Of a stretch of DNA of 64,000 nucleotides, positions 1 through 64,000 are shown one piece after another. Below the pieces are notes generated by a model. It did not search any database. It was not told the origin of the DNA and worked only from the letters and a program-made list of their open reading frames with translations. The translations under genes and the position numbers were made by a program. The DNA lies in the NCBI RefSeq assembly GCF_056712565.1, contig NZ_CM160072.1; one strand, given 5' to 3'. Every line of letters begins with the position of its first letter. Within the stretch, counting starts at the first letter, position 1.

Positions 1-2097
1 GATGAGCCCATCAAAGAACTGGAGTCGGCGCTGGTGGCGCAAGGCTTTCAGATTATCTGGCCACAAAACAGCGTTGATTTGCTGAAGTTTATCGAACATA
101 ACCCACGAATTTGCGGCGTGATTTTTGACTGGGATGAGTACAGTCTCGATTTATGTAGCGATATCAATCAACTTAATGAATATCTCCCGCTTTATGCCTT
201 CATCAACACCCACTCGACGATGGATGTCAGCGTGCAGGATATGCGGATGGCGCTCTGGTTTTTTGAATATGCGCTGGGGCAGGCGGAAGATATCGCCATT
301 CGTATGCGTCAGTACACCAACGAATATCTTGATAACATTACGCCGCCGTTCACGAAAGCCTTGTTTACCTACGTCAAAGAGCGGAAGTACACCTTTTGTA
401 CGCCGGGGCATATGGGCGGCACCGCATATCAAAAAAGCCCGGTTGGCTGTCTGTTTTATGATTTTTTCGGCGGGAATACCCTCAAGGCGGACGTCTCTAT
501 TTCGGTCACCGAGCTTGGTTCGTTGCTCGACCACACCGGGCCACACCTGGAAGCGGAAGAGTACATCGCGCGGACGTTTGGCGCGGAACAGAGTTATATC
601 GTTACCAACGGAACATCGACGTCGAACAAAATTGTGGGTATGTACGCCGCGCCATCCGGCAGTACGCTGTTGATCGACCGCAATTGTCATAAATCGCTGG
701 CGCATCTGTTGATGATGAACGATGTAGTGCCAGTCTGGCTGAAACCGACGCGTAATGCGTTGGGGATTCTGGGTGGGATCCCGCGCGGTGAATTTACTCG
801 CGACAGCATCGAAGAGAAAGTCGCTGCCACCACGCAGGCACAATGGCCGGTTCATGCGGTGATCACCAACTCCACCTATGATGGCTTGCTCTACAACACC
901 GACTGGATCAAACAGACGCTGGATGTCCCGTCGATTCACTTCGATTCTGCCTGGGTGCCGTACACCCATTTTCATCCAATCTACCAGGGTAAAAGTGGTA
1001 TGAGCGGCGAGCGTGTTGCAGGAAAAGTGATCTTCGAAACGCAGTCGACCCACAAAATGCTGGCGGCGTTATCGCAGGCGTCGCTGATCCACATTAAAGG
1101 TGAGTATGACGAAGAGGCGTTTAACGAAGCCTTTATGATGCATACCACCACCTCGCCCAGTTATCCCATTGTTGCTTCTGTTGAGACGGCGGCGGCGATG
1201 CTGCGTGGTAATCCGGGCAAACGGCTGATTAACCGTTCAGTAGAACGAGCTCTGCATTTTCGCAAAGAGGTCCAGCGGCTGCGGGAAGAGTCTGACGGCT
1301 GGTTTTTCGATATCTGGCAACCGCCGCAGGTGGATGAAGCCGAATGCTGGCCCGTTGCGCCTGGCGAACAGTGGCACGGCTTTAGCGATGCGGATGCCAA
1401 TCACATGTTTCTCGATCCGGTTAAAGTCACTATTTTGACACCGGGGATGGACGAGCATGGCAATATGAGCGAGGAGGGGATCCCGGCGGCGCTGGTGGCA
1501 AAATTCCTCGACGAACGTGGGATCGTAGTAGAGAAAACCGGCCCTTATAACCTGCTGTTTCTCTTTAGTATTGGCATCGATAAAACCAAAGCAATGGGAT
1601 TATTGCGTGGGTTGACGGAATTTAAGCGCTCTTACGATCTCAACCTGCGGATCAAAAATATGCTGCCCGATCTCTATGCAGAAGATCCCGATTTCTACCG
1701 CAATATGCGTATTCAGGATCTGGCGCAAGGGATCCATAAGCTGATTCGTAAACACGATCTTCCCGGTTTGATGTTGCGGGCATTTGATACCTTGCCGGAG
1801 ATGATCATGACGCCACATCAGGCATGGCAGAGACAGATTAAAGGCGAAGTAGAAACCATTGCGCTGGAACAACTGGTCGGTAGAGTATCGGCAAATATGA
1901 TCCTGCCTTATCCACCCGGCGTACCGCTGCTGATGCCGGGAGAAATGCTTACCGAAGAGAGCCGCACGGTACTCGATTTTCTACTGATGCTTTGTTCCGT
2001 AGGGCAACATTACCCCGGTTTTGAAACGGATATTCACGGCGCGAAACAGGACGAAGACGGTGTTTACCGCGTACGAGTCCTAAAAATGGCAGGATAA
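1..2097 (+). CDS. ldcC: Lysine decarboxylase, constitutive (LdcC); 5' end lies outside the window
   Basis: Frame-1 ORF open from nt 1 (DEPIKELESALVAQGFQIIWPQ...), stop at 2097; sequence recognised as LdcC-type PLP-dependent lysine decarboxylase; the N-terminal ~25 codons are upstream of the window. Confidence 0.9.
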   Translation, partial: DEPIKELESALVAQGFQIIWPQNSVDLLKFIEHNPRICGVIFDWDEYSLDLCSDINQLNEYLPLYAFINTHSTMDVSVQDMRMALWFFEYALGQAEDIAIRMRQYTNEYLDNITPPFTKALFTYVKERKYTFCTPGHMGGTAYQKSPVGCLFYDFFGGNTLKADVSISVTELGSLLDHTGPHLEAEEYIARTFGAEQSYIVTNGTSTSNKIVGMYAAPSGSTLLIDRNCHKSLAHLLMMNDVVPVWLKPTRNALGILGGIPRGEFTRDSIEEKVAATTQAQWPVHAVITNSTYDGLLYNTDWIKQTLDVPSIHFDSAWVPYTHFHPIYQGKSGMSGERVAGKVIFETQSTHKMLAALSQASLIHIKGEYDEEAFNEAFMMHTTTSPSYPIVASVETAAAMLRGNPGKRLINRSVERALHFRKEVQRLREESDGWFFDIWQPPQVDEAECWPVAPGEQWHGFSDADANHMFLDPVKVTILTPGMDEHGNMSEEGIPAALVAKFLDERGIVVEKTGPYNLLFLFSIGIDKTKAMGLLRGLTEFKRSYDLNLRIKNMLPDLYAEDPDFYRNMRIQDLAQGIHKLIRKHDLPGLMLRAFDTLPEMIMTPHQAWQRQIKGEVETIALEQLVGRVSANMILPYPPGVPLLMPGEMLTEESRTVLDFLLMLCSVGQHYPGFETDIHGAKQDEDGVYRVRVLKMAG

Positions 2098-2153
2098 CTT
2101 GCCAGAGCGGCTTCCGGGCGAGTAACGTGCTGTTAACAAATAAAGGAGACGTT

Positions 2154-2543
2154 ATGCTGGGTTTAAAACAGGTTCACCATATTGCGATTATTGCGACGGA
2201 TTATGCGATGAGCAAAGCTTTCTACTGCGATATTCTTGGTTTCACGCTGCAAAGCGAAGTCTATCGCGAAGCGCGCGACTCGTGGAAAGGGGATTTGGCG
2301 CTTAATGGGCAATATGTGATTGAGCTTTTCTCATTTCCGTTCCCGCCGGAGCGCCCCAGCCGACCGGAAGCCTGCGGCCTGCGTCATCTGGCTTTTAGCG
2401 TTGATGATATCGATGCGGCAGTGGCGCACCTTGAAAGCCATAACGTGAAGTGTGAAGCCATCCGTGTCGATCCCTACACGCAAAAACGCTTCACGTTCTT
2501 TAACGATCCGGACGGGCTGCCGTTGGAACTGTATGAGCAGTAA
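2154..2543 (+). CDS. yaeR: VOC/glyoxalase-family protein YaeR
   Basis: 129-aa ORF starting MLGLKQVHHIAII, preceded by AAAGGAG RBS; the ORF-track start at 2127 is an upstream in-frame extension. Confidence 0.8.
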   Translation: MLGLKQVHHIAIIATDYAMSKAFYCDILGFTLQSEVYREARDSWKGDLALNGQYVIELFSFPFPPERPSRPEACGLRHLAFSVDDIDAAVAHLESHNVKCEAIRVDPYTQKRFTFFNDPDGLPLELYEQ

Positions 2544-2607
2544 GGCTTGTCATCGCCGCATTTGCCCGGTAACGTGCCCGGCATTGCTACTGTAAAATCG
2601 CACCATC

Positions 2608-3906
2608 ATGACACTCACGCTCAATAGACAACTTCTCTCCTCACGCCAGATTCTGGTGGCCTTTAGCGGCGGCCTTGATTCTACTGTCTTACTGCATCAA
2701 CTGGTGCAGTGGCGGACGGAAAATCCGGGCGTCACTCTGCGCGCTATCCATGTGCATCACGGTTTAAGCGCCAATGCTGATGCCTGGGTGAAACATTGTG
2801 AAAACATCTGCCAACAGTGGCAGGTGCCGCTGGTGGTCGAACGTGTGCAGCTTGCGCAAGAGGGGCTAGGTATTGAGGCTCAGGCTCGGCAGGCGCGTTA
2901 TCAGGCATTTGCCCGCACCTTGTTGCCCGGTGAAGTGCTGGTTACAGCGCAACATCTCGACGATCAATGTGAAACCTTTCTGCTGGCGCTAAAACGCGGT
3001 AGCGGCCCTGCCGGGCTTTCGGCTATGGCGGAAGTTTCGGAGTTTGCCGGAACACAGCTTATCCGCCCGTTGCTTGCCCGCACGCGGGGGGAACTGGTGC
3101 AGTGGGCGTTGGCGCATGGTTTACGCTGGATTGAAGACGAAAGTAATCAGGATGATAGCTACGATCGTAACTTTCTGCGCCTGCGCGTAGTGCCGTTATT
3201 GCAGCAGCGTTGGCCGCATTTTGCCGAAGCAACAGCCCGCAGCGCCGCACTTTGCGCTGAACAAGAGAGCCTGTTAGATGAACTGCTGGCGGATGATTTA
3301 GCGCACTGTCAAACTCCGCAGGGGACGCTGCAGATTGCGCCAATGCTGGCGATGAGTGATGCCCGTCGCGCGGCGATTATCCGCCGCTGGCTGGCAGGGC
3401 AGAATGCACCGATGCCTTCCCGCGACGCGTTGGTGAGGATCTGGCAGGAAGTGGCGCTGGCGCGGGAAGATGCCTCCCCCTGTTTACGTTTGGGTGCGTT
3501 TGAAATCCGCCGCTATCAATCGCAACTGTGGTGGATTAAATTCGTCACTGGGCAAAGCGAAACCATTGTGCCGTGGCAGACGTGGCTACAACCGCTGGAA
3601 TTACCGGCGGGGCTGGGAAGTGTACAGCTTACTGCGGGAGGCGATATTCGCCCTCCGCGTGCAGACGAAGCGGTCAGCGTGCGTTTCAAAGCGCCAGGAC
3701 TGCTGCATATTGTCGGGCGCAACGGCGGACGTAAGCTGAAGAAAATCTGGCAAGAGTTAGGCGTTCCGCCGTGGCTACGTGACACCACGCCACTGCTGTT
3801 TTATGGCGAAACGCTGATTGCGGCGGCAGGGGTATTTGTGACGCAAGAAGGTGTGGCTGTAGGTGAGAATGGCGTCAGTTTTGTCTGGAAGAAAACGCTT
3901 AGTTAA
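2608..3906 (+). CDS. tilS: tRNA(Ile)-lysidine synthetase
   Basis: 432-aa ORF with N-terminal PP-loop motif (SGGLDS) typical of TilS/MesJ; position after ldcC-yaeR. Confidence 0.9.
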
Positions 3907-3912
3907 GTGAAA

Positions 3913-3947
3913 GCCGGATAAGACGCAACAAACGTCGCATCCGGCGA
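3913..3947. terminator. Bidirectional hairpin between convergent tilS and rof
   Basis: GCCGGAT...ATCCGGC inverted repeat immediately after the tilS stop and downstream of rof on the other strand. Confidence 0.4.
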
Positions 3948-3953
3948 AGTCAA

Positions 3954-4214
3954 TCAGGACTCGCTCACCACCACCGTACCGATTTCCGGGTGGCTAAAGC
4001 TGGTAATTTTATCCAGACGCAGCTCGCGGGTTGCACCAGCGGCTTCGACGACCAGATATTCCACATTTTTGCGGGAGACTAAATCGCTGGCCTTCGCCTG
4101 CAATTTTTCGCCATCTTTCAGCTCAAGTGTCAGCATTAAATGATGCTGGCAGGCGAGCTCAAGATTATCGTAATCATCACAATTGATTGGTTGATACGTA
4201 TCATTTATTGACAT
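3954..4214 (-). CDS. rof: Rho-specific inhibitor of transcription termination Rof (YaeO)
   Basis: 86-aa [28 protein letters not shown]..., recognised as Rof. Confidence 0.85.
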
Positions 4215-4401
4215 AATCGCTCACCAGTAAGTTTGCCGCAGCGTATGCTGCTTTTTCCCTGACAGCCTCAGAAAGGGCGTCGTCGGCAGCCATTTCATTC
4301 AGCACTTTCAAAACGCAGCCCAGCGCGTCCGGAACGTATCCTAAGTCTCCGCTGGCGATTTCCGCGTACCGCTTGCGTATTAACTCACAATATTTTTCCA
4401 C
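4201..4401 (-). CDS. yaeP: UPF0253 small protein YaeP
   Basis: 66-aa ORF from [22 protein letters not shown]; the ORF-track start at 4419 is an in-frame extension; overlaps the rof start by 14 nt. Confidence 0.8.
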
Positions 4402-4566
4402 ATGCCCTCCTGTCAGCACTCTGACTTAACCGTGGATGCAAGTCTAAGCCTACGAAGATAAACTCTGTTTCGCAAGGTGACTATACCACACTCATTTCTG
4501 CAATATCAGCGCCGCAACTGCACGTATTCCGTTACAATGGCCTCCTGATTCGAAAGGAGTTTTCTT

Positions 4567-5112
4567 ATGGCGCTTAAAGCGACAATTTATAAAGCGACGG
4601 TTAATGTGGCCGATCTCGACCGCAACCAGTTTCTCGATGCCTCTCTGACGCTGGCGCGCCATCCTTCAGAAACCCAGGAGCGCATGATGCTGCGCCTGCT
4701 GGCGTGGCTAAAATATGCCGATGAACGTCTGCAATTTACCCGTGGTTTGTGTGCCGATGATGAGCCGGAAGCGTGGCTGCGTAACGATCATTTGGGTATT
4801 GATTTGTGGATTGAGCTGGGGCTGCCGGATGAGCGACGGATTAAGAAAGCCTGCACCCAGGCCGCAGAAGTGGCGCTGTTTGCCTATAATAGTCGGGCGG
4901 CGCAAATCTGGTGGCAGCAAAATCAGAGCAAATGTGCGCAGTTTGCCAATCTTTCCGTCTGGTATCTGGACGACGAGCAGCTGGCGAAAGTGAGCGCCTT
5001 TGCCGATCGTACTATGACGCTGCAGGCAACGATTCAGGATGGTGTTATCTGGTTATCGGATGATAAGAATAATCTGGAAGTGAACTTAACCGTCTGGCAA
5101 CAACCTTCATGA
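4567..5112 (+). CDS. yaeQ: YaeQ family protein
   Basis: 181-aa [25 protein letters not shown]..., conserved position upstream of arfB with a 4-nt overlap. Confidence 0.85.
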
Positions 5113-5531
5113 TTGTGATTTCCCGACATGTTGCTATCCCTGATGGCGAGTTTGAGATCACCGCCATTCGTGCGCAGGGCGCGGGCGGGCAGCATGTTAA
5201 TAAGACCTCAACGGCTATTCATCTGCGTTTTGACATTCGGGCGTCCAGCCTGCCAGAGTATTACAAAGAACGTCTGCTCGCCGCCAGCCATCACTTGATC
5301 AGCAGTGATGGGGTGATTGTCATTAAGGCACAGGAATACCGCAATCAGGAGCTCAACCGCGAAGCGGCGCTGGCCCGGCTGGTGGCAGTGATTAAAGATT
5401 TAACAACAGAACAAAAAGCCCGACGACCCACGCGGCCCACCCGCGCATCAAAAGAGCGCAGGCTGGCATCGAAAGCACAAAAATCAAGCGTGAAGGCGAT
5501 GCGCGGCAAAGTGCGCAGCGGTCGGGAATAA
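5109..5531 (+). CDS. arfB: Peptidyl-tRNA hydrolase ArfB (YaeJ), ribosome rescue factor
   Basis: 140-aa ORF with the GGQ motif ([13 protein letters not shown]) of release-factor-like hydrolases and a basic C-terminal tail. Confidence 0.85.
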
Positions 5532-5544
5532 AAAGAAGGAATGG

Positions 5545-6255
5545 ATGGTGAAAAAAGCGATAGTGACAGCGATGGCTGTAATCAGCCTCTTTACTCTGAT
5601 GGGATGTAATAATCGGGCCGAAGTCGATACGCTTTCTCCGGCACAGGCTGCCGAACTGAAACCGATGCCGCAAAGTTGGCGCGGCGTGCTGCCGTGTGCT
5701 GATTGCGAAGGAATCGAAACCTCTCTGTTCCTCGAAAAAGACGGAACCTGGGTGATGAATGAGCGTTATCTGGGGGCTCGTGAAGAACCTTCCTCCTTCG
5801 CTTCCTACGGTACATGGGCGCGAACCGCTGACAAGCTGGTATTAACCGATAGCAAAGGTGAAAAGTCATATTATCGCGCGAAAGGAGATGCGCTGGAGAT
5901 GCTCGATCGTGAAGGTAATCCGATTGAATCGCAGTTCAACTATACGCTGGAACCGGCACAATCCAGCTTACCCATGACACCGATGACCCTGCGGGGCATG
6001 TATTTTTATATGGCTGATGCGGCGACCTTCACTGATTGCGCGACCGGAAAACGTTTCATGGTGGCGAATAACGCAGAGCTGGAGCGTGGCTACCTGGCTG
6101 CGCGCGGTAACAGTGAAAAACCGGTGTTACTGTCAGTAGAAGGTCACTTTACGCTTGAGGCTAATCCGGATACCGGTGCGCCGACCAAAGTATTAGCGCC
6201 CGATACGGCAGGTAAATTTTACCCAAACCAGGATTGCAGTAGTTTGGGGCTGTAA
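5545..6255 (+). CDS. nlpE: Outer-membrane lipoprotein NlpE (CutF), Cpx pathway sensor
   Basis: 236-aa ORF with lipoprotein signal peptide (LFTLMGC) and CxxC motif; recognised as NlpE. Confidence 0.9.
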   Translation: MVKKAIVTAMAVISLFTLMGCNNRAEVDTLSPAQAAELKPMPQSWRGVLPCADCEGIETSLFLEKDGTWVMNERYLGAREEPSSFASYGTWARTADKLVLTDSKGEKSYYRAKGDALEMLDREGNPIESQFNYTLEPAQSSLPMTPMTLRGMYFYMADAATFTDCATGKRFMVANNAELERGYLAARGNSEKPVLLSVEGHFTLEANPDTGAPTKVLAPDTAGKFYPNQDCSSLGL

Positions 6256-6352
6256 CCCGTCTTGAGACAGAAACAAATGAAATATTGCCTCATGCGCTGC
6301 GCTTATCAGTCCTAAAGCATACAATGCAATATTTTGAATTAGCACAATTTTG

Positions 6353-6395
6353 TAGGCCGGATAAGGCGTTCACGCCGCATCCGGCATTTTGCGCA
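6353..6395. repeat. REP (repetitive extragenic palindrome) unit
   Basis: GCCGGATAAGGCGTTCACGCCGCATCCGGC palindrome typical of enterobacterial REP/BIME elements, in the nlpE-yaeF intergenic region. Confidence 0.6.
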
Positions 6396-6410
6396 CGAGG
6401 CTGGCTTTTA

Positions 6411-7235
6411 TCACTGAGTCAGTCCAACAAAGCGACTTGCTTTAATATAAATCCCTGGCTTCAGGTGCCCAATATACTGTAACTGCGTTTCTGGTTTAAA
6501 TGCAGAGACATCACCACTACGCATATGCATCAGATCGGCAGGGCTAATCCAGCCTGATTGCGCCAGCGTAAGCGGATGCCCGGCTTTGGCAAATGCATCA
6601 GTGACAAATTCCGAACAAAACCACGACTTTTTGTCTCCTTCGCCCACACTGCTTAACTGCGCTTTCGCCAGGCCGCTGACGCACTGTTGACGAAAATCCT
6701 CGGAGAACGGATTTAGTGAGCACATCTGGCGAGTCACCATAAATGGAATAAATTCGACAATGCCGCGATAGTTATAACCGCTATCTTTAATTTTGTTGGC
6801 GAACGCGGTGATTTCTGTGGCTTGTTGCGGGGTAAGATCCGGGACTCGTAAGACGAAAAGCTTATCACTATGCTTTATGGCTTTTTTAAGGGAAACAATC
6901 TGGACGCCAGCGCCTGTCGCTTCGGCAACGTTATTATCTCCCAAATAGATTGCAACGTGACTCACAGAGGAAGTGCTGAATACGCGGATACCAAATGAGG
7001 TTACCCCAAGGCTTGAGGAGAAAAGCAAATCGCCGGGTTTGAGATCTGGTTCCGTTATTTCTTTTATTGATTGTTCGGTGAAAGAGCTTTGATGCTGGAA
7101 TTTAACAGCCCATGTTTTCGCCTCGGCATTTACCACTGTGGCTGATGAGTCTGGCTGGCTGATATCAACGGTACAGGCCGAAAGTAAAAGAAAGCAGGGG
7201 AGAAGCAGGCGGCAGTACGCCTTTGGTTTATCCAT
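6411..7235 (-). CDS. yaeF: Lipoprotein YaeF (NlpC/P60-like peptidase family)
   Basis: 274-aa ORF from MDKPKAYCRLLLPCFLLLSAC (lipobox); the ORF-track start at 7244 is 3 codons further upstream. Confidence 0.75.
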   Translation of the reverse strand: MDKPKAYCRLLLPCFLLLSACTVDISQPDSSATVVNAEAKTWAVKFQHQSSFTEQSIKEITEPDLKPGDLLFSSSLGVTSFGIRVFSTSSVSHVAIYLGDNNVAEATGAGVQIVSLKKAIKHSDKLFVLRVPDLTPQQATEITAFANKIKDSGYNYRGIVEFIPFMVTRQMCSLNPFSEDFRQQCVSGLAKAQLSSVGEGDKKSWFCSEFVTDAFAKAGHPLTLAQSGWISPADLMHMRSGDVSAFKPETQLQYIGHLKPGIYIKASRFVGLTQ

Positions 7236-7287
7236 TTTATACAATCCATGTAAAAAAGGGCCCCGAAATTCAGGACCCTTTCTGGCA

Positions 7288-9006
7288 TCAGCCTTTAATC
7301 TGTTTCACCAGATAATCGACGATGTCACCAGTCTTAATTAACTGTTTCTCGCCGTTACGACGATATTTATATTCGATATCATCGTTGTCGAGGTTACGGT
7401 CGCCCAGCACAATAGTGTGCGGAATACCGATCAGTTCCATATCAGCAAACATCACGCCCGGGCGCTCTTTGCGGTCATCCAGCAGCACTTCGATACCTTG
7501 TGCGCGCAGTTCGCTGTACAGTTTCTCAGCAAGTTCCTGTACGCGGAAGGATTTGTGCATGTTCATTGGCAGAATCGCCACCTGGAACGGCGCGATAGCG
7601 TCAGGCCATACGATGCCGCGTTCGTCGTAGTTCTGCTCAATCGCCGCAGCTACCACACGCGTTACGCCGATACCGTAGCAACCCATCGTCAGGATTTGGT
7701 TACGGCCATCTTCACCCTGTACGGAGGCTTTCAGTGCTTCGGAGTACTTGGTACCCAGCTGGAAGATGTGACCGACTTCGATACCACGTTTGATCAGCAG
7801 CGTACCCTGACCATCCGGGCTTGGATCGCCAGCCACCACGTTGCGGATATCAGCAATTTCCGGAGTAGCGACATCGCGATCCCAGTTGATACCGAAGTAG
7901 TGTTTACCATCGATGTTAGCACCAGCAGCGAAATCACTCATCGCCGCAACGGTACGGTCAATCACCACCGGAATCGGCATGTTTACCGGACCCAGTGAAC
8001 CCGGACCGGCTTTAACCACGGCACGAATTTCTTCTTCGGTCGCAAAAGTCAGCGGGCTGGCAACCTGCGGCAGTTTTTCTGCTTTAACTTCGTTCAGCTC
8101 GTGGTCACCGCGCACCAGCAGCGCAACCAGCGGGAAGCTACTGCCTTCAACGGCTTTAACCAGCAGAGTCTTAACCGTTTTCTCAATCGGCAGATTGAAC
8201 TGTTCAACCAGTTCCGCGATGGTTTTCGCGTTCGGCGTATCAACCAGCGTCATTTCCTGGGTAGCAGCAGCGCGCGGTTCTTTCGGCGCGATAGCTTCTG
8301 CCAGTTCAATGTTCGCTGCATAGTCAGAAGTATCGGAGAAGACCACATCGTCTTCTCCGCTCTGCGCCAGCACCTGAAATTCGTGAGAGGCGCTACCGCC
8401 GATAGAACCGGTATCGGCCTGTACGGCGCGGAAATCCAGCCCCATGCGGCTGAAGATTTTGCTGTAGGCCGCATACATTGCATCGTAGGTTTCCTGCAGG
8501 GATTCCTGAGAAGTATGGAAAGAGTAAGCATCTTTCATCAGGAATTCGCGGGAACGCATGACGCCGAAACGCGGACGCACTTCGTCGCGGAACTTGGTCT
8601 GGATCTGATAGAAGTTCAGCGGCAGCTGTTTGTAAGAGCTCAGCTCGTTACGAATCAGGTCTGTAATCACTTCTTCATGAGTTGGGCCGAGTACGAACGG
8701 ACGGTCACCACGGTCAGCAATACGCAGCAATTCCGGGCCATACTGTTCCCAACGACCACTCTCTTGCCACAGTTCAGATGGCTGAACCACCGGCATTAAC
8801 ACCTCGATCGCACCGGCGTTGTTCATCTCTTCACGCACGATGTTTTCGACTTTTTTCAGAACGCGCACGCCGGTCGGCAGCCAGGTATATAACCCGGAGG
8901 CCAGCTTGCGGATCATCCCGGCGCGCAGCATCAGCTGATGGCTGATCACCTCGGCGTCGGCAGGTGTCTCCTTGAGAGTGGAGAGCAGGTATTGGCTAGT
9001 ACGCAT
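7288..9006 (-). CDS. proS: Prolyl-tRNA synthetase
   Basis: 572-aa protein from [20 protein letters not shown]; class II aaRS motifs; the ORF-track start at 9060 is an in-frame extension. Confidence 0.9.
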
Positions 9007-9116
9007 GTTGTTACGGTTCCAGTTGGAAGGTAGAACAGGCTCAAGGCGAGCCTGGGACAAAAAAAGTGATTTAGTTTACCAGTGCAAAAGAAATGTCAAA
9101 AGAGAAGGGCGTGAAT

Positions 9117-9824
9117 TTAACGCGGTTCCAGCGCAAAGACTTCAAAACCTGCGTCGGTGACGCGCCAGCGAACGTTAAAATCATGCAGCCAGACGGCATA
9201 GGTTTTGCCCGTTTCCTCACCTTTACGATAGGCCGGGCGCGGGTCCTGCGCCAGTACTTCGCGGATAAACAGCGTTAACTGCGGATAACGCTTCTCCAGC
9301 GTCAAAAGCTGCTTTTCGACCTCTGCGGTAAAACACACCGCCATTTCTGCCGCTGGCGCACTTTGCGCATAGCTGGCACTGGCATCGGGAAGCGATTCAG
9401 CAAAGGGGAGATACGGTTTGATATCCACTACCGGCGTACCATCGACGAGATCCAGACTGCCGAGCTTCAGAATCACGCTATCTTTATGGCAAACAACCTC
9501 TTTCAGCTCTACCAGCGACATACCAATTGGGTTAGGGCGAAAAGTGGAGCGCGTAGCGAAAACACCCATTCTGGCATTACCGCCGAGACGAGGCGGACGC
9601 ACAGTCGGACGCCAGCCGCCTTCCATCGTTTGATGAAAGACGAAAAGGATCCATAAATGGCTGAATGCTTCCAGGCCGCGAACGGCGTCGGCCTGGTTGT
9701 AGGGAGCAATGAGATGTAGTTCGCCGTTGGCGCTTTTTACCAGACCTGGCTGGCGCGGAACGGCGAATTTTTCTTTATAGGGCGAGCGAATAACGCCTAT
9801 TTGCTCGAACTGGAAACTGCTCAT
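9117..9824 (-). CDS. tsaA: tRNA (adenine37-N6)-methyltransferase TsaA (YaeB)
   Basis: 235-aa ORF MSSFQFEQIGVIRSPYKEKFAVPRQPG..., TsaA/YaeB family; overlaps the rcsF stop by 4 nt. Confidence 0.85.
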   Translation of the reverse strand: MSSFQFEQIGVIRSPYKEKFAVPRQPGLVKSANGELHLIAPYNQADAVRGLEAFSHLWILFVFHQTMEGGWRPTVRPPRLGGNARMGVFATRSTFRPNPIGMSLVELKEVVCHKDSVILKLGSLDLVDGTPVVDIKPYLPFAESLPDASASYAQSAPAAEMAVCFTAEVEKQLLTLEKRYPQLTLFIREVLAQDPRPAYRKGEETGKTYAVWLHDFNVRWRVTDAGFEVFALEPR

Positions 9825-10225
9825 TTCGCCGTGATGTTAAGCGCAGAACCTATACATACAGCCTGACGATAGCAACCTGGCGTACCGCTGGTGACTTCGC
9901 AGCTATGCAGTAATACCGCATTGGCTTTCATTTTCGAGGCGTTGATTTGCATCCGCTTACGTGCGGTTGGAATGCTCGGCGGAGAGTCCTGATTAGAGGC
10001 CTGGCAAGAGTCGCCACTGACTTCACCGAGATCGCGGAACGGTTTGCCGACTAATTCTTCTGCATTGGTATAAATTCGGACCGGCGTGGCGCGCGGCGCT
10101 TTCGGTTTTGCAGGCTCCGCTTTCGGCTGGGGTGCAGTGCTTTGAACGGGTTCGACAGGGGATCTGCTTAACATGGAACAGCCGCTTAGCATGAGTGCTA
10201 CTAAACAGATCGGTAAAGCACGCAT
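9821..10225 (-). CDS. rcsF: Outer-membrane lipoprotein RcsF (Rcs phosphorelay sensor)
   Basis: 134-aa ORF with lipobox (MLSGCSM) and Pro/Ala-rich linker; recognised as RcsF. Confidence 0.9.
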   Translation of the reverse strand: MRALPICLVALMLSGCSMLSRSPVEPVQSTAPQPKAEPAKPKAPRATPVRIYTNAEELVGKPFRDLGEVSGDSCQASNQDSPPSIPTARKRMQINASKMKANAVLLHSCEVTSGTPGCYRQAVCIGSALNITAK

Positions 10226-10342
10226 AGTATTTCCTCAATGTATGATCAAAACGTCAATATTGAATCAGGCGCTTGTAAAAATGACAAGACGGGCAAGCGC
10301 CCGTCCTGAATGATATTACAAATTGTGGAAACAGCCTAAATA

Positions 10343-11158
10343 TTACCAGCCTTTAACAGCGCCGCCGTTAAACACTTTGTTTGCTGCTTCGTAAACTTCG
10401 TCAGACTGATAAGCCTGAACGAATTTCTTCACGTTTTCGGCGTCTTTGTTGTCTTCACGCGTTACGATCAGGTTTACGTACGGGGACTCTTTATCTTCGA
10501 CAAAGATACCGTCTTTCGCTGGAGTCAGGCCAATCTGGCTGGCATAGGTGGTATTGATAACTGCCAGAGCGATTTGCGCGTCGTCCAGAGAGCGCGGCAG
10601 CTGCGGTGCTTCCAGTTCAACAATTTTCAGATTTTTTGGGTTCTCAACAACATCAAGAACGGTCGGCAGCAGGCCAACGCCATCTTTCAGTTTGATCAAG
10701 CCCACTTTTTGCAGCAGCAGCAGTGAACGACCAAGGTTAGTTGGGTCGTTTGGCACGGCAACCTGCGAACCATCCTGCAGTTCATCCAGTGATTTGATTT
10801 TCTTGGAGTAACCAGCAATCGGATAAACAAATGTGTTGCCTACTGCGACCAGTTTGTAGCCACGATCTTTCAGTTGCTGATCAAGGTACGGTTTATGCTG
10901 GAAGGCGTTGGCGTCGATATCGCCTTTGCTCAATGCTTCGTTTGGCAGAACATAGTCGTTGAAGGTTACCAGCTCAACGTCCAGGCCATATTTGTCTTTC
11001 GCAACTTTCTGCGCGACTTCTGCAACCTGCTGTTCGGCACCAACAATCACGCCGACTTTAATGTGGTTTGGATCTTTTTCATCCTGACCGCAGCCTACCA
11101 GTGCCAGTGATCCAATCAGGGCTCCCACTGCCGCAAAGGTTTTGAATTTGAACGCCAT
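10343..11158 (-). CDS. metQ: D-methionine ABC transporter substrate-binding lipoprotein
   Basis: 271-aa ORF with lipoprotein signal (LALVGCGQ); NlpA-family binding protein downstream of metI. Confidence 0.9.
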   Translation of the reverse strand: MAFKFKTFAAVGALIGSLALVGCGQDEKDPNHIKVGVIVGAEQQVAEVAQKVAKDKYGLDVELVTFNDYVLPNEALSKGDIDANAFQHKPYLDQQLKDRGYKLVAVGNTFVYPIAGYSKKIKSLDELQDGSQVAVPNDPTNLGRSLLLLQKVGLIKLKDGVGLLPTVLDVVENPKNLKIVELEAPQLPRSLDDAQIALAVINTTYASQIGLTPAKDGIFVEDKESPYVNLIVTREDNKDAENVKKFVQAYQSDEVYEAANKVFNGGAVKGW

Positions 11159-11197
11159 ACCTTATTCCTTCTTCAATTATTTATGTTGTGTTGAACG

Positions 11198-11851
11198 TTA
11201 CTTGCGAGTGACAGCCCGGACGATGCGGTCGCCTGCGAACTGAATTAAATAAACCAGAATGACCAGCAATACCAGTACCGTATTCATCACCGTCGCGTTG
11301 TAGCCGATGTAGCCATACTGATAGCCAATCTGACCTAAACCACCGGCACCGACTGCACCACCCATCGCGGAATAACCAACCAGGGTAATCAGGGTGATAG
11401 TTGCCGCATTCACCAGACCCGGCAACGCTTCCGGTAACAGCACTTTACGGACGATCTGCATTGGCGTGGCCCCCATTGCGCGGGAAGCTTCAATTAACCC
11501 GGTTGGGATCTCCAGCAGAGCGTTCTCGACCATACGGGCAATAAACGGTGCTGCACCAACGGTTAACGGAACAATCGCTGCCTGCAATCCAATCGATGTA
11601 CCGACAATAACGCGGGTAAACGGAATCATCCATACCAGCAAGATAATGAACGGGATGGAACGGAAAATGTTCACAATCGCAGAAATGGTACGATACAACT
11701 TCGCGTTAGCAATAATTTGCCCCGGACGCGTGACATAAAGCAGAACGCCAACCGGCAGACCAATCACAAAGCCAAAAAAACCGGATACGAAGGTCATTGC
11801 CAGTGTTTCCCATACGCCACGAACCAGCAGCCATATCATCGGCTCAGACAT
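11198..11851 (-). CDS. metI: D-methionine ABC transporter permease
   Basis: 217-aa polytopic membrane protein; operon position between metN and metQ. Confidence 0.9.
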
Positions 11852-12875
11852 AACCCAGTACCTCTACTTTTACATGGTGTTCCTGAAGCCAGGCAATGGC
11901 GGCTTGCGTATCTTGTTGTGTGCCGTGCATTTCAGTCAGCATAATGCCGAACTTAACGCCACCGGCGTAATCCATCTGCGCGCTAATAATGTTGTTGTTG
12001 ACGTTGAAACGACGCGCGGTTTCAGAAAGCAGTGGGGCATCGACCGATTGACCGGTAAACTCCAGACGCAGCATCGGCACGCAGTCAGTAAATGGCTCCG
12101 CTTGCAGACGTTCCTGGTAATCTTCCGGGATATCCAGATGCAGGGTCGACTGAATAAACTTCTGCGCCAGCGGCGTTTTCGGATGCGAGAACACTTCACT
12201 TACCGTGTCCTGCTCGATCAGTTCGCCATTGCTGATGACCGCCACGCAATCACAAATGCGCTTCACAACGTCCATTTCGTGAGTGATCAACAGAATCGTC
12301 AAACCCAGACGGCGGTTGATGTCTTTCAGCAGTTCGAGAATAGAACGTGTCGTTGCCGGGTCCAGCGCGCTGGTGGCTTCATCACACAGCAATACTTTGG
12401 GATTGCTGGCTAATGCACGGGCAATCGCCACACGTTGTTTCTGCCCACCGGAAAGATTCGACGGGTAGCTATCATGCTTATCGCCAAGACCAACCAATGA
12501 CAGCAATTCCGTCACGCGACGTTTGATCTCGTCTTTCGGTGTGTTGTCCAGCTCCAGCGGCAGAGCCACGTTGCCAAAAACAGTACGCGAAGAGAGCAGG
12601 TTAAAATGCTGGAAAATCATACCAATCTGGCGACGAGCTTTGGTCAACTCGGATTCTGACAGCGTGGTCAGTTCCTGGCCATCGACCAGCACGCTACCCT
12701 CGGTTGGGCGCTCCAGCAGGTTTACACAACGTATAAGCGTACTCTTACCCGCGCCTGAGGCACCGATAACGCCATAAATTTGTCCAGCTGGCACATGCAG
12801 GCTGACGTTGTTCAACGCCTGGATGGTGCGGGTGCCCTGGTGGAACACTTTGGTGATATTCGAAAGTTTTATCAT
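11844..12875 (-). CDS. metN: D-methionine ABC transporter ATP-binding protein
   Basis: 343-aa ORF with Walker A (GASGAGKST), ABC signature (LSGGQKQR) and Walker B motifs. Confidence 0.9.
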
Positions 12876-12957
12876 TGATTATTTATTATCGTCATTAAGT
12901 TAGTCGTGGCATTTCGAATGCCTGGAACGGGCAACGCCGTCAATGAAATGGATGTTA

Positions 12958-12981
12958 AGGCATCCAGACGTCTAAATCAAT
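12958..12981. promoter_or_regulatory. Candidate MetJ operator (met boxes) upstream of metN
   Basis: Perfect AGACGTCT octamer at 12966-12973 flanked by degenerate octamers, ~90 bp upstream of the metN start on the opposite strand. Confidence 0.4.
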
Positions 12982-13062
12982 CAGGTTTATGCGAAGAGCA
13001 CTTTCTTGCAGGTCGAAACATGCGATACTAGCGTCACATGCCTTATTAAGGAGCTATAAAAG

Positions 13063-13635
13063 GTGGCGAAGAGCGTACCCGCAATTTTTCTTGACCGTGA
13101 TGGCACCATTAATGTCGATCACGGTTATGTCCATGAGATCGACAACTTTGAATTTATCGACGGTGTTATTGACGCCATGCGCGAGCTAAAAAAAATGGGC
13201 TTTGCGCTGGTGGTAGTAACCAACCAGTCTGGCATTGCTCGCGGTAAATTTACTGAAGCACAGTTTGAAACGCTGACCGAGTGGATGGACTGGTCGCTGG
13301 CGGACCGCGATGTCGATCTGGATGGTATCTATTATTGCCCGCATCATCCGCAGGGTAGTGTTGAAGAGTTTCGCCAGGTCTGCGACTGCCGCAAACCACA
13401 TCCGGGGATGTTTTTGTCAGCACGCGATTATTTGCATATTGATATGGCCGCTTCTTATATGGTGGGCGATAAATTAGAAGATATGCAGGCAGCGGCTGCG
13501 GCGAGCGTGGGAACAAAAGTGCTGGTGCGTACGGGTAAACCTATTACGCCTGAAGCAGAAAACGCGGCGGATTGGGTGTTAAATAGCCTGGCAGACCTTC
13601 CGCAAGCGATAAAAAAGCAGCAAAAACCGGCGTAA
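13063..13635 (+). CDS. gmhB: D-glycero-beta-D-manno-heptose-1,7-bisphosphate 7-phosphatase
   Basis: 190-aa HAD-family ORF with the DRDGT motif (FLDRDGTIN). Confidence 0.9.
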
Positions 13636-13678
13636 TGATTAAAAGATGAGCGGTTGAAATAAAAATGCATTTTTCCGC

Positions 13679-13706
13679 TTGTCTTCCTGAAACGACTCCC
13701 TATAAT
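13679..13706 (+). promoter_or_regulatory. rRNA operon promoter P1
   Basis: TTGTCT -35 (13679-13684) and TATAAT -10 (13701-13706) at 16-bp spacing, with an AT-rich UP-like region upstream; resembles rrn P1 promoters. Confidence 0.6.
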
Positions 13707-13788
13707 GCGCCTCCATCGACACGGCGGATGTGAATCACTTCACACAAACAGCCGGTTCGGTTGAAGAGAAAAATCCTGAAATTCAGGG

Positions 13789-13816
13789 TTGACTCTGAAA
13801 GAGGAAAGCGTAATAT
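13789..13816 (+). promoter_or_regulatory. rRNA operon promoter P2
   Basis: TTGACT -35 (13789-13794) and TAATAT -10 (13811-13816), ~110 bp downstream of P1 as in rrn operons. Confidence 0.6.
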
Positions 13817-13857
13817 ACGCCACCTCGCGACAGTGAGCTGAAAGCCGCGTCGCAACT

Positions 13858-13870
13858 GCTCTTTAACAAT
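13858..13870 (+). promoter_or_regulatory. rrn boxA antitermination element
   Basis: TGCTCTTTAACAA matches the rrn leader boxA consensus. Confidence 0.7.
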
Positions 13871-14000
13871 TTATCAGACAATCTGTGTGGGCACTCGAAG
13901 ATACGGATTCTTAACGTCGCAAGACGAAAAATGAATACCAAGTCTCAGGAGTGAACACGTAATTCATTACGAAGTTTAATTCTTTGAGCATCAAACTTTT

Positions 14001-15542
<1,542 letters not shown>

Positions 15543-15610
15543 CCTTAAAGAAGCGTACTTTGAAGTGCTCACACAGATTGTCTGATGAAAATGAGCAGTA
15601 AAACCTCTAC

Positions 15611-15687
<77 letters not shown>

Positions 15688-15729
15688 AATTTGCACCGCA
15701 AATTTGAAGAGGTTTTAACTACATGTTAT

Positions 15730-15805
15730 GGGGCTATAGCTCAGCTGGGAGAGCGCCTGCTTTGCACGCAGGAGGTCTGCGGTTCGATCCCGCATAGCTC
15801 CACCA
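15730..15805 (+). tRNA. alaV: tRNA-Ala (TGC anticodon)
   Basis: GGGGCTATAGCTCAGCTGGGAGAGC...CTCCACCA cloverleaf in the 16S-23S spacer. Confidence 0.95.
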
Positions 15806-15979
15806 TCTCTGTAGTGATTAAATAAAAAATACTTCAGAGTGTACCTGCAAAGGTTCACTGCGAAGTTTTGCTCTTTAAAAATCTGGATCAAGCTGAAAAT
15901 TGAAACACTGAACAATGAAAGTTGTTCGTGAGTCTCTCAAATTTTCGCAACTCTGAAGTGAAACATCTTCGGGTTGTGA

Positions 15980-18883
<2,904 letters not shown>

Positions 18884-18980
18884 ACAACGCCGAAGCTGTT
18901 TTGGCGGATGAGAGAAGATTTTCAGCCTGATACAGATTAAATCGACAGGTCAGAACAGGACGTGTTGATAAAACAGAATT

Positions 18981-19100
18981 TGCCTGGCGGCCGTAGCGCG
19001 GTGGTCCCACCTGACCCCATGCCGAACTCAGAAGTGAAACGCCGTAGCGCCGATGGTAGTGTGGGGTCTCCCCATGCGAGAGTAGGGAACTGCCAGGCAT
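18981..19100 (+). rRNA. rrfH: 5S ribosomal RNA
   Basis: TGCCTGGCGGCCGTAGCGCGGTGG...GGGAACTGCCAGGCAT, 120 nt. Confidence 0.95.
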
Positions 19101-19151
19101 CAAATTTAGCAGTAAGCCGGTTATAAACCGGTGGTTGTAAAAGAATTCGGT

Positions 19152-19228
19152 GGAGCGGTAGTTCAGTCGGTTAGAATACCTGCCTGTCACGCAGGGGGTC
19201 GCGGGTTCGAGTCCCGTCCGTTCCGCCA
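19152..19228 (+). tRNA. aspU: tRNA-Asp (GTC anticodon), distal tRNA of the rrn operon
   Basis: GGAGCGGTAGTTCAGTCGGTTAGAATACCTGCCTGTCACGCAGG...TTCCGCCA; identical to the second copy at 27375-27451. Confidence 0.95.
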
Positions 19229-19236
19229 CTTATTAA

Positions 19237-19269
19237 GAAGCCTCGAGTTAACGCTCGAGGTTTTTTTTC
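19237..19269 (+). terminator. Rho-independent terminator of the rrn operon
   Basis: CCTCGAG-TTAACG-CTCGAGG hairpin followed by a T8 tract. Confidence 0.7.
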
Positions 19270-19390
19270 GTTTGTATTTCTATTATTGCCAAAATCGCAA
19301 AAATCCTCTGCGTTTTACGCCATTTTTCCACAACTGTCTGAAGCCCATAATCACCTCAGTTAACGAAAATAGCATTAAAAGAGGCATATT

Positions 19391-20194
19391 ATGGCTATCC
19401 CTGCATTTGGTTTAGGCACTTTCCGTCTGAAAGACGACGTTGTTATTTCATCTGTGAAAACGGCGCTTGAACTTGATTATCGCGCAATTGATACCGCACA
19501 AATCTATGATAACGAAGCCGCAGTAGGTCAGGCGATTGCAGAAAGTGGCGTGCCACGTCATGAACTCTACATCACCACTAAAATCTGGATTGAAAATCTC
19601 AGCAAAGACAAATTGATCCCGAGTCTGAAAGAGAGCCTGCAAAAATTGCGTACCGATTATGTTGATCTGACGCTAATCCACTGGCCGTCACCAAGCGATG
19701 AAGTCTCTGCTGAAGAGTTTATGCAGGCGCTGCTGGAAGCCAAAAAACAAGGGCTGACGCGTGAGATCGGTATTTCCAACTTCACGATCCCATTGATGGA
19801 AAAAGCGATTGCTGCTGTTGGCGCTGAAAACATCGCTACTAACCAGATTGAACTCTCTCCTTATCTGCAAAACCGTAAAGTGGTCGCTTGGGCTAAACAG
19901 CACGGTATCCATATTACTTCCTATATGACTCTGGCGTATGGCAATGCACTGAAAGATAAGGTTATTGCTCGTATTGCAGCTAAACACAATGCGACTCCGG
20001 CTCAAGTGATTCTGGCGTGGGCTATGGGGGAAGGTTACTCAGTAATTCCTTCTTCTACTAAACGTGAAAACCTGGAGAGTAATCTTAAGGCACAAAATTT
20101 ACAGCTTGATGCCGAAGATAAAAAAGCGATCGCCGCACTGGATTGCAACGACCGCCTGGTTAGCCCGGAAGGTCTGGCTCCTGAATGGGATTAA
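19391..20194 (+). CDS. dkgB: 2,5-diketo-D-gluconate reductase B (aldo-keto reductase)
   Basis: 267-aa AKR-family [19 protein letters not shown]... Confidence 0.9.
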
Positions 20195-21105
20195 GCCTCT
20201 CTGACAGCTCCTCCGGGAGCTGTTTTTACATGTCCGCTAAGGAAATCGATAAAAGCCCGGATGCGCGTACTTACCGCACGGTCGCTGTAATAGACTGCAC
20301 TGAATGGCATTTCCACTGGCAACACTTTATCTGCCATTAACTCCACCAATTCTCCGCGAGCGATTTCTTTGTCGATCATGTAGTCGGACAAACACGCAAT
20401 CCCGTTGCCACTCAGGCAAAGCTGTTTCAGTGTTTCCCCACTATTGGATGACAAACCGTACTTCACCTCATGTAATTGTCCATCGCTACAGGCTATCGGC
20501 CAGGTATTGAGGGAAGCGGGTTCAGTGAATCTCAGGCAAATATGTTGCTTTAAATCGTCGATCGTTTCTGGCTTCCCGTAGCAGGAAATATAATCGGGGG
20601 AGGCGATAATTTTTCGATAACTGTTAAATAACGGCCTGGCACGTAAGCTGGAATCCGTTAACGTACCGGCGCGTATCGCGACATCCACTTTTCTTTCGAT
20701 CAAATTAATAATCGTTTCGGAGGAGACTAGCGATAAAGTGACTTCCGGATAGCGTTCACGAAAAGGCTTAATCAACGGCATCAGAAAGTGCAGCACCACT
20801 GGAGTTGCGGCATCGATCCGTAACAGTCCACGCGGTGTATTACGCGTCTCCATAATTTCTGATTCTGCCGCTGCCATCTCCTGCAAAATTGACTGTACGC
20901 GATGAAAATAACGCTCGCCTTCTTCCGTCAGGCTAAGTTGCCGCGTGGTCCGATTAAGCAGGCTAACGCCAAGTTTCATCTCCAGCTTTTTCACCGCCCG
21001 GCTTACCGCTGAGTTTGCTTGCCCTAATTGTTCCGCTGCCCGGCTAAAGCTGCCGCTTTCGACGACTGAAACAAAAATGGCGAGTTCTTCCGACGTGGCT
21101 TTCAT
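20191..21105 (-). CDS. yafC: LysR-family transcriptional regulator
   Basis: 304-aa ORF with N-terminal helix-turn-helix and LysR substrate-binding domain; convergent with dkgB, overlapping by 4 nt. Confidence 0.85.
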
Positions 21106-21294
21106 TTTTGCTCCTGTTGCAAAATAGAAGAGATATTTTGAATTTATTTGTCATTAAACCATCAGGATGCGAGATATGCCATCCGATTTAATGTTCTCAA
21201 TAATGAGCAAAATCCTGACCGGTGTAAGCACTTGCTTACATAACAATATACAATTGCTCGTTGAAAGAGTGAGCTAAAATCCCTATAACAGTAG

Positions 21295-22146
<852 letters not shown>

Positions 22147-22223
22147 GGTATGTCAGGTCTGCCACAGGGCAGACCAACGTTTGGCGCTGCCCTTTTATAC
22201 TCAAACAACAAAAGGACAGCGCA

Positions 22224-22994
22224 ATGACAACACAATCCCACCATGACCACGTAGAAAAGCAGTTTAGCTCTCAAGCCAGCGAATATCTGACCAGTACCGT
22301 ACATGCATCCGGACGAGATTTACAGCGCCTGGCGGTGCGTCTGGCTGATTATCCTGATGCAAGTGTACTTGATATGGGCTGCGGAGCAGGGCATGCCAGC
22401 TTTGTTGCTGCGCAAAACGTGAGCGCGGTGGTAGCGTATGACTTATCTGCCCAAATGCTGGATGTCGTGGCACAAGCTGCCGAAGCCCGGCAACTGAAAA
22501 ATATCACCACCCGCCAGGGTTATGCCGAAAGTCTGCCATTTGCCGATAACGCATTTGATATTGTTATCAGCCGTTATTCTGCCCATCACTGGCATGATGT
22601 TGGTGCAGCACTGCGTGAAGTGAACCGGATATTGAAACCTGGCGGTAGGCTGATTGTGATGGACGTAATGTCTCCGGGCCACCCAGTGCGCGACATCTGG
22701 TTACAGACGGTAGAAGCATTACGCGATACCTCTCACGTACGAAACTACGCCAGCGGTGAGTGGTTGAGGTTAATCAATGAAGCCAATCTGATAGTTGATA
22801 ATTTAATTACAGATAAGTTACCGCTGGAATTTTCTTCATGGGTCGCGAGAATGCGTACGCCAGAAGCGTTAGTAGACGCTATTCGCATTTACCAACAGAG
22901 CGCATCGACAGAGGTGAAAACGTATTTTGCCTTGCAGAATGATGGCTCTTTCACCAGTGATATCATCATGGTAGAAGCACATAAAGCAGCATAA
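22224..22994 (+). CDS. yafE: Class I SAM-dependent methyltransferase YafE
   Basis: 256-aa ORF with SAM-binding motif (VLDMGCGAGH), preceded by AAAGGA RBS. Confidence 0.8.
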   Translation: MTTQSHHDHVEKQFSSQASEYLTSTVHASGRDLQRLAVRLADYPDASVLDMGCGAGHASFVAAQNVSAVVAYDLSAQMLDVVAQAAEARQLKNITTRQGYAESLPFADNAFDIVISRYSAHHWHDVGAALREVNRILKPGGRLIVMDVMSPGHPVRDIWLQTVEALRDTSHVRNYASGEWLRLINEANLIVDNLITDKLPLEFSSWVARMRTPEALVDAIRIYQQSASTEVKTYFALQNDGSFTSDIIMVEAHKAA

Positions 22995-22996
22995 AT

Positions 22997-23030
22997 AAAA
23001 AAGGCACCGGGGGAATCGGTGCCTTTCATT
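22997..23030. terminator. Bidirectional hairpin between convergent yafE and mltD
   Basis: AAAAAGGCACCG...CGGTGCCTTT inverted repeat. Confidence 0.5.
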
Positions 23031-23040
23031 ATCTGGTTTG

Positions 23041-24399
23041 TCAGGAATCTGGCATGTTGTTGTTTTTCACAAACAACGTCAGCTTATCGCCTGGTTGCAG
23101 ATTCGCAGTATCGCTGTTCCAGCGCATCACATCTTTGATGTTCACGCCGTGGCGTTTAGCAATGCTTGAAAGCGAATCGCCTTTGCGCACACGATACGTA
23201 ATGCTATCGCTGTTGTTTGCCAACCGCTGTGCGCTACTACCTGCGCCAATCGTCAAGCTTTGGCCTGGCTTCAGCTTAGATCCGCGCAGTTTGTTCCACT
23301 GCTGCAAATCTTTGGTGCTAACGCCGAGACGTGAAGCGATACTTGAAAGCGTGTCGCCAGAGCGTACGGTGTAAACACGGCTGTTAAGCGGCGTATTGTC
23401 GGCAACCAGCGTCGACTGTACAGCAGCAATTTCGCCCGAAGCCAGAGATTCACGCAGTTGATCTGCATGCTTCTTTGGCACCATCACGTACTGCGGACCA
23501 CTTGCGCCCAGCGTGGAGCCTTTCACGCCAGCGTTGAATGTCTTCAGCTTGCTGACGGAAATCCCCGCCATATCTGCAACCTTCGCCATTTCAACCGGGC
23601 TGCTCAGGTGCACACGCGCCAGAGCACGGCTTTCATCGGTCGTTGGCAGACGTACGCCATAACGCTTGCTGTTTTTGAGAATATCACTCAATGCCAGCAT
23701 TTTAGGCACGTACTGCTTCGTTTCCTGCGGCAACGGTAACGACCAGAAGTCCGTGGATTTCCCACGCGCTTTGTTCGTTTTAATTGCCTTCATGACCCGA
23801 CCTTCGCCGCTGTTATAAGCCGCTACGGTCAGAAGCCAGTCGCCGTCAAACATCTTGTTCAGACGCTGCATCATGTTCAGCGCGGCAGTTGTTGAAGCAA
23901 CAACATCGCGACGCGCGTCATAATTGCGTGTCTGTTTCAAACCATAATTGCGCCCCGTGCTCGGAATGATCTGCCAGATGCCCGCGGCATTGGCGCCAGA
24001 CGTTGCGTGAGGATCAAAAGCGCTCTCCACTATGGGTAGTAGTACCAGTTCCATAGGCATGTTACGTTTTTTAACTTGCCCGGCTATCCAGTACATATAC
24101 GGCTCTGCCCGTAAAGTTACATCGTGGAGATAGCTCTTATTGCGTAAATATTTCTGTTTCTGTTCGCGAATCCGGTCGTTTTCCGGAATTCCCATCTTTA
24201 GCTCGTCGCCAATGAAAGCCCACAAGTCACCATCTGGCGCGATAGACGTCCCATCGTCCATCCATCGTGCCTGACTTGTAAACTTTGCTGCTTCCCCTTG
24301 ACCAGCTGCAGAAAGGCTCTGTGCGTGCTGTTGAACGTTGCCGGTGCTCTGGCAACCCACGAGCAGGACAGAGGCGAGTAATATCGCTTTTGCCTTCAT
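23041..24399 (-). CDS. mltD: Membrane-bound lytic murein transglycosylase D
   Basis: 452-aa ORF with lipoprotein signal (LLVGCQS), SLT domain and C-terminal LysM repeats. Confidence 0.9.
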   Translation of the reverse strand: MKAKAILLASVLLVGCQSTGNVQQHAQSLSAAGQGEAAKFTSQARWMDDGTSIAPDGDLWAFIGDELKMGIPENDRIREQKQKYLRNKSYLHDVTLRAEPYMYWIAGQVKKRNMPMELVLLPIVESAFDPHATSGANAAGIWQIIPSTGRNYGLKQTRNYDARRDVVASTTAALNMMQRLNKMFDGDWLLTVAAYNSGEGRVMKAIKTNKARGKSTDFWSLPLPQETKQYVPKMLALSDILKNSKRYGVRLPTTDESRALARVHLSSPVEMAKVADMAGISVSKLKTFNAGVKGSTLGASGPQYVMVPKKHADQLRESLASGEIAAVQSTLVADNTPLNSRVYTVRSGDTLSSIASRLGVSTKDLQQWNKLRGSKLKPGQSLTIGAGSSAQRLANNSDSITYRVRKGDSLSSIAKRHGVNIKDVMRWNSDTANLQPGDKLTLFVKNNNMPDS

Positions 24400-24470
24400 G
24401 TGTGTGTCAATAGTTGCTTAAAAGACGACCGATCATAACGGCGAACGGAGCCGATGACAAGAAAGTTTTA

Positions 24471-25229
<759 letters not shown>

Positions 25230-25259
25230 TTACCTCTCAGTGTGAAACGGAAGGTTGTG

Positions 25260-25982
25260 ATGAAACCGGCAAGAGTCCCTCAAACTGTCGTGGCTCCTGA
25301 TTGCTGGGGCGATTTGCCCTGGGGAGAGCTTTATCGCAAGGCGCTGGAGCGTCAGCTCAACCCGTGGTTCACTAAAATGTATGGTTTTCATCTGCTTAAG
25401 ATTGGCAATTTAAGCGCAGAAATCAATTGCGAAGCGTGCGCGGTTTCTCATCAAGTGAATGTTTCTGCGCAAGGAATGCCCGTCCAGGTGCAGGCGGACC
25501 CACTTCATCTTCCTTTTGCCGATAAATCCGTTGATGTTTGTCTACTGGCACATACATTGCCGTGGTGCACTGATCCGCATCGTTTATTGCGTGAAGCCGA
25601 TCGGGTACTGATTGATGATGGCTGGCTGGTGATTAGTGGCTTCAATCCCATCAGTTTAATGGGATTACGCAAACTTGTGCCGGTATTGCGCAAAACATCG
25701 CCCTATAACAGCCGGATGTTCACTCTGATGCGGCAGCTGGACTGGCTCTCTTTGTTGAATTTTGAAGTGCTACACGCCAGCCGTTTCCACGTTCTCCCGT
25801 GGAACAAACACGGAGGAAAACTATTGAATGCGCATATTCCTGCGCTTGGTTGCTTACAACTTATTGTTGCCCGGAAACGGACTATTCCTTTAACGCTAAA
25901 TCCGATGAAACAGAGCAAGAACAAACCGCGAATTCGCCAGGCGGTTGGTGCCACCCGGCAATGTCGTAAACCACAGGCTTAA
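25260..25982 (+). CDS. yafS: SAM-dependent methyltransferase YafS
   Basis: 240-aa product from the ATG at 25260 ([11 protein letters not shown]...); the ORF-track GTG at 25242 is 6 codons upstream. Confidence 0.8.
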
Positions 25983-26446
25983 ACTTCGACTTGATAGCCT
26001 GTATCTTCCAGTGTGGGATTCATTGCCGCAGCACGAGCCAGTTCATCACAGCGTTCGTTTTCCGGGTGTCCGGCATGGCCTTTAACCCATTCCCATTTGA
26101 TTTGATGCTGCCCCAGAGCAGCATCAAGACGTTGCCAGAGATCGACATTTTTTACTGGTTTTTTGTCTGCTGTTTTCCAACCACGTTTTTTCCAGTTATG
26201 GATCCACTGGGTGATACCCTGGCGGACATACTGGCTGTCGGTACTCAAAATGACTTCGCAATGTTCTTTTAACGCCTCCAGCGCGACAATAGCGGCCATC
26301 AACTCCATACGGTTGTTGGTGGTGCGGGTGTAGCCAGCGCTAAAGGTTTTCTCGCGTCCGCGATAGCGTAAAATAGCGCCGTAACCCCCAGGTCCAGGAT
26401 TACCCAGACACGAACCATCGGTGAAAATTTCTACCTGTTTAAGCAT
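25979..26446 (-). CDS. rnhA: Ribonuclease HI
   Basis: 155-aa product from [23 protein letters not shown]; the ORF-track start at 26557 is an in-frame extension into the dnaQ divergent region. Confidence 0.9.
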
Positions 26447-26510
26447 CTCTGGTAGACTTCCTGTAATTGAATCGAACTGTAAAACGATAAGTCTGACATA
26501 AATGACCGCT

Positions 26511-27242
26511 ATGAGCACTGCAATTACACGCCAGATCGTTCTCGATACCGAAACCACCGGTATGAACCAGATTGGTGCGCACTATGAAGGCCACAAGATC
26601 ATTGAGATTGGTGCCGTTGAAGTGGTGAACCGTCGCCTGACGGGCAATAACTTCCATGTTTATCTCAAACCCGATCGGCTGGTGGATCCGGAAGCCTTTG
26701 GCGTACATGGTATTGCCGATGAATTTTTGCTCGATAAGCCCACGTTTGCCGAGGTAGCCGATGAGTTCATGGACTATATCCGCGGCGCGGAGCTGGTGAT
26801 CCATAACGCAGCGTTCGATATCGGCTTTATGGACTACGAGTTTTCGTTGCTTAAGCGCGATATTCCGAAGACCAATACCTTCTGTAAGGTCACCGATAGC
26901 CTTGCGGTGGCGAGGAAAATGTTTCCCGGTAAGCGCAACAGCCTCGATGCGTTATGTGCCCGCTACGAAATAGATAACAGTAAACGAACGCTGCACGGGG
27001 CATTACTCGATGCCCAGATCCTTGCGGAAGTTTATCTGGCGATGACTGGTGGGCAAACGTCGATGGCTTTTGCGATGGAAGGAGAGACACAACAGCAACA
27101 AGGTGAAACAACAATTCAGCGCATTGTGCGTCAGGCAAGTAAGTTACGCGTTGTTTTTGCGACAGATGAAGAGCTTGCAGCACATGAAGCCCGTCTCGAT
27201 CTGGTGCAGAAGAAAGGCGGAAGCTGCCTCTGGCGGGCATAA
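26511..27242 (+). CDS. dnaQ: DNA polymerase III epsilon subunit (3'-5' proofreading exonuclease)
   Basis: 243-aa product from [19 protein letters not shown] (Exo I motif); divergent from rnhA. Confidence 0.9.
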
Positions 27243-27374
27243 ATACCTGTAAAAGGCGCTAAAAATAGCGACTTGGGCGATTTTTGCAGCAAACGATTCA
27301 AAAGATGAGAAAAACCGTTGACGAAGGGTGAGGCAATCCGTAATATTCGCCTCGTTCCCAACGGAACACAACGC

Positions 27375-27451
27375 GGAGCGGTAGTTCAGTCGGTTAGAAT
27401 ACCTGCCTGTCACGCAGGGGGTCGCGGGTTCGAGTCCCGTCCGTTCCGCCA
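27375..27451 (+). tRNA. aspV: tRNA-Asp (GTC anticodon); island-associated tRNA locus
   Basis: Exact repeat of the aspU sequence; immediately followed by an AT-rich region and the accessory island. Confidence 0.95.
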
Positions 27452-27453
27452 AA

Positions 27454-27510
27454 TTCACTCATGAAAATGAGTTCAGAGAGCCGCAAGATTTTTAATTTTG
27501 CGGTTTTTTC
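27454..27510 (+). terminator. Tandem hairpins downstream of aspV
   Basis: ACTCAT-GAAA-ATGAGT hairpin, then CCGCAA...TTGCGG hairpin followed by a T6 tract. Confidence 0.5.
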
Positions 27511-27779
27511 ATCTAAATCCCGCTATTTCTTCGGTCTATGATTTTGTTATGCTGTAAATGTGTTAATCACATATGATAGACCATGTCATTAATATTTAAT
27601 CATGCTATCGAATCATTCAATTTAAATATATTTGCACGTTATGATTTTCATTTTTCTATTGATTTAATGAATTTATATTTGCTGTTATTTTTTGTTTGTT
27701 CTGATTCAAGTGGAGTATATAATTAAAAATCGTTAGCTAAACATTACCATGATTATGACAGGCGAGGGAGTGTCCGATT

Positions 27780-28565
27780 ATGAATTTAAAAAAGGTTTGT
27801 TGTATATGTGTATTATTCTCGCTGCTTGCAGGATGTGCCTCTGAATCTCCTATTGATGAAAAAAAGAAAAAAACTCAAACCACACAAATTTCTATTAATA
27901 AAAACGTTCCCCAGCAACTAACAGACAAAGATTTATATGGTAATGAAACCACACTGGCTGTATCCGAGGAGGATATTCAAGCTGCGCTTGAAGGAGATGA
28001 GTTTCGTGTGCCTCTTAATTCTCCTGTAATACTTGTTCAGTCTGGCAGTCGCGCACCGGAAACCATTATGCAGGAGGAGATGAGAAAATATTATACAGTT
28101 GCCACATTTTCTGGCATTCCTGACAGGAAAAAAACTGTAACCTGTAATAAAGACAAAAACAAAGATGAAAGCCTGGATATTGTAGATGCCGAAAATATGA
28201 ACTGGATGCAGGCATTGCGTTTTGTTGCAGCAAAAGGCCATCAGAAAGCGATTATTGTTTTCCAGGATACGTTGCAGACAGGAAAATATGACTCTGGATT
28301 GAAATCAATAGTTTGGACAGATTATAAAAATCAAAAATTGACTGACACGATGTCACTGCGTTATTTGGTTCGATTCACGTTGGTGGATGTGGCTACAGGT
28401 GAGTGGGCTACCTGGTCGCCTGTGAATTATGAATCGAAAGTGATTTTTCCGCAGATAGGGAATAAAAATTCTGACAGCCTTGATGTGGCAGAACAGCAGA
28501 TTTCACAACTTAAGCAGAAAACGTATGCAGCAGTGGTTAAAGACCTGGTGAATCGATATCAGTAG
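27780..28565 (+). CDS. yafT: Lipoprotein YafT
   Basis: 261-aa ORF with lipobox (LLAGCASE), low GC, in AT-rich DNA next to aspV. Confidence 0.75.
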
Positions 28566-28904
28566 TGAGGTTTTATACCAGACGTTTTAGTGGTACTTAG
28601 CAAGAAAGAGCATTTCTCTTTTCTATTTTACACTATGGAACAAGTCTGCTAATTAATTTTACATATGTCTTTTAGGAGTGGTAAAAACTTTCCTAAAGTT
28701 ATTTATTGTCCTCTCAACATATAAGCTGTAATTCGAGTTTTCGGTTGAACTGTCAAAAATACATCATATACATCTATAAAACAGCAGGTACGGTTAATTA
28801 AGAATTTTTATTCGTGATTAACCGTACTTTGTCATTTTATCCTATAATGTTAAATTGCCTTTTTAAAATATAACAATAATGCAGATGAAAGACTCCCTGG
28901 TAAC

Positions 28905-29384
28905 TTAGAAAATCCGTTCACTCCAAAGGCTGTATGCACTGGTTCCGGCGACGCTGTGCTCCCAATTGATGCTCTCATAGGTAAATGACACAGACTCTTC
29001 CGCCTGCCCTGGACTGTCGTTAATGGTATGGGGAACGGTAAGGCCGATGTTTGAGAGCCGGGCGTTAGCCAGTTTCAGCTTGTAGTACGGTTCATTAATT
29101 CCAAAGCGGTTGGTGCGGTAGAATACAAAATCACAGGTCAGACATTCATTCTCTGAAATGGCCTTGCCCAGCAGAGGGGAGGATTTGTCCACCGGTTTCG
29201 TGATGGTCAACTCCTGATGGTTGACATTCTGCGCACGGCTCAGACCATGGGACAGTGACGTCACCATGATCTGATCCTGATGTGCAATCTGGGCTTTGTT
29301 ACCGATGGACGGCATTGACGAGCATCCGGATGAAATCAGCCCCTGAAGTTCTCCGTTCAGTGTCAGATAGACGGGATTTGCCAT
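28905..29384 (-). CDS. hcp: Hcp-family T6SS tube protein (second hcp copy)
   Basis: 159-aa product from MANPVYLTLNGELQG... with AAGGAG RBS 8 nt upstream; Hcp-like N-terminus; the ORF-track start at 29405 is an extension. Confidence 0.8.
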   Translation of the reverse strand: MANPVYLTLNGELQGLISSGCSSMPSIGNKAQIAHQDQIMVTSLSHGLSRAQNVNHQELTITKPVDKSSPLLGKAISENECLTCDFVFYRTNRFGINEPYYKLKLANARLSNIGLTVPHTINDSPGQAEESVSFTYESINWEHSVAGTSAYSLWSERIF

Positions 29385-29401
29385 TGTTATTCTCCTTAAT
29401 C

Positions 29402-30760
29402 TCAATGAGTTGGATGGACAGGTTCGGTTCTGTTATCCGTTGCCATATCCTGTCCGGTATTTTTCAGCAGCAGCCAGCGGCTTAACAGCCCGTCCAGCCG
29501 TTCGTTGATCTCTTTTTCCAACGCCTGTGTGTCCTGCTTCTGTGTACGGGTCTCCTGGTACTGCGTCAGCAGGTACTCCAGTGGTGTTTCTTGATTCAGT
29601 AACCGTTCGGCCTGCCAGGTCACCGTTTTGATATACGATAGGGTGAAACCCTGTTTCTCCGTCTCCTTCTTCATCATCAAATCTGCAAAATCCCGCAAAT
29701 TCTGCCGCGCTTGTTGCCAGCCCTTCATCTGCGGACTGGCTTGCGCCCGGTTTCTCAGCGTGTTGCTCCACATCCTGCTGGCTTCCTGCTGTTGCAGGCT
29801 TTCCGGCCAGAGGGTGTCTGCGGTGCGCATCATCTGCATTCCGGTTTCCAGCGGCTGTAGTGGCGGGGCATTCAGAAGCTGTTGCAGGTACTGTTCATAT
29901 TCTTTCAGTACCGGGGATGCCAACCAGACGGTGGCGGCTCCCTGTGTGGTATCCCTGACCTGTGTAAGCTGCTGCTGCATCGGATACGCCTGCCACCACC
30001 AGAGTGCAGATGCGATAACGGCAGTACAGGCGGCACCGGCAACAAAACCTTTTACCGTGTCGCCCTGTTTTGCTTTGTCGGCGTTATCTGCCACACCGCG
30101 CACCCCCACCCGCATTTCCGGCAGGTCGGGTAGGGGGGGCATGGTTTCCGCTGTGGCGGAAGCCGTGCCTTCAGGCGCATAGACCAGCGTTCTGACCATG
30201 GTCTGTGCCGCCGTATCAGTACGGTTTCTGGGCTGCGGCTCAAACCGCTTGCGTGTGTTCTGCACAAAATAAAGCAGATTTTCCACGCGCGGCTGGCGCT
30301 TCAGTTCCACTTGCTGGAGTTTGTCGCAGATAAGCTGCAAAGCCCGTTCCGTGCGGTAGAGCAACGAAAGATCATTTTCGGAAAAGGAAACCTGCTGGCG
30401 CAGGATATTCCCGGTGCGGGTGTTGAACCAGTCCAGCATCTCAGTCCGCGCCGGACCACTCTGCGGCCAGAATTTATCCCATTCGTGGATGATCATCGCA
30501 GCCAGCAGTTCCGCGCCTTCACAGAACCCTGCCAGTCCCTGATTACGTGTACGTGCCAGCGTATAGTAGGTGGCGGTATGCAAATCCACCCCGTTGGCCT
30601 TAAAAATCGACAGCGCCAGCGATTCCACCAGTTTCCAGTTCAGCTCCGGCTGTGACGGGTGGTTAGCTTTGTTAATTTCTTCGCGGATGGCGCTGAACTC
30701 CGGCAGGGCGCGCGGATCGCTGCCGGTAACGATAGTTTGTGTCAGTGCGTAATTGCTCAT
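29402..30760 (-). CDS. ImpA-N-domain T6SS-associated protein (VasL/TssA-like)
   Basis: 452-aa product from MSNYALTQTIVTGSDPRALPEFSAIREEINK (ImpA N-terminal motif), predicted TM segment mid-protein; start inferred at the ATG 10 nt after the tssM stop. Confidence 0.6.
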   Translation of the reverse strand: MSNYALTQTIVTGSDPRALPEFSAIREEINKANHPSQPELNWKLVESLALSIFKANGVDLHTATYYTLARTRNQGLAGFCEGAELLAAMIIHEWDKFWPQSGPARTEMLDWFNTRTGNILRQQVSFSENDLSLLYRTERALQLICDKLQQVELKRQPRVENLLYFVQNTRKRFEPQPRNRTDTAAQTMVRTLVYAPEGTASATAETMPPLPDLPEMRVGVRGVADNADKAKQGDTVKGFVAGAACTAVIASALWWWQAYPMQQQLTQVRDTTQGAATVWLASPVLKEYEQYLQQLLNAPPLQPLETGMQMMRTADTLWPESLQQQEASRMWSNTLRNRAQASPQMKGWQQARQNLRDFADLMMKKETEKQGFTLSYIKTVTWQAERLLNQETPLEYLLTQYQETRTQKQDTQALEKEINERLDGLLSRWLLLKNTGQDMATDNRTEPVHPTH

Positions 30761-30770
30761 CACTATCCCC

Positions 30771-33700
30771 TTAATACAACGTATCCGGTAAACGGAACAG
30801 GCTGAACAGACCGCCGGTGAACGGGTTATCTTCGGTATCCACATGCACCTGGTAAACCATTGCGCCGCCGTCCACGTTAAAGCGCACGTTAAAGGTGTCA
30901 CTGGTCACATTGGTCAACTGGCCCGCGCCGAACAGGCGGAACTGCGCCCACGGTCCACTGAACGCGATACTGCGCGGTGCTCTGCCGCTGGTGCCAATCA
31001 GCGTCAGCTTGCTTTCATTGCCTTCACGCATGTTGTTCGGCCAGACCAGATGGGCGGTGTAGTTGCGTCCCTGGCTGTAGTCCACTAACTGGCCGTCCAG
31101 GTTAAGTACGCTGCGCCGCTTATTGCCGGAAAGCGATACGGTTTCCACGGCAAACTGTGCGCCCAGCCCGTTCTGCTGGCTGAAGAAGATGTCGCGGATT
31201 TTCTGCGCGGTATCCAGTTGCTGCCGGATATCTTCACGGATTAACACTCTGCCGTCGTCGCCAAAGGTCAGATCGTTTTCAAGGAACAGGCGCAGGTTGT
31301 TCTTGTAGAAATTGTCCAGAATGCCATCCGGTTTAAAGAAACGTTCAAACGAATCCAGTGAGGCATCCTGTGTGGCGCGCGGATTAAACGGATAGTTATC
31401 GGCAAGCTGCTCGTTGAAGGGTTTCACTACATTGTCGCGCCAGTCCACTTCCATGTAACGAACGGCTTCCACCATCACCACATGCCAGGCCTGATCCGCG
31501 AGCTTACCTACCCAGCGGTTAAGAGGCGCAGGCAGGGTTTTTGCCATCTGACGGGTGGCGAAGATTGGATCGCTGCTGTTTTGATCCAGCCGTAGCTGTA
31601 CTGCTTTCAGCGCCGATTTCCCCGGCACTGGCGAGTTCTGGATCGCCAGCAGGTAACGGTGCAGCTCGGTCAGTTGCTGGTACACGGCCTGTAGCGTACT
31701 CGCCTTGTCCTTTTGCTCCTCCAGTGCGCTGTTTTCCGGTGCGAACTCATGCCCCAGCCGGGATAACAGGCGGTAATCCATCTCATTTATCGCCGCTTCC
31801 CTCGCCTTATCATCCAGTTTGCCGGAGAGCGTCAGCGCGTGGGTATTATCGCGCAGCGCCGTCAGCGCACGCTGGAATGGCTGATCGCCGCTGATAATCT
31901 GCTCCAGCGCGTCGGTCAGCGCCGACATGGCCTCATAGTCACGGACGTTGAGGTTATCCATTCCGGCACGCCAGGTGGCGGTATAGTCACTGATGTACTG
32001 TTCGGTGATATGGCGCTGGATCTCTTCACGGTCGGCCTCGCTGTAGGCGACGCTTTGCGTCAGGTTCAGTACCCACGAATCCAGCGCGGTCAGCTCAACG
32101 AGGCCCTCACGCTGTTTGACAAAATAGCTTTGCAGTCCATAGCGGGTGAGGAACTGCGGGATCACCAGTTTTTCATCATTACCGGCGACGAACACGTTGT
32201 CGAAGGTGGGACCAACCTGGTCGCGCAAATTCAAATCGGCGGGCAACACGCTTAATGCTTTGGTGCGCAGGGTCTGGTAGACACGCTGGTATATGGGCAG
32301 CTTGCTCAGTTCCTGCTGCGCATTAATGATCGGTTTATCATAGGGGGTCCAGCGGCTGACAGCATCGCTGTCGCTGCTTTGGCGCTGCGCGTGCCAGTCG
32401 GTGTGCTCCAGCGCATAGTCCAGATGCACCATCAGTTGCGCCTGAATATCGCGCTGGCCGTGAAATTCATTGCTCCAGCGCCGTGCCATGTACTGTTTTA
32501 CCGCCTCGTTGTTGCGCCCACTTTTGTCTTCCATCATGCGCACTACGCGCAGCACAGCGAGCTTTTCTTCGCTCTCTGGCGGGGCAATGTTTAGATCCCG
32601 GATCAGGCCGTTCATTAACGAGGGGAGATAACGCTGCTCAAGAAGCTGAATGTAGGTTTGCTCCACATACGGCCCTACGCGGGCGCCCTGGTACAATCCC
32701 ATATCCGCCAGAAAACCGTGATCGCGATAATCACCATAGGCCAGGGTGGCATCGCGTACCGGGTTAAGCAATGGCAATTGCAGATTGCCGAATTCATCCG
32801 TTCCCTGCGGTGGTGGTACGTCCATAAAGGCTTTAGCTTGTGCCAGTACGTTAACGCCAGACTGCCAGTTCTGATTGTAATAATGGTGCCAGCTTCCGAC
32901 CATCAATGCCGCCAGTGCCGCGCCACAGGTGGAAAAGGCGGTCAGCCTGCGCCGGGAGCTGTTCAGCCAGACGCTGTTTTCACCCGCCAGGTTCGGCTCA
33001 GCCAGCAGGACTTCCGGGAAGAGGCGGCGAGTAAAATACGGCGTCGTCTCCACCAGAGGCCAGGTTGCCAGCGAGCTGTTACCCAGTCCGTACTGGCGGG
33101 CGGCGGACTGCGTGAAAATATCATCCACCTGGCCACGCTGTAGCGAGGATGTGAGCCAGACGCCACGCAGCATTACATCCATGTTCTCACCGTCCAGCAA
33201 TGCGGCGAGCAGTGCGGTGACGATTTCTCCTGTTCCCTGCATCTGACGGGAGAAGCTGAACACAGCGCTGCGGGGAGCAGCACCGGTTTGTGCGAGCACC
33301 AGATCCGACAGCGCCAGGTTCACCTGTTGTACCCACGTCTGCCAGAAAGCCCCCAGTTCGCTGCGCCAGCCGTCACTTTCATGGGCGCGGCGGGTAAATG
33401 TGACGCCGAGGATCGCATCGCGGTCTTTTTTATCCAGTGAATGGAACAGCGCGGCAAAGCCGTTCAGCAGATCCAGCCGTGTCAGCACCACGTAAACGGG
33501 CAGACGGCAGTGCAGGCTCTGACGGATCTCCTGAAGTTGCTGGCGCAAATTTTGTACCAGTGTCTCACGGCGGGATTTATCCGCCGTCAGCAGATCGGGA
33601 AGATCGAGCGTCAGGATAAGACCGTTGAGCGGCTGGCGAGCGCGCGTTTGCATCAGCCAGCCCAGCCAGTGTTCGCGCAGGCGGCGGCGGAGCAGATCAT

Positions 33701-34298
33701 CCCCGCCGGGAGTGGTCAGTACGCCGTCAACATCGAAAATTACCGCCTGGTTGCCCACTCGCGGTGTGATCAGCGGGTGGTATTCCACACCCCGGATGCT
33801 TTCCGGCGTGTAAACAATGTCAGACGGAAAGCCCTCGCGCAGCAGCGTGCTTTTGCCGCTACCCGCAGGACCAATGACCATATACCACGGCAACTGCCAC
33901 AGATAACGGCGGTTATCCAGATGGCGGCGCAGGCGCAGCAGCCAGTGATCCAGATATTGCTGCTGGCGGTGGAGTTCCACGGTCAACGGATCTTTTTCTT
34001 CCTCCCGCTGCTGTTTCTGCTGTTTTTCCAGCTTTTGCAGACGCTTCATCACCCGCCAGGTGAGCCAGACCAGAGCGATAAGTCCCCAGACGGCGGTCGC
34101 CAGCCAGCGGTTTGCCAGCGGAGCCAGCCAGTGCTGCTCATAGAGCGTCCATTTTGGACCCTGCCACCAGATCCACACCAGCAGAAAAATCCATGCCAGC
34201 GTCAGTAGCCAGGTGGCGGAAACTTTAAACCGCGGCATCGCTGGCCTGAGCGCAGATTTCAACGTGCTGAACAGTCGGGATGTGGGAAATTTGAACAC
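30771..34298 (-). CDS. tssM: T6SS membrane-complex protein TssM (IcmF)
   Basis: 1175-aa ORF with N-terminal TM segments and Walker A motif (GPAGSGKST), IcmF-like architecture. Confidence 0.9.
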   Translation of the reverse strand: MFKFPTSRLFSTLKSALRPAMPRFKVSATWLLTLAWIFLLVWIWWQGPKWTLYEQHWLAPLANRWLATAVWGLIALVWLTWRVMKRLQKLEKQQKQQREEEKDPLTVELHRQQQYLDHWLLRLRRHLDNRRYLWQLPWYMVIGPAGSGKSTLLREGFPSDIVYTPESIRGVEYHPLITPRVGNQAVIFDVDGVLTTPGGDDLLRRRLREHWLGWLMQTRARQPLNGLILTLDLPDLLTADKSRRETLVQNLRQQLQEIRQSLHCRLPVYVVLTRLDLLNGFAALFHSLDKKDRDAILGVTFTRRAHESDGWRSELGAFWQTWVQQVNLALSDLVLAQTGAAPRSAVFSFSRQMQGTGEIVTALLAALLDGENMDVMLRGVWLTSSLQRGQVDDIFTQSAARQYGLGNSSLATWPLVETTPYFTRRLFPEVLLAEPNLAGENSVWLNSSRRRLTAFSTCGAALAALMVGSWHHYYNQNWQSGVNVLAQAKAFMDVPPPQGTDEFGNLQLPLLNPVRDATLAYGDYRDHGFLADMGLYQGARVGPYVEQTYIQLLEQRYLPSLMNGLIRDLNIAPPESEEKLAVLRVVRMMEDKSGRNNEAVKQYMARRWSNEFHGQRDIQAQLMVHLDYALEHTDWHAQRQSSDSDAVSRWTPYDKPIINAQQELSKLPIYQRVYQTLRTKALSVLPADLNLRDQVGPTFDNVFVAGNDEKLVIPQFLTRYGLQSYFVKQREGLVELTALDSWVLNLTQSVAYSEADREEIQRHITEQYISDYTATWRAGMDNLNVRDYEAMSALTDALEQIISGDQPFQRALTALRDNTHALTLSGKLDDKAREAAINEMDYRLLSRLGHEFAPENSALEEQKDKASTLQAVYQQLTELHRYLLAIQNSPVPGKSALKAVQLRLDQNSSDPIFATRQMAKTLPAPLNRWVGKLADQAWHVVMVEAVRYMEVDWRDNVVKPFNEQLADNYPFNPRATQDASLDSFERFFKPDGILDNFYKNNLRLFLENDLTFGDDGRVLIREDIRQQLDTAQKIRDIFFSQQNGLGAQFAVETVSLSGNKRRSVLNLDGQLVDYSQGRNYTAHLVWPNNMREGNESKLTLIGTSGRAPRSIAFSGPWAQFRLFGAGQLTNVTSDTFNVRFNVDGGAMVYQVHVDTEDNPFTGGLFSLFRLPDTLY

Positions 34299-34317
34299 AG
34301 TAACTCCTTGTTATCTT

Positions 34318-35760
34318 TTACTGTTCTGCCGTGAGTTTTTGTTCCAGTGCTTTCAGCAGGGAAGGCTCCCATTCGGATAGCATCATGTGTAATCCTGTTC
34401 TGAAGAGCATCCGGTACTGCTGTTGTGCAAGCTGAACCATACCGGCCTCTTCCAGTAACTGCGCGCCGAAAAACTGGCGGTGAAACTGGTGGCGGGGATC
34501 ACCTTCGGGCAGGTTTTCCAGGTACCGCAGCGCGGCTTCCAGCCCGTTTTCATCGAAGCACGCCTTGGCCGCCTGTAATTCTTCATCGGTCTGTACAACC
34601 GGGACGGTCTGGTTGACTGAGCCGGATGATGCCAGCCACTGTTTCGTCTGTTCGGACACAAACGGAGTGCGGTCGTTAAACAACAGGTTGATCAGTGCGG
34701 GCAGGCGGGCCAGAAAATCGGTAACTTCATCACGGATAGCATCCGCCACCTGTTTATAACCGAGGCGCAGCGCGGTCTGTGCTGAGAGGTAATGACCGTC
34801 CAGCCAGTACGGGGCCAGCAGCAGGCTTTTTTCCACCTGCTGCCACAGCGCCATGTCGGCATTGTTCAGCCGCGCCAGGTAATCATCCATCATATCGACA
34901 GGGAAGGCTGCCAGTGGGGGCCGGCCATCGCTTTCTGCCTGCGGGGTACTGGTGATGGTTTGCCACAGCGCATGGCGGCGCAGTCGGTAACCCTGCGGTG
35001 ACTCCGGCTGGCGCTCACAGAGAATGGCGGCCACCTTTAGCAGGGTGTCGCGCCATGCTTTATCGTCGTGGTTTTCAACGGTGACCTGCGGGATTGGAGT
35101 GGCTGCAACAGGAGGCTGAGCGGCAACCGTGTGCGGTGACATATCCGGTACATATCCGGTCGTGGCCTGCGGCGCAATGGCGGCGCTTCGTGCAGATGAT
35201 GTCATTTCAGGCGCTACATCACGAAACGCGCGCTGAAACAGGGAAAATAAATCGTCTGTCGCCTTTGCCAGCTCAGACGCGTTGTGCGCCTGCCAGCACT
35301 GTGCCAGTTTTGCCAGCTCTCCCAGCAAAGCATCGCGCTGTATTGTCGCAGCATTCCCGGCAAAGTCCTGAACGGCAGACTCAAAGCGTTTTATCACCTG
35401 GGCGGCAAAGCGTTTTTTGTGGGCCATGTTCTGCGGTGCGGCGCATGTCCAGTAGTGCTCTGTATATTGTGCCAGCATCCTGGAGGCCAGCAGAATATCA
35501 CCGGCATGTTGCAGGGTACGCAGCAAGTGGGCCAGCAGGCGAAAATCTTTGGTTTCTGAGGCCAGAAGCATCAGGCCCCGGCGCTGAAGTTCCGGGATAT
35601 CAAGCTGGCTGTGCGCCAGTGAACCGAGCTTGACGATTTCGCTGTCGACAAACTCCCAGTCTGCATTGCCATCATCAAGCGCGGCGGACAGCTTATCTTC
35701 TGGCAGGTTTTCCAGCAGGTGTGCAAGCCATACATCGGGATTACGTAAGTCCATTGCCAT
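34318..35760 (-). CDS. tssA: T6SS protein TssA (ImpA family)
   Basis: 480-aa product from MAMDLRNPDVWLAHLLENLPEDKLS; start set at the ATG 5 nt after the upstream gene stop. Confidence 0.8.
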   Translation of the reverse strand: MAMDLRNPDVWLAHLLENLPEDKLSAALDDGNADWEFVDSEIVKLGSLAHSQLDIPELQRRGLMLLASETKDFRLLAHLLRTLQHAGDILLASRMLAQYTEHYWTCAAPQNMAHKKRFAAQVIKRFESAVQDFAGNAATIQRDALLGELAKLAQCWQAHNASELAKATDDLFSLFQRAFRDVAPEMTSSARSAAIAPQATTGYVPDMSPHTVAAQPPVAATPIPQVTVENHDDKAWRDTLLKVAAILCERQPESPQGYRLRRHALWQTITSTPQAESDGRPPLAAFPVDMMDDYLARLNNADMALWQQVEKSLLLAPYWLDGHYLSAQTALRLGYKQVADAIRDEVTDFLARLPALINLLFNDRTPFVSEQTKQWLASSGSVNQTVPVVQTDEELQAAKACFDENGLEAALRYLENLPEGDPRHQFHRQFFGAQLLEEAGMVQLAQQQYRMLFRTGLHMMLSEWEPSLLKALEQKLTAEQ

Positions 35761-35764
35761 ATTC

Positions 35765-36508
35765 TTATTCTCCCGCCCAGTGGCAGGCGTCGCGTAGCGG
35801 CGCAATAACCCGTGCCAGCCCGTCAATGTTAAAGGTCAGCTTTCCGGCGGCGTTGTCTGTGCCGGTATCCACCGTCAGCGTTTTTGCGCCGAACAGTTGC
35901 TTAATTTCATCGATACCGGATAACCCCCGGCTGGACTCCAGCAGGGTGCCGTTCTCGCGCACAAACCAGTGGCTGCGCAATGCCCGGCTGTCGGCATTCA
36001 GGGTGACGGCGATATCATGGACATCCAGAGGGTGCATCAGCGCCACCTGCATCCGGGTGATATTGTCCACGCAACTGAACATCAGCACCGGGCGTGGCGG
36101 AACATGGCCGATAGCCGGGGTGGTTATCACCACCGTCGGGCGTTCACCCGGTACTTGCGTTACCAGCAGCTCCGTGGTGTTGCCCTGGCGGCGTTTTTCC
36201 TGTTCTGTCGCGCGGGCCCAGGCTTCACCTTGGTAACGAGCTTTCACCAGTGCGGCACCACCAAAGCCAGCCTGTTCCGGCGCAAGAATGCGGTCATAAC
36301 AGTCAAGCCGCTCCAGCGCCGCCGTCTCCTGGCGGCAGGACTGCATGGCCTGTAACGTGGCTGTCGCATCCGGCGGTGTCGCTGTGGCGACAGCTACCGC
36401 CACACCGGCCACTGACGATGTTTCTGTGGGCGCGGCACTGGCGGGTAAGCCCGCCATCAGGCCCGCGATAAACCATCCTGTCTGCCGGAAAACGCACAAC
36501 CTGCTCAT
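35765..36508 (-). CDS. T6SS-associated secreted protein (VasI/TagO-like)
   Basis: 247-aa ORF with signal-peptide-like N-terminus, between clpV and tssA; family assignment from synteny and size, not a recognised motif. Confidence 0.45.
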   Translation of the reverse strand: MSRLCVFRQTGWFIAGLMAGLPASAAPTETSSVAGVAVAVATATPPDATATLQAMQSCRQETAALERLDCYDRILAPEQAGFGGAALVKARYQGEAWARATEQEKRRQGNTTELLVTQVPGERPTVVITTPAIGHVPPRPVLMFSCVDNITRMQVALMHPLDVHDIAVTLNADSRALRSHWFVRENGTLLESSRGLSGIDEIKQLFGAKTLTVDTGTDNAAGKLTFNIDGLARVIAPLRDACHWAGE

Positions 36509-39264
36509 AAAACCGTTTCGTCCTCTGTTTGCGGTGTCACGGCATCATCAGGCAGCGCATCTTCCACATCTGCCGTGAACGCACCGTCTGCCGCCGACAG
36601 GCGAATCCGGGCAATCGCCGTGTTGGCCGCCATTTTCTGCAACAGCAGCAGCGAGAGCGGCGGCAGCATGTCGCCGTCGATAACCGATTCCAGCATCCTC
36701 GCGCCGTTTTCCGCGCGGGTGACGCGGCTCATGATTTCGTCCGTCACTTCCGGCCCAATAATCACGTCCGCGCCAAAGCGGCTGCGCAGCACGTTATCCA
36801 GGCGGGCCAGTTTCCCGGCAATAATGGTAGCGAGCGTCTCTTTCGACAGCGGTAGGTAAGGCACCACTTCCATGCGCGCCAGCAGAGCAGGTTTAAAGAA
36901 GTCCGCCAGCACCGGATAGAGGGCTTCCTGCATGGTTTCCGGGTCATCGGCGTGTTCGACAATCACCTGGTAGCCAAGGTTGGAGGTCAGGAAGAAAACG
37001 ATATTTTTACAGTCAATCAGGCGGCCTTCACCGTCTGCCATCTCGCCCTTGTCAAACGCCTGGTAGAACAGGTTGAGTACATCCGGGTGCGCTTTTTCTA
37101 CTTCATCGAGCAGCACCACCGAGTACGGTTTCTGGCGAATCGCTTCGGTCAGTACGCCGCCTTCACCGTAGCCGACATAACCCGGAGGAGAGCCAATCAG
37201 CCGCGAAACGGTGTGTTTCTCCTGGAACTCAGACATATTGATGGTGGTCAGGTATTGACGTCCGCCATAGAGCAGTTCCGCCAGTTGCAGGACGGTTTCG
37301 GTTTTACCCACGCCGCTGGGGCCAGCCAGCAGGAACGCACCAAGCGGGCGTCCCGGACGGCGCAGGTCGGCGCGTGCGGTCAGCAGGTGTTTATGCAGGC
37401 TGGCAATCGCCAGGTCCTGGCCCTTGATGGTGCCGCCGAGCCATACCGGCAGGTCGGTGATGACCGACATCTCATTCTGTGACAGGCGGTTAAGCGGCAC
37501 GCCGGTCCATTCAGCAATCACCGCTGCAATCTGTTTTTTATCGACATGCGGGGAAACCAGCAACTGGTCGTTATGCAGGGCGTCCAGTTCGGCAGTGAGT
37601 TGTGCCAGCCGTTGTACCGGGGAAACTGTTTCAGCGGTCTCTTCCGGCTGTACGCTGCCTGCATCATCAGCCGATTCGGCATCGGTACTATCCTGTTCTG
37701 CCTCTGGCGGCGTATCCTCCACGGCATCTGCGTCCGGCAACGACGCAACGTCGTCTTCTGCCACGCCCAGTAACTGCTGGCGCAGCGCGATAATTTCCTG
37801 TACCAGCGTCTGCTGCTGCCAGGCGACTTCCAGTTCGTCCAGCGCCGACAGCGTTTCATCATACTGCTCCAACACCTCAGTCATTCGTGAGGTGTCGGTA
37901 CGCAGCCCGATGCGAAGCTCGCGCTCAAGCTGGCGAATTTCTGCCTCCTGCTGGTGGCTCAGGGTGGTCAGTGCCGAGATTTGTTTTGGCGGCGATGACA
38001 GGTTGATGGCCACACGGGCGCAGGCGGTGTCCAGCACATCAATGGCTTTGTCCGGCAACTGACGCCCGGAGAGATAACGCTCGCTCAGTGTCGCAGCGGC
38101 CTGCAAGGCGTCATCATCAATCAGCACGCCGTGAGATTGTTCATAGACCGCCGACAAACCGCGCAGAATAATGGTGGCTTCGGCAGCGTTGGGTTCGCTG
38201 ACCTTCACTAACTGGAAGCGGCGCGACAAAGCTGCATCTTTCTCGAAATATTTTTTGTACTCGCTCCAGGTGGTGGCGGCGATGGTTTTCAGCTCGCCGC
38301 GCGCCAGCGCTGGTTTGAGCAGGTTGGATATATCCAGCCCGCCCTGCTGGTTGCCCGCGCCAATCAGGGTATGTGCTTCGTCGATAAACAGAATGACCGG
38401 CACCGGGGAGAAAATGACCTCCGCCATCAGCCCCTTGAAGCGTTTTTCAAACTCACCTTTCACCGACGCACCGGCCTGCAATGCGCCCAGGTCAAGGGTC
38501 ATGATATCGGTGTTTTTCAGCTTGTCCGGCACCTGGCCTGCCACGATGCGCAGCGCCAGCCCTTCAATCAGCGCGCTTTTACCCACGCCTGCTTCGCCCA
38601 CTACCACCGGATTGTTTTTACGGCGGCGGCAGAGAATGTCGATCATCAGGTCGATTTCATAGTTGCGGCACAGTACCGGGTCAAGCCTGCCGTTACGGGC
38701 GTCTGCGGTCATGTTTTTGGCGTAGCGGGCAAGCAGGGTGTCGCCGGTTTCCGTTGCGCGGGGCGTTTGCCCGCCAGCCAGATCCACGGATTCGGCGGAT
38801 TCTTTTGTCCATGCTGCGAAATCCTGCTGTAACTGGTCGCGGTTTATGGCCGTCAGCAGACGGGCAGCAGCGGGTGGAATATAGCGCAGCGGTGAATGCA
38901 GCAGAGTAAGCAGCAGGACGCCGCTGCGCAGTTCGCTGTGCTGCATCTGGGCTGAGGCCAGCAGCCATGACTCCTTGAGCCATTCGATCAGCATCGGGGA
39001 GAAGCTGGGATAGCCTTCGGCGGAACGTCCACCGGGATAACTCTCCACGGTCAGCGCCTGGCGTAAATCCTCCGCACTGATGCCTGTGCGTTCGGCAATC
39101 ACCCTTACGTCGTTGCGCGGGATTGCCAGCATCTGTAACAGCACATGGGCAACGGTGATCTCACTGGCCTGCTGGCTCATACACTCCGAGGCAGCCATTT
39201 CCAGCGCCTGTTTTGCAAAGGGGTTAAGCCGCTTTACGAGCGTGGCTAAATCAATCTGGATCAT
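36505..39264 (-). CDS. clpV: T6SS AAA+ ATPase ClpV (TssH)
   Basis: 919-aa ORF with two AAA+ modules (GEAGVGKSA and GPSGVGKTE Walker A motifs) and a ClpB-like N-domain. Confidence 0.9.
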   Translation of the reverse strand: MIQIDLATLVKRLNPFAKQALEMAASECMSQQASEITVAHVLLQMLAIPRNDVRVIAERTGISAEDLRQALTVESYPGGRSAEGYPSFSPMLIEWLKESWLLASAQMQHSELRSGVLLLTLLHSPLRYIPPAAARLLTAINRDQLQQDFAAWTKESAESVDLAGGQTPRATETGDTLLARYAKNMTADARNGRLDPVLCRNYEIDLMIDILCRRRKNNPVVVGEAGVGKSALIEGLALRIVAGQVPDKLKNTDIMTLDLGALQAGASVKGEFEKRFKGLMAEVIFSPVPVILFIDEAHTLIGAGNQQGGLDISNLLKPALARGELKTIAATTWSEYKKYFEKDAALSRRFQLVKVSEPNAAEATIILRGLSAVYEQSHGVLIDDDALQAAATLSERYLSGRQLPDKAIDVLDTACARVAINLSSPPKQISALTTLSHQQEAEIRQLERELRIGLRTDTSRMTEVLEQYDETLSALDELEVAWQQQTLVQEIIALRQQLLGVAEDDVASLPDADAVEDTPPEAEQDSTDAESADDAGSVQPEETAETVSPVQRLAQLTAELDALHNDQLLVSPHVDKKQIAAVIAEWTGVPLNRLSQNEMSVITDLPVWLGGTIKGQDLAIASLHKHLLTARADLRRPGRPLGAFLLAGPSGVGKTETVLQLAELLYGGRQYLTTINMSEFQEKHTVSRLIGSPPGYVGYGEGGVLTEAIRQKPYSVVLLDEVEKAHPDVLNLFYQAFDKGEMADGEGRLIDCKNIVFFLTSNLGYQVIVEHADDPETMQEALYPVLADFFKPALLARMEVVPYLPLSKETLATIIAGKLARLDNVLRSRFGADVIIGPEVTDEIMSRVTRAENGARMLESVIDGDMLPPLSLLLLQKMAANTAIARIRLSAADGAFTADVEDALPDDAVTPQTEDETVL

Positions 39265-39273
39265 AAGATGTCC

Positions 39274-48507: not shown

Positions 48508-49212
48508 AAAAATGTTCCCGTTCAGGCCATGAGCACAGCATTTTCGTACTGCATACAAATACCGACAATACCGTTTCAGTGGCAGTTAGATAATGTAACC
48601 TTCCTTCTGTTGTGATCGGTATTCTACTCATGAAATAAAACATTAAAAGAACTATTTATATTTTTGAAAGAGATGTATCCTTCATTATTAATACATAAGA
48701 GTTAAATCAATTTGGTATTTATAGACTTAGTGAATATGATTTTACGGCTAATAAAGTTACATAATGCATTGATTTATATGTGTTTATTAAGTTGATTAAT
48801 AAGTTTTATGTATGGTTTTATAAATAAATTAATTAATTGCTAGAAATACATCATAAGAAATTCCTTTAAGGAATATCTTAATTGCGTGCCGGAACGATTG
48901 TGAAGTAAGTGTTGTAATGATTGATTTTTGAAGAAATTGTAGGTTTTTATGGGGGTAAGGATACGTTATGGATAATTCTACTGTTGATGTTGATATATTT
49001 TTAGCTTATGTAATCGTGTTCTGAAATTGACTAAAAATATATTTAAACACCATAAAAGAGTTTTTCGGTAGGTGCTAATTACGTGTGCCTGTAACTCGAA
49101 TAAAGAAAAGGGTGTGGTTCCTGATGTGAGCCGCATCACACTCTAACCTGTCGGGGATTAACGACGGGTTGTTCGTAAAACAGCAGTTGATAATTTCACA
49201 AGGAGTTCATAA
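48508..49212. promoter_or_regulatory. AT-rich divergent control region between tssB (minus) and hcp (plus)
   Basis: ~700 bp of strongly AT-rich non-coding DNA between the two divergent T6SS transcription units. Confidence 0.5.
49125..49140. promoter_or_regulatory. Candidate CRP-type binding site upstream of hcp
   Basis: TGTGA-GCCGCA-TCACA: both pentameric half-sites with 6-bp spacer, centred ~80 bp upstream of the hcp ATG. Confidence 0.3.
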
Positions 49213-49731
49213 ATGCCAACCCCATGTTACATTTCAATTACAGGTCAGACCCAGGGGAACATCACTGCCGGTGCTTTCACCGCAGATTCTGTCGGCAATA
49301 TCTACGTGCAGGGACACGAAGATGAAATGCTGGTGCAGGAGTTTCTGCATAACGTTACTGTTCCAACCGATCCGCAGTCTGGTCAGCCTTCCGGGCAGCG
49401 TGCTCACAAACCGTTCATTTTCACCGTGGCGCTGAACAAAGCCGTTCCGCTGCTGTACAACGCGCTGGCCTCCGGTGAAATGCTGCCGAAAGTGGAGCTG
49501 CACTGGTGGCGTACCTCTGTTGAAGGCAAGCAGGAGCACTACTTCACCACACGTCTTACTGACGCGACGATTGTGGACATGAACCTGCATATGCCGCACT
49601 GCCAGGACCCTGCACAGCGTGAGTTTACGCAATTGCTCGCAGTATCACTGGCCTACCGTAAGGTTGAGTGGGAGCACATCAAATCCGGTACTTCTGGTGC
49701 CGATGACTGGCGTGCACCGCTGGAAGCATAA
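49213..49731 (+). CDS. hcp: T6SS tube protein Hcp (TssD)
   Basis: 172-aa ORF, Hcp-like, preceded by AAGGAG RBS. Confidence 0.9.
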   Translation: MPTPCYISITGQTQGNITAGAFTADSVGNIYVQGHEDEMLVQEFLHNVTVPTDPQSGQPSGQRAHKPFIFTVALNKAVPLLYNALASGEMLPKVELHWWRTSVEGKQEHYFTTRLTDATIVDMNLHMPHCQDPAQREFTQLLAVSLAYRKVEWEHIKSGTSGADDWRAPLEA

Positions 49732-49740
49732 ATCTGAGTC

Positions 49741-49777
49741 AACAACATCCTGCCTCCGTGCAGGATGTTGTTTTTGT
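49741..49777 (+). terminator. Intrinsic terminator/attenuator between hcp and vgrG
   Basis: AACAACATCCTGC-CTCCGT-GCAGGATGTTGTT perfect 13-bp stem followed by TTTTGT. Confidence 0.7.
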
Positions 49778-49951
49778 ACGTGTAAAAAATGAGTGTCAGT
49801 AAGGAGTTACGCTTTCATGAGGGAGATGGTGGATGCCGGAAACCCGGGCGGTAGCGTACCTGAAAATGTAAAGATGAGTGTAACGCTGCACTGGCACCCT
49901 TTGCTGCATGGTGGGAATCATTTGGTCCGTGAATGAATCAGGGAGGTCATT

Positions 49952-51934
49952 ATGTCCTTAAAAGGTCTTCGCTTTACGCTGGAGGTTGACGGCCAGGAGC
50001 CGGACACCTTTGCAGTGGTGAATTTCCGGTTAATCCAGAACCAGTCTTATCCGTTTGTGATGAGTGTGGATGTCGCCAGCGATTCTTTTATGCAGACGGC
50101 GGAGATGCTGCTGGAGAAGAACGCAACGCTGACTATCTGGCAGGGTGTCATCCCGCTGCGTTATGTCACCGGCGTGGTGGCGGGCTTTGGCATGCAGGAG
50201 AACAACGGCTGGCAGATGCGTTATCACCTGCGTATTGAGCCGCCGTTATGGCGGTGCGGGCTGCGGCGGAACTTCCGTATCTTCCAGCAGCAGGATATCC
50301 GGACGATATCGGCCACATTACTGAACGAGAACGGCGTCACAGAGTGGACGCCGCTGTTTTATGAGGACCATCCGGCGCGGGAGTTCTGTGTGCAGTACGG
50401 GGAGTCGGACCTGGCGTTTCTGGCGCGGCTGTGGGCGGAGGAGGGGATTTTCTTCTTTGAGCGGTTTGCGGCGGACAGTCCGGAGCAGAAGCTGACGCTG
50501 TGCGACGATGTGGCGGGGCTGTCACAGGCGGGGGAGCTTCCGTTTAACCCGGACACATCGGCAGGAGCGGAGACGGAGTGTGTCAGTATGTTCCGTTATG
50601 AGGCGCATGTCCGCCCGTCATCGGTGCAGAGCCAGGATTACACGTTTAAGGTGCCGGACTGGCCGGGGATGTATGAGCAGCAGGGTGAGAGCCTGAACGG
50701 ACAGCTTGAACAGTATGAAATATTTGATTATCCGGGAAGGTACAAGGATGAACAGCACGGCAAGGATTTCACGCTGTACCGGATGGAGAGCCTGCGCAGT
50801 GATGCGGAAAAGGCCACAGGGCAGAGTAATTCGCCGAAGCTGTGGCCGGGGACGTGGTTTACGCTGACGGGGCATCCGCAGAAGATGCTGAACCGTGAAT
50901 GGCAGGTGGTACAGAGCATTCTGTCAGGAGACCAGCCGCAGGCGCTTCACGGCAGCCAGGGGAGAGGAACCACGCTGGGAAATCAGTTAGAGGTGATACC
51001 GGCGGACCGGACGTGGCGTCCACGGCTGCAAAGCAAACCGAAGGTGGACGGGCCACAGAGCGCCATTGTCACCGGGCCTGCGGGAGAGGAAATCTTCTGT
51101 GATGAACATGGCCGGGTACGGGTGAAGTTTCACTGGGACCGTTATCACGGGATGACGGAGGAGAGTTCGTGCTGGGTGCGTGTGTCGCAGGCGTGGGCGG
51201 GGCCGGGATTTGGTAATCTGGCGATACCGCGGGTGGGCCAGGAGGTGATTGTTGATTTTCTGAACGGGGACCCGGACCAGCCGCTGGTCATGGGCCGGAC
51301 GTACCATGAGGACAACCGTTCGCCGGGGAGCCTGCCGGGGACGAAGACGCAGATGACGATACGGTCGAAGACCTATAAAGGAAGCGGCTTTAATGAACTG
51401 CGGTTTGAAGACGCCACGGGCGGTGAACAGGTCTATATCCACGCGCAGAAGAACATGGATACGGAGGTGCTGAATAATCGGACGACGGATGTGAAGGCTG
51501 ACCACACGGAGACCATTGGTAACGACCAGAAGATAACGGTGGGGTTGGGCCAGACGGTGAATGTGGGGAGCAAAAAGGAAGGTGGTCATGACCAGAAAGT
51601 GACGGTAGCGAACGATCAGCATCTCACGATAAAAAATGACCGGCACAAGGTTGTAAATAACAACCAGACAAGCAAGGTGACGGGAACTGATACCGAAGAA
51701 GTCGTCAAAAAACAGAGTATTAAAATAGGTGATAATTACGAACTGAAAGTTGAGCATGGTACAAATATCATATCTGGGGACAGTATTGAGCTAATTTGTG
51801 GGCAGGGAGAGAGCGGGACTTGTTCCATAAAACTGGAGAAAACAGGAAAGATAATAATACGGGGGACGGAGTTTCTATTTGAGGCTACCGGTCCTGTAGA
51901 TATTAAAGGAAAAGATATTCATCTGAACGGATAG
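49952..51934 (+). CDS. vgrG: T6SS spike protein VgrG (TssI)
   Basis: 660-aa ORF with gp27/gp5-like core; no long C-terminal effector extension; GGGAGG RBS. Confidence 0.9.
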   Translation: MSLKGLRFTLEVDGQEPDTFAVVNFRLIQNQSYPFVMSVDVASDSFMQTAEMLLEKNATLTIWQGVIPLRYVTGVVAGFGMQENNGWQMRYHLRIEPPLWRCGLRRNFRIFQQQDIRTISATLLNENGVTEWTPLFYEDHPAREFCVQYGESDLAFLARLWAEEGIFFFERFAADSPEQKLTLCDDVAGLSQAGELPFNPDTSAGAETECVSMFRYEAHVRPSSVQSQDYTFKVPDWPGMYEQQGESLNGQLEQYEIFDYPGRYKDEQHGKDFTLYRMESLRSDAEKATGQSNSPKLWPGTWFTLTGHPQKMLNREWQVVQSILSGDQPQALHGSQGRGTTLGNQLEVIPADRTWRPRLQSKPKVDGPQSAIVTGPAGEEIFCDEHGRVRVKFHWDRYHGMTEESSCWVRVSQAWAGPGFGNLAIPRVGQEVIVDFLNGDPDQPLVMGRTYHEDNRSPGSLPGTKTQMTIRSKTYKGSGFNELRFEDATGGEQVYIHAQKNMDTEVLNNRTTDVKADHTETIGNDQKITVGLGQTVNVGSKKEGGHDQKVTVANDQHLTIKNDRHKVVNNNQTSKVTGTDTEEVVKKQSIKIGDNYELKVEHGTNIISGDSIELICGQGESGTCSIKLEKTGKIIIRGTEFLFEATGPVDIKGKDIHLNG

Positions 51935-52040
51935 TGCAGGATATAAAACATGGTGATTGTATTTGCTTTATACGCCTGTGAATCACCATTTGTGATTGTT
52001 TAAATTAATCATAGCATGACTTATTCAGGAATCAATAAGC

Positions 52041-53087
52041 ATGATAGAAATGAAAAATAACACGCCATTTCCTTTGTTGTCATTTGAAAAATATGGTCGT
52101 TATGGTCTTTTGTTTGATGTTATTGCTATTAAAATGTCATTGCGAATTAAAAATGGATTTTATGCTGATCTTGCTGAGTTTCAAAAAGAATTGTCCATGT
52201 CTGATGAATACTATGGGGAGTCTGAAACAAGTAGTCTAAAATCTGAAACAGACTTAGTTCTTTGTAAAAGAAATACAGATATTCACGTGACAGGTAGTGC
52301 TCATGCCCCTTCAGGGGATAAGTCTCAGTGGAAGGCTTGTGTGAGGGTTAATAGTTTTTCTAAAGAACTGAGTTTATCTGGTGTCCGCTACTTACAATAT
52401 GAGCGAAATCGTTGGCAGATGAGCTTACCAGATAAAATTATTAATGTTCCTCTACGCTATGAGCTTGCTTACGGTGGTATTTGGCAACCAGATGGTATGG
52501 AGAAATTGGTTTTTTCAGCAAACCCTGTAGGTTGTGGATATTATCCTGATATTTCTCAACTTAATACAAGTTGTCAATATAAACTCCCACAAATAACCAG
52601 CTCTGCTTTGTCAGAAAACGCTACCATTTTTAATGGGGAATCTGACTTTTTTCAAGGTGTTGGCCCTGTATCTCGATGGTGGAAAAGTCGCCTCCAGTAT
52701 GCAGGAACCTACAATGAAGTATGGCGTGAAAAGCGCTATCCCTATTTGCCGGATGATTTTGATGAGCGGTTCTACAATAGTGCTCATCCGGATATGATAT
52801 ACACGGGGTTTCTCTCTGGCGATGAAAACATCTCTCTTGAAGGTTTTTTTAAATTTGAACAGGTTGTTAAGACAAAATTGCCAGGTATACGACCTGTACT
52901 TATATTAAAAACCAAGCATAATACATCACATATGTTCTTACCTGTTGCGGATACAATGGTTATCGATTTAAGTCGACAGGAAATATACCTTACCTGGAGA
53001 TTAACAATACCTGATTTTTTTGGAATGAAAGAAGGAGTGCTGAGTTGTATTATTCCTGAATGTATAGGGAAAAAATATTATGGGTAA
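52041..53087 (+). CDS. Putative DUF2169-family T6SS adaptor protein
   Basis: 348-aa low-GC ORF directly between vgrG and a DUF4150/PAAR-like effector, the canonical adaptor position; assignment by context and size. Confidence 0.55.
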   Translation: MIEMKNNTPFPLLSFEKYGRYGLLFDVIAIKMSLRIKNGFYADLAEFQKELSMSDEYYGESETSSLKSETDLVLCKRNTDIHVTGSAHAPSGDKSQWKACVRVNSFSKELSLSGVRYLQYERNRWQMSLPDKIINVPLRYELAYGGIWQPDGMEKLVFSANPVGCGYYPDISQLNTSCQYKLPQITSSALSENATIFNGESDFFQGVGPVSRWWKSRLQYAGTYNEVWREKRYPYLPDDFDERFYNSAHPDMIYTGFLSGDENISLEGFFKFEQVVKTKLPGIRPVLILKTKHNTSHMFLPVADTMVIDLSRQEIYLTWRLTIPDFFGMKEGVLSCIIPECIGKKYYG

Positions 53088-54519
53088 CTATCATATCGGG
53101 GATGGTGAATGTAGATTTAGAGTCGTGTGTTCTTCACCAGATGTATGTGAAGTAGGAGGTTACAAGGTTCCTTTTGACAGTTACCAGACTTTAGATAGTG
53201 AAAGACAGTACAGTTCAACGGTATGGGCGCGTGGATGCAGAGCTTTAAATGTTGGTTCAGTGATTGCTGGAACTCAAAGTAATGCCGGTAAAGGTGTCAT
53301 ATCCGGTACATCTCAAGGAACGGGTGACTGTGTTATTTTAACGGGAAGTCCGACTGTAACAATAGAAGGGAAACCTGTTGCTTATCATGGTTCAGTTGTT
53401 GGGATTAATAACCACAACTGCCTTGGTAAATTGTATACCAAAATAAAATCACCAATGATTTCTGTCATTGATAGAACTTTTAATTATGAAAGGACTGCTG
53501 AAGTAATACACGATTTACTGCTTCTGAAGGATCTCCTCTCTGTTGGTAATATTTTTGACGGAGATATTTCACCTGAGGTTAAAAATGATTTATTTCAAAT
53601 AAAAGATCCTGACCAATCATGGGGGGAGTTTTTTTCAATAAAGAATATCAGAGAATCTCTCAGGAATGGTATTGAAGGAGATAAATCTCAGATCAGAGAA
53701 TGGTTTGGAGAGAACACACTTACTCAAATGGGGAATGGAGCAATCACCACTTTACATGGTGTGGCGGATTTAGCCTTAGTTACATTCGATGCTCTGTTAG
53801 ATACGGCAACGGCAACGGTTGCTTGCCCGATAGGCGAAGATGGGTTATGTGAACAGGCAAATATAAATTTAAATGAAAAAGAACAGGCTTTATTTAATAT
53901 TAGTAATTCATTGATAAATGGGCAAGCATGGGATGCACTTAAAAAAATGATAATGGATACAAATAATGGTGATCAGATTGCTCTGGTGCATTTTGCCAGC
54001 TTTTTATGGGGCTTTATGATACCCGCAAAAATACCAGAAGAAAATATCTCTGGGAAAGTATTTGTAGAGCCAGTAGTTTTAGAAGGTGGTGCTGGTGGCA
54101 ATTGGACAGTATTTGATGAGGTTTTAGATTCAAATGTAATAAAGCAATTGACTTTAACAGGCTGTGGAGCGGCCTGTGGGGAAATGTTGCTTAGGGATAG
54201 GTATATTTTTGTCACGCAAAATGTAATTGGAACAGAATTAACATCTATGACGTCGCTGGCAAACAAGCTTAATAAATTTGATGTCGGCTGGGAAGGGAAT
54301 GCAGTGAGCGAATCTAGTTTATATGCCCTCAGTAATACTGGTTCATGGGGAGCAATGATGTGGGATTCTGGAAGTAAAGTAGGGCATTGGGTACTTGTTA
54401 AGGGTGTTGATGATGCTGGGAATGTGATAATATATGATCCATATCAAGGGAGTCGATATCTGATGACTGAACAGGAATTTAAGGAGGTATGGAATGGGCA
54501 TAGTGTTTACAAACCATAA
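53080..54519 (+). CDS. DUF4150/PAAR-like T6SS effector with C-terminal papain-like cysteine-peptidase toxin domain
   Basis: 479-aa ORF; N-terminus carries DUF4150 motifs (SPDVCEVGG, SGTSQGTGD, GSPTVTIEGKPVAYHGS...NNHN); C-terminal ~130 aa has a Cys/His/Asp arrangement (GCGAACGEM ... GHWVLVKG ... IYDP); start overlaps the upstream gene by 8 nt. Confidence 0.75.
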   Translation: MGNYHIGDGECRFRVVCSSPDVCEVGGYKVPFDSYQTLDSERQYSSTVWARGCRALNVGSVIAGTQSNAGKGVISGTSQGTGDCVILTGSPTVTIEGKPVAYHGSVVGINNHNCLGKLYTKIKSPMISVIDRTFNYERTAEVIHDLLLLKDLLSVGNIFDGDISPEVKNDLFQIKDPDQSWGEFFSIKNIRESLRNGIEGDKSQIREWFGENTLTQMGNGAITTLHGVADLALVTFDALLDTATATVACPIGEDGLCEQANINLNEKEQALFNISNSLINGQAWDALKKMIMDTNNGDQIALVHFASFLWGFMIPAKIPEENISGKVFVEPVVLEGGAGGNWTVFDEVLDSNVIKQLTLTGCGAACGEMLLRDRYIFVTQNVIGTELTSMTSLANKLNKFDVGWEGNAVSESSLYALSNTGSWGAMMWDSGSKVGHWVLVKGVDDAGNVIIYDPYQGSRYLMTEQEFKEVWNGHSVYKP

Positions 54520-54784
54520 TATTGATTTGTTATCGGTTGAATTTGATGAGATTACAAAAAATTGTAATTACACTTTTAGTGTAGATGGAGAGACGGCTAT
54601 CTTTACTGCTAGAATATCAATAATAAGAAATATAAAGGGAATTAAATATAGCGAAGAACTTGATAAATTTATAATGTCAATAATGCCATTGCAGCCTAAA
54701 GTATCAAAAATTTTGGGAGGTGTTACTTGGGATTGTATTTGTGGTAAGGAAGTTGGATTTCCTGTGAGATTAATTGGTAAGTGA
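54494..54784 (+). CDS. Putative cognate immunity protein
   Basis: 96-aa ORF overlapping the effector 3' end by 26 nt, same strand, low GC; no signal peptide. Confidence 0.5.
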   Translation: MGIVFTNHNIDLLSVEFDEITKNCNYTFSVDGETAIFTARISIIRNIKGIKYSEELDKFIMSIMPLQPKVSKILGGVTWDCICGKEVGFPVRLIGK

Positions 54785-55041
54785 AGGGTGGTGAGGTATT
54801 TCTATATTTTTTTCGTGAAAGTCTTTAAAACTGAAATTATCTTGTTGGGAGCCCAAGGTGAGATCATAAAACGTATTATTTTATAAATATTGTTATGCAG
54901 GGAAAGGTCAAGTAATGCTGCTTTTTTGTACTAAATAATTCGCATTTTATGTTCAATAATTGAGGTGTTCCTTATTACCTAAAGCTGTTTTTCATTGCTT
55001 ATACATGATCAAATACTCATTGCCTAATTAAGGGGGACAAA

Positions 55042-55920
55042 ATGGAACTTAAAAAATTGATGGAACATATTTCTATTATTCCCGATTACAGGCAAGCCTG
55101 GAAAGTGGAACATAAATTGCCAGATATTCTATCTGTTAACTATTTGCGCCGTTATTTCTGGTGCATAATGCTGGGAAGATATAGAGGATTTGGGGAAACA
55201 CATCTCGATTTTTTGAAGTGATATGGTGATTTTGAAAATGGTATTCCTGTTCACGATATCATTGCCAGAGTTGTATCCTGTATCAGTCCTGCAAAATTTC
55301 ATGAGTGCTTTATTAACTGGATGCGTGACTGCCATTCCTCAGATGATAAAGATGTCATTGCAATTGATGGAAAAACGCTTCGGCACTCTTATGACAAGAG
55401 TCGCCGCAAGGGAGCGATTTATGTCATTAAAATCCGTCTTCATATTATTTGCGATGTCCCTGATGAACTTATTGATTTCACGTTTGAATGGAAAGAGCTG
55501 AAGAAATTATGCATGGCAGTCTCCTTTCGTTCAATAATAACAGAACAAAAGAAAGAGCCAGAAATGACGGACAGATATTATAGCATTTCTGCTGATTTAA
55601 CCGCAGAGAAGTTCGCCACAGCGAACCGAAATCACTGGTACGTGGAGAATAAGCTGCACTGGCATCTGGACGTGGTAATGAATAAAGACGACTGCAAAAT
55701 AAGAAGAGGAAATGCAGCAGAATTATTTTCAGGGATACGGAAGATCGCTATTAATATTTTAACGAAAGATAAGATACTCAAGGCAGGGGCAAGATGTAAG
55801 ATGTGAAAAGCAGCTGCGGACAGAGACTACCTCGCGTCAGTCCTTGCGGGGGCGGGCTTTCGTATTCTTGCTCTGCAAGGGATGATAAAAAGTGCAACTT
55901 TATTCCACGCAGCTATTTAG
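55042..55920 (+). mobile_element. Decayed ISAs1-family (H-repeat-associated) transposase remnant
   Basis: Fragments in several frames match an H-repeat/ISAs1 transposase: [26 protein letters not shown]..., [12 protein letters not shown]...[40 protein letters not shown], then C-terminal [21 protein letters not shown]...[31 protein letters not shown]; frameshifts plus an internal deletion of ~150 codons. Confidence 0.7.
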
Positions 55921-56034
55921 ACAGCGTACAGTAAACAAACGAAAGTTGTTATTTCAATGGTCAGGGCAAGAGCATGAAGTGTTTACTACACACTATGCTC
56001 TTGTCCTGGAGTCAGGTCTTGTTTGGAGGGATAA

Positions 56035-56538
56035 ATGGTAGATATTGTCGAGGCCGATAAAACGGATATTTATTTCATTCAGGAGAGTGTTTATGGCAAA
56101 ATCGGGTTGCCAGCTTTTGGTAATACAATAGGACCATCCGCACAGCAAGTTGTTAAAAAGGTATTCGCTGTCGTTAAAGAACGAGATAAGACACATGCAA
56201 AACAGAGATTATTGTTGGAATATAATGGTAACAAACTCTGGATGAATGCTATTGATGGCAGTGAAGCTATCCTACCAACAGAATTTTCTAAGCGATACGA
56301 ACTTTCATTATTCAATACTACTAATTTTGGAGAAGATCCTTTTCCTGATGTTAATTTATATAATAATATGAAATCAAGTTTTTTTGTAAGGTTTGGTGGA
56401 ACATCCCATCCCGAGGCTTGGGCTATTTATAATGCAAGTACGAAAGAGGTTAAATATATAGAAACTGCAAGAGAAATTGATAAAATATTCAGTGATTTTA
56501 ACTTGAGTGGTACATTGCCAATTCACATTGGTCAATGA
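56035..56538 (+). CDS. Hypothetical protein (orphan, low GC)
   Basis: 167-aa ORF with GGAGGG RBS, no signal peptide, AT-rich codon usage; no motif recognised. Confidence 0.5.
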   Translation: MVDIVEADKTDIYFIQESVYGKIGLPAFGNTIGPSAQQVVKKVFAVVKERDKTHAKQRLLLEYNGNKLWMNAIDGSEAILPTEFSKRYELSLFNTTNFGEDPFPDVNLYNNMKSSFFVRFGGTSHPEAWAIYNASTKEVKYIETAREIDKIFSDFNLSGTLPIHIGQ

Positions 56539-56607
56539 TTTTTTAAATTGTGTGATTAAATAATTGAACATTAATGATGATTTATAGCATCATTATTATT
56601 CTATAAC

Positions 56608-57120
56608 ATGAATAAACGGATTGAATGTGTTATGTTAAAAATGAGTTTATACGTAATAATATTGTTATTTTCCCTTCAGTTTAGTGCAGCCATTACTGGC
56701 AAGGAAAGTGAGGTTGTTTCACCATTATTAATGGATGTTAATCCTTCACTAACAATGGAAAATATTTCTGAATTATCCACATCATCGGAACCATCGCAAC
56801 AGGGGGTATTTCCTGTAATATGTACTCGACTTCATCCTGGCTCCGTAATGAAACGTCAGTTATTAACCGGCTGGGGGCCTGTTTTTATAATTGGTGATGA
56901 TCCTTTTTCTCTGCGCTGGATGAGTGAACATCTGGAGATCCTTAAATCGCTAAATGCCCTTGGTTTGGTTGTTAATGTTGAATCAGTAGAACGAATGGAG
57001 GTATTACAGCAGCGGGCTGATGGGTTATTGTTATTGCCAGTTATCTGCGATAATTTTGTGCAAGCTCTGCAATTAAATGCTTATCCGGTATTAATCACAG
57101 AGATGGAAATATCACAATGA
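56608..57120 (+). CDS. Hypothetical secreted protein (orphan, low GC)
   Basis: 170-aa ORF with predicted N-terminal signal peptide (MSLYVIILLFSLQFSAA); no motif recognised. Confidence 0.5.
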   Translation: MNKRIECVMLKMSLYVIILLFSLQFSAAITGKESEVVSPLLMDVNPSLTMENISELSTSSEPSQQGVFPVICTRLHPGSVMKRQLLTGWGPVFIIGDDPFSLRWMSEHLEILKSLNALGLVVNVESVERMEVLQQRADGLLLLPVICDNFVQALQLNAYPVLITEMEISQ

Positions 57121-57145
57121 TTAATAACATAATTACTGCTAATAA

Positions 57146-57390
57146 TATGGTGATTTTGAAAATGGTAATCCTGTTCACGACACCATAATCAGAGTTATGT
57201 CCTGTATCCGTTCAGTAAAATTTCACGAATGCTTTATTAACCGGATGCGTGAATGTCATTCTTCAGACGACATAGACGTCATTGCGATTGATGGAAAAGC
57301 ACTTCCACACTCCTGTGATAAAAGTCGTCGCAGGAGAGCGGGCTTTCGTAGTCTTCCCCGACTCTCCCCGGCCCTAAACACAACCCCCAC
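57146..57390 (+). mobile_element. Second ISAs1-family transposase fragment (yafF-like)
   Basis: Encodes [66 protein letters not shown], a diverged direct repeat (~85% identity by eye) of 55213-55410; abuts the yafV 3' end. Confidence 0.6.

Positions 57391-64000: not shown

Follow-up and report, generated by a model that had tools for sequence, protein, structure and literature searches.

The Cpe1–Cpi1 effector–immunity cassette downstream of vgrG in an Escherichia coli type VI secretion island

Cpe1–Cpi1 of E. coli ATCC 11775 is an effector–immunity pair encoded directly after a type VI secretion system (T6SS) vgrG, and crystal structures, cleavage substrates and competition data have been reported for it (Song et al., PLoS Biol 2025, PMC12136450; PDB 9L5U). 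In that work, Cpe1 cleaves GyrB and ParE at a Gly-Gly motif of their ATPase domains, is active in T6SS competition and loses the toxicity of its C-terminal domain upon the C362A substitution, while Cpi1 blocks it by binding to an exosite. Tsap of the ExPEC strain RS218 (Lu et al. 2023, PMC10434152) is the same protein as Cpe1. StbD-CT/StbI of Citrobacter rodentium and related CdiA-CT C39 peptidase toxins (PDB 8SSK, 8SSM; preprint 10.64898/2026.05.07.723447) combine a homologous entry domain, a Gly-Gly linker and a C39 peptidase. GyrB and ParE are targets of StbD-CT as they are of Cpe1, whereas the carriers differ, being CdiA-type (type V) for StbD-CT and a PAAR-like domain on the T6SS spike for Cpe1. 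[quoted passage not shown]

Two further systems are close in gene arrangement. Class I Tvp systems, which correspond to DUF2169 synteny type B, share the same minimal gene order, for example in VgrG2/DUF2169/DUF4150-Tde2 of A. tumefaciens (Bondage 2016 as cited in PMC13373197; PMC11883445); compared with this example, Cpe1 has a C39 protease toxin domain plus an added CDI-type entry domain. The Tle1/Tli1/Tla1 cassette (RefSeq annotation, strains B1172 and 23CRST027) is found in other E. coli at this very site, behind the same hcp-vgrG core and likewise with a VgrG C-terminus of its own, but it has a DUF4123 (Tla1) adaptor, a phospholipase effector and DUF3304 immunity proteins, and no PAAR-like fusion.

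The locus described here lies in a T6SS island between tRNA-Asp (aspV) and yafV, within a 64-kb window, by which we mean the whole stretch of DNA that was analysed. Taking our explanation as a whole, it is almost certainly the Cpe1–Cpi1 cassette of this island. No observation contradicts this identification. It is a known system, from a family whose distribution a published phylogeny already describes, and adds no new biology of its own; the Cpe1–Cpi1 publications do not treat the DUF2169 gene, the drop in GC content or the cassette boundaries, and otherwise nothing of substance differs. The genes of this locus described below are on the + strand. The spike gene vgrG (49952-51934) encodes 660 aa, is named Vgr family protein in RefSeq and was assigned to VgrG (TssI) by TIGR03361 (E 1e-180; 601.7 bits, curated cut-off 186) and TIGR01646 (E 5e-128; 428.2 bits, cut-off 121.8). 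Its end at 51934 is followed by a 106-bp AT-rich gap and then by three open reading frames of 348, 479 and 96 aa, which overlap by 8 nt and 26 nt, in agreement with the earlier note, where three co-directional overlapping genes had been described from the letters alone. The run of vgrG, DUF2169 gene, DUF4150-effector and immunity gene contains no extra open reading frames and is the simplest DUF2169 type of cassette. When 48500-57400 was searched with promoter and terminator consensus sequences, 33 promoter-like sites (21.6 expected) and 10 terminator-like sites (6 expected) came up, with no site prominent at the gene boundaries; in the AT-rich DNA of this locus, such counts were not informative.

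The first gene of the cassette (52041-53087) encodes the 348-aa DUF2169 (TvpA/Aec14) accessory chaperone, WP_000571853.1, whose RefSeq name is DUF2169 family type VI secretion system accessory protein and which one source calls Aec14. It matched PF09937 (DUF2169) in Pfam with E 7.8e-72 (query aa 27-320, model 7-294 of 294), so that the adaptor proposed in the earlier note is confirmed. The protein has a single domain, and its gene adjoins vgrG and the DUF4150 gene with no DUF6484, DUF3540 or pentapeptide partners, as in class I Tvp systems; these are the features that define synteny type B and Tvp class I in PMC11883445 and PMC13373197, where the DUF2169 family is described as a chaperone for DUF4150/PIPY tips. 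The term DUF2169 has zero occurrences in the text of Song et al., and a chaperone requirement for Cpe1 therefore rests on homologues.

The second gene, cpe1 (= tsap; 53080-54519), encodes the 479-aa protein WP_000528853.1, named cysteine protease effector protein Cpe1 in RefSeq; this accession also appears in the annotation of a genome whose DNA is 100% identical to the locus. This protein is the proven T6SS effector Cpe1, or Tsap of ExPEC RS218 (PMC12136450, PMC10434152), and the Tsap peptide WDALKKMIMDT is found in it. Its N-terminus matched Tox-PAAR-like PF13665 (formerly DUF4150) in Pfam with E 1.4e-11 (aa 15-115, model 2-107 of 108; 53122-53424), which, together with the identity to Cpe1/Tsap, establishes the effector with a PAAR-like N-terminus that had been suggested; this domain would cap VgrG. 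The residues K29-V30-P31-F32 (KVPF) occupy the same columns as VVPY in two other E. coli DUF4150 proteins; thus, the V-P-(Y/F) core of the P(I/V)P(Y/F) motif is kept, with its first Pro replaced by Lys. At the other end, the toxin domain Cpe1tox (aa 337-479; 54088-54519) is a papain-like/C39 cysteine peptidase that matched Peptidase_C39 over aa 352-474 (Pfam, E 1.2e-5) and is 100% identical to chain A of PDB 9L5U, the Cpe1tox–Cpi1 complex of E. coli ATCC 11775. A Cys-His-Asp triad of C362, H436 and D453 is present, in which H436 and D453, as read off the sequence, are likely the catalytic His and Asp. The catalytic C362 and the exosite residues L387, M390, A408, M426, W428 and V434 are all present when compared with PMC12136450.

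Between these ends, a helical domain (about aa 189-313; 53644-54018) matched PDB 8SSK in a phmmer search with E 1.3e-25 (query aa 121-337). The match pairs aa 189-337, which cover the helical domain and the linker as far as the Gly-Gly, with residues 27-175 of 8SSK, and a comparison of aa 189-477 with StbD-CT-type PDB entries gave E 8e-82. The C249/C257 pair of Cpe1 aligns with the disulfide pair of StbD (CPIGEDGLC vs CATG-DSYC). Judged by sequence similarity, the middle domain is a homologue of the domain with which the CdiA-like toxin StbD-CT enters the cytoplasm in a YajC-dependent manner. In the linker ahead of the peptidase domain, VVLEGG/AGG aligns with the PKGG cleavage site of StbD-CT, and by this analogy Gly336-Gly337 (54085-54090) is the predicted auto-processing site of Cpe1.

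The toxin gene is followed by an overlapping gene, cpi1 (54494-54784; WP_000513317.1), whose 96-aa product is 100% identical over its whole length to chain C of PDB 9L5U, labelled Cpi1, and is called Cysteine protease immunity protein 1 in one source; the immunity function assigned to it beforehand is thereby settled. Residues I47, M61, M64 and K72 of Cpi1 are present, and none of the functional residues given by Song et al. is missing; Cpi1 is distantly related to CdiI of PDB 8SSM (E 6e-9). None of the models in NCBIfam release 20 matched the DUF2169 protein, Cpe1 or Cpi1. In sum, the three genes after vgrG form a cargo cassette in which all three functional assignments of the earlier note hold, while the toxin domain, the entry domain and the membership of the vgrG 3' end in the exchanged unit were not in it.

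The base composition changes sharply from the T6SS core to the cassette, as had been claimed. GC content and GC3 are 0.591 and 0.727 in aa 1-450 of vgrG, 0.435 and 0.468 in aa 521-660, 0.371 and 0.281 in the DUF2169 gene, 0.390 and 0.290 in cpe1, and 0.306 and 0.227 in cpi1, so that GC falls from 0.59 to 0.31-0.39; GC3 is 0.60-0.73 in the neighbouring T6SS core genes as compared to 0.23-0.29 in the three cassette genes. In 500-nt windows within 51600-54500, the mean GC is 0.378, against 0.526 (sd 0.051) in the remainder of the 64-kb window, a z of about -2.9. The drop is thus real, but its proposed extent of 51935-54784 was too narrow, since GC begins to fall within the last part of vgrG, around 51500-51600, and the low-GC tract persists to about 57200, far beyond 54784.

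Comparison with other E. coli strains gave the limits of the exchanged unit. Homology to strains with other cargo ends at window positions 51615-51641, within vgrG, and resumes at 54898 (L003) and 54923 (L002) in two loci with Tle1 or M35 cargo. The exchanged unit therefore begins in vgrG at codon ~555 and ends about 115-140 bp past cpi1, at a right-hand limit of 54898-54923. Segment 51620-52040 is present in 300 genomes, and 299 genomes hold at least 80% of the cassette. By homology break, GC3 and co-occurrence, the 3' end of vgrG, some 105 codons long (about aa 556-660; 51616-51934), belongs to the exchanged cassette, and DUF2169 and the PAAR-like tip presumably dock on this variable VgrG C-terminus. 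The low-GC flank to the right (54924-57340, +) lies outside the cassette and is common to strains with different cargo, with 97-99% identity; 540 genomes hold it at a coverage of at least 80%, and roughly 540-576 genomes have both flanks. It contains an ISAs1 pseudogene (about 55042-55806), a 167-aa hypothetical gene (56035-56538), a gene for a PFL_4695-family ICE protein (56632-57120) and an ISAs1 fragment (about 57146-57340). The 167-aa reading frame, for which Pfam gave no match up to E 10, was ruled out as a cassette member because it is also kept in strains with other cargo.

The cassette DNA matched 335 E. coli genomes and is 99-100% identical in 330 of them, among which are ATCC 11775, UTI89, S88, 536 and LF82; identity is 100% in many genomes, with about one mismatch in ATCC 11775, and recent RefSeq annotation of the matching genomes uses the gene names cpe1 and cpi1. 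For strain ZJ3920, indels shift the alignment over the first 50 kb, and the base-by-base comparison is limited to the last 14.5 kb, with 22 mismatches. Other E. coli carry Tle1, M35-peptidase, and DUF6484-type or other DUF2169/DUF4150 cassettes at the same site, between flanks that are 94-99% identical. Since different cargo is found at this locus in other E. coli, cassette replacement is confirmed and, together with the low GC content, the proposal of separate acquisition and effector swapping at the vgrG tip is upheld.

A second level of exchange may be present within the cassette. Strain ET350 has the same scaffold of DUF2169, PAAR-like and entry domains with an unannotated toxin (L007, aa ~342-480) and a different downstream gene, which may be the immunity gene for this toxin; Pfam, NCBIfam and PDB sequence searches with the toxin and its neighbours gave no match. 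The toxin–immunity part of the cassette is also found alone at another locus: some 30-35 genomes, of which the listed ones are mostly STEC O145, have only a dead cpe1 stub and an intact cpi1 behind a truncated vgrG at the yncG-pptA locus, and this cpi1 may be an orphan immunity gene that protects from E. coli armed with Cpe1. We give even chances to a nested exchange, in which the whole cassette moves with the vgrG end, a second joint lies at the cpe1 linker that begins near aa 314, just upstream of the Gly-Gly, and cpi1 occurs as an orphan. Such a two-level exchange is not described in the Cpe1 papers.

Other explanations of the cassette were weighed against this evidence. The original reading of Tsap was that of a bacteriocin-like membrane-disrupting effector, which kills by an amphipathic helix and not by proteolysis; Lu et al. 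2023 (PMC10434152) described its C-terminus as "characterized by bacteriocins" and derived membrane-active peptides from WDALKKMIMDT, and the Pfam C39 family is otherwise familiar from bacteriocin-processing ABC transporters. However, the membrane-active peptides are engineered cationic variants and not the native sequence (PMC10434152), and the native stretch (aa ~284-294) is part of the entry-domain homologue, outside the toxin domain. GyrB and ParE have been mapped as substrates, and the loss of toxicity in C362A (PMC12136450) already largely refutes a membrane mechanism, whose probability we regard as close to nil. The deletion of tsap in RS218 lowered antiphagocytic activity, adhesion and invasion (PMC10434152), and the cassette is concentrated in ExPEC, APEC and AIEC strains, e.g., UTI89, S88, 536, LF82 and APEC O1/O2/O18, as would be expected if it were mainly an anti-host (anti-eukaryotic) virulence module with secondary antibacterial activity. 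This is hardly probable, because GyrB and ParE, the mapped targets, are ATPase subunits of bacterial type II topoisomerases (PMC12136450), a dedicated immunity gene overlaps the toxin gene and the entry-domain homologue uses a bacterial inner-membrane protein (preprint 10.64898/2026.05.07.723447); phylogroup B2 ancestry may suffice for the strain association.

The low GC content might also be a local feature of a vertically inherited locus, for example through selection for AT-rich, H-NS-silenced DNA, with no foreign origin or swapping. The conserved flank at 54924-57200 has low GC as well and yet is not exchanged, and Song et al. needed an hns deletion for T6SS up-regulation (PMC12136450). 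Against this, the GC3 of the cassette is far outside host codon usage, the site is filled in other strains by unrelated cassettes (Tle1, M35 peptidase, DUF6484 type) between flanks of 94-99% identity, and the toxin–immunity part stands alone at a different locus, which makes purely vertical inheritance extremely unlikely.

For the exchanged Cpe1–Cpi1 cassette, we propose the following mechanism. By analogy with homologues, the DUF2169 protein would load the PAAR-like N-terminal domain of Cpe1 onto the cassette-specific VgrG C-terminus, and the loaded spike would be fired by the T6SS into a neighbouring Gram-negative cell, as demonstrated for Cpe1 in ATCC 11775 and RS218. As in StbD-CT, the helical entry domain probably reaches the cytosol via the inner-membrane protein YajC, and the peptidase is probably self-released by a cut after Gly336-Gly337 under reducing conditions. 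The C39/papain-like peptidase (C362/H436/D453) would then cut GyrB and ParE at the Gly-Gly motif of their ATPase domains and halt the control of DNA supercoiling and chromosome segregation, both established experimentally for Cpe1. The producer would be protected by Cpi1, which in the published work fills the hydrophobic substrate-binding exosite and not the active site. Together with the last ~105 codons of vgrG, the cassette is a low-GC foreign module exchanged among strains via recombination in the conserved flanks.

Co-inheritance of the cassette with one particular VgrG C-terminus gives precise boundaries for the engineering of chimeric spikes. If the nested exchange is true, the CDI-type entry domain would be a platform that several T6SS toxins can reuse for their delivery. 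The ET350 scaffold with another toxin and the orphan cpi1 in STEC O145 bear on which gut E. coli are immune to which.

We found that vgrG (49952-51934), which lies after hcp (49213-49731), is followed by a 106-bp AT-rich gap and then by a DUF2169 gene (52041-53087, 348 aa), cpe1 (53080-54519, 479 aa) and cpi1 (54494-54784, 96 aa), all on the plus strand. The overlaps are 8 nt between the DUF2169 gene and cpe1 and 26 nt between cpe1 and cpi1, so that the ORF map agrees exactly with the three co-directional overlapping genes that the earlier note had placed at 51935-54784, from the first base past the vgrG stop codon to the end of the 96-aa gene. The window spans ldcC through rrnH and dnaQ, and the T6SS island is placed between tRNA-Asp (27375-27451), right after which it begins, and yafV (57391-58170). 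A hypothetical 261-aa ORF (27780-28565, local GC 0.32-0.40) stands after the tRNA, and a second hcp-family gene (28905-29405, minus strand) stands at the left end of the cluster. The very AT-rich intergenic region (48500-49250, GC 0.29-0.32) between the divergent tssB (minus strand) and hcp (plus strand) is probably the cluster's regulatory region; the equivalent region in strain 23CRST027 carries an IS903B element.

The identity of the last two products was settled by PDB sequence search. Over residues 337-479 the 479-aa protein has 100% identity to chain A of 9L5U, the complex of the Cpe1 peptidase domain with Cpi1 from E. coli ATCC 11775, and the 96-aa protein matches chain C, deposited as Cpi1, with 100% identity from end to end; by sequence the two are Cpe1 and Cpi1, which bears out the immunity role proposed for the small gene. 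Pfam recovered the expected PAAR-like N-terminus (Tox-PAAR-like, PF13665, formerly DUF4150; E 1.4e-11, aa 15-115) together with a Peptidase_C39 match (aa 352-474, E 1.2e-5) that had gone unnoticed. The P(I/V)P(Y/F) motif reads KVPF in Cpe1, its core kept and its first Pro not, and VVPY in the same columns of two other E. coli DUF4150 proteins. All three cassette proteins are present in public collections by exact look-up, where the DUF2169 protein is named Aec14 and the third is called "Cysteine protease immunity protein 1" by one source; recent RefSeq labels are WP_000528853.1 for cpe1 and WP_000513317.1 for cpi1.

This very protein, from ATCC 11775, was studied by Song et al. (PLoS Biol 2025, PMC12136450). 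In the passages of that paper that bear on it, the C-terminal domain is shown to be a papain-like cysteine protease whose toxicity is lost in C362A, MG1655 is killed T6SS-dependently by a delta-hns donor, cleavage falls in the GyrB G101-G102 and ParE G97-G98 motifs, and the Cpe1tox-Cpi1 structure, solved at 1.87 Å, has Cpi1 blocking a hydrophobic exosite (L387, M390, A408, M426, W428, V434) and not the active site. Our residue check covered the positions numbered in those passages: C362 and all six exosite residues are in the window's Cpe1 translation, and I47, M61, M64 and K72 are in its Cpi1. A Cys-His-Asp triad is described there with His and Asp unnumbered, and the likely His and Asp of Cpe1, H436 and D453, lie in the expected motifs, GHWVLV and IIYDP. 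The same gene was earlier called tsap in ExPEC RS218 (Lu et al. 2023, PMC10434152), and the "original" peptide of that work, WDALKKMIMDT, is found in the window's Cpe1.

The 348-aa protein belongs to the DUF2169 adaptor family, as the earlier note had supposed, and its Pfam match (E 7.8e-72) takes in nearly all of the model. Sachar et al. (JBC 2025, PMC11883445) have shown that DUF2169 is found strictly together with VgrG and DUF4150 ("PIPY") domains and that DUF4150/PIPY tips need it to make a functional spike. In Monlezun et al. (EMBO J 2026, PMC13373197) the family is given the new name TvpA and divided into three classes, with Bondage et al. 2016 as the model cited for class I. Because the DUF2169 protein here is single-domain and its partners DUF6484, DUF3540 and pentapeptide are absent from the cassette, we assign the cassette to synteny type B, class I. 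Since DUF2169 is nowhere mentioned by Song et al. (PMC12136450), its role in loading Cpe1 is one that we infer, on good grounds, rather than a demonstrated one.

When aa 121-337 of Cpe1 alone were searched against the PDB, they matched StbD-CT, the C-terminal toxin region of the CdiA-like StbD of Citrobacter rodentium (8SSK; E 1.3e-25 over Cpe1 aa 189-337), and the match takes in a Cys pair (C249/C257 of Cpe1) and, at the domain end, a Gly-Gly site (PKGG / LEGG). According to a preprint of Hayes and Goulding (10.64898/2026.05.07.723447), the counterpart region in StbD-CT serves as a cytoplasm-entry domain dependent on YajC, and the peptidase frees itself by cutting after Gly-Gly under reducing conditions; a disulfide with a second Cys, four residues past the catalytic one, is hypothesised to restrain the enzyme under oxidising conditions. 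The preprint states that entry domain and processing site are common to Cpe1, and calls Cpe1 the first likely T6SS effector to use a CDI entry route. The equivalents in Cpe1 are G336-G337 for the Gly-Gly site and C362/C366 for the catalytic and the second Cys. By analogy with StbD-CT, Cpe1 would enter through the YajC-dependent domain and would release itself at G336-G337 under reducing conditions.

The sharp fall in GC from the T6SS core to the cargo genes, noted at first by eye, proved real and large. In 500-nt windows the cassette has a mean GC of 0.378, as against 0.526 (sd 0.051) in the rest of the window. The drop starts within vgrG, from GC 0.591 (GC3 0.727) at aa 1-450 to 0.435 (0.468) at aa 521-660, and continues through the DUF2169 gene (0.371, 0.281), cpe1 (0.390, 0.290) and cpi1 (0.306, 0.227); GC3 is mostly ~0.59-0.64 in the neighbouring T6SS core and housekeeping genes, with lower values in tssE (0.43) and tssB (0.49). 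Low GC extends to ~57200, and the tract between 54924 and ~57200, conserved whatever the cargo, lies outside the cassette. The flank at 54924-57340 appears to be what is left of an older mobile element on the right-hand side of the island: it contains a frameshifted pseudogene of an ISAs1 transposase and a second ISAs1 fragment, and between them a 167-aa hypothetical ORF without a Pfam match and a PFL_4695 ICE-family gene. The ISAs1 pieces at 55221-55416 and 57145-57340 appear to be direct repeats, because each matches the other's counterpart in strain B1172 at ~82% identity.

Effector swapping at the vgrG tip was confirmed by comparison with three E. coli genomes whose hcp-vgrG core is 94-97% identical to the window's, in which other cargo lies between common flanks. 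After vgrG, B1172 carries DUF4123, three DUF3304 genes and a Tle1 phospholipase; 23CRST027 an M35 metallopeptidase cassette, then a vgrG fragment with Tla1/Tli1a/Tle1; and ETEC6335 DUF6484, DUF2169, a hypothetical gene and DUF4150, then a second PAAR-like effector. Homology ends at 51615-51641 (vgrG codon ~555) in all three and returns at 54898-54923, ~115-140 bp past cpi1 and just ahead of the ISAs1 pseudogene, in the two whose loci extend far enough, so the exchanged unit measures ~3.3 kb and takes in the final ~105 codons of vgrG. That the VgrG C-terminus specifies cargo is an established idea, and the inheritance of the VgrG end together with its cargo fits it. The more complex DUF2169 cassette of ETEC6335 (11728-17963 of its locus) answers to synteny type A, or Tvp class II, so that accessory systems of class I in some strains and of class II in others occupy one and the same E. 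coli T6SS locus. In B1172, 47 bp (16826-16872 of its locus) between the Tle1 gene and the ISAs1 pseudogene resemble the yafV 3' end (window 57403-57449, 89% identity); absent from the matching place in the window, they may be the scar of an earlier insertion or rearrangement.

Among 5,426 complete E. coli genomes, DNA of 51935-54784 was found in 335, always on the chromosome and in 330 at no less than 99% identity; carriers include ATCC 11775, UTI89, S88, 536, LF82, NU14 and many APEC strains. The cassette is covered to at least 80% in 299 genomes, and the vgrG tail segment 51620-52040 in 300, all at 99% identity or higher. With the same 80% threshold, 576 genomes have the hcp-vgrG core and 540 the right flank; therefore about half of the locus-bearing genomes carry Cpe1 and the rest other cargo.

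Judging by related loci, exchange may also occur within the effector. Strain ET350 (NZ_CP100966.1, 6146-7989) has a DUF2169 partner and an effector 88% identical, counting gaps in the aligned linker, to Cpe1 aa 1-331, which keeps the PAAR-like and entry domains and ends in ~140 aa unrelated to Cpe1; the next gene, at the immunity position, encodes 134 aa and is different from cpi1. Because Pfam, NCBIfam and PDB sequence searches gave no match for this C-terminal domain, the domain may be a toxin, so far uncharacterised, carried by the Cpe1 delivery scaffold. Conversely, ~30-35 complete genomes, mostly STEC O145 among the matches listed, match from 54018 onward only. In O145:H28 RM12761 (NZ_CP007133.1, 5224-7767), a 111-aa 3' stub of cpe1 and an intact cpi1, its protein identical to the window's, lie at the yncG-pptA locus after a PAAR gene and a truncated vgrG, and this cpi1 has the look of an orphan immunity gene that was kept. 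In both cases the breakpoint lies at Cpe1 aa ~313-318, equivalent to the point where the flexible linker begins in the structure of StbD-CT; such breakpoints and remnants are typical of polymorphic toxins and orphan immunity genes.

Taken together, the observation of the earlier note is confirmed and its interpretation is supported. The Cpe1-Cpi1 system is already known in mechanistic and structural detail, and the points that go beyond this are modest: a probable need for DUF2169 in loading Cpe1, a putative entry by way of YajC, the exact joints of the exchange and the apparent orphan cpi1.

Follow-up and report, generated by a model that had tools for sequence, protein, structure and literature searches.

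An Escherichia coli T6SS effector-immunity gene pair matching Cpe1-Cpi1, with a minority Val303 allele in the putative cell-entry domain

The locus raises the question of what kind of toxin is encoded by a 479-residue open reading frame of the window (the whole 64,000-nucleotide stretch of DNA analysed here), in which cell compartment this toxin acts, and whether it and the 96-residue product of the next open reading frame are already known. The coordinates of both frames, as listed by the open reading frame program, and those of the remaining features are collected in Table 1.

The question of identity was answered by comparison with characterised proteins. Over residues 338-479 the larger protein shows 100% identity with the Cpe1 toxin domain whose crystal structure is known (PDB 9l5u_A, E 2.6e-94), and the 96-residue product is 100% identical to Cpi1 (9l5u_C); this pair was described in E. 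coli ATCC 11775 by Song et al. (PLoS Biol 2025, PMC12136450; PDB 9l5u). ATCC 11775 has the same gene order, hcp-vgrG-DUF2169-cpe1-cpi1, and virtually identical DNA, and its Cpe1 equals the window protein at 478/479 residues; the one difference is a Glu at position 303 in ATCC 11775 and a Val in the window, outside the crystallised domain. Because the sequences match the characterised proteins exactly, their identity is beyond realistic doubt, and we are highly confident that the locus encodes Cpe1 and Cpi1, a published effector and its immunity protein from the T6SS-1 island that adjoins the tRNA-Asp gene in E. coli. The gene pair and its toxin activity are already known rather than newly discovered here: the name Tsap dates from 2023 and the name Cpe1 from 2025, and the CDI-type entry domain of the effector was recognised in a 2026 preprint. 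Tsap (gene 1835) of ExPEC RS218 appears to be the same effector, and its description (Lu et al., Microbiol Spectr 2023, PMC10434152) presents it as a T6SS-dependent antibacterial effector whose toxicity lies in the C-terminal part. That paper focuses on engineered peptides and does not identify a substrate.

Table 1. Features of the hcp-vgrG-DUF2169-cpe1-cpi1 unit and their positions in the window.
Feature	Coordinates	Strand	Basis
hcp, encoding the tube protein of the T6SS; gene at the head of the hcp-vgrG-adaptor-effector-immunity unit	49213..49731	+	ORF; Hcp family name in collinear NZ_OZ546991.1
vgrG, T6SS spike, carrier for the PAAR-like effector	49952..51934	+	660-aa ORF; named Vgr family protein
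DUF2169 T6SS accessory/adaptor protein	52041..53087	+	Pfam DUF2169, E 7.8e-72; RefSeq name
cpe1 (= tsap), cysteine protease effector of 479 aa with a PAAR-like domain	53080..54519	+	DNA 100% identical to cpe1 of NZ_OZ546991.1 (WP_000528853.1)
PAAR-like (DUF4150) domain capping VgrG, Cpe1 residues 15-115	53122..53424	+	Pfam Tox-PAAR-like, E 1.4e-11; PAAR_motif, E 0.0024
Lineage-specific linker, Cpe1 residues 116-186	53425..53637	+	Without Pfam or NCBIfam match
Putative CdiA-CT-type (StbD-like, YajC-dependent) entry domain, Cpe1 residues 187-315	53638..54024	+	8ssk_A alignment
Codon 303, GTG (Val); in ATCC 11775 and the majority of E. coli, GAG (Glu)	53986..53988	+	
Predicted site of auto-processing, Gly336-Gly337-Ala338, in the linker between the domains (residues 316-344)	54085..54093	+	Equivalent to StbD-CT Gly157-Gly158|Ala159
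Papain-like/C39 cysteine peptidase toxin domain, Cpe1 residues 345-479	54112..54516	+	9l5u_A identity; Pfam Peptidase_C39
Catalytic codon Cys362	54163-54165	+	Direct translation
Catalytic codon His436	54385-54387	+	Direct translation
Catalytic codon Asp453	54436-54438	+	Direct translation
cpi1, 96-aa cytosolic immunity protein	54494..54784	+	100% identical to 9l5u_C; WP_000513317.1, annotated cpi1

As shown in Table 1, hcp, vgrG and the DUF2169 gene lie directly 5' of cpe1, an arrangement associated with T6SS delivery, and a complete T6SS cluster is found upstream of cpe1 and cpi1 inside the window. The end of the DUF2169 gene overlaps the start of cpe1 by 8 nt, and the start of cpi1, the cognate immunity gene directly 3' of cpe1, overlaps the end of cpe1 by 26 nt, with a Shine-Dalgarno sequence AAGGAGG just 5' of its ATG. 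The record NZ_OZ546991.1 is collinear with the window at 99.98% identity, and region 52041-54784 is found with at least 99% DNA identity in 330 E. coli chromosomes. In recent RefSeq records this DNA already carries the names cpe1 and cpi1. None of Cpe1, Cpi1 and the DUF2169 protein was assigned to a family in an NCBIfam scan, though PGAP names cpe1 and cpi1; this naming presumably rests on something besides NCBIfam HMMs. No match was obtained when Cpi1 and the two downstream ORFs were scanned with PADLOC, or when Pfam was used for the 167-aa downstream ORF and for the 104-aa ORF that follows a truncated effector in strain A30.

The translation of cpe1 places the three catalytic residues in the contexts LTLTGCGAACG (Cys362), GSKVGHWVLVK (His436) and NVIIYDPYQGS (Asp453), and Pfam assigns residues 352-474 of the 479-aa protein to Peptidase_C39 (PF03412, E 1.2e-5). 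The three residues align with Cys183, His258 and Asp275 of StbD-CT from Citrobacter rodentium DBS100 (8ssk_A), each of which abolishes peptidase activity when mutated (StbD-CT/StbI, PDB 8ssk and 8ssm; bioRxiv 10.64898/2026.05.07.723447). Judged from these alignments, the Cys...His...Asp arrangement is not a chance pattern. The fold of Cpe1 was reported as papain-like/C39, and a C362A exchange removed both its toxicity and the cleavage of its substrates GyrB and ParE (PMC12136450).

A C39 fold is also found in housekeeping peptidases that mature leader peptides for the export of bacteriocins or quorum peptides. The closest structural relatives of the Cpe1 toxin domain are two such C39 domains, ComA (3K8U) and LahT (6MPZ), which have the same double-glycine specificity (PMC12136450), although in a phmmer search of the PDB with Cpe1 (E <= 1) both were too dissimilar to be found. 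Unlike Cpe1, ComA and LahT process leader peptides as fusions to ABC exporters, and they are not secreted toxins and lack an immunity protein. The 479-aa protein lacks this PCAT/AMS architecture: Pfam detected no ABC-transporter family in it, and the PAAR-like domain is its sole other significant domain. Moreover, cpe1 and an immunity gene belong to the hcp-vgrG-DUF2169 unit within a T6SS cluster, and Cpe1 is published as a mediator of T6SS-dependent competition. The C-terminus of Cpe1 thus has a C39 fold yet is not a transporter maturation domain, and we regard a housekeeping role as hardly conceivable, since it is refuted by the architecture and by the published competition assays.

Peptidoglycan amidases are common among T6SS effectors with a Cys-His active site, and the order Cys...His...Asp alone does not discriminate between a C39 peptidase and a hydrolase of the NlpC/P60 or Tae amidase type that acts on the cell wall in the periplasm. 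The latter assignment of the C-terminal domain is opposed by the Pfam match, which is C39 with no NlpC/P60-type family at E <= 10, by the kinship with the C39 domains of ComA and LahT, by the toxicity of Cpe1/Tsap when expressed in the cytoplasm, by the cytosolic location of its substrates and by the features of Cpi1. The N-terminus of Cpi1, MGIVFTNHNIDLLSVEFDE, contains no lipobox and no hydrophobic segment, and the Kyte-Doolittle mean over 15 residues peaks at only 1.0, at residue 70. A cell-wall hydrolase is refuted by the published biochemistry, and we give this assignment a negligible probability.

Cpe1 is best described as a protease acting on cytosolic proteins. In competing bacteria it cuts both GyrB and ParE, in each case at the Gly-Gly of the conserved LHAGGK loop in the ATPase domain (PMC12136450); the same paper is inconsistent about the scissile bond, which is placed between the two glycines in its Results and after them in its Discussion. 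Cleavage blocks the activity of the topoisomerases as well as chromosome segregation and growth. Cpi1 neutralises Cpe1 through a hydrophobic exosite adjoining the active site, where it competes with the substrate (PMC12136450), and the published Kd for binding to Cpe1 is about 9 nM for Cpi1 as compared with 343 nM for the ParE ATPase domain. The pair is of biological interest because its toxin inactivates both type II topoisomerases of bacteria irreversibly, by proteolysis, and because its immunity protein works at an exosite. The preliminary description, made from the raw sequence, had proposed an ordered Cys362/His436/Asp453 in the effector C-terminus and a papain/C39-like protease acting in the cytoplasm. 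It was correct even as to the catalytic cysteine: the residues are confirmed by the direct translation, the Peptidase_C39 match and the identity to 9l5u_A, and the cytosolic activity by the published data, in which the C362A variant is non-toxic (PMC12136450). The 96-aa gene product, described as a putative immunity protein without signal peptide or lipobox, agrees with Cpi1 on both points, and the supposed likeness to topoisomerase-cleaving T6SS effectors proved to be an identity with one of them.

Two further views of how Cpe1 kills have to be considered. The presentation of Tsap as a source of antimicrobial peptides would make membrane disruption by a C-terminal amphipathic helical peptide the natural activity, and membrane-active synthetic peptides were indeed derived from the Tsap C-terminal sequence; these are, however, engineered derivatives (PMC10434152). 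The native domain loses its toxicity through the single exchange C362A and is neutralised by the binding of Cpi1, as is expected of an enzyme and not of a membrane peptide, which rules this view out and leaves it with practically no probability. The second view accepts that topoisomerase cleavage is real but holds that it is not decisive, and that Cpe1 kills mainly via other substrates. Overexpressed cleavage-resistant GyrB(dG102) and ParE(dG98) gave no protection from Cpe1, either in co-expression or in competition assays (PMC12136450), so that other substrates or effects are possible, and Cpe1-Bpa crosslinked 51 cytosolic proteins. On the other hand, wild-type GyrB and ParE were still present during the protection experiments, and the full LHAGGKF motif occurs in no other E. 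coli protein (PMC12136450). Eight essential candidates were assayed in vitro, and cleavage was seen for GyrB and ParE alone; the homologue StbD-CT, studied in an independent laboratory, has the same two targets and a matching phenotype, with loss of super-helicity, filamentation and nucleoids that fail to segregate. We consider a decisive role of other substrates improbable, and killing through GyrB and ParE is retained as the preferred explanation.

The remaining question is how the peptidase would reach the cytoplasm. The preliminary description found no recognised domain in residues ~130-340, and this holds for Pfam and NCBIfam; it does not hold for the PDB, where residues 189-336 align with StbD-CT (8ssk_A) across its cytoplasm-entry domain and its linker, the homology to the entry domain covering residues ~187-323. 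The identity is 37% over 126 aligned residues in the entry domain, 55% in the linker and 56% in the C39 peptidase. Besides the catalytic triad, the two proteins have in common a second Cys in the peptidase (Cys366, equivalent to StbD Cys187), the pair Cys249/Cys257 (StbD Cys70/Cys77) and the GG|A site; both target GyrB and ParE, and their immunity proteins are distantly related (Cpi1 and the StbI/CdiI chain 8ssm_C, E 6e-9). They differ in their delivery: StbD-CT is the C-terminus of a CdiA-like protein, lies behind a VENN motif and uses OmpF and YajC, whereas Cpe1, which lacks a VENN motif, combines a PAAR-like domain with a lineage-specific linker of 70 residues and is fired by a T6SS. EvpQ of Edwardsiella piscicida, a papain-like T6SS effector that Song et al. 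(PMC12136450) place with Cpe1 in one family of interbacterial cysteine proteases, differs from Cpe1 in being a small protein of its own, about 175 aa long by its quoted coordinates, and not a PAAR fusion.

In an exhaustive phmmer search of 1.84 billion representatives, residues 116-186 were matched by near-identical fragments only, and the hits of a word-indexed protein search with residues 116-335 were limited to four near-identical fragments or products of frameshifts. For the entry domain, the exhaustive representative search yielded 58 distant sequences, 42 of them with upstream sequence. The cysteines at the positions of Cys249 and Cys257 are kept in 56/58 and 58/58 of these relatives, respectively. 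A VENN-like motif lies directly upstream in 39/42, and a PAAR-like domain in none of the 42; at that position Cpe1 has QSWGEFFSIKNIRESL (GEFFSIKN), and its N-terminus is PAAR-like. The near-exclusive placement of this domain family behind CdiA VENN motifs is a small addition of this analysis to the homology of Cpe1 with StbD-type entry domains, which was already stated in the 2026 preprint together with the conservation of the diglycine site. From these sequence relationships, Cpe1 appears to have borrowed a CDI entry module, yet it is not a CdiA protein.

By analogy to StbD-CT, in which YajC-dependent entry and auto-processing were demonstrated, residues ~187-315 of Cpe1 may use the inner-membrane protein YajC to pass from the periplasm to the cytoplasm. 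StbD-CT is cleaved in cis under reducing conditions at the site listed in Table 1, and in the reducing cytosol the Cpe1 peptidase would likewise cleave the linker in front of it, behind Gly336-Gly337, and set free the toxin domain with Ala338 as its first residue. It is worth mentioning that the Cpe1tox crystal construct matches the window from Ala338 onward.

The single residue that distinguishes the window from ATCC 11775 falls in this putative entry domain, within the motif G-[DN]-Q-x-A-L-E, whose invariant Glu is replaced by Val303. Since a Glu is present in 56/56 of the entry-domain relatives that have a residue in this column, the entry function may be altered in the allele of the window. 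Taken together, we tentatively suggest, as a possibility that we rate well below even, that T6SS-delivered Cpe1 stops at the periplasm, crosses the inner membrane via the borrowed YajC-dependent domain and cuts itself at G337|A338, and that E303V is a variant with impaired or altered entry; YajC-type entry of T6SS-delivered Cpe1 followed by self-cleavage was already proposed in the 2026 preprint. If this is true, E303V would be a ready-made genetic probe of the cell-entry step, and the allele could help to test in what way a CDI entry domain serves a T6SS effector. A 71-mer of the Val allele is present in 15/298 complete genomes, and Val303 is thus a minority allele, the recognition of which is a further small addition of this analysis.

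The effector ORF and the following 96-aa ORF overlap by 26 nt, AAGGAGG lies just 5' of the ATG of the latter, and the DUF2169 gene upstream extends 8 nt into the effector gene. Translation located Cys362 (LTLTGCGAACG), His436 (GSKVGHWVLVK) and Asp453 (NVIIYDPYQGS), all as named in the preliminary description, and the 96-aa protein had neither a hydrophobic N-terminal segment nor a lipobox, in agreement with the claim that it lacks a signal peptide. In Pfam, the 479-aa protein matched Tox-PAAR-like at residues 15-115 (E 1.4e-11) and Peptidase_C39 at residues 352-474 (E 1.2e-5). Comparison with the sequences in the Protein Data Bank showed that chain A of entry 9l5u is 100% identical to effector residues 338-479 (E 2.6e-94), and that chain C, named Cpi1 by the depositors, is 100% identical to the 96-aa protein. 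This entry comes from Song et al. (PLoS Biol 2025; PMC12136450), who described Cpe1, a cysteine protease that serves E. coli ATCC 11775 as a T6SS effector, together with its immunity protein Cpi1. The locus is the already known Cpe1-Cpi1 effector-immunity pair, and the earlier proposal of a papain/C39-like T6SS protease acting in the cytoplasm is supported by the identity of both toxin domain and immunity protein.

Of the features that define the Cpe1/Cpi1 family, the window locus shows all that could be tested, and recent RefSeq records already name the two genes cpe1 and cpi1. Of 5,426 complete E. coli genomes, 330, among them ATCC 11775, have a match of at least 99% identity to the DNA of 52041-54784, and the locus is chromosomal in every one of the 330. 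A matching architecture was reported in 2023 for Tsap of ExPEC RS218, whose 1437-bp gene (PAAR at 1-324 bp, C39 at 1041-1437 bp) is the last of the T6SS cluster (PMC10434152). The window effector has the C39 fold known from the C39 peptidases of ABC transporters, but is not built like such a transporter.

For the identical toxin domain, the C362A substitution abolished toxicity and the filamentation phenotype, and removed most of the T6SS-dependent competitive advantage (PMC12136450). GyrB and ParE emerged as substrates from photo-crosslinking and in vitro assays; they are cut at G101-G102 and G97-G98, respectively, within an ATPase-domain loop of conserved sequence LHAGGK (PMC12136450). The scissile bond is placed between both glycines in the Results of that paper and directly after the double glycine in its Discussion; according to the StbD preprint (10.64898/2026.05.07.723447), GyrB is cut between Gly101 and Gly102, whereas auto-processing occurs after Gly-Gly. 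Cpi1 leaves the active site uncovered and binds the adjoining hydrophobic concave surface, where it competes with the substrate (Kd 8.6 nM, versus 343 nM for the ParE ATPase domain; PMC12136450). Because cells gained no protection from overexpressed GyrB and ParE variants that resist cleavage, the authors consider further Cpe1 substrates possible (PMC12136450). Three other readings of the effector (periplasmic amidase, housekeeping maturation peptidase, membrane-active peptide) conflict with its structure, the phenotype of C362A, the substrates found and the cytosolic nature of the immunity protein.

The middle of the protein (residues ~130-340) had been described as lacking a recognised domain. 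This holds for Pfam, which gave no significant match between Tox-PAAR-like and Peptidase_C39, but not for the Protein Data Bank, where residues 189-477 align with StbD-CT, the C-terminal toxin region of a CdiA-type protein of Citrobacter rodentium (8ssk_A, E 8.3e-82). The N-terminal seven-helix part of StbD-CT is a cytoplasm-entry domain that uses the inner-membrane protein YajC, and is joined by a flexible linker to the C39 peptidase, which under reducing conditions cuts the linker in cis after Gly157-Gly158, a self-cleavage step required for intoxication (10.64898/2026.05.07.723447). In the alignment, Cpe1 and StbD-CT are 37% identical in the entry domain, 55% in the linker and 56% in the peptidase. 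The disulfide pair Cys70/Cys77 of StbD-CT (Cys249/Cys257 in Cpe1), the processing site Gly157-Gly158/Ala159 (Gly336-Gly337/Ala338), Cys183/His258/Asp275 (Cys362/His436/Asp453) and Cys187 (Cys366) are all conserved. By analogy, we infer that delivery of Cpe1 may include the same entry and auto-processing steps; the preprint itself pointed out that the entry domain and processing site are present in Cpe1 too, by its account the first case of a CDI entry module in a T6SS effector (10.64898/2026.05.07.723447). The crystallised Cpe1tox chain (9l5u_A) matches the window from Ala338 on, which is also the new N-terminus predicted after auto-processing by StbD-CT homology (Gly336-Gly337-Ala338 codons, 54085-54093).

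Residues 116-335, compared exhaustively with 1.84 billion representative proteins by phmmer, gave 62 matches, with homology limited to residues ~187-323. The VENN motif is a hallmark of CdiA-CT regions, and a VENN-like motif directly precedes the match in 39 of the 42 distant relatives (out of 58) with available upstream sequence. The PAAR-like domain and the 116-186 segment are both absent from all 58, and a C39 peptidase is present in just one, the others having diverse C-terminal toxins. Cpe1 thus consists of a PAAR-like carrier and a lineage-specific 70-residue linker, fused to a complete CdiA-CT-type module. Unlike CdiA proteins, from which this module is borrowed, it has a PAAR-like N-terminus and no VENN motif. 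At the level of 50%-identity representatives, Cpe1 was the only T6SS lineage of this type detected. Residues 116-186 (53425-53637) matched only near-identical E. coli fragments among the 1.84 billion proteins; one guess is that they dock to the DUF2169 adaptor.

Over its full length, the window protein has one difference from ATCC 11775 Cpe1, namely Val303 (GTG, 53986-53988) instead of Glu303 (GAG), the allele of ATCC 11775 and most E. coli. Glu occupies this position in all 56 CdiA-CT entry-domain relatives with a residue in that column. The 71-mer that includes the Val codon had exact matches in 15 of 298 complete genomes having the segment, and the perfect whole-locus matches include, among the matches listed, three APEC O1/O2:K1:H7 strains. 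The rare E303V allele may alter delivery by the putative entry route of Cpe1.

Two E. coli variants mark residue ~313-317 (window ~54018-54031), the standard entry domain/toxin junction, as a recombination point. Strain A30 (locus L002, 5040-6483) follows the window up to this residue with 96% nucleotide identity, from DUF2169 through the PAAR-like and entry domains, and then diverges; its effector ORF has 331 aa, and the unrelated 104-aa ORF behind it matched nothing in Pfam. In O145 RM9467-C1 and related strains (locus L003, 4527-6767), only a peptidase remnant and an intact, identical cpi1 are found, behind a truncated vgrG and within the yncG island; this cpi1 is an orphan immunity gene.

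The window is collinear with NZ_OZ546991.1 (99.98%), and contains in order ldcC, an rRNA operon, a tRNA-Asp gene, yafT, a complete T6SS cluster (tssM, tssA, tssH, tssK, tssJ, tagH, tssG, tssF, tssE, tssC, tssB), a divergent hcp-vgrG-DUF2169-cpe1-cpi1 unit, IS remnants and yafV. The G+C content is 52-60% in the T6SS core and drops to 30-42% between the vgrG 3' end and about 57000, which fits an exchangeable cargo module. The whole cpi1-yafV interval (55042-57390) is low in G+C, and also holds a second ISAs1 fragment.

Features of the T6SS island and the Cpe1-Cpi1 locus in the window
Feature	Position	Strand	Remark
tRNA-Asp gene	27372-27448		T6SS island starts just past this gene and yafT
Second hcp gene	28902-29381	-	Far end of T6SS cluster
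hcp	49213-49731		Adjoins vgrG
Effector ORF (cpe1)	53080-54519	+	479 aa, ORF listing
Immunity ORF (cpi1)	54494-54784	+	96 aa, ORF listing
ISAs1 transposase pseudogene	about 55042-55806		Frameshifted; between cpi1 and yafV
Hypothetical ORF	56035-56538		167 aa; between cpi1 and yafV
ORF with PFL_4695 integrating-conjugative-element domain	56608-57120		170 aa; TIGR03765, E 1.7e-35

The 167-aa ORF had no match in Pfam, NCBIfam or PADLOC, and the 170-aa ORF has a hydrophobic N-terminus. Two hcp genes are present in the island, one next to vgrG and one at the opposite end of the cluster. A second papain-like protein is encoded in the window by yaeF (6408-7232, minus strand), to which the collinear RefSeq record gives the name "YaeF family permuted papain-like enzyme".

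Follow-up and report, generated by a model that had tools for sequence, protein, structure and literature searches.

The segment at 55042-57390 of the analyzed window (a continuous stretch of 64,000 nucleotides) forms the right-hand end, now eroded, of the aspV type VI secretion (T6SS) island in pathogenic Escherichia coli of the B2 group; two small genes, here referred to as ORF1 and ORF2, are situated there between two remnants of ISAs1-family elements. The account best fitting the evidence, to which a probability of roughly 0.45 is assigned, holds that ORF1 is an effector-like protein, that ORF2 is its partner derived from an ICE, and that the IS remnants act as homology patches at a worn island end. 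The architecture of the locus is ordinary island-end debris, and the family to which ORF1 belongs is the more interesting part. A literature search on the aspV-island/yafV junction with ISAs1 (H-repeat) and T6SS returned nothing.

The window is 100% identical to the corresponding sequences of UTI89, S88, and APEC O1, and aspV is located at 27375-27451. The features relevant to the junction are as follows.

53080-54519 and 54494-54784, plus strand: cpe1 and cpi1, from the RefSeq annotation of the identical S88 sequence (PMC12136450)
54899-55875, plus strand: IS fragment A, an ISAs1 element of ISEc1 type, defective although both ends remain (blastn, PGAP, and reading of the ends)
55221-55416, plus strand: direct repeat copy A, within IS fragment A (repeat search and alignments)
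55961-56009, plus strand: strong hairpin located in the 159 bp separating IS fragment A from ORF1 (dG -31.8 kcal/mol, z -3.3)
56035-56538, plus strand: ORF1, WP_000227712, 167 aa, a soluble, predicted beta-rich protein of an uncharacterized family
56632-57120, plus strand: ORF2, WP_001298174, 162 aa according to PGAP (170 aa if started at the first ATG, 56608)
57144-57359, plus strand: IS fragment B, an interior segment of a divergent ISAs1 element (blastn and alignments)
57145-57340, plus strand: direct repeat copy B, within IS fragment B (repeat search and alignments)
57391-58170, minus strand: yafV (2-oxoglutaramate amidase), the first core-genome gene and the right boundary of the island

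The final canonical cargo module of the aspV island is cpe1-cpi1, a published T6SS effector/immunity pair comprising a PAAR-like cysteine-protease effector and its immunity gene (PMC12136450); the genes downstream of it are not treated in that paper (PMC12136450). The preliminary description, made from the sequence alone, had placed a T6SS effector/immunity cassette just upstream of two low-GC genes, and both statements are borne out: the cassette is cpe1-cpi1 at the island end, and the GC content is 0.30-0.39 across the ORF1/ORF2 region vs 0.53-0.58 in yafV. The hairpin preceding ORF1 is not followed by a T-tract and has no Rfam match, and a promoter/terminator scan yielded 9 promoter-like sites against 10.4 expected.

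The direct repeats, initially given as 55213-55410 and 57146-57340 with approximately 85% identity, were essentially correctly described; the measured copies (55221-55416 and 57145-57340) share 162 of 196 nucleotides (83%) in register and free of gaps. Both align by blastn to positions 422-618 of the full-length ISEc1 element of L009, the element on which all q coordinates below are given; they are therefore homologous rather than a chance match, and their proposed origin from an ISAs1 transposase agrees with the RefSeq/PGAP annotation of each fragment as an ISAs1 family transposase pseudogene. Fragment A runs from one end of an ISEc1-type element to the other but is dead: 54899-55429 corresponds to q101-631 (92.9%) and 55430-55875 to q944-1390 (91.7%), and its transposase frame has lost 312 bp internally and also contains a frameshift and a stop codon. 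Fragment B consists of 197 bp of internal sequence with no intact frame (57144-57340, q422-618, 83.8%), joined at a microhomology of approximately 8 bp to the remnant of its own right terminal repeat (57340-57359); the yafV stop codon is 31 bp away. Fragment B is approximately 16% diverged from all ISEc1 copies. Judging from these alignments, A and B did not arise as duplicates of each other, A being of ISEc1 type and B deriving from a divergent lineage. Equating fragment B with yafF of K-12 was considered and rejected, as yafF is a different 3′ piece of the element (q1100-1379).

Two IS copies in the same direction flanking a pair of genes are suggestive of a composite-transposon-like cassette in which the ISAs1 copies mobilize ORF1-ORF2 as a unit, and the block does occur once or twice per genome and at three plasmid places. 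This reading is effectively refuted by the structure and setting of the copies. Fragment B lacks a left end and retains only the right-end remnant, whereas fragment A, besides the lesions described above, shows no target-site duplication in its flanking bases though both termini are present. Furthermore, the block is found essentially only beside chromosomal yafV, and the second known allele of the gene pair has no upstream ISAs1 copy.

The IS repeat has nevertheless served in recombination elsewhere. Among 5,426 complete genomes surveyed, the junction is carried by 1008, of which 743 have the ORF2-B junction and 265 have an ISEc1/B chimera, a fragment of ISEc1 type at its 5′ side and of B type at its 3′ side. 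The chimeric genomes are missing ORF1 and ORF2. At 26 diagnostic sites, L008 reads as 15 ISEc1-type followed by 11 B-type sites and L010 as 11 followed by 15; the chimeric lineages also differ in their left flanks. Since the chimeras lack ORF1 and ORF2 and have at least two crossover points, IS-IS recombination has happened at the ISEc1/B repeat. Counting the 2480 genomes that cover a synthetic A/B junction as deletion products was rejected, since full-ISEc1 genomes are included in that number; the tighter query gave the 265. ORF1-ORF2 would have lain in the DNA lost from the chimeric lineages, the parental arrangement not being among the genomes seen. Gene conversion could be an alternative origin of the chimeras, with ISEc1 copies overwriting the 5′ portion of a B fragment that was formerly longer; this process fits less well, because it leaves the differing left flanks unexplained. 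In the present strain, A and B are a poor recombination substrate in view of their divergence, their longest shared perfect run of 23 bp, and the fact that no A x B deletion behind cpe1-cpi1 was found in the 5,426 genomes. The early suggestion that the repeats allow excision is thus upheld for other lineages, in the 265 chimeras, and not behind cpi1, where the count is zero.

ORF1 is preceded by GGAGGG 5 nt upstream of its ATG and has no TM-like or hydrophobic segment, at its N-terminus or elsewhere, in line with the 167-aa cytoplasmic-type reading frame originally proposed. No Pfam or NCBIfam match was obtained for ORF1 or for any of the 21 family members searched, and a PDB sequence search with the family profile gave no match. 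The predicted structure is confident (pLDDT 86) when remote relatives are included in the alignment, a three-sequence alignment giving a pLDDT of 43, and it consists mainly of long beta-hairpins and one terminal helix; in fold searches, the model matched no PDB structure and no annotated AFDB entry. The statement that neither gene has a recognized domain therefore stands for ORF1 and fails for ORF2, which contains DUF2859. Two other identities were examined for ORF1. A relationship to SLT-like lytic transglycosylases, based on a motif resemblance and on the SLT gene preceding DUF2859 in ICEs, was rejected, since hhalign probabilities of the family against the upstream ICE proteins (the ICEHin1056 SLT protein, the pUM505 193-aa protein, and the Pantoea 126-aa protein) were 0.07-0.4% and no lysozyme-like fold was matched. 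A divergent Hcp, considered since P0035 occupies the usual hcp position, was likewise rejected because no Hcp appeared in the PDB fold searches; it is also countered by the family member P0028, which adjoins a true Hcp.

The ORF1 family gave 36 matches among 1.84 billion representatives, and its members, typically of approximately 190 aa, occur across Enterobacterales and Burkholderia. One relative lies 16 bp after hcp, and another directly follows tssB-tssC in the cargo zone of a T6SS cluster; these represent two of the nine non-E. coli contexts. Elsewhere, the relatives are the first gene of overlapping two- to three-gene operons resembling toxin-immunity operons, and the second gene encodes four TM segments in 7/7 cases. 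Because the family is sometimes linked to hcp or tssBC, ORF1 is a candidate small T6SS cargo effector, and the family as a whole, with its new predicted beta-rich fold, behaves as candidate effectors of this kind might. A segment of approximately 30 aa that is conserved in the rest of the family is missing from ORF1 in both E. coli alleles, and ORF1 may accordingly be inactive; all nearly invariant residues of the family are retained. The usual four-TM partner is absent beside ORF1 in the window.

A different function has been considered for the family, namely that its members supply the soluble component of a small module in the envelope or membrane (together with a four-TM protein and a DUF805 protein), acting for example in stress, defense, or exclusion, with T6SS proximity being coincidental and E. 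coli ORF1-ORF2 being a variant. The majority of the operons indeed have housekeeping genes as neighbors and no T6SS gene in the vicinity, and overlapping start and stop codons join their two or three genes, a hint of a stoichiometric complex; furthermore, a DUF2859 gene borders a hotspot of defense and anti-defense cargo in Pseudomonas islands (PMC12629846). However, the PADLOC defense profiles gave no match for ORF1, ORF2, or the partner protein of P0033, and only a marginal Cas8b match (E 0.0078) for P0028. Scattered T6SS-unlinked loci are also the setting of the proven Hcp-cargo effectors Ssp4 and Ssp6 (PMC12669606, PMC6889166), and four independent T6SS associations (after hcp, after tssBC, and at two E. 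coli island ends) argue against coincidence. The envelope-module interpretation is consequently regarded as quite improbable.

ORF2 had been described as a 170-aa frame with a signal peptide, which is its length from the first ATG; the 162-aa start called by PGAP is matched by the second allele. The protein comprises one N-terminal, signal-like hydrophobic segment, a Ser/Thr/Glu-rich linker, and a complete DUF2859/TIGR03765 domain, matching TIGR03765 (PFL_4695) with 121 bits (cutoff 59.75) over model positions 1-105 of 105 and PF11072 (DUF2859) with an E value of 1.3e-28. Homologues encoded on MPF_G conjugative plasmids and ICEs share 35-43% identity with it; a PDB sequence search gave no match. 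The initial view of ORF2 as a domain-less orphan is thus abandoned in favor of a DUF2859/PFL_4695 conjugative-element protein, which is not a known immunity family. In MPF_G elements, the normal gene order is TIGR03759-SLT-DUF2859-traD, and none of these neighbors, nor any other conjugation gene, is present at the window locus. On its profile matches and gene context, ORF2 belongs to the core genes of MPF_G conjugative elements and has been left here without its usual neighbors.

The two genes are co-oriented with a gap of 93 bp and are known as two alleles, both intact, that are 75.6% identical in DNA over 1.1 kb. The encoded proteins diverge in step, with amino acid identities of 68% and 74-76%, and dN/dS between the alleles is 0.30 at a dS of 0.6 for ORF1 and 0.36 at a dS of 0.4 for ORF2. 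Gene order is kept in allele 2, which differs from the window in length by 2 aa in ORF1 only and is also situated at the yafV end of a T6SS island, after VgrG/PAAR/toxin modules. The position of both alleles at T6SS island ends after VgrG/PAAR modules constitutes a genetic linkage to T6SS. In approximately 200 genomes (D10/Nissle type), ORF1 is deleted and ORF2 is truncated to 66 aa, and some further copies of the pair are disrupted by IS1. The pair is absent from most E. coli and hence dispensable.

These observations bear on whether the pair functions jointly. The genes may instead be two unrelated relics, a disabled effector leftover (ORF1) and the last gene of a decayed MPF_G element (ORF2), fused by deletion and kept by island linkage with no joint function. 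The absence of the conserved segment and of both usual partner genes from ORF1, the absence of every normal ICE neighbor from ORF2, and the frequent loss, truncation, or IS disruption of the block are all consistent with such relics, as are dN/dS values of 0.3-0.36, which are relaxed for E. coli genes. However, two alleles separated by a dS of 0.4-0.6 that preserve both open frames and their order and show dN/dS clearly under 1 are unexpected under neutrality, and ORF1 retains its nearly invariant residues and a confident predicted fold. The relic interpretation is thus considered somewhat unlikely.

In the preferred account of a joint effector-like ORF1 and ICE-derived ORF2, an old ISAs1 element beside yafV would have been worn down to fragment B, and a second, ISEc1-type element (A), itself now dead, would have come to lie downstream of cpe1-cpi1. 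The two-gene block between A and B would predate either IS configuration and would have been retained as a unit. ORF1 would be a shortened member of the soluble, beta-rich family of approximately 190 aa, and ORF2 a periplasmic DUF2859 protein originating in the mating-pair genes of a conjugative MPF_G element. As the preferred mechanism, we infer that the T6SS delivers, or once delivered, ORF1 as a toxin against the envelope, its periplasmic partner being ORF2 in place of the family's usual four-TM immunity protein. The IS copies would form no transposon and would matter only as stretches of homology; crossing over of B with an ISEc1-type copy upstream of it would have removed the intervening DNA in other lineages as one route of remodeling, and the A/B pair of the present strain is probably too diverged for more than a very low rate of recombination. 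Against this account are the missing canonical four-TM partner and the fact that DUF2859 is no known immunity family. The T6SS link in just two of nine non-E. coli family contexts and the dispensability of the pair also speak against it. A broader version, in which ORF1 and its relatives form an undescribed T6SS cargo-toxin family with a new beta-rich fold and four-TM immunity proteins, and in which B2 E. coli swapped this immunity for an ICE-derived periplasmic DUF2859 protein, is unlikely.

The locus provides a clean, countable case in which recombination continues at dead IS copies and trims a T6SS island, with two distinct crossover points preserved among 265 of 5,426 complete genomes. Furthermore, it offers a lead for T6SS research in the ORF1 family, with its confident, unmatched predicted fold and conserved four-TM partner at positions resembling those of cargo effectors; new effector families of a similar type (Ssp4 and Ssp6) proved biologically important. 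A stray DUF2859 gene kept in a stable pair may also offer a way into the study of this functionally uncharacterized core ICE protein. If partner swapping did occur, an immunity or partner function would have been recruited from a type IV secretion module, hinting at the role of DUF2859 in ICEs.

Several known systems resemble parts of this locus. In K-12, yafF is likewise an ISAs1 remnant at a junction beside yafV, although it corresponds to ISEc1 q1100-1379 (97%) and fragment B to q422-618, and no homologue of ORF1 or ORF2 is present at the K-12 locus. The H-repeat (ISAs1/ISEc1) arrays behind E. coli Rhs/T6SS toxin genes also have direct copies among orphan toxin/immunity-type reading frames at the distal end, and recombination between copies reshapes those arrays as it does here; strain 2012C-4502 has three ISEc1 copies with Rhs orphan modules between them at the same yafV junction. 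Unlike in the H-repeat/Rhs arrays, the cargo here is an uncharacterized small protein and a conjugative-element gene rather than an Rhs tip and its immunity gene, and both IS copies are dead, one belonging to a lineage diverged by approximately 16%. The Ssp4/Sip4 and Ssp6/Sip6 pairs of Serratia, with pore-forming effectors, are similar to the ORF1 family in that a small, soluble protein with no known domain is followed by a small membrane protein (with four TM segments, like Sip4), mostly in short insertions away from T6SS and occasionally by hcp or T6SS clusters (PMC12669606, PMC6889166). Ssp4 comprises 13 alpha-helices and Ssp6 has substantial alpha-helical content by secondary-structure prediction (PMC12669606, PMC6889166), whereas the ORF1 model is beta-rich with no TM-like segment, so that ORF1 is set apart from both by the published descriptions; E. 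coli ORF1 also differs from these pairs in having no membrane partner. Finally, ORF2 has the same size, N-terminal signal, and full TIGR03765 match as PFL_4695/DUF2859 proteins of MPF_G ICEs (ICEHin1056 and the pKLC102/PAPI-1 type), although the ICE gene lies between the SLT transglycosylase gene (or a 193-aa reading frame) and traD, whereas ORF2 lies between ORF1 and an IS fragment.

The gene pair ORF1-ORF2 occupies the right-hand end of an approximately 30-kb aspV T6SS island, because aspV is located at 27375-27451 and yafV is the first core gene. The GC content is 0.30-0.39 over ORF1 and ORF2 and climbs to 0.53-0.58 in yafV. In RefSeq, the gene order is hcp - vgrG - DUF2169 - cpe1 - cpi1 - ISAs1 pseudogene - WP_000227712 ("hypothetical protein") - WP_001298174 ("integrating conjugative element protein") - partial ISAs1 - yafV - ivy - fadE, and the 3.2-kb locus is 100% identical in UTI89, S88, APEC O1, IHE3034, NU14, and the type strain ATCC 11775. 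The features are listed below; the IS fragments A and B were mapped (q, ISEc1 coordinates) on the full-length ISEc1 at the same junction in E. coli 2012C-4502 (L009).

27375-27451, tRNA-Asp (aspV)
54899-55875, fragment A, whole element by ISEc1 mapping, both termini present
56035-56538, ORF1, 167 aa, WP_000227712
56632-57120, ORF2, 162 aa, WP_001298174
57144-57340, fragment B, ISEc1 q422-618 only, 83.8% identical to ISEc1
57391-58170, minus strand, yafV, first core gene

Upstream of the aspV island, tRNA-Ile(GAT) and tRNA-Ala(TGC) followed by tRNA-Asp at 19152 (15611-19228) belong to an rRNA operon as its spacer and distal tRNAs. A near-perfect hairpin with a 20-bp stem (55961-56009; dG -31.8 kcal/mol, z -3.3 versus shuffles) ends 26 nt upstream of the ORF1 start codon; it is not followed by a T-tract and had no match in Rfam, and its right arm alone falls within the block common to allele 2, the diverged second version of the gene pair.

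The direct repeats of ISAs1 sequence reported in the preliminary description were borne out: repeat search and alignment yielded a single ungapped 196-nt direct repeat (55221-55416 and 57145-57340) with 162 of 196 positions identical (83%), and both homologous copies map on ISEc1. Fragment A lacks 312 bp internally (q632-943) and additionally carries a frameshift and a stop, and its longest perfect run shared with fragment B is 23 bp. Fragment B is joined via approximately 8-bp microhomology to the final approximately 20 bp of the IS right end (57340-57359), and this remnant lies 31 bp from the yafV stop. Within the repeat, fragment A is of the ISEc1 type (96% to ISEc1), whereas fragment B has 81-84% identity to all the ISEc1-type copies examined and 93% to the matching fragment of strain D10, so that the two are homologous remnants of two distinct ISAs1 lineages rather than products of a recent duplication. 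No target-site duplication was found on reading the flanks of fragment A. Neither fragment can transpose, and both matter only as homology; that the locus is a composite transposon is extremely improbable. K-12 yafF was rejected as the counterpart of fragment B: at this junction it represents q1100-1379, the 3′ portion of an ISEc1, and B is q422-618. In 2012C-4502, the complete ISEc1 beside yafV has a second right terminus, of B type, immediately after it (L009 6262-6320; GGAGCGGGCTTTCGTAGTCTTACCC); the old B-lineage IS end thus survives even at a site that a full ISEc1 has come to occupy.

At 26 diagnostic sites within the repeat, the ISEc1-type copies (A, L009, and the allele-2 locus L007) agree and differ from the B-type copies (the window and D10). 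Two strains carry chimeric fragments, each of which changes type cleanly once and at a point of its own: 15 ISEc1-type sites followed by 11 B-type sites in L008 and 11 followed by 15 in L010, and the left flank of the IS end differs, comprising Rhs orphan genes in one strain and a tssA remnant with a small ORF in the other. Switch points and flanks of this kind mark two or more independent crossovers that joined an upstream ISEc1-type copy to B; each one introduced its own left flank and deleted the DNA between that copy and B. Gene conversion of a once-longer B is an alternative origin of the chimeras, although it leaves the different left flanks unexplained. The chimeras show that the homology of such IS fragments has been used. 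A 251-bp query across the chimeric fragment and junction located the junction in 1008 of 5,426 complete genomes: 743 are B-type with the ORF2 3′ end attached, and 265 are chimeric (207 at ≥99% to L008 and 58, L010-like, at 95-99%). Every non-chimeric B examined has ORF2 just before it; for the chimeric lineages, we infer the content that was lost. The 2480 genomes obtained with a synthetic A/B-junction query include full-ISEc1 genomes and are not a deletion count; no match to this query covered the cpi1-proximal 97 bases, and an A × B deletion directly behind cpi1 was present in none of the 5,426 complete genomes.

The full A-ORF1-ORF2-B arrangement was found in 541 genomes. Approximately 200 genomes (D10, Nissle 1917, and ABU 83972 type) carry a different island that lacks ORF1 and has an ORF2 truncated to 66 aa, with B and yafV still following, and a few have IS1 in ORF1, bringing resistance or plasmid DNA. 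Two IS1 insertions, at window positions ~56291 (E. coli isolate 127, L005) and ~56299 (RIVM_C036204, L006), are approximately 8 bp apart; one of them brought in an OXA-48 carbapenemase segment, the other genes of plasmid origin.

Allele 2, present in 12 complete genomes, is 75.6% identical over 1.1 kb, and ORF1 and ORF2 are intact in both alleles. Between alleles, ORF1 shows 68% amino acid identity (dS 0.60, dN/dS 0.30) and ORF2 shows 74% by full-length BLASTP and 76% over 161 aligned codons (dS 0.39, dN/dS 0.36). ORF1 and ORF2 are real genes by these comparisons, kept together under moderate purifying selection, and their divergence greatly exceeds that of ordinary E. coli genes. The main rival reading, that they are unrelated relics without joint function, is countered by the open frames and the dN/dS of ~0.3 across two deep alleles, and we consider it rather unlikely. 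In ET350, allele 2 sits after PAAR - vgrG - DUF6484 - DUF2169 - DUF4150 - HNH toxin - PAAR-like modules, IS3, and three more ORFs, with a full-length ISAs1 and then yafV downstream. The three co-oriented ORFs before ORF1-ORF2 in allele-2 genomes such as ET350 (L007 4931-7576; L024 13956-16646) are as follows.

327/342 aa, no family
411 aa, weak TIGR02270 match
137 aa, thioredoxin-like

Fragment A now stands in their place in the window; one ancestral module may have included them together with ORF1-ORF2.

ORF2 had been described as having no recognised domain, which proved incorrect: its sequence covers the whole TIGR03765 model (PFL_4695 family integrating conjugative element protein), scoring 121 bits where the cutoff is 59.75, and it matches Pfam DUF2859 with an E-value of 1.3e-28. 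It has one hydrophobic segment, at the N-terminus. Beyond Escherichia, its nearest relatives (35-43% identity) come from MPF_G conjugative plasmids and ICEs, among them ICEHin1056 and pUM505. Sequence search found no solved structure for ORF2/DUF2859. MPF_G elements have the order TIGR03759 - SLT transglycosylase (or 193-aa ORF) - DUF2859 - traD, whereas ORF2 has none of these genes as a neighbour here. In ICEHin1056 (L018 4050-5330) and pUM505 (L020 4243-5321), the DUF2859 gene lies directly after or overlaps the SLT transglycosylase gene or the 193-aa ORF and precedes traD; control of the transglycosylase by DUF2859 is conceivable. DUF2859 is a core gene at the edge of a cargo hotspot in the Pseudomonas PAPI-1/PAGI-5 islands (PMC12629846).

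ORF1 has no match in Pfam, NCBIfam, or PADLOC, and a word-based search of 5.8 billion proteins returned E. coli sequences only. When 1.84 billion cluster representatives were searched exhaustively with a profile, 36 relatives were found, mostly of 180-196 aa and 23-39% identity; 0 of 21 family members has a Pfam match, and the family showed no relationship to SLT or other genes preceding DUF2859 in ICEs. The AlphaFold model built with the family alignment (pLDDT 86, pTM 0.81) comprises long β-hairpins and a C-terminal helix, and its AFDB50 fold search returned "uncharacterized protein" entries only (E. coli, Cedecea, Citrobacter, Morganella, Pantoea, Yersinia, Salmonella, Burkholderia, and others). 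Both E. coli alleles lack an approximately 30-aa segment found in all other family members and also the membrane partner gene, yet both retain the near-invariant family residues G65, G99, D101, P102, P104, L108, Y109, F116, G121, G122, P126, and A128.

Among the relatives, P0028 starts 16 bp past an orphan hcp, and P0035 follows tssB-tssC within a T6SS cluster, heading a run of small ORFs, several with signal-peptide-like N-termini. P0033, P0034, P0036, P0039, P0042, and P0047 are first in 2-3-gene operons with overlapping stop/start codons among unrelated housekeeping genes. The second gene of the family operons encodes four TM-like segments in 7/7 cases, and the third, if any, encodes a DUF805 or 2-3-TM protein. 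Six loci (L012, L015, L021, L025, L028, and L029) share a recurring translationally coupled operon in which a soluble protein of ~190 aa is accompanied by a 4-TM protein of 135-157 aa and, in several cases, by a membrane protein of the DUF805 type; the operon occupies varied chromosomal sites in Enterobacterales and other Proteobacteria, and its members have no match in Pfam and none in PADLOC except a marginal Cas8b match for P0028. In the cargo zone with P0035 (L016 8835-9802), a 126-aa protein with a Cys...His pattern precedes a 183-aa protein with a signal-peptide-like N-terminus, a pair that, by sequence alone, resembles an amidase-type effector with a cognate immunity protein.

The preliminary description had regarded the placement of the pair as typical of orphan toxin or immunity modules and the repeats as able to mediate excision or exchange; its observation was confirmed and its interpretation gained partial support. 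The reading that we tentatively favour over the others (approximately 45% for the package, and less for the specific roles) is that ORF1, from a family not described before, is or once was a small cargo toxin of the T6SS, with ORF2, an exapted conjugative-element protein, as its periplasmic partner. An envelope module outside the T6SS is distinctly improbable. In its architecture the locus is unremarkable: dead IS copies are strewn over the end of an island, much as H-repeat arrays lie behind Rhs toxins, and 2012C-4502 has, at this junction, three ISEc1 copies with Rhs orphan modules between them. More unusual is the gene pair, and the ORF1 family provides a concrete experimental lead. The family has the layout described for the Serratia cargo effectors Ssp4/Sip4 and Ssp6/Sip6: a small soluble protein is paired with a polytopic membrane protein, also small, at loci mostly away from T6SS genes but sometimes beside hcp (PMC12669606, PMC6889166). 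Because Ssp4 and Ssp6 are α-helical (PMC12669606, PMC6889166), the likeness is one of analogy rather than membership.

Follow-up and report, generated by a model that had tools for sequence, protein, structure and literature searches.

The DNA around positions 55042-55920 of the window, i.e., of the whole 64-kb stretch that was analysed, carries recognisable pieces of a transposase, and this locus raises the question as to which element these pieces once belonged to, where that element begins and ends, and whether a strong hairpin located shortly to its right represents one of its termini. The H-repeat is an E. coli Rhs-locus element that has been described for decades, and alignment to intact members of this group indicates, with a probability of approximately 93%, that positions 54898-55875 constitute a dead copy of ISEc1 (H-repeat, H-rpt; ISAs1 family of DDE transposons), hereafter designated relic 1. 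The original prediction of an ISAs1-family transposase pseudogene with frameshifts and an internal deletion is correct and agrees with the RefSeq annotation of the identical locus in strain UTI89; relic 1 is an unremarkable pseudogene that had been annotated before, and its parent element has long been known. Its extent is defined by the following features:

54898-55875, + strand: relic 1, a defective ISEc1/H-repeat of 978 bp, composed of IS positions 1-532 and 845-1291 of the 1291-bp reference
54898-54911, + strand: left terminal inverted repeat of relic 1, CAGGGAAAGGTCAA, where homology to intact copies begins
55862-55875, + strand: right terminal inverted repeat of relic 1, ...GTATTCTTGCTCTG (reverse complement CAGAGCAAGAATAC)

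These limits were obtained with two independent rulers, which mapped both terminal inverted repeats as well as an internal deletion of IS positions 533-844. Window positions 54860-56040 are collinear with H-rptB of K-12 (the yhhI element, 1291 bp), with ends at 54898 and 55875, while the intact 1291-bp ISEc1 of strain JNE12-007 places IS positions 1-532 at 54898-55429 and positions 845-1291 at 55430-55875, BLAST returning two pieces at 92.7% and 91.7% identity. The left limit of homology to intact H-repeat copies, at 54898, begins CAGGGAAAGG..., and on the right homology to both H-rptB and the JNE12-007 copy ceases at 55875, where the right inverted repeat ...CGTATTCTTGCTCTG terminates. This right end (...CTTGCTCTG) contains a single mismatch in its terminal pentamer, CTCTG for CCCTG. 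An end at 55920, as originally proposed, therefore overshoots both the element (54898-55875) and its coding remnant (55042-55806). Over its retained length relic 1 is ~92% identical at the nucleotide level to intact ISEc1 copies, for which the RefSeq label is ‘ISAs1-like element ISEc1 family transposase’. At 978 bp it is short of a full ISAs1-type element of ~1.2-1.5 kb (1291 bp in the case of ISEc1), owing to a 312-bp deletion and a net loss of one base through small indels, and it is thus a defective derivative rather than an intact member of the ISAs1 family.

Relic 1 has retained its two CAGGG-type terminal inverted repeats, and such termini are also present in ISEc1 and in an E. coli plasmid relative. 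Target-site duplications generated by members of the ISAs1 family measure 8-10 bp. No duplication of 8-10 bp was identified in the flanks of relic 1 (...ATTGTTATG on the left and CAAGGGATG... on the right), nor was a target-site duplication present at four other ISEc1 copies that were inspected, and the original insertion event at relic 1 can consequently not be reconstructed; subsequent recombination may have exchanged its flanks. ISArsp11, which likewise possesses CAGGG ends, provides an example of a 10-bp target-site duplication (PMC6305408).

The closest known counterpart, H-rptB of K-12, resembles relic 1 in its sequence (~92% identity), in its CAGGG... left and ...CCCTG-type right repeats, in its 144-bp leader preceding the transposase gene, and in its location downstream of polymorphic-toxin (Rhs/T6SS) cargo. 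Relic 1 differs from it in length (978 versus 1291 bp), in the lesions of its transposase gene (the 312-bp deletion, a pair of nonsense codons and three indels of 1 bp each), in the terminal mismatch of its right repeat and in belonging to a slightly divergent lineage. The coding remnant and its principal lesion are as follows:

55042-55806, + strand: transposase pseudogene of relic 1, in a single frame, annotated by RefSeq as ‘frameshifted; internal stop’
55429-55430, + strand: junction of the 312-bp in-frame deletion, through which IS positions 533-844 were lost, i.e., 104 codons corresponding to YhhI residues ~130-234

It had been proposed that the transposase segments lie in different frames, with ~150 codons missing between them. 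When 55042-55875 is translated in a single frame, the one that starts at 55042, this frame contains each of the three recognisable segments (N-terminal, central and C-terminal) together with two stops; a stretch of 19 codons is scrambled between a +1 lesion (an additional T at 55132) and a compensating -1 lesion (after 55188). The two nonsense lesions are CAA to TGA at 55219-55221 and CGA to TGA at 55804-55806, and a further -1 lesion follows position 55851 in the tail of the pseudogene. The junction quoted in the original prediction, at which ...KSRRKGAI meets the next peptide, is indeed found in the sequence, although by alignment the loss amounts to 312 bp, or 104 codons. No microhomology was detected at this junction (55429|55430). 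The residues lost include the ...ITTDAMGCQ... block, which, judging from the position of this motif in DDE_Tnp_1-type enzymes, should hold the second catalytic aspartate.

Profile searches corroborate the similarity to ISAs1-family transposases that had been recognised beforehand. The 161-aa ORF at 55321-55806 scores 122.9 bits against the NCBIfam model NF033564 (ISAs1 family transposase; cut-off 70), compared to 412 bits for intact YhhI, and 35.8 bits against the Pfam family DDE_Tnp_1 (cut-off 23). The 59-aa N-terminal ORF reaches 23 bits against DDE_Tnp_1_assoc (PF13808), below the gathering score of 32.3 because the +1/-1 pair scrambles 19 codons; at the nucleotide level the region aligns as homologous. 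In the reference frame, the retained codons specify 89% amino-acid identity to YhhI, with 29 nonsynonymous and 18 synonymous differences, a split consistent with a mixture of earlier constraint and later decay. Given the 312-bp deletion, two nonsense codons and three single-base indels, the transposase gene of relic 1 can no longer be functional, and relic 1 is without function of its own.

Immediately to the right of relic 1 lie a short spacer, the hairpin and a gene for a hypothetical protein:

55876-55961, no strand assigned: spacer of 86 bp between relic 1 and the hairpin
55962-56008, + strand: hairpin of 47 bp with arms CAGGGCAAGAGCAT and ATGCTCTTGTCCTG and a 19-nt loop
56035-56538, + strand: orf167, encoding a hypothetical protein of 167 aa, located between two H-repeat relics of the same orientation

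The hairpin reported in the original prediction exists, although not at ~55962-56014; its arms occupy 55962-55975 and 55995-56008, with 13 of 14 positions paired and a G-T opposition as the exception. Its predicted fold has a centroid energy of -29.9 kcal/mol and a z-score of -3.67, and in strength it is one of the top four inverted repeats at short range within the 64-kb window. It had further been suspected of being the terminal structure of the element, an understandable notion, as the arms do resemble ISAs1-type repeats, but the hairpin begins 87 bp beyond the right inverted repeat of relic 1, which ends at 55875, and is thus not a terminus of relic 1.

The resemblance of the arms to insertion sequence ends takes several forms. 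The left arm starts with CAGGGCAAGA, a sequence identical to that with which the ISEc1 right repeat opens (its first ten bases) and present as an exact match only once in the 64 kb, and of the 14 positions of the complete arm CAGGGCAAGAGCAT, 11 agree with the ISEc1 right repeat CAGGGCAAGATTAC. The arms are similarly like the ISEc1 left repeat and like the repeats CAGGGAAAATTCATGAAC of a 50%-identical ISAs1 relative found on a plasmid, and they resemble the ISEc1 ends about as well as those two ends resemble each other. Additional information comes from a rare allele of orf167 (locus L006; 68% identical, 12 genomes), in which similarity to the window starts exactly at the right arm of the hairpin. 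In this allele a matching CAGGGCAAGCGTAT (CAGGGCAAG...) is located 197 bp further upstream and is complementary to the L006 right arm at 12 of 14 positions, a correspondence with a chance of ~1e-3 within 300 bp. A search for a parent of the resulting 225-bp repeat-bounded unit found a single copy in E. coli and no other match to its interior. The window and L006 thus present the same ends with a different interior, which fits a whittled repeat-bounded element better than a conserved RNA stem. Based on these data the odds lean slightly towards the hairpin consisting of what is left of an older ISAs1-type element, namely its two ends, after loss of the interior. Searches for a full-length parent element with the exact ends of the hairpin found none, and the hairpin flanks (...TCAATGGT and GAGTCAGG...) contain no target-site duplication.

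The principal alternative, which we consider unlikely, is that the hairpin serves as a transcript or control structure of orf167, e.g., a 5'-UTR stem, a processing site or an operator, and that its likeness to insertion sequence ends is coincidental. Its position agrees with such a role, as it lies 27 bp upstream of the start of orf167, a gene preceded by the ribosome-binding site GGAGGG; the sole arm mismatch, G-T, would be a G-U wobble only in + strand RNA, and the right arm plus the next 40 nt represent the only upstream part that is conserved in the 68%-identical allele. However, L006 has no local hairpin, and the matching CAGGGCAAG... repeat 197 bp upstream in that allele is in accordance with element ends and not with an RNA stem, while the arms fit the repeat consensus of the ISEc1 group about as well as the two ends of ISEc1 fit each other. 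The hairpin is also not terminator-like, as it lacks a subsequent T-run and was missed by the terminator scan, and it has no counterpart in Rfam, a scan of 54400-57600 at E values up to 1 having returned no match. Promoter and terminator scans in general yielded counts no higher than those obtained with shuffled sequence. Among the strains compared the arms are invariant, with one loop substitution in strain PapRG-04-4, so that no covariation signal is available. A second alternative, according to which the hairpin is the terminal structure of relic 1's own H-repeat copy, is extremely improbable despite the proximity of the two and the CAGGGCAAGA start that the arms share with the ISEc1 right inverted repeat, since the homology halts at 55875, with the canonical ...CTTGC(C/T)CTG terminus, for each of three independent right ends (intact or reference), the intervening 86 bp show no similarity to ISEc1, and the same hairpin is preceded in JNE12-007 by an intact ISEc1 that terminates 34 bp away.

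The reading of the hairpin as the remaining ends of an older element invites comparison with MITEs and internally deleted insertion sequences, with which it shares family-type terminal repeats and a lack of coding capacity. It differs from MITEs in that it measures 47 bp, occurs as one copy per genome, lacks a target-site duplication and has no parent that could be found. In each of 546 E. coli genomes the hairpin occupied a single place, and a pattern scan across representative genomes of 100,044 species produced 0 matches, on which grounds a multi-copy MITE was rejected. A 155-bp solo match to the left end in strain PAR was likewise considered as a MITE and discarded, as it represents a truncated left end adjacent to an orphan PAAR-VgrG.

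The surroundings of relic 1 are those of a type VI secretion system (T6SS) island. A full set of T6SS genes is located upstream of relic 1, beginning after the tRNA-Asp gene at window positions 27375-27451. Two tRNA-Asp genes with the same anticodon occur in the window, one at 19152-19228 following an rRNA operon, and the other, aspV, at 27375-27451, constituting the left anchor of the T6SS island. In UTI89 the gene order is Hcp, VgrG, a DUF2169 protein, a PAAR-like toxin, a small ORF and the ‘ISAs1 family transposase (frameshifted; internal stop)’, followed by a hypothetical protein, an ‘integrating conjugative element protein’, a second partial ISAs1 transposase, yafV, ivy and fadE. Relic 1 is directly downstream of a T6SS effector/immunity pair (53080-54519 and 54494-54784), which some RefSeq records name cpe1/cpi1. 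Cpe1 has been characterized as a cysteine-protease effector that cleaves GyrB and ParE (PMC12136450). The protein combines a PAAR-like N-terminus with a C39-type cysteine protease domain, and the cpe1/cpi1 pair was encountered in 335 of 5,426 E. coli genomes.

To the right, orf167 is followed by two additional features:

56608-57120, + strand: gene for a PFL_4695-family (DUF2859, TIGR03765) integrating-conjugative-element protein, far from any conjugation cluster
57144-57361, + strand: relic 2, a second H-repeat remnant adjoining yafV, in which IS positions ~323-519 are joined to ~1254-1291

Homologues of orf167 were found in E. coli only, and without a family assignment. A search of plasmids for the orf167/PFL_4695 module returned as its sole matches chromosomal fragments filed as plasmids. 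One record of this kind (L009; NZ_CP010208.1), a 56-kb ‘plasmid’ that includes yafV-ivy-fadE-lpcA, is evidently chromosomal. In relic 2, IS positions 323-519 correspond to 57144-57340 and IS ~1254-1291 reaches ~57361, the junction falling within a shared GGGGAGCG repeat; its internal deletion of ~734 bp lies between the imperfect repeats GTCGCCGCAGGGGAGCG and GTCCTTGCGGGGAGCG.

Relic 1 had been thought to mark the right border of the island, which is only approximately the case: within the aspV-yafV T6SS island, relic 1 is where the variable region of effector cargo ends on the right, but comparison with K-12 puts the border with the core genome at ~57361-57367, the right end of relic 2. K-12 lacks the T6SS genes, and its yafF pseudogene aligns to the last ~280 bp of the H-repeat and then to the yafV flank of the window from 57323 onward. 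This same yafV flank is common to yafF and relic 2, yafF representing a different deletion derivative, and the island border accordingly lies at relic 2, 1.5 kb to the right of relic 1. The yafF remnant (H-rpt ‘min 5’) and relic 2 resemble relic 1 as defective H-repeats of the same family and orientation at the yafV end of the locus, although they represent a separate insertion 1.3 kb rightward, and they differ from each other in what they retain, i.e., IS ~1002-1291 in yafF of K-12 and IS 323-519 plus ~1254-1291 in relic 2. In the place of the Hcp and VasL-domain genes of the window (~28900-30760), K-12 holds ykfM and yafU (L007 1358-2185), a region without nucleotide similarity to the window at E<=1e-5; the K-12 remnant may derive from a different variant of the island. 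Together, relics 1 and 2 help to explain how the island has been remodelled and, as in K-12, partially lost.

The distribution of relic 1 across E. coli was assessed in the same manner. Window positions 54900-56100 are 100% identical to the corresponding DNA in the chromosomes of UTI89, S88, APEC O1, IHE3034 and numerous further E. coli strains. ISEc1-like DNA is present in 5,338 of 5,426 complete E. coli genomes, at a median of five places per genome, and almost all full-length ISEc1 matches span ~1291 bp and exhibit ~91-93% identity to relic 1. Nearly all genomes contain such full-length copies. The deleted form, recognisable as one collinear piece, was retrieved from ~364 E. coli records at an identity of at least 95%, among which a variant in strain PM06121 is 95.5% identical to relic 1. 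Outside this locus, no copy with more than 95% identity to relic 1 was found in the 5,426 complete E. coli genomes, and the lack of a closer intact copy points to relic 1 as an old, slightly divergent lineage that became fixed at this locus.

That relic 1 with its lesions is kept at an identity of at least 99% in 278 genomes, and that two of its ORFs (59 and 161 aa) are open, could be taken to mean that a truncated protein was domesticated as a regulator or an inhibitor of transposition, either the 59-aa N-terminal DNA-binding fragment or the product of the 161-aa C-terminal ORF; this possibility is nevertheless very remote, because such retention is the expectation under clonal descent of closely related strains, the 59-aa ORF carries the 19 scrambled codons in its DDE_Tnp_1_assoc domain (23 bits against a Pfam cut-off of 32.3), and the 161-aa ORF begins at an internal ATG and lacks both the N-terminal domain and the deleted block that is predicted to be catalytic. 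Moreover, relic 1 is further broken by IS100 in PapRG-04-4, and a 21-bp scrap is all that remains of it in JNE12-007.

Rather than encoding a function, relic 1 serves as a landmark that bounds variable cargo, with cpe1-cpi1 at this location and Tle1/DUF3304 elsewhere. In PM06121 and PapRG-04-4, relic 1 is preceded by a different effector cassette, which encodes a Tle1-like phospholipase and DUF3304 proteins, and in both strains the left inverted repeat of relic 1 is the point from which the sequence resembles the window; in PapRG-04-4, IS100 splits relic 1. On the basis of this handful of compared strains, relic 1 may act as a recombination anchor, i.e., as a passive homology block or landing pad for the exchange of effector cassettes, and further ISEc1 copies would accumulate at it.

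Such additional copies are apparent at the same locus of JNE12-007 (L004 1508-6000), where an ISAs1 copy split by a group II intron (ltrA) is followed by the 21-bp scrap, identical to window 55800-55820, and then by an intact ISEc1. The right end of this ISEc1 abuts window position 55928, positions 55876-55927 being absent from that strain. In PM06121, a second left repeat, of the ISEc1 type, comes immediately after the first 19 bases of relic 1, while in RhsC of K-12 (L016 8303-10926) three H-repeats are arranged head to tail, the second of which abuts position ~24 of the third. These arrangements suggest, within a small sample, that H-repeats become inserted within or next to other H-repeats, or else that they recombine at favoured points. 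In strains unrelated to each other, junctions fall repeatedly at IS positions ~19-25 and ~1216-1236.

A more far-reaching proposal, which we put forward tentatively and regard as doubtful, is that the hairpin is a collapsed older ISAs1-type element and that H-repeat ends, including those in the hairpin, are preferred landing sites for ISEc1. Such preferences would explain why relic 1 is situated 87 bp and the JNE12-007 ISEc1 34 bp from the hairpin, and would also account for the nested left repeat of PM06121 and the joins at IS ~24 in RhsC of K-12. Transposition of H-repeats has not been observed (PMC3032704). If the proposal holds, ISEc1 has nevertheless been active and site-selective, and self-targeting would give rise to the ‘nests’ of insertion sequences by which exchangeable toxin cargo is bounded in Rhs and T6SS loci. 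The mildly new lead offered by this locus is limited to the repeat-like hairpin and the recurrent junctions of H-repeats within H-repeats, which hint at self-targeted insertion.

The H-repeats C1-C3 of the K-12 RhsC locus (ybfQ, ybfL and ybfD), which are joined without a spacer, are, like relic 1, defective and located downstream of toxin cargo. The internal deletion of C3, at 313 bp, is close in size to the 312-bp deletion of relic 1, but it is positioned at IS 912-1224 as opposed to 533-844.
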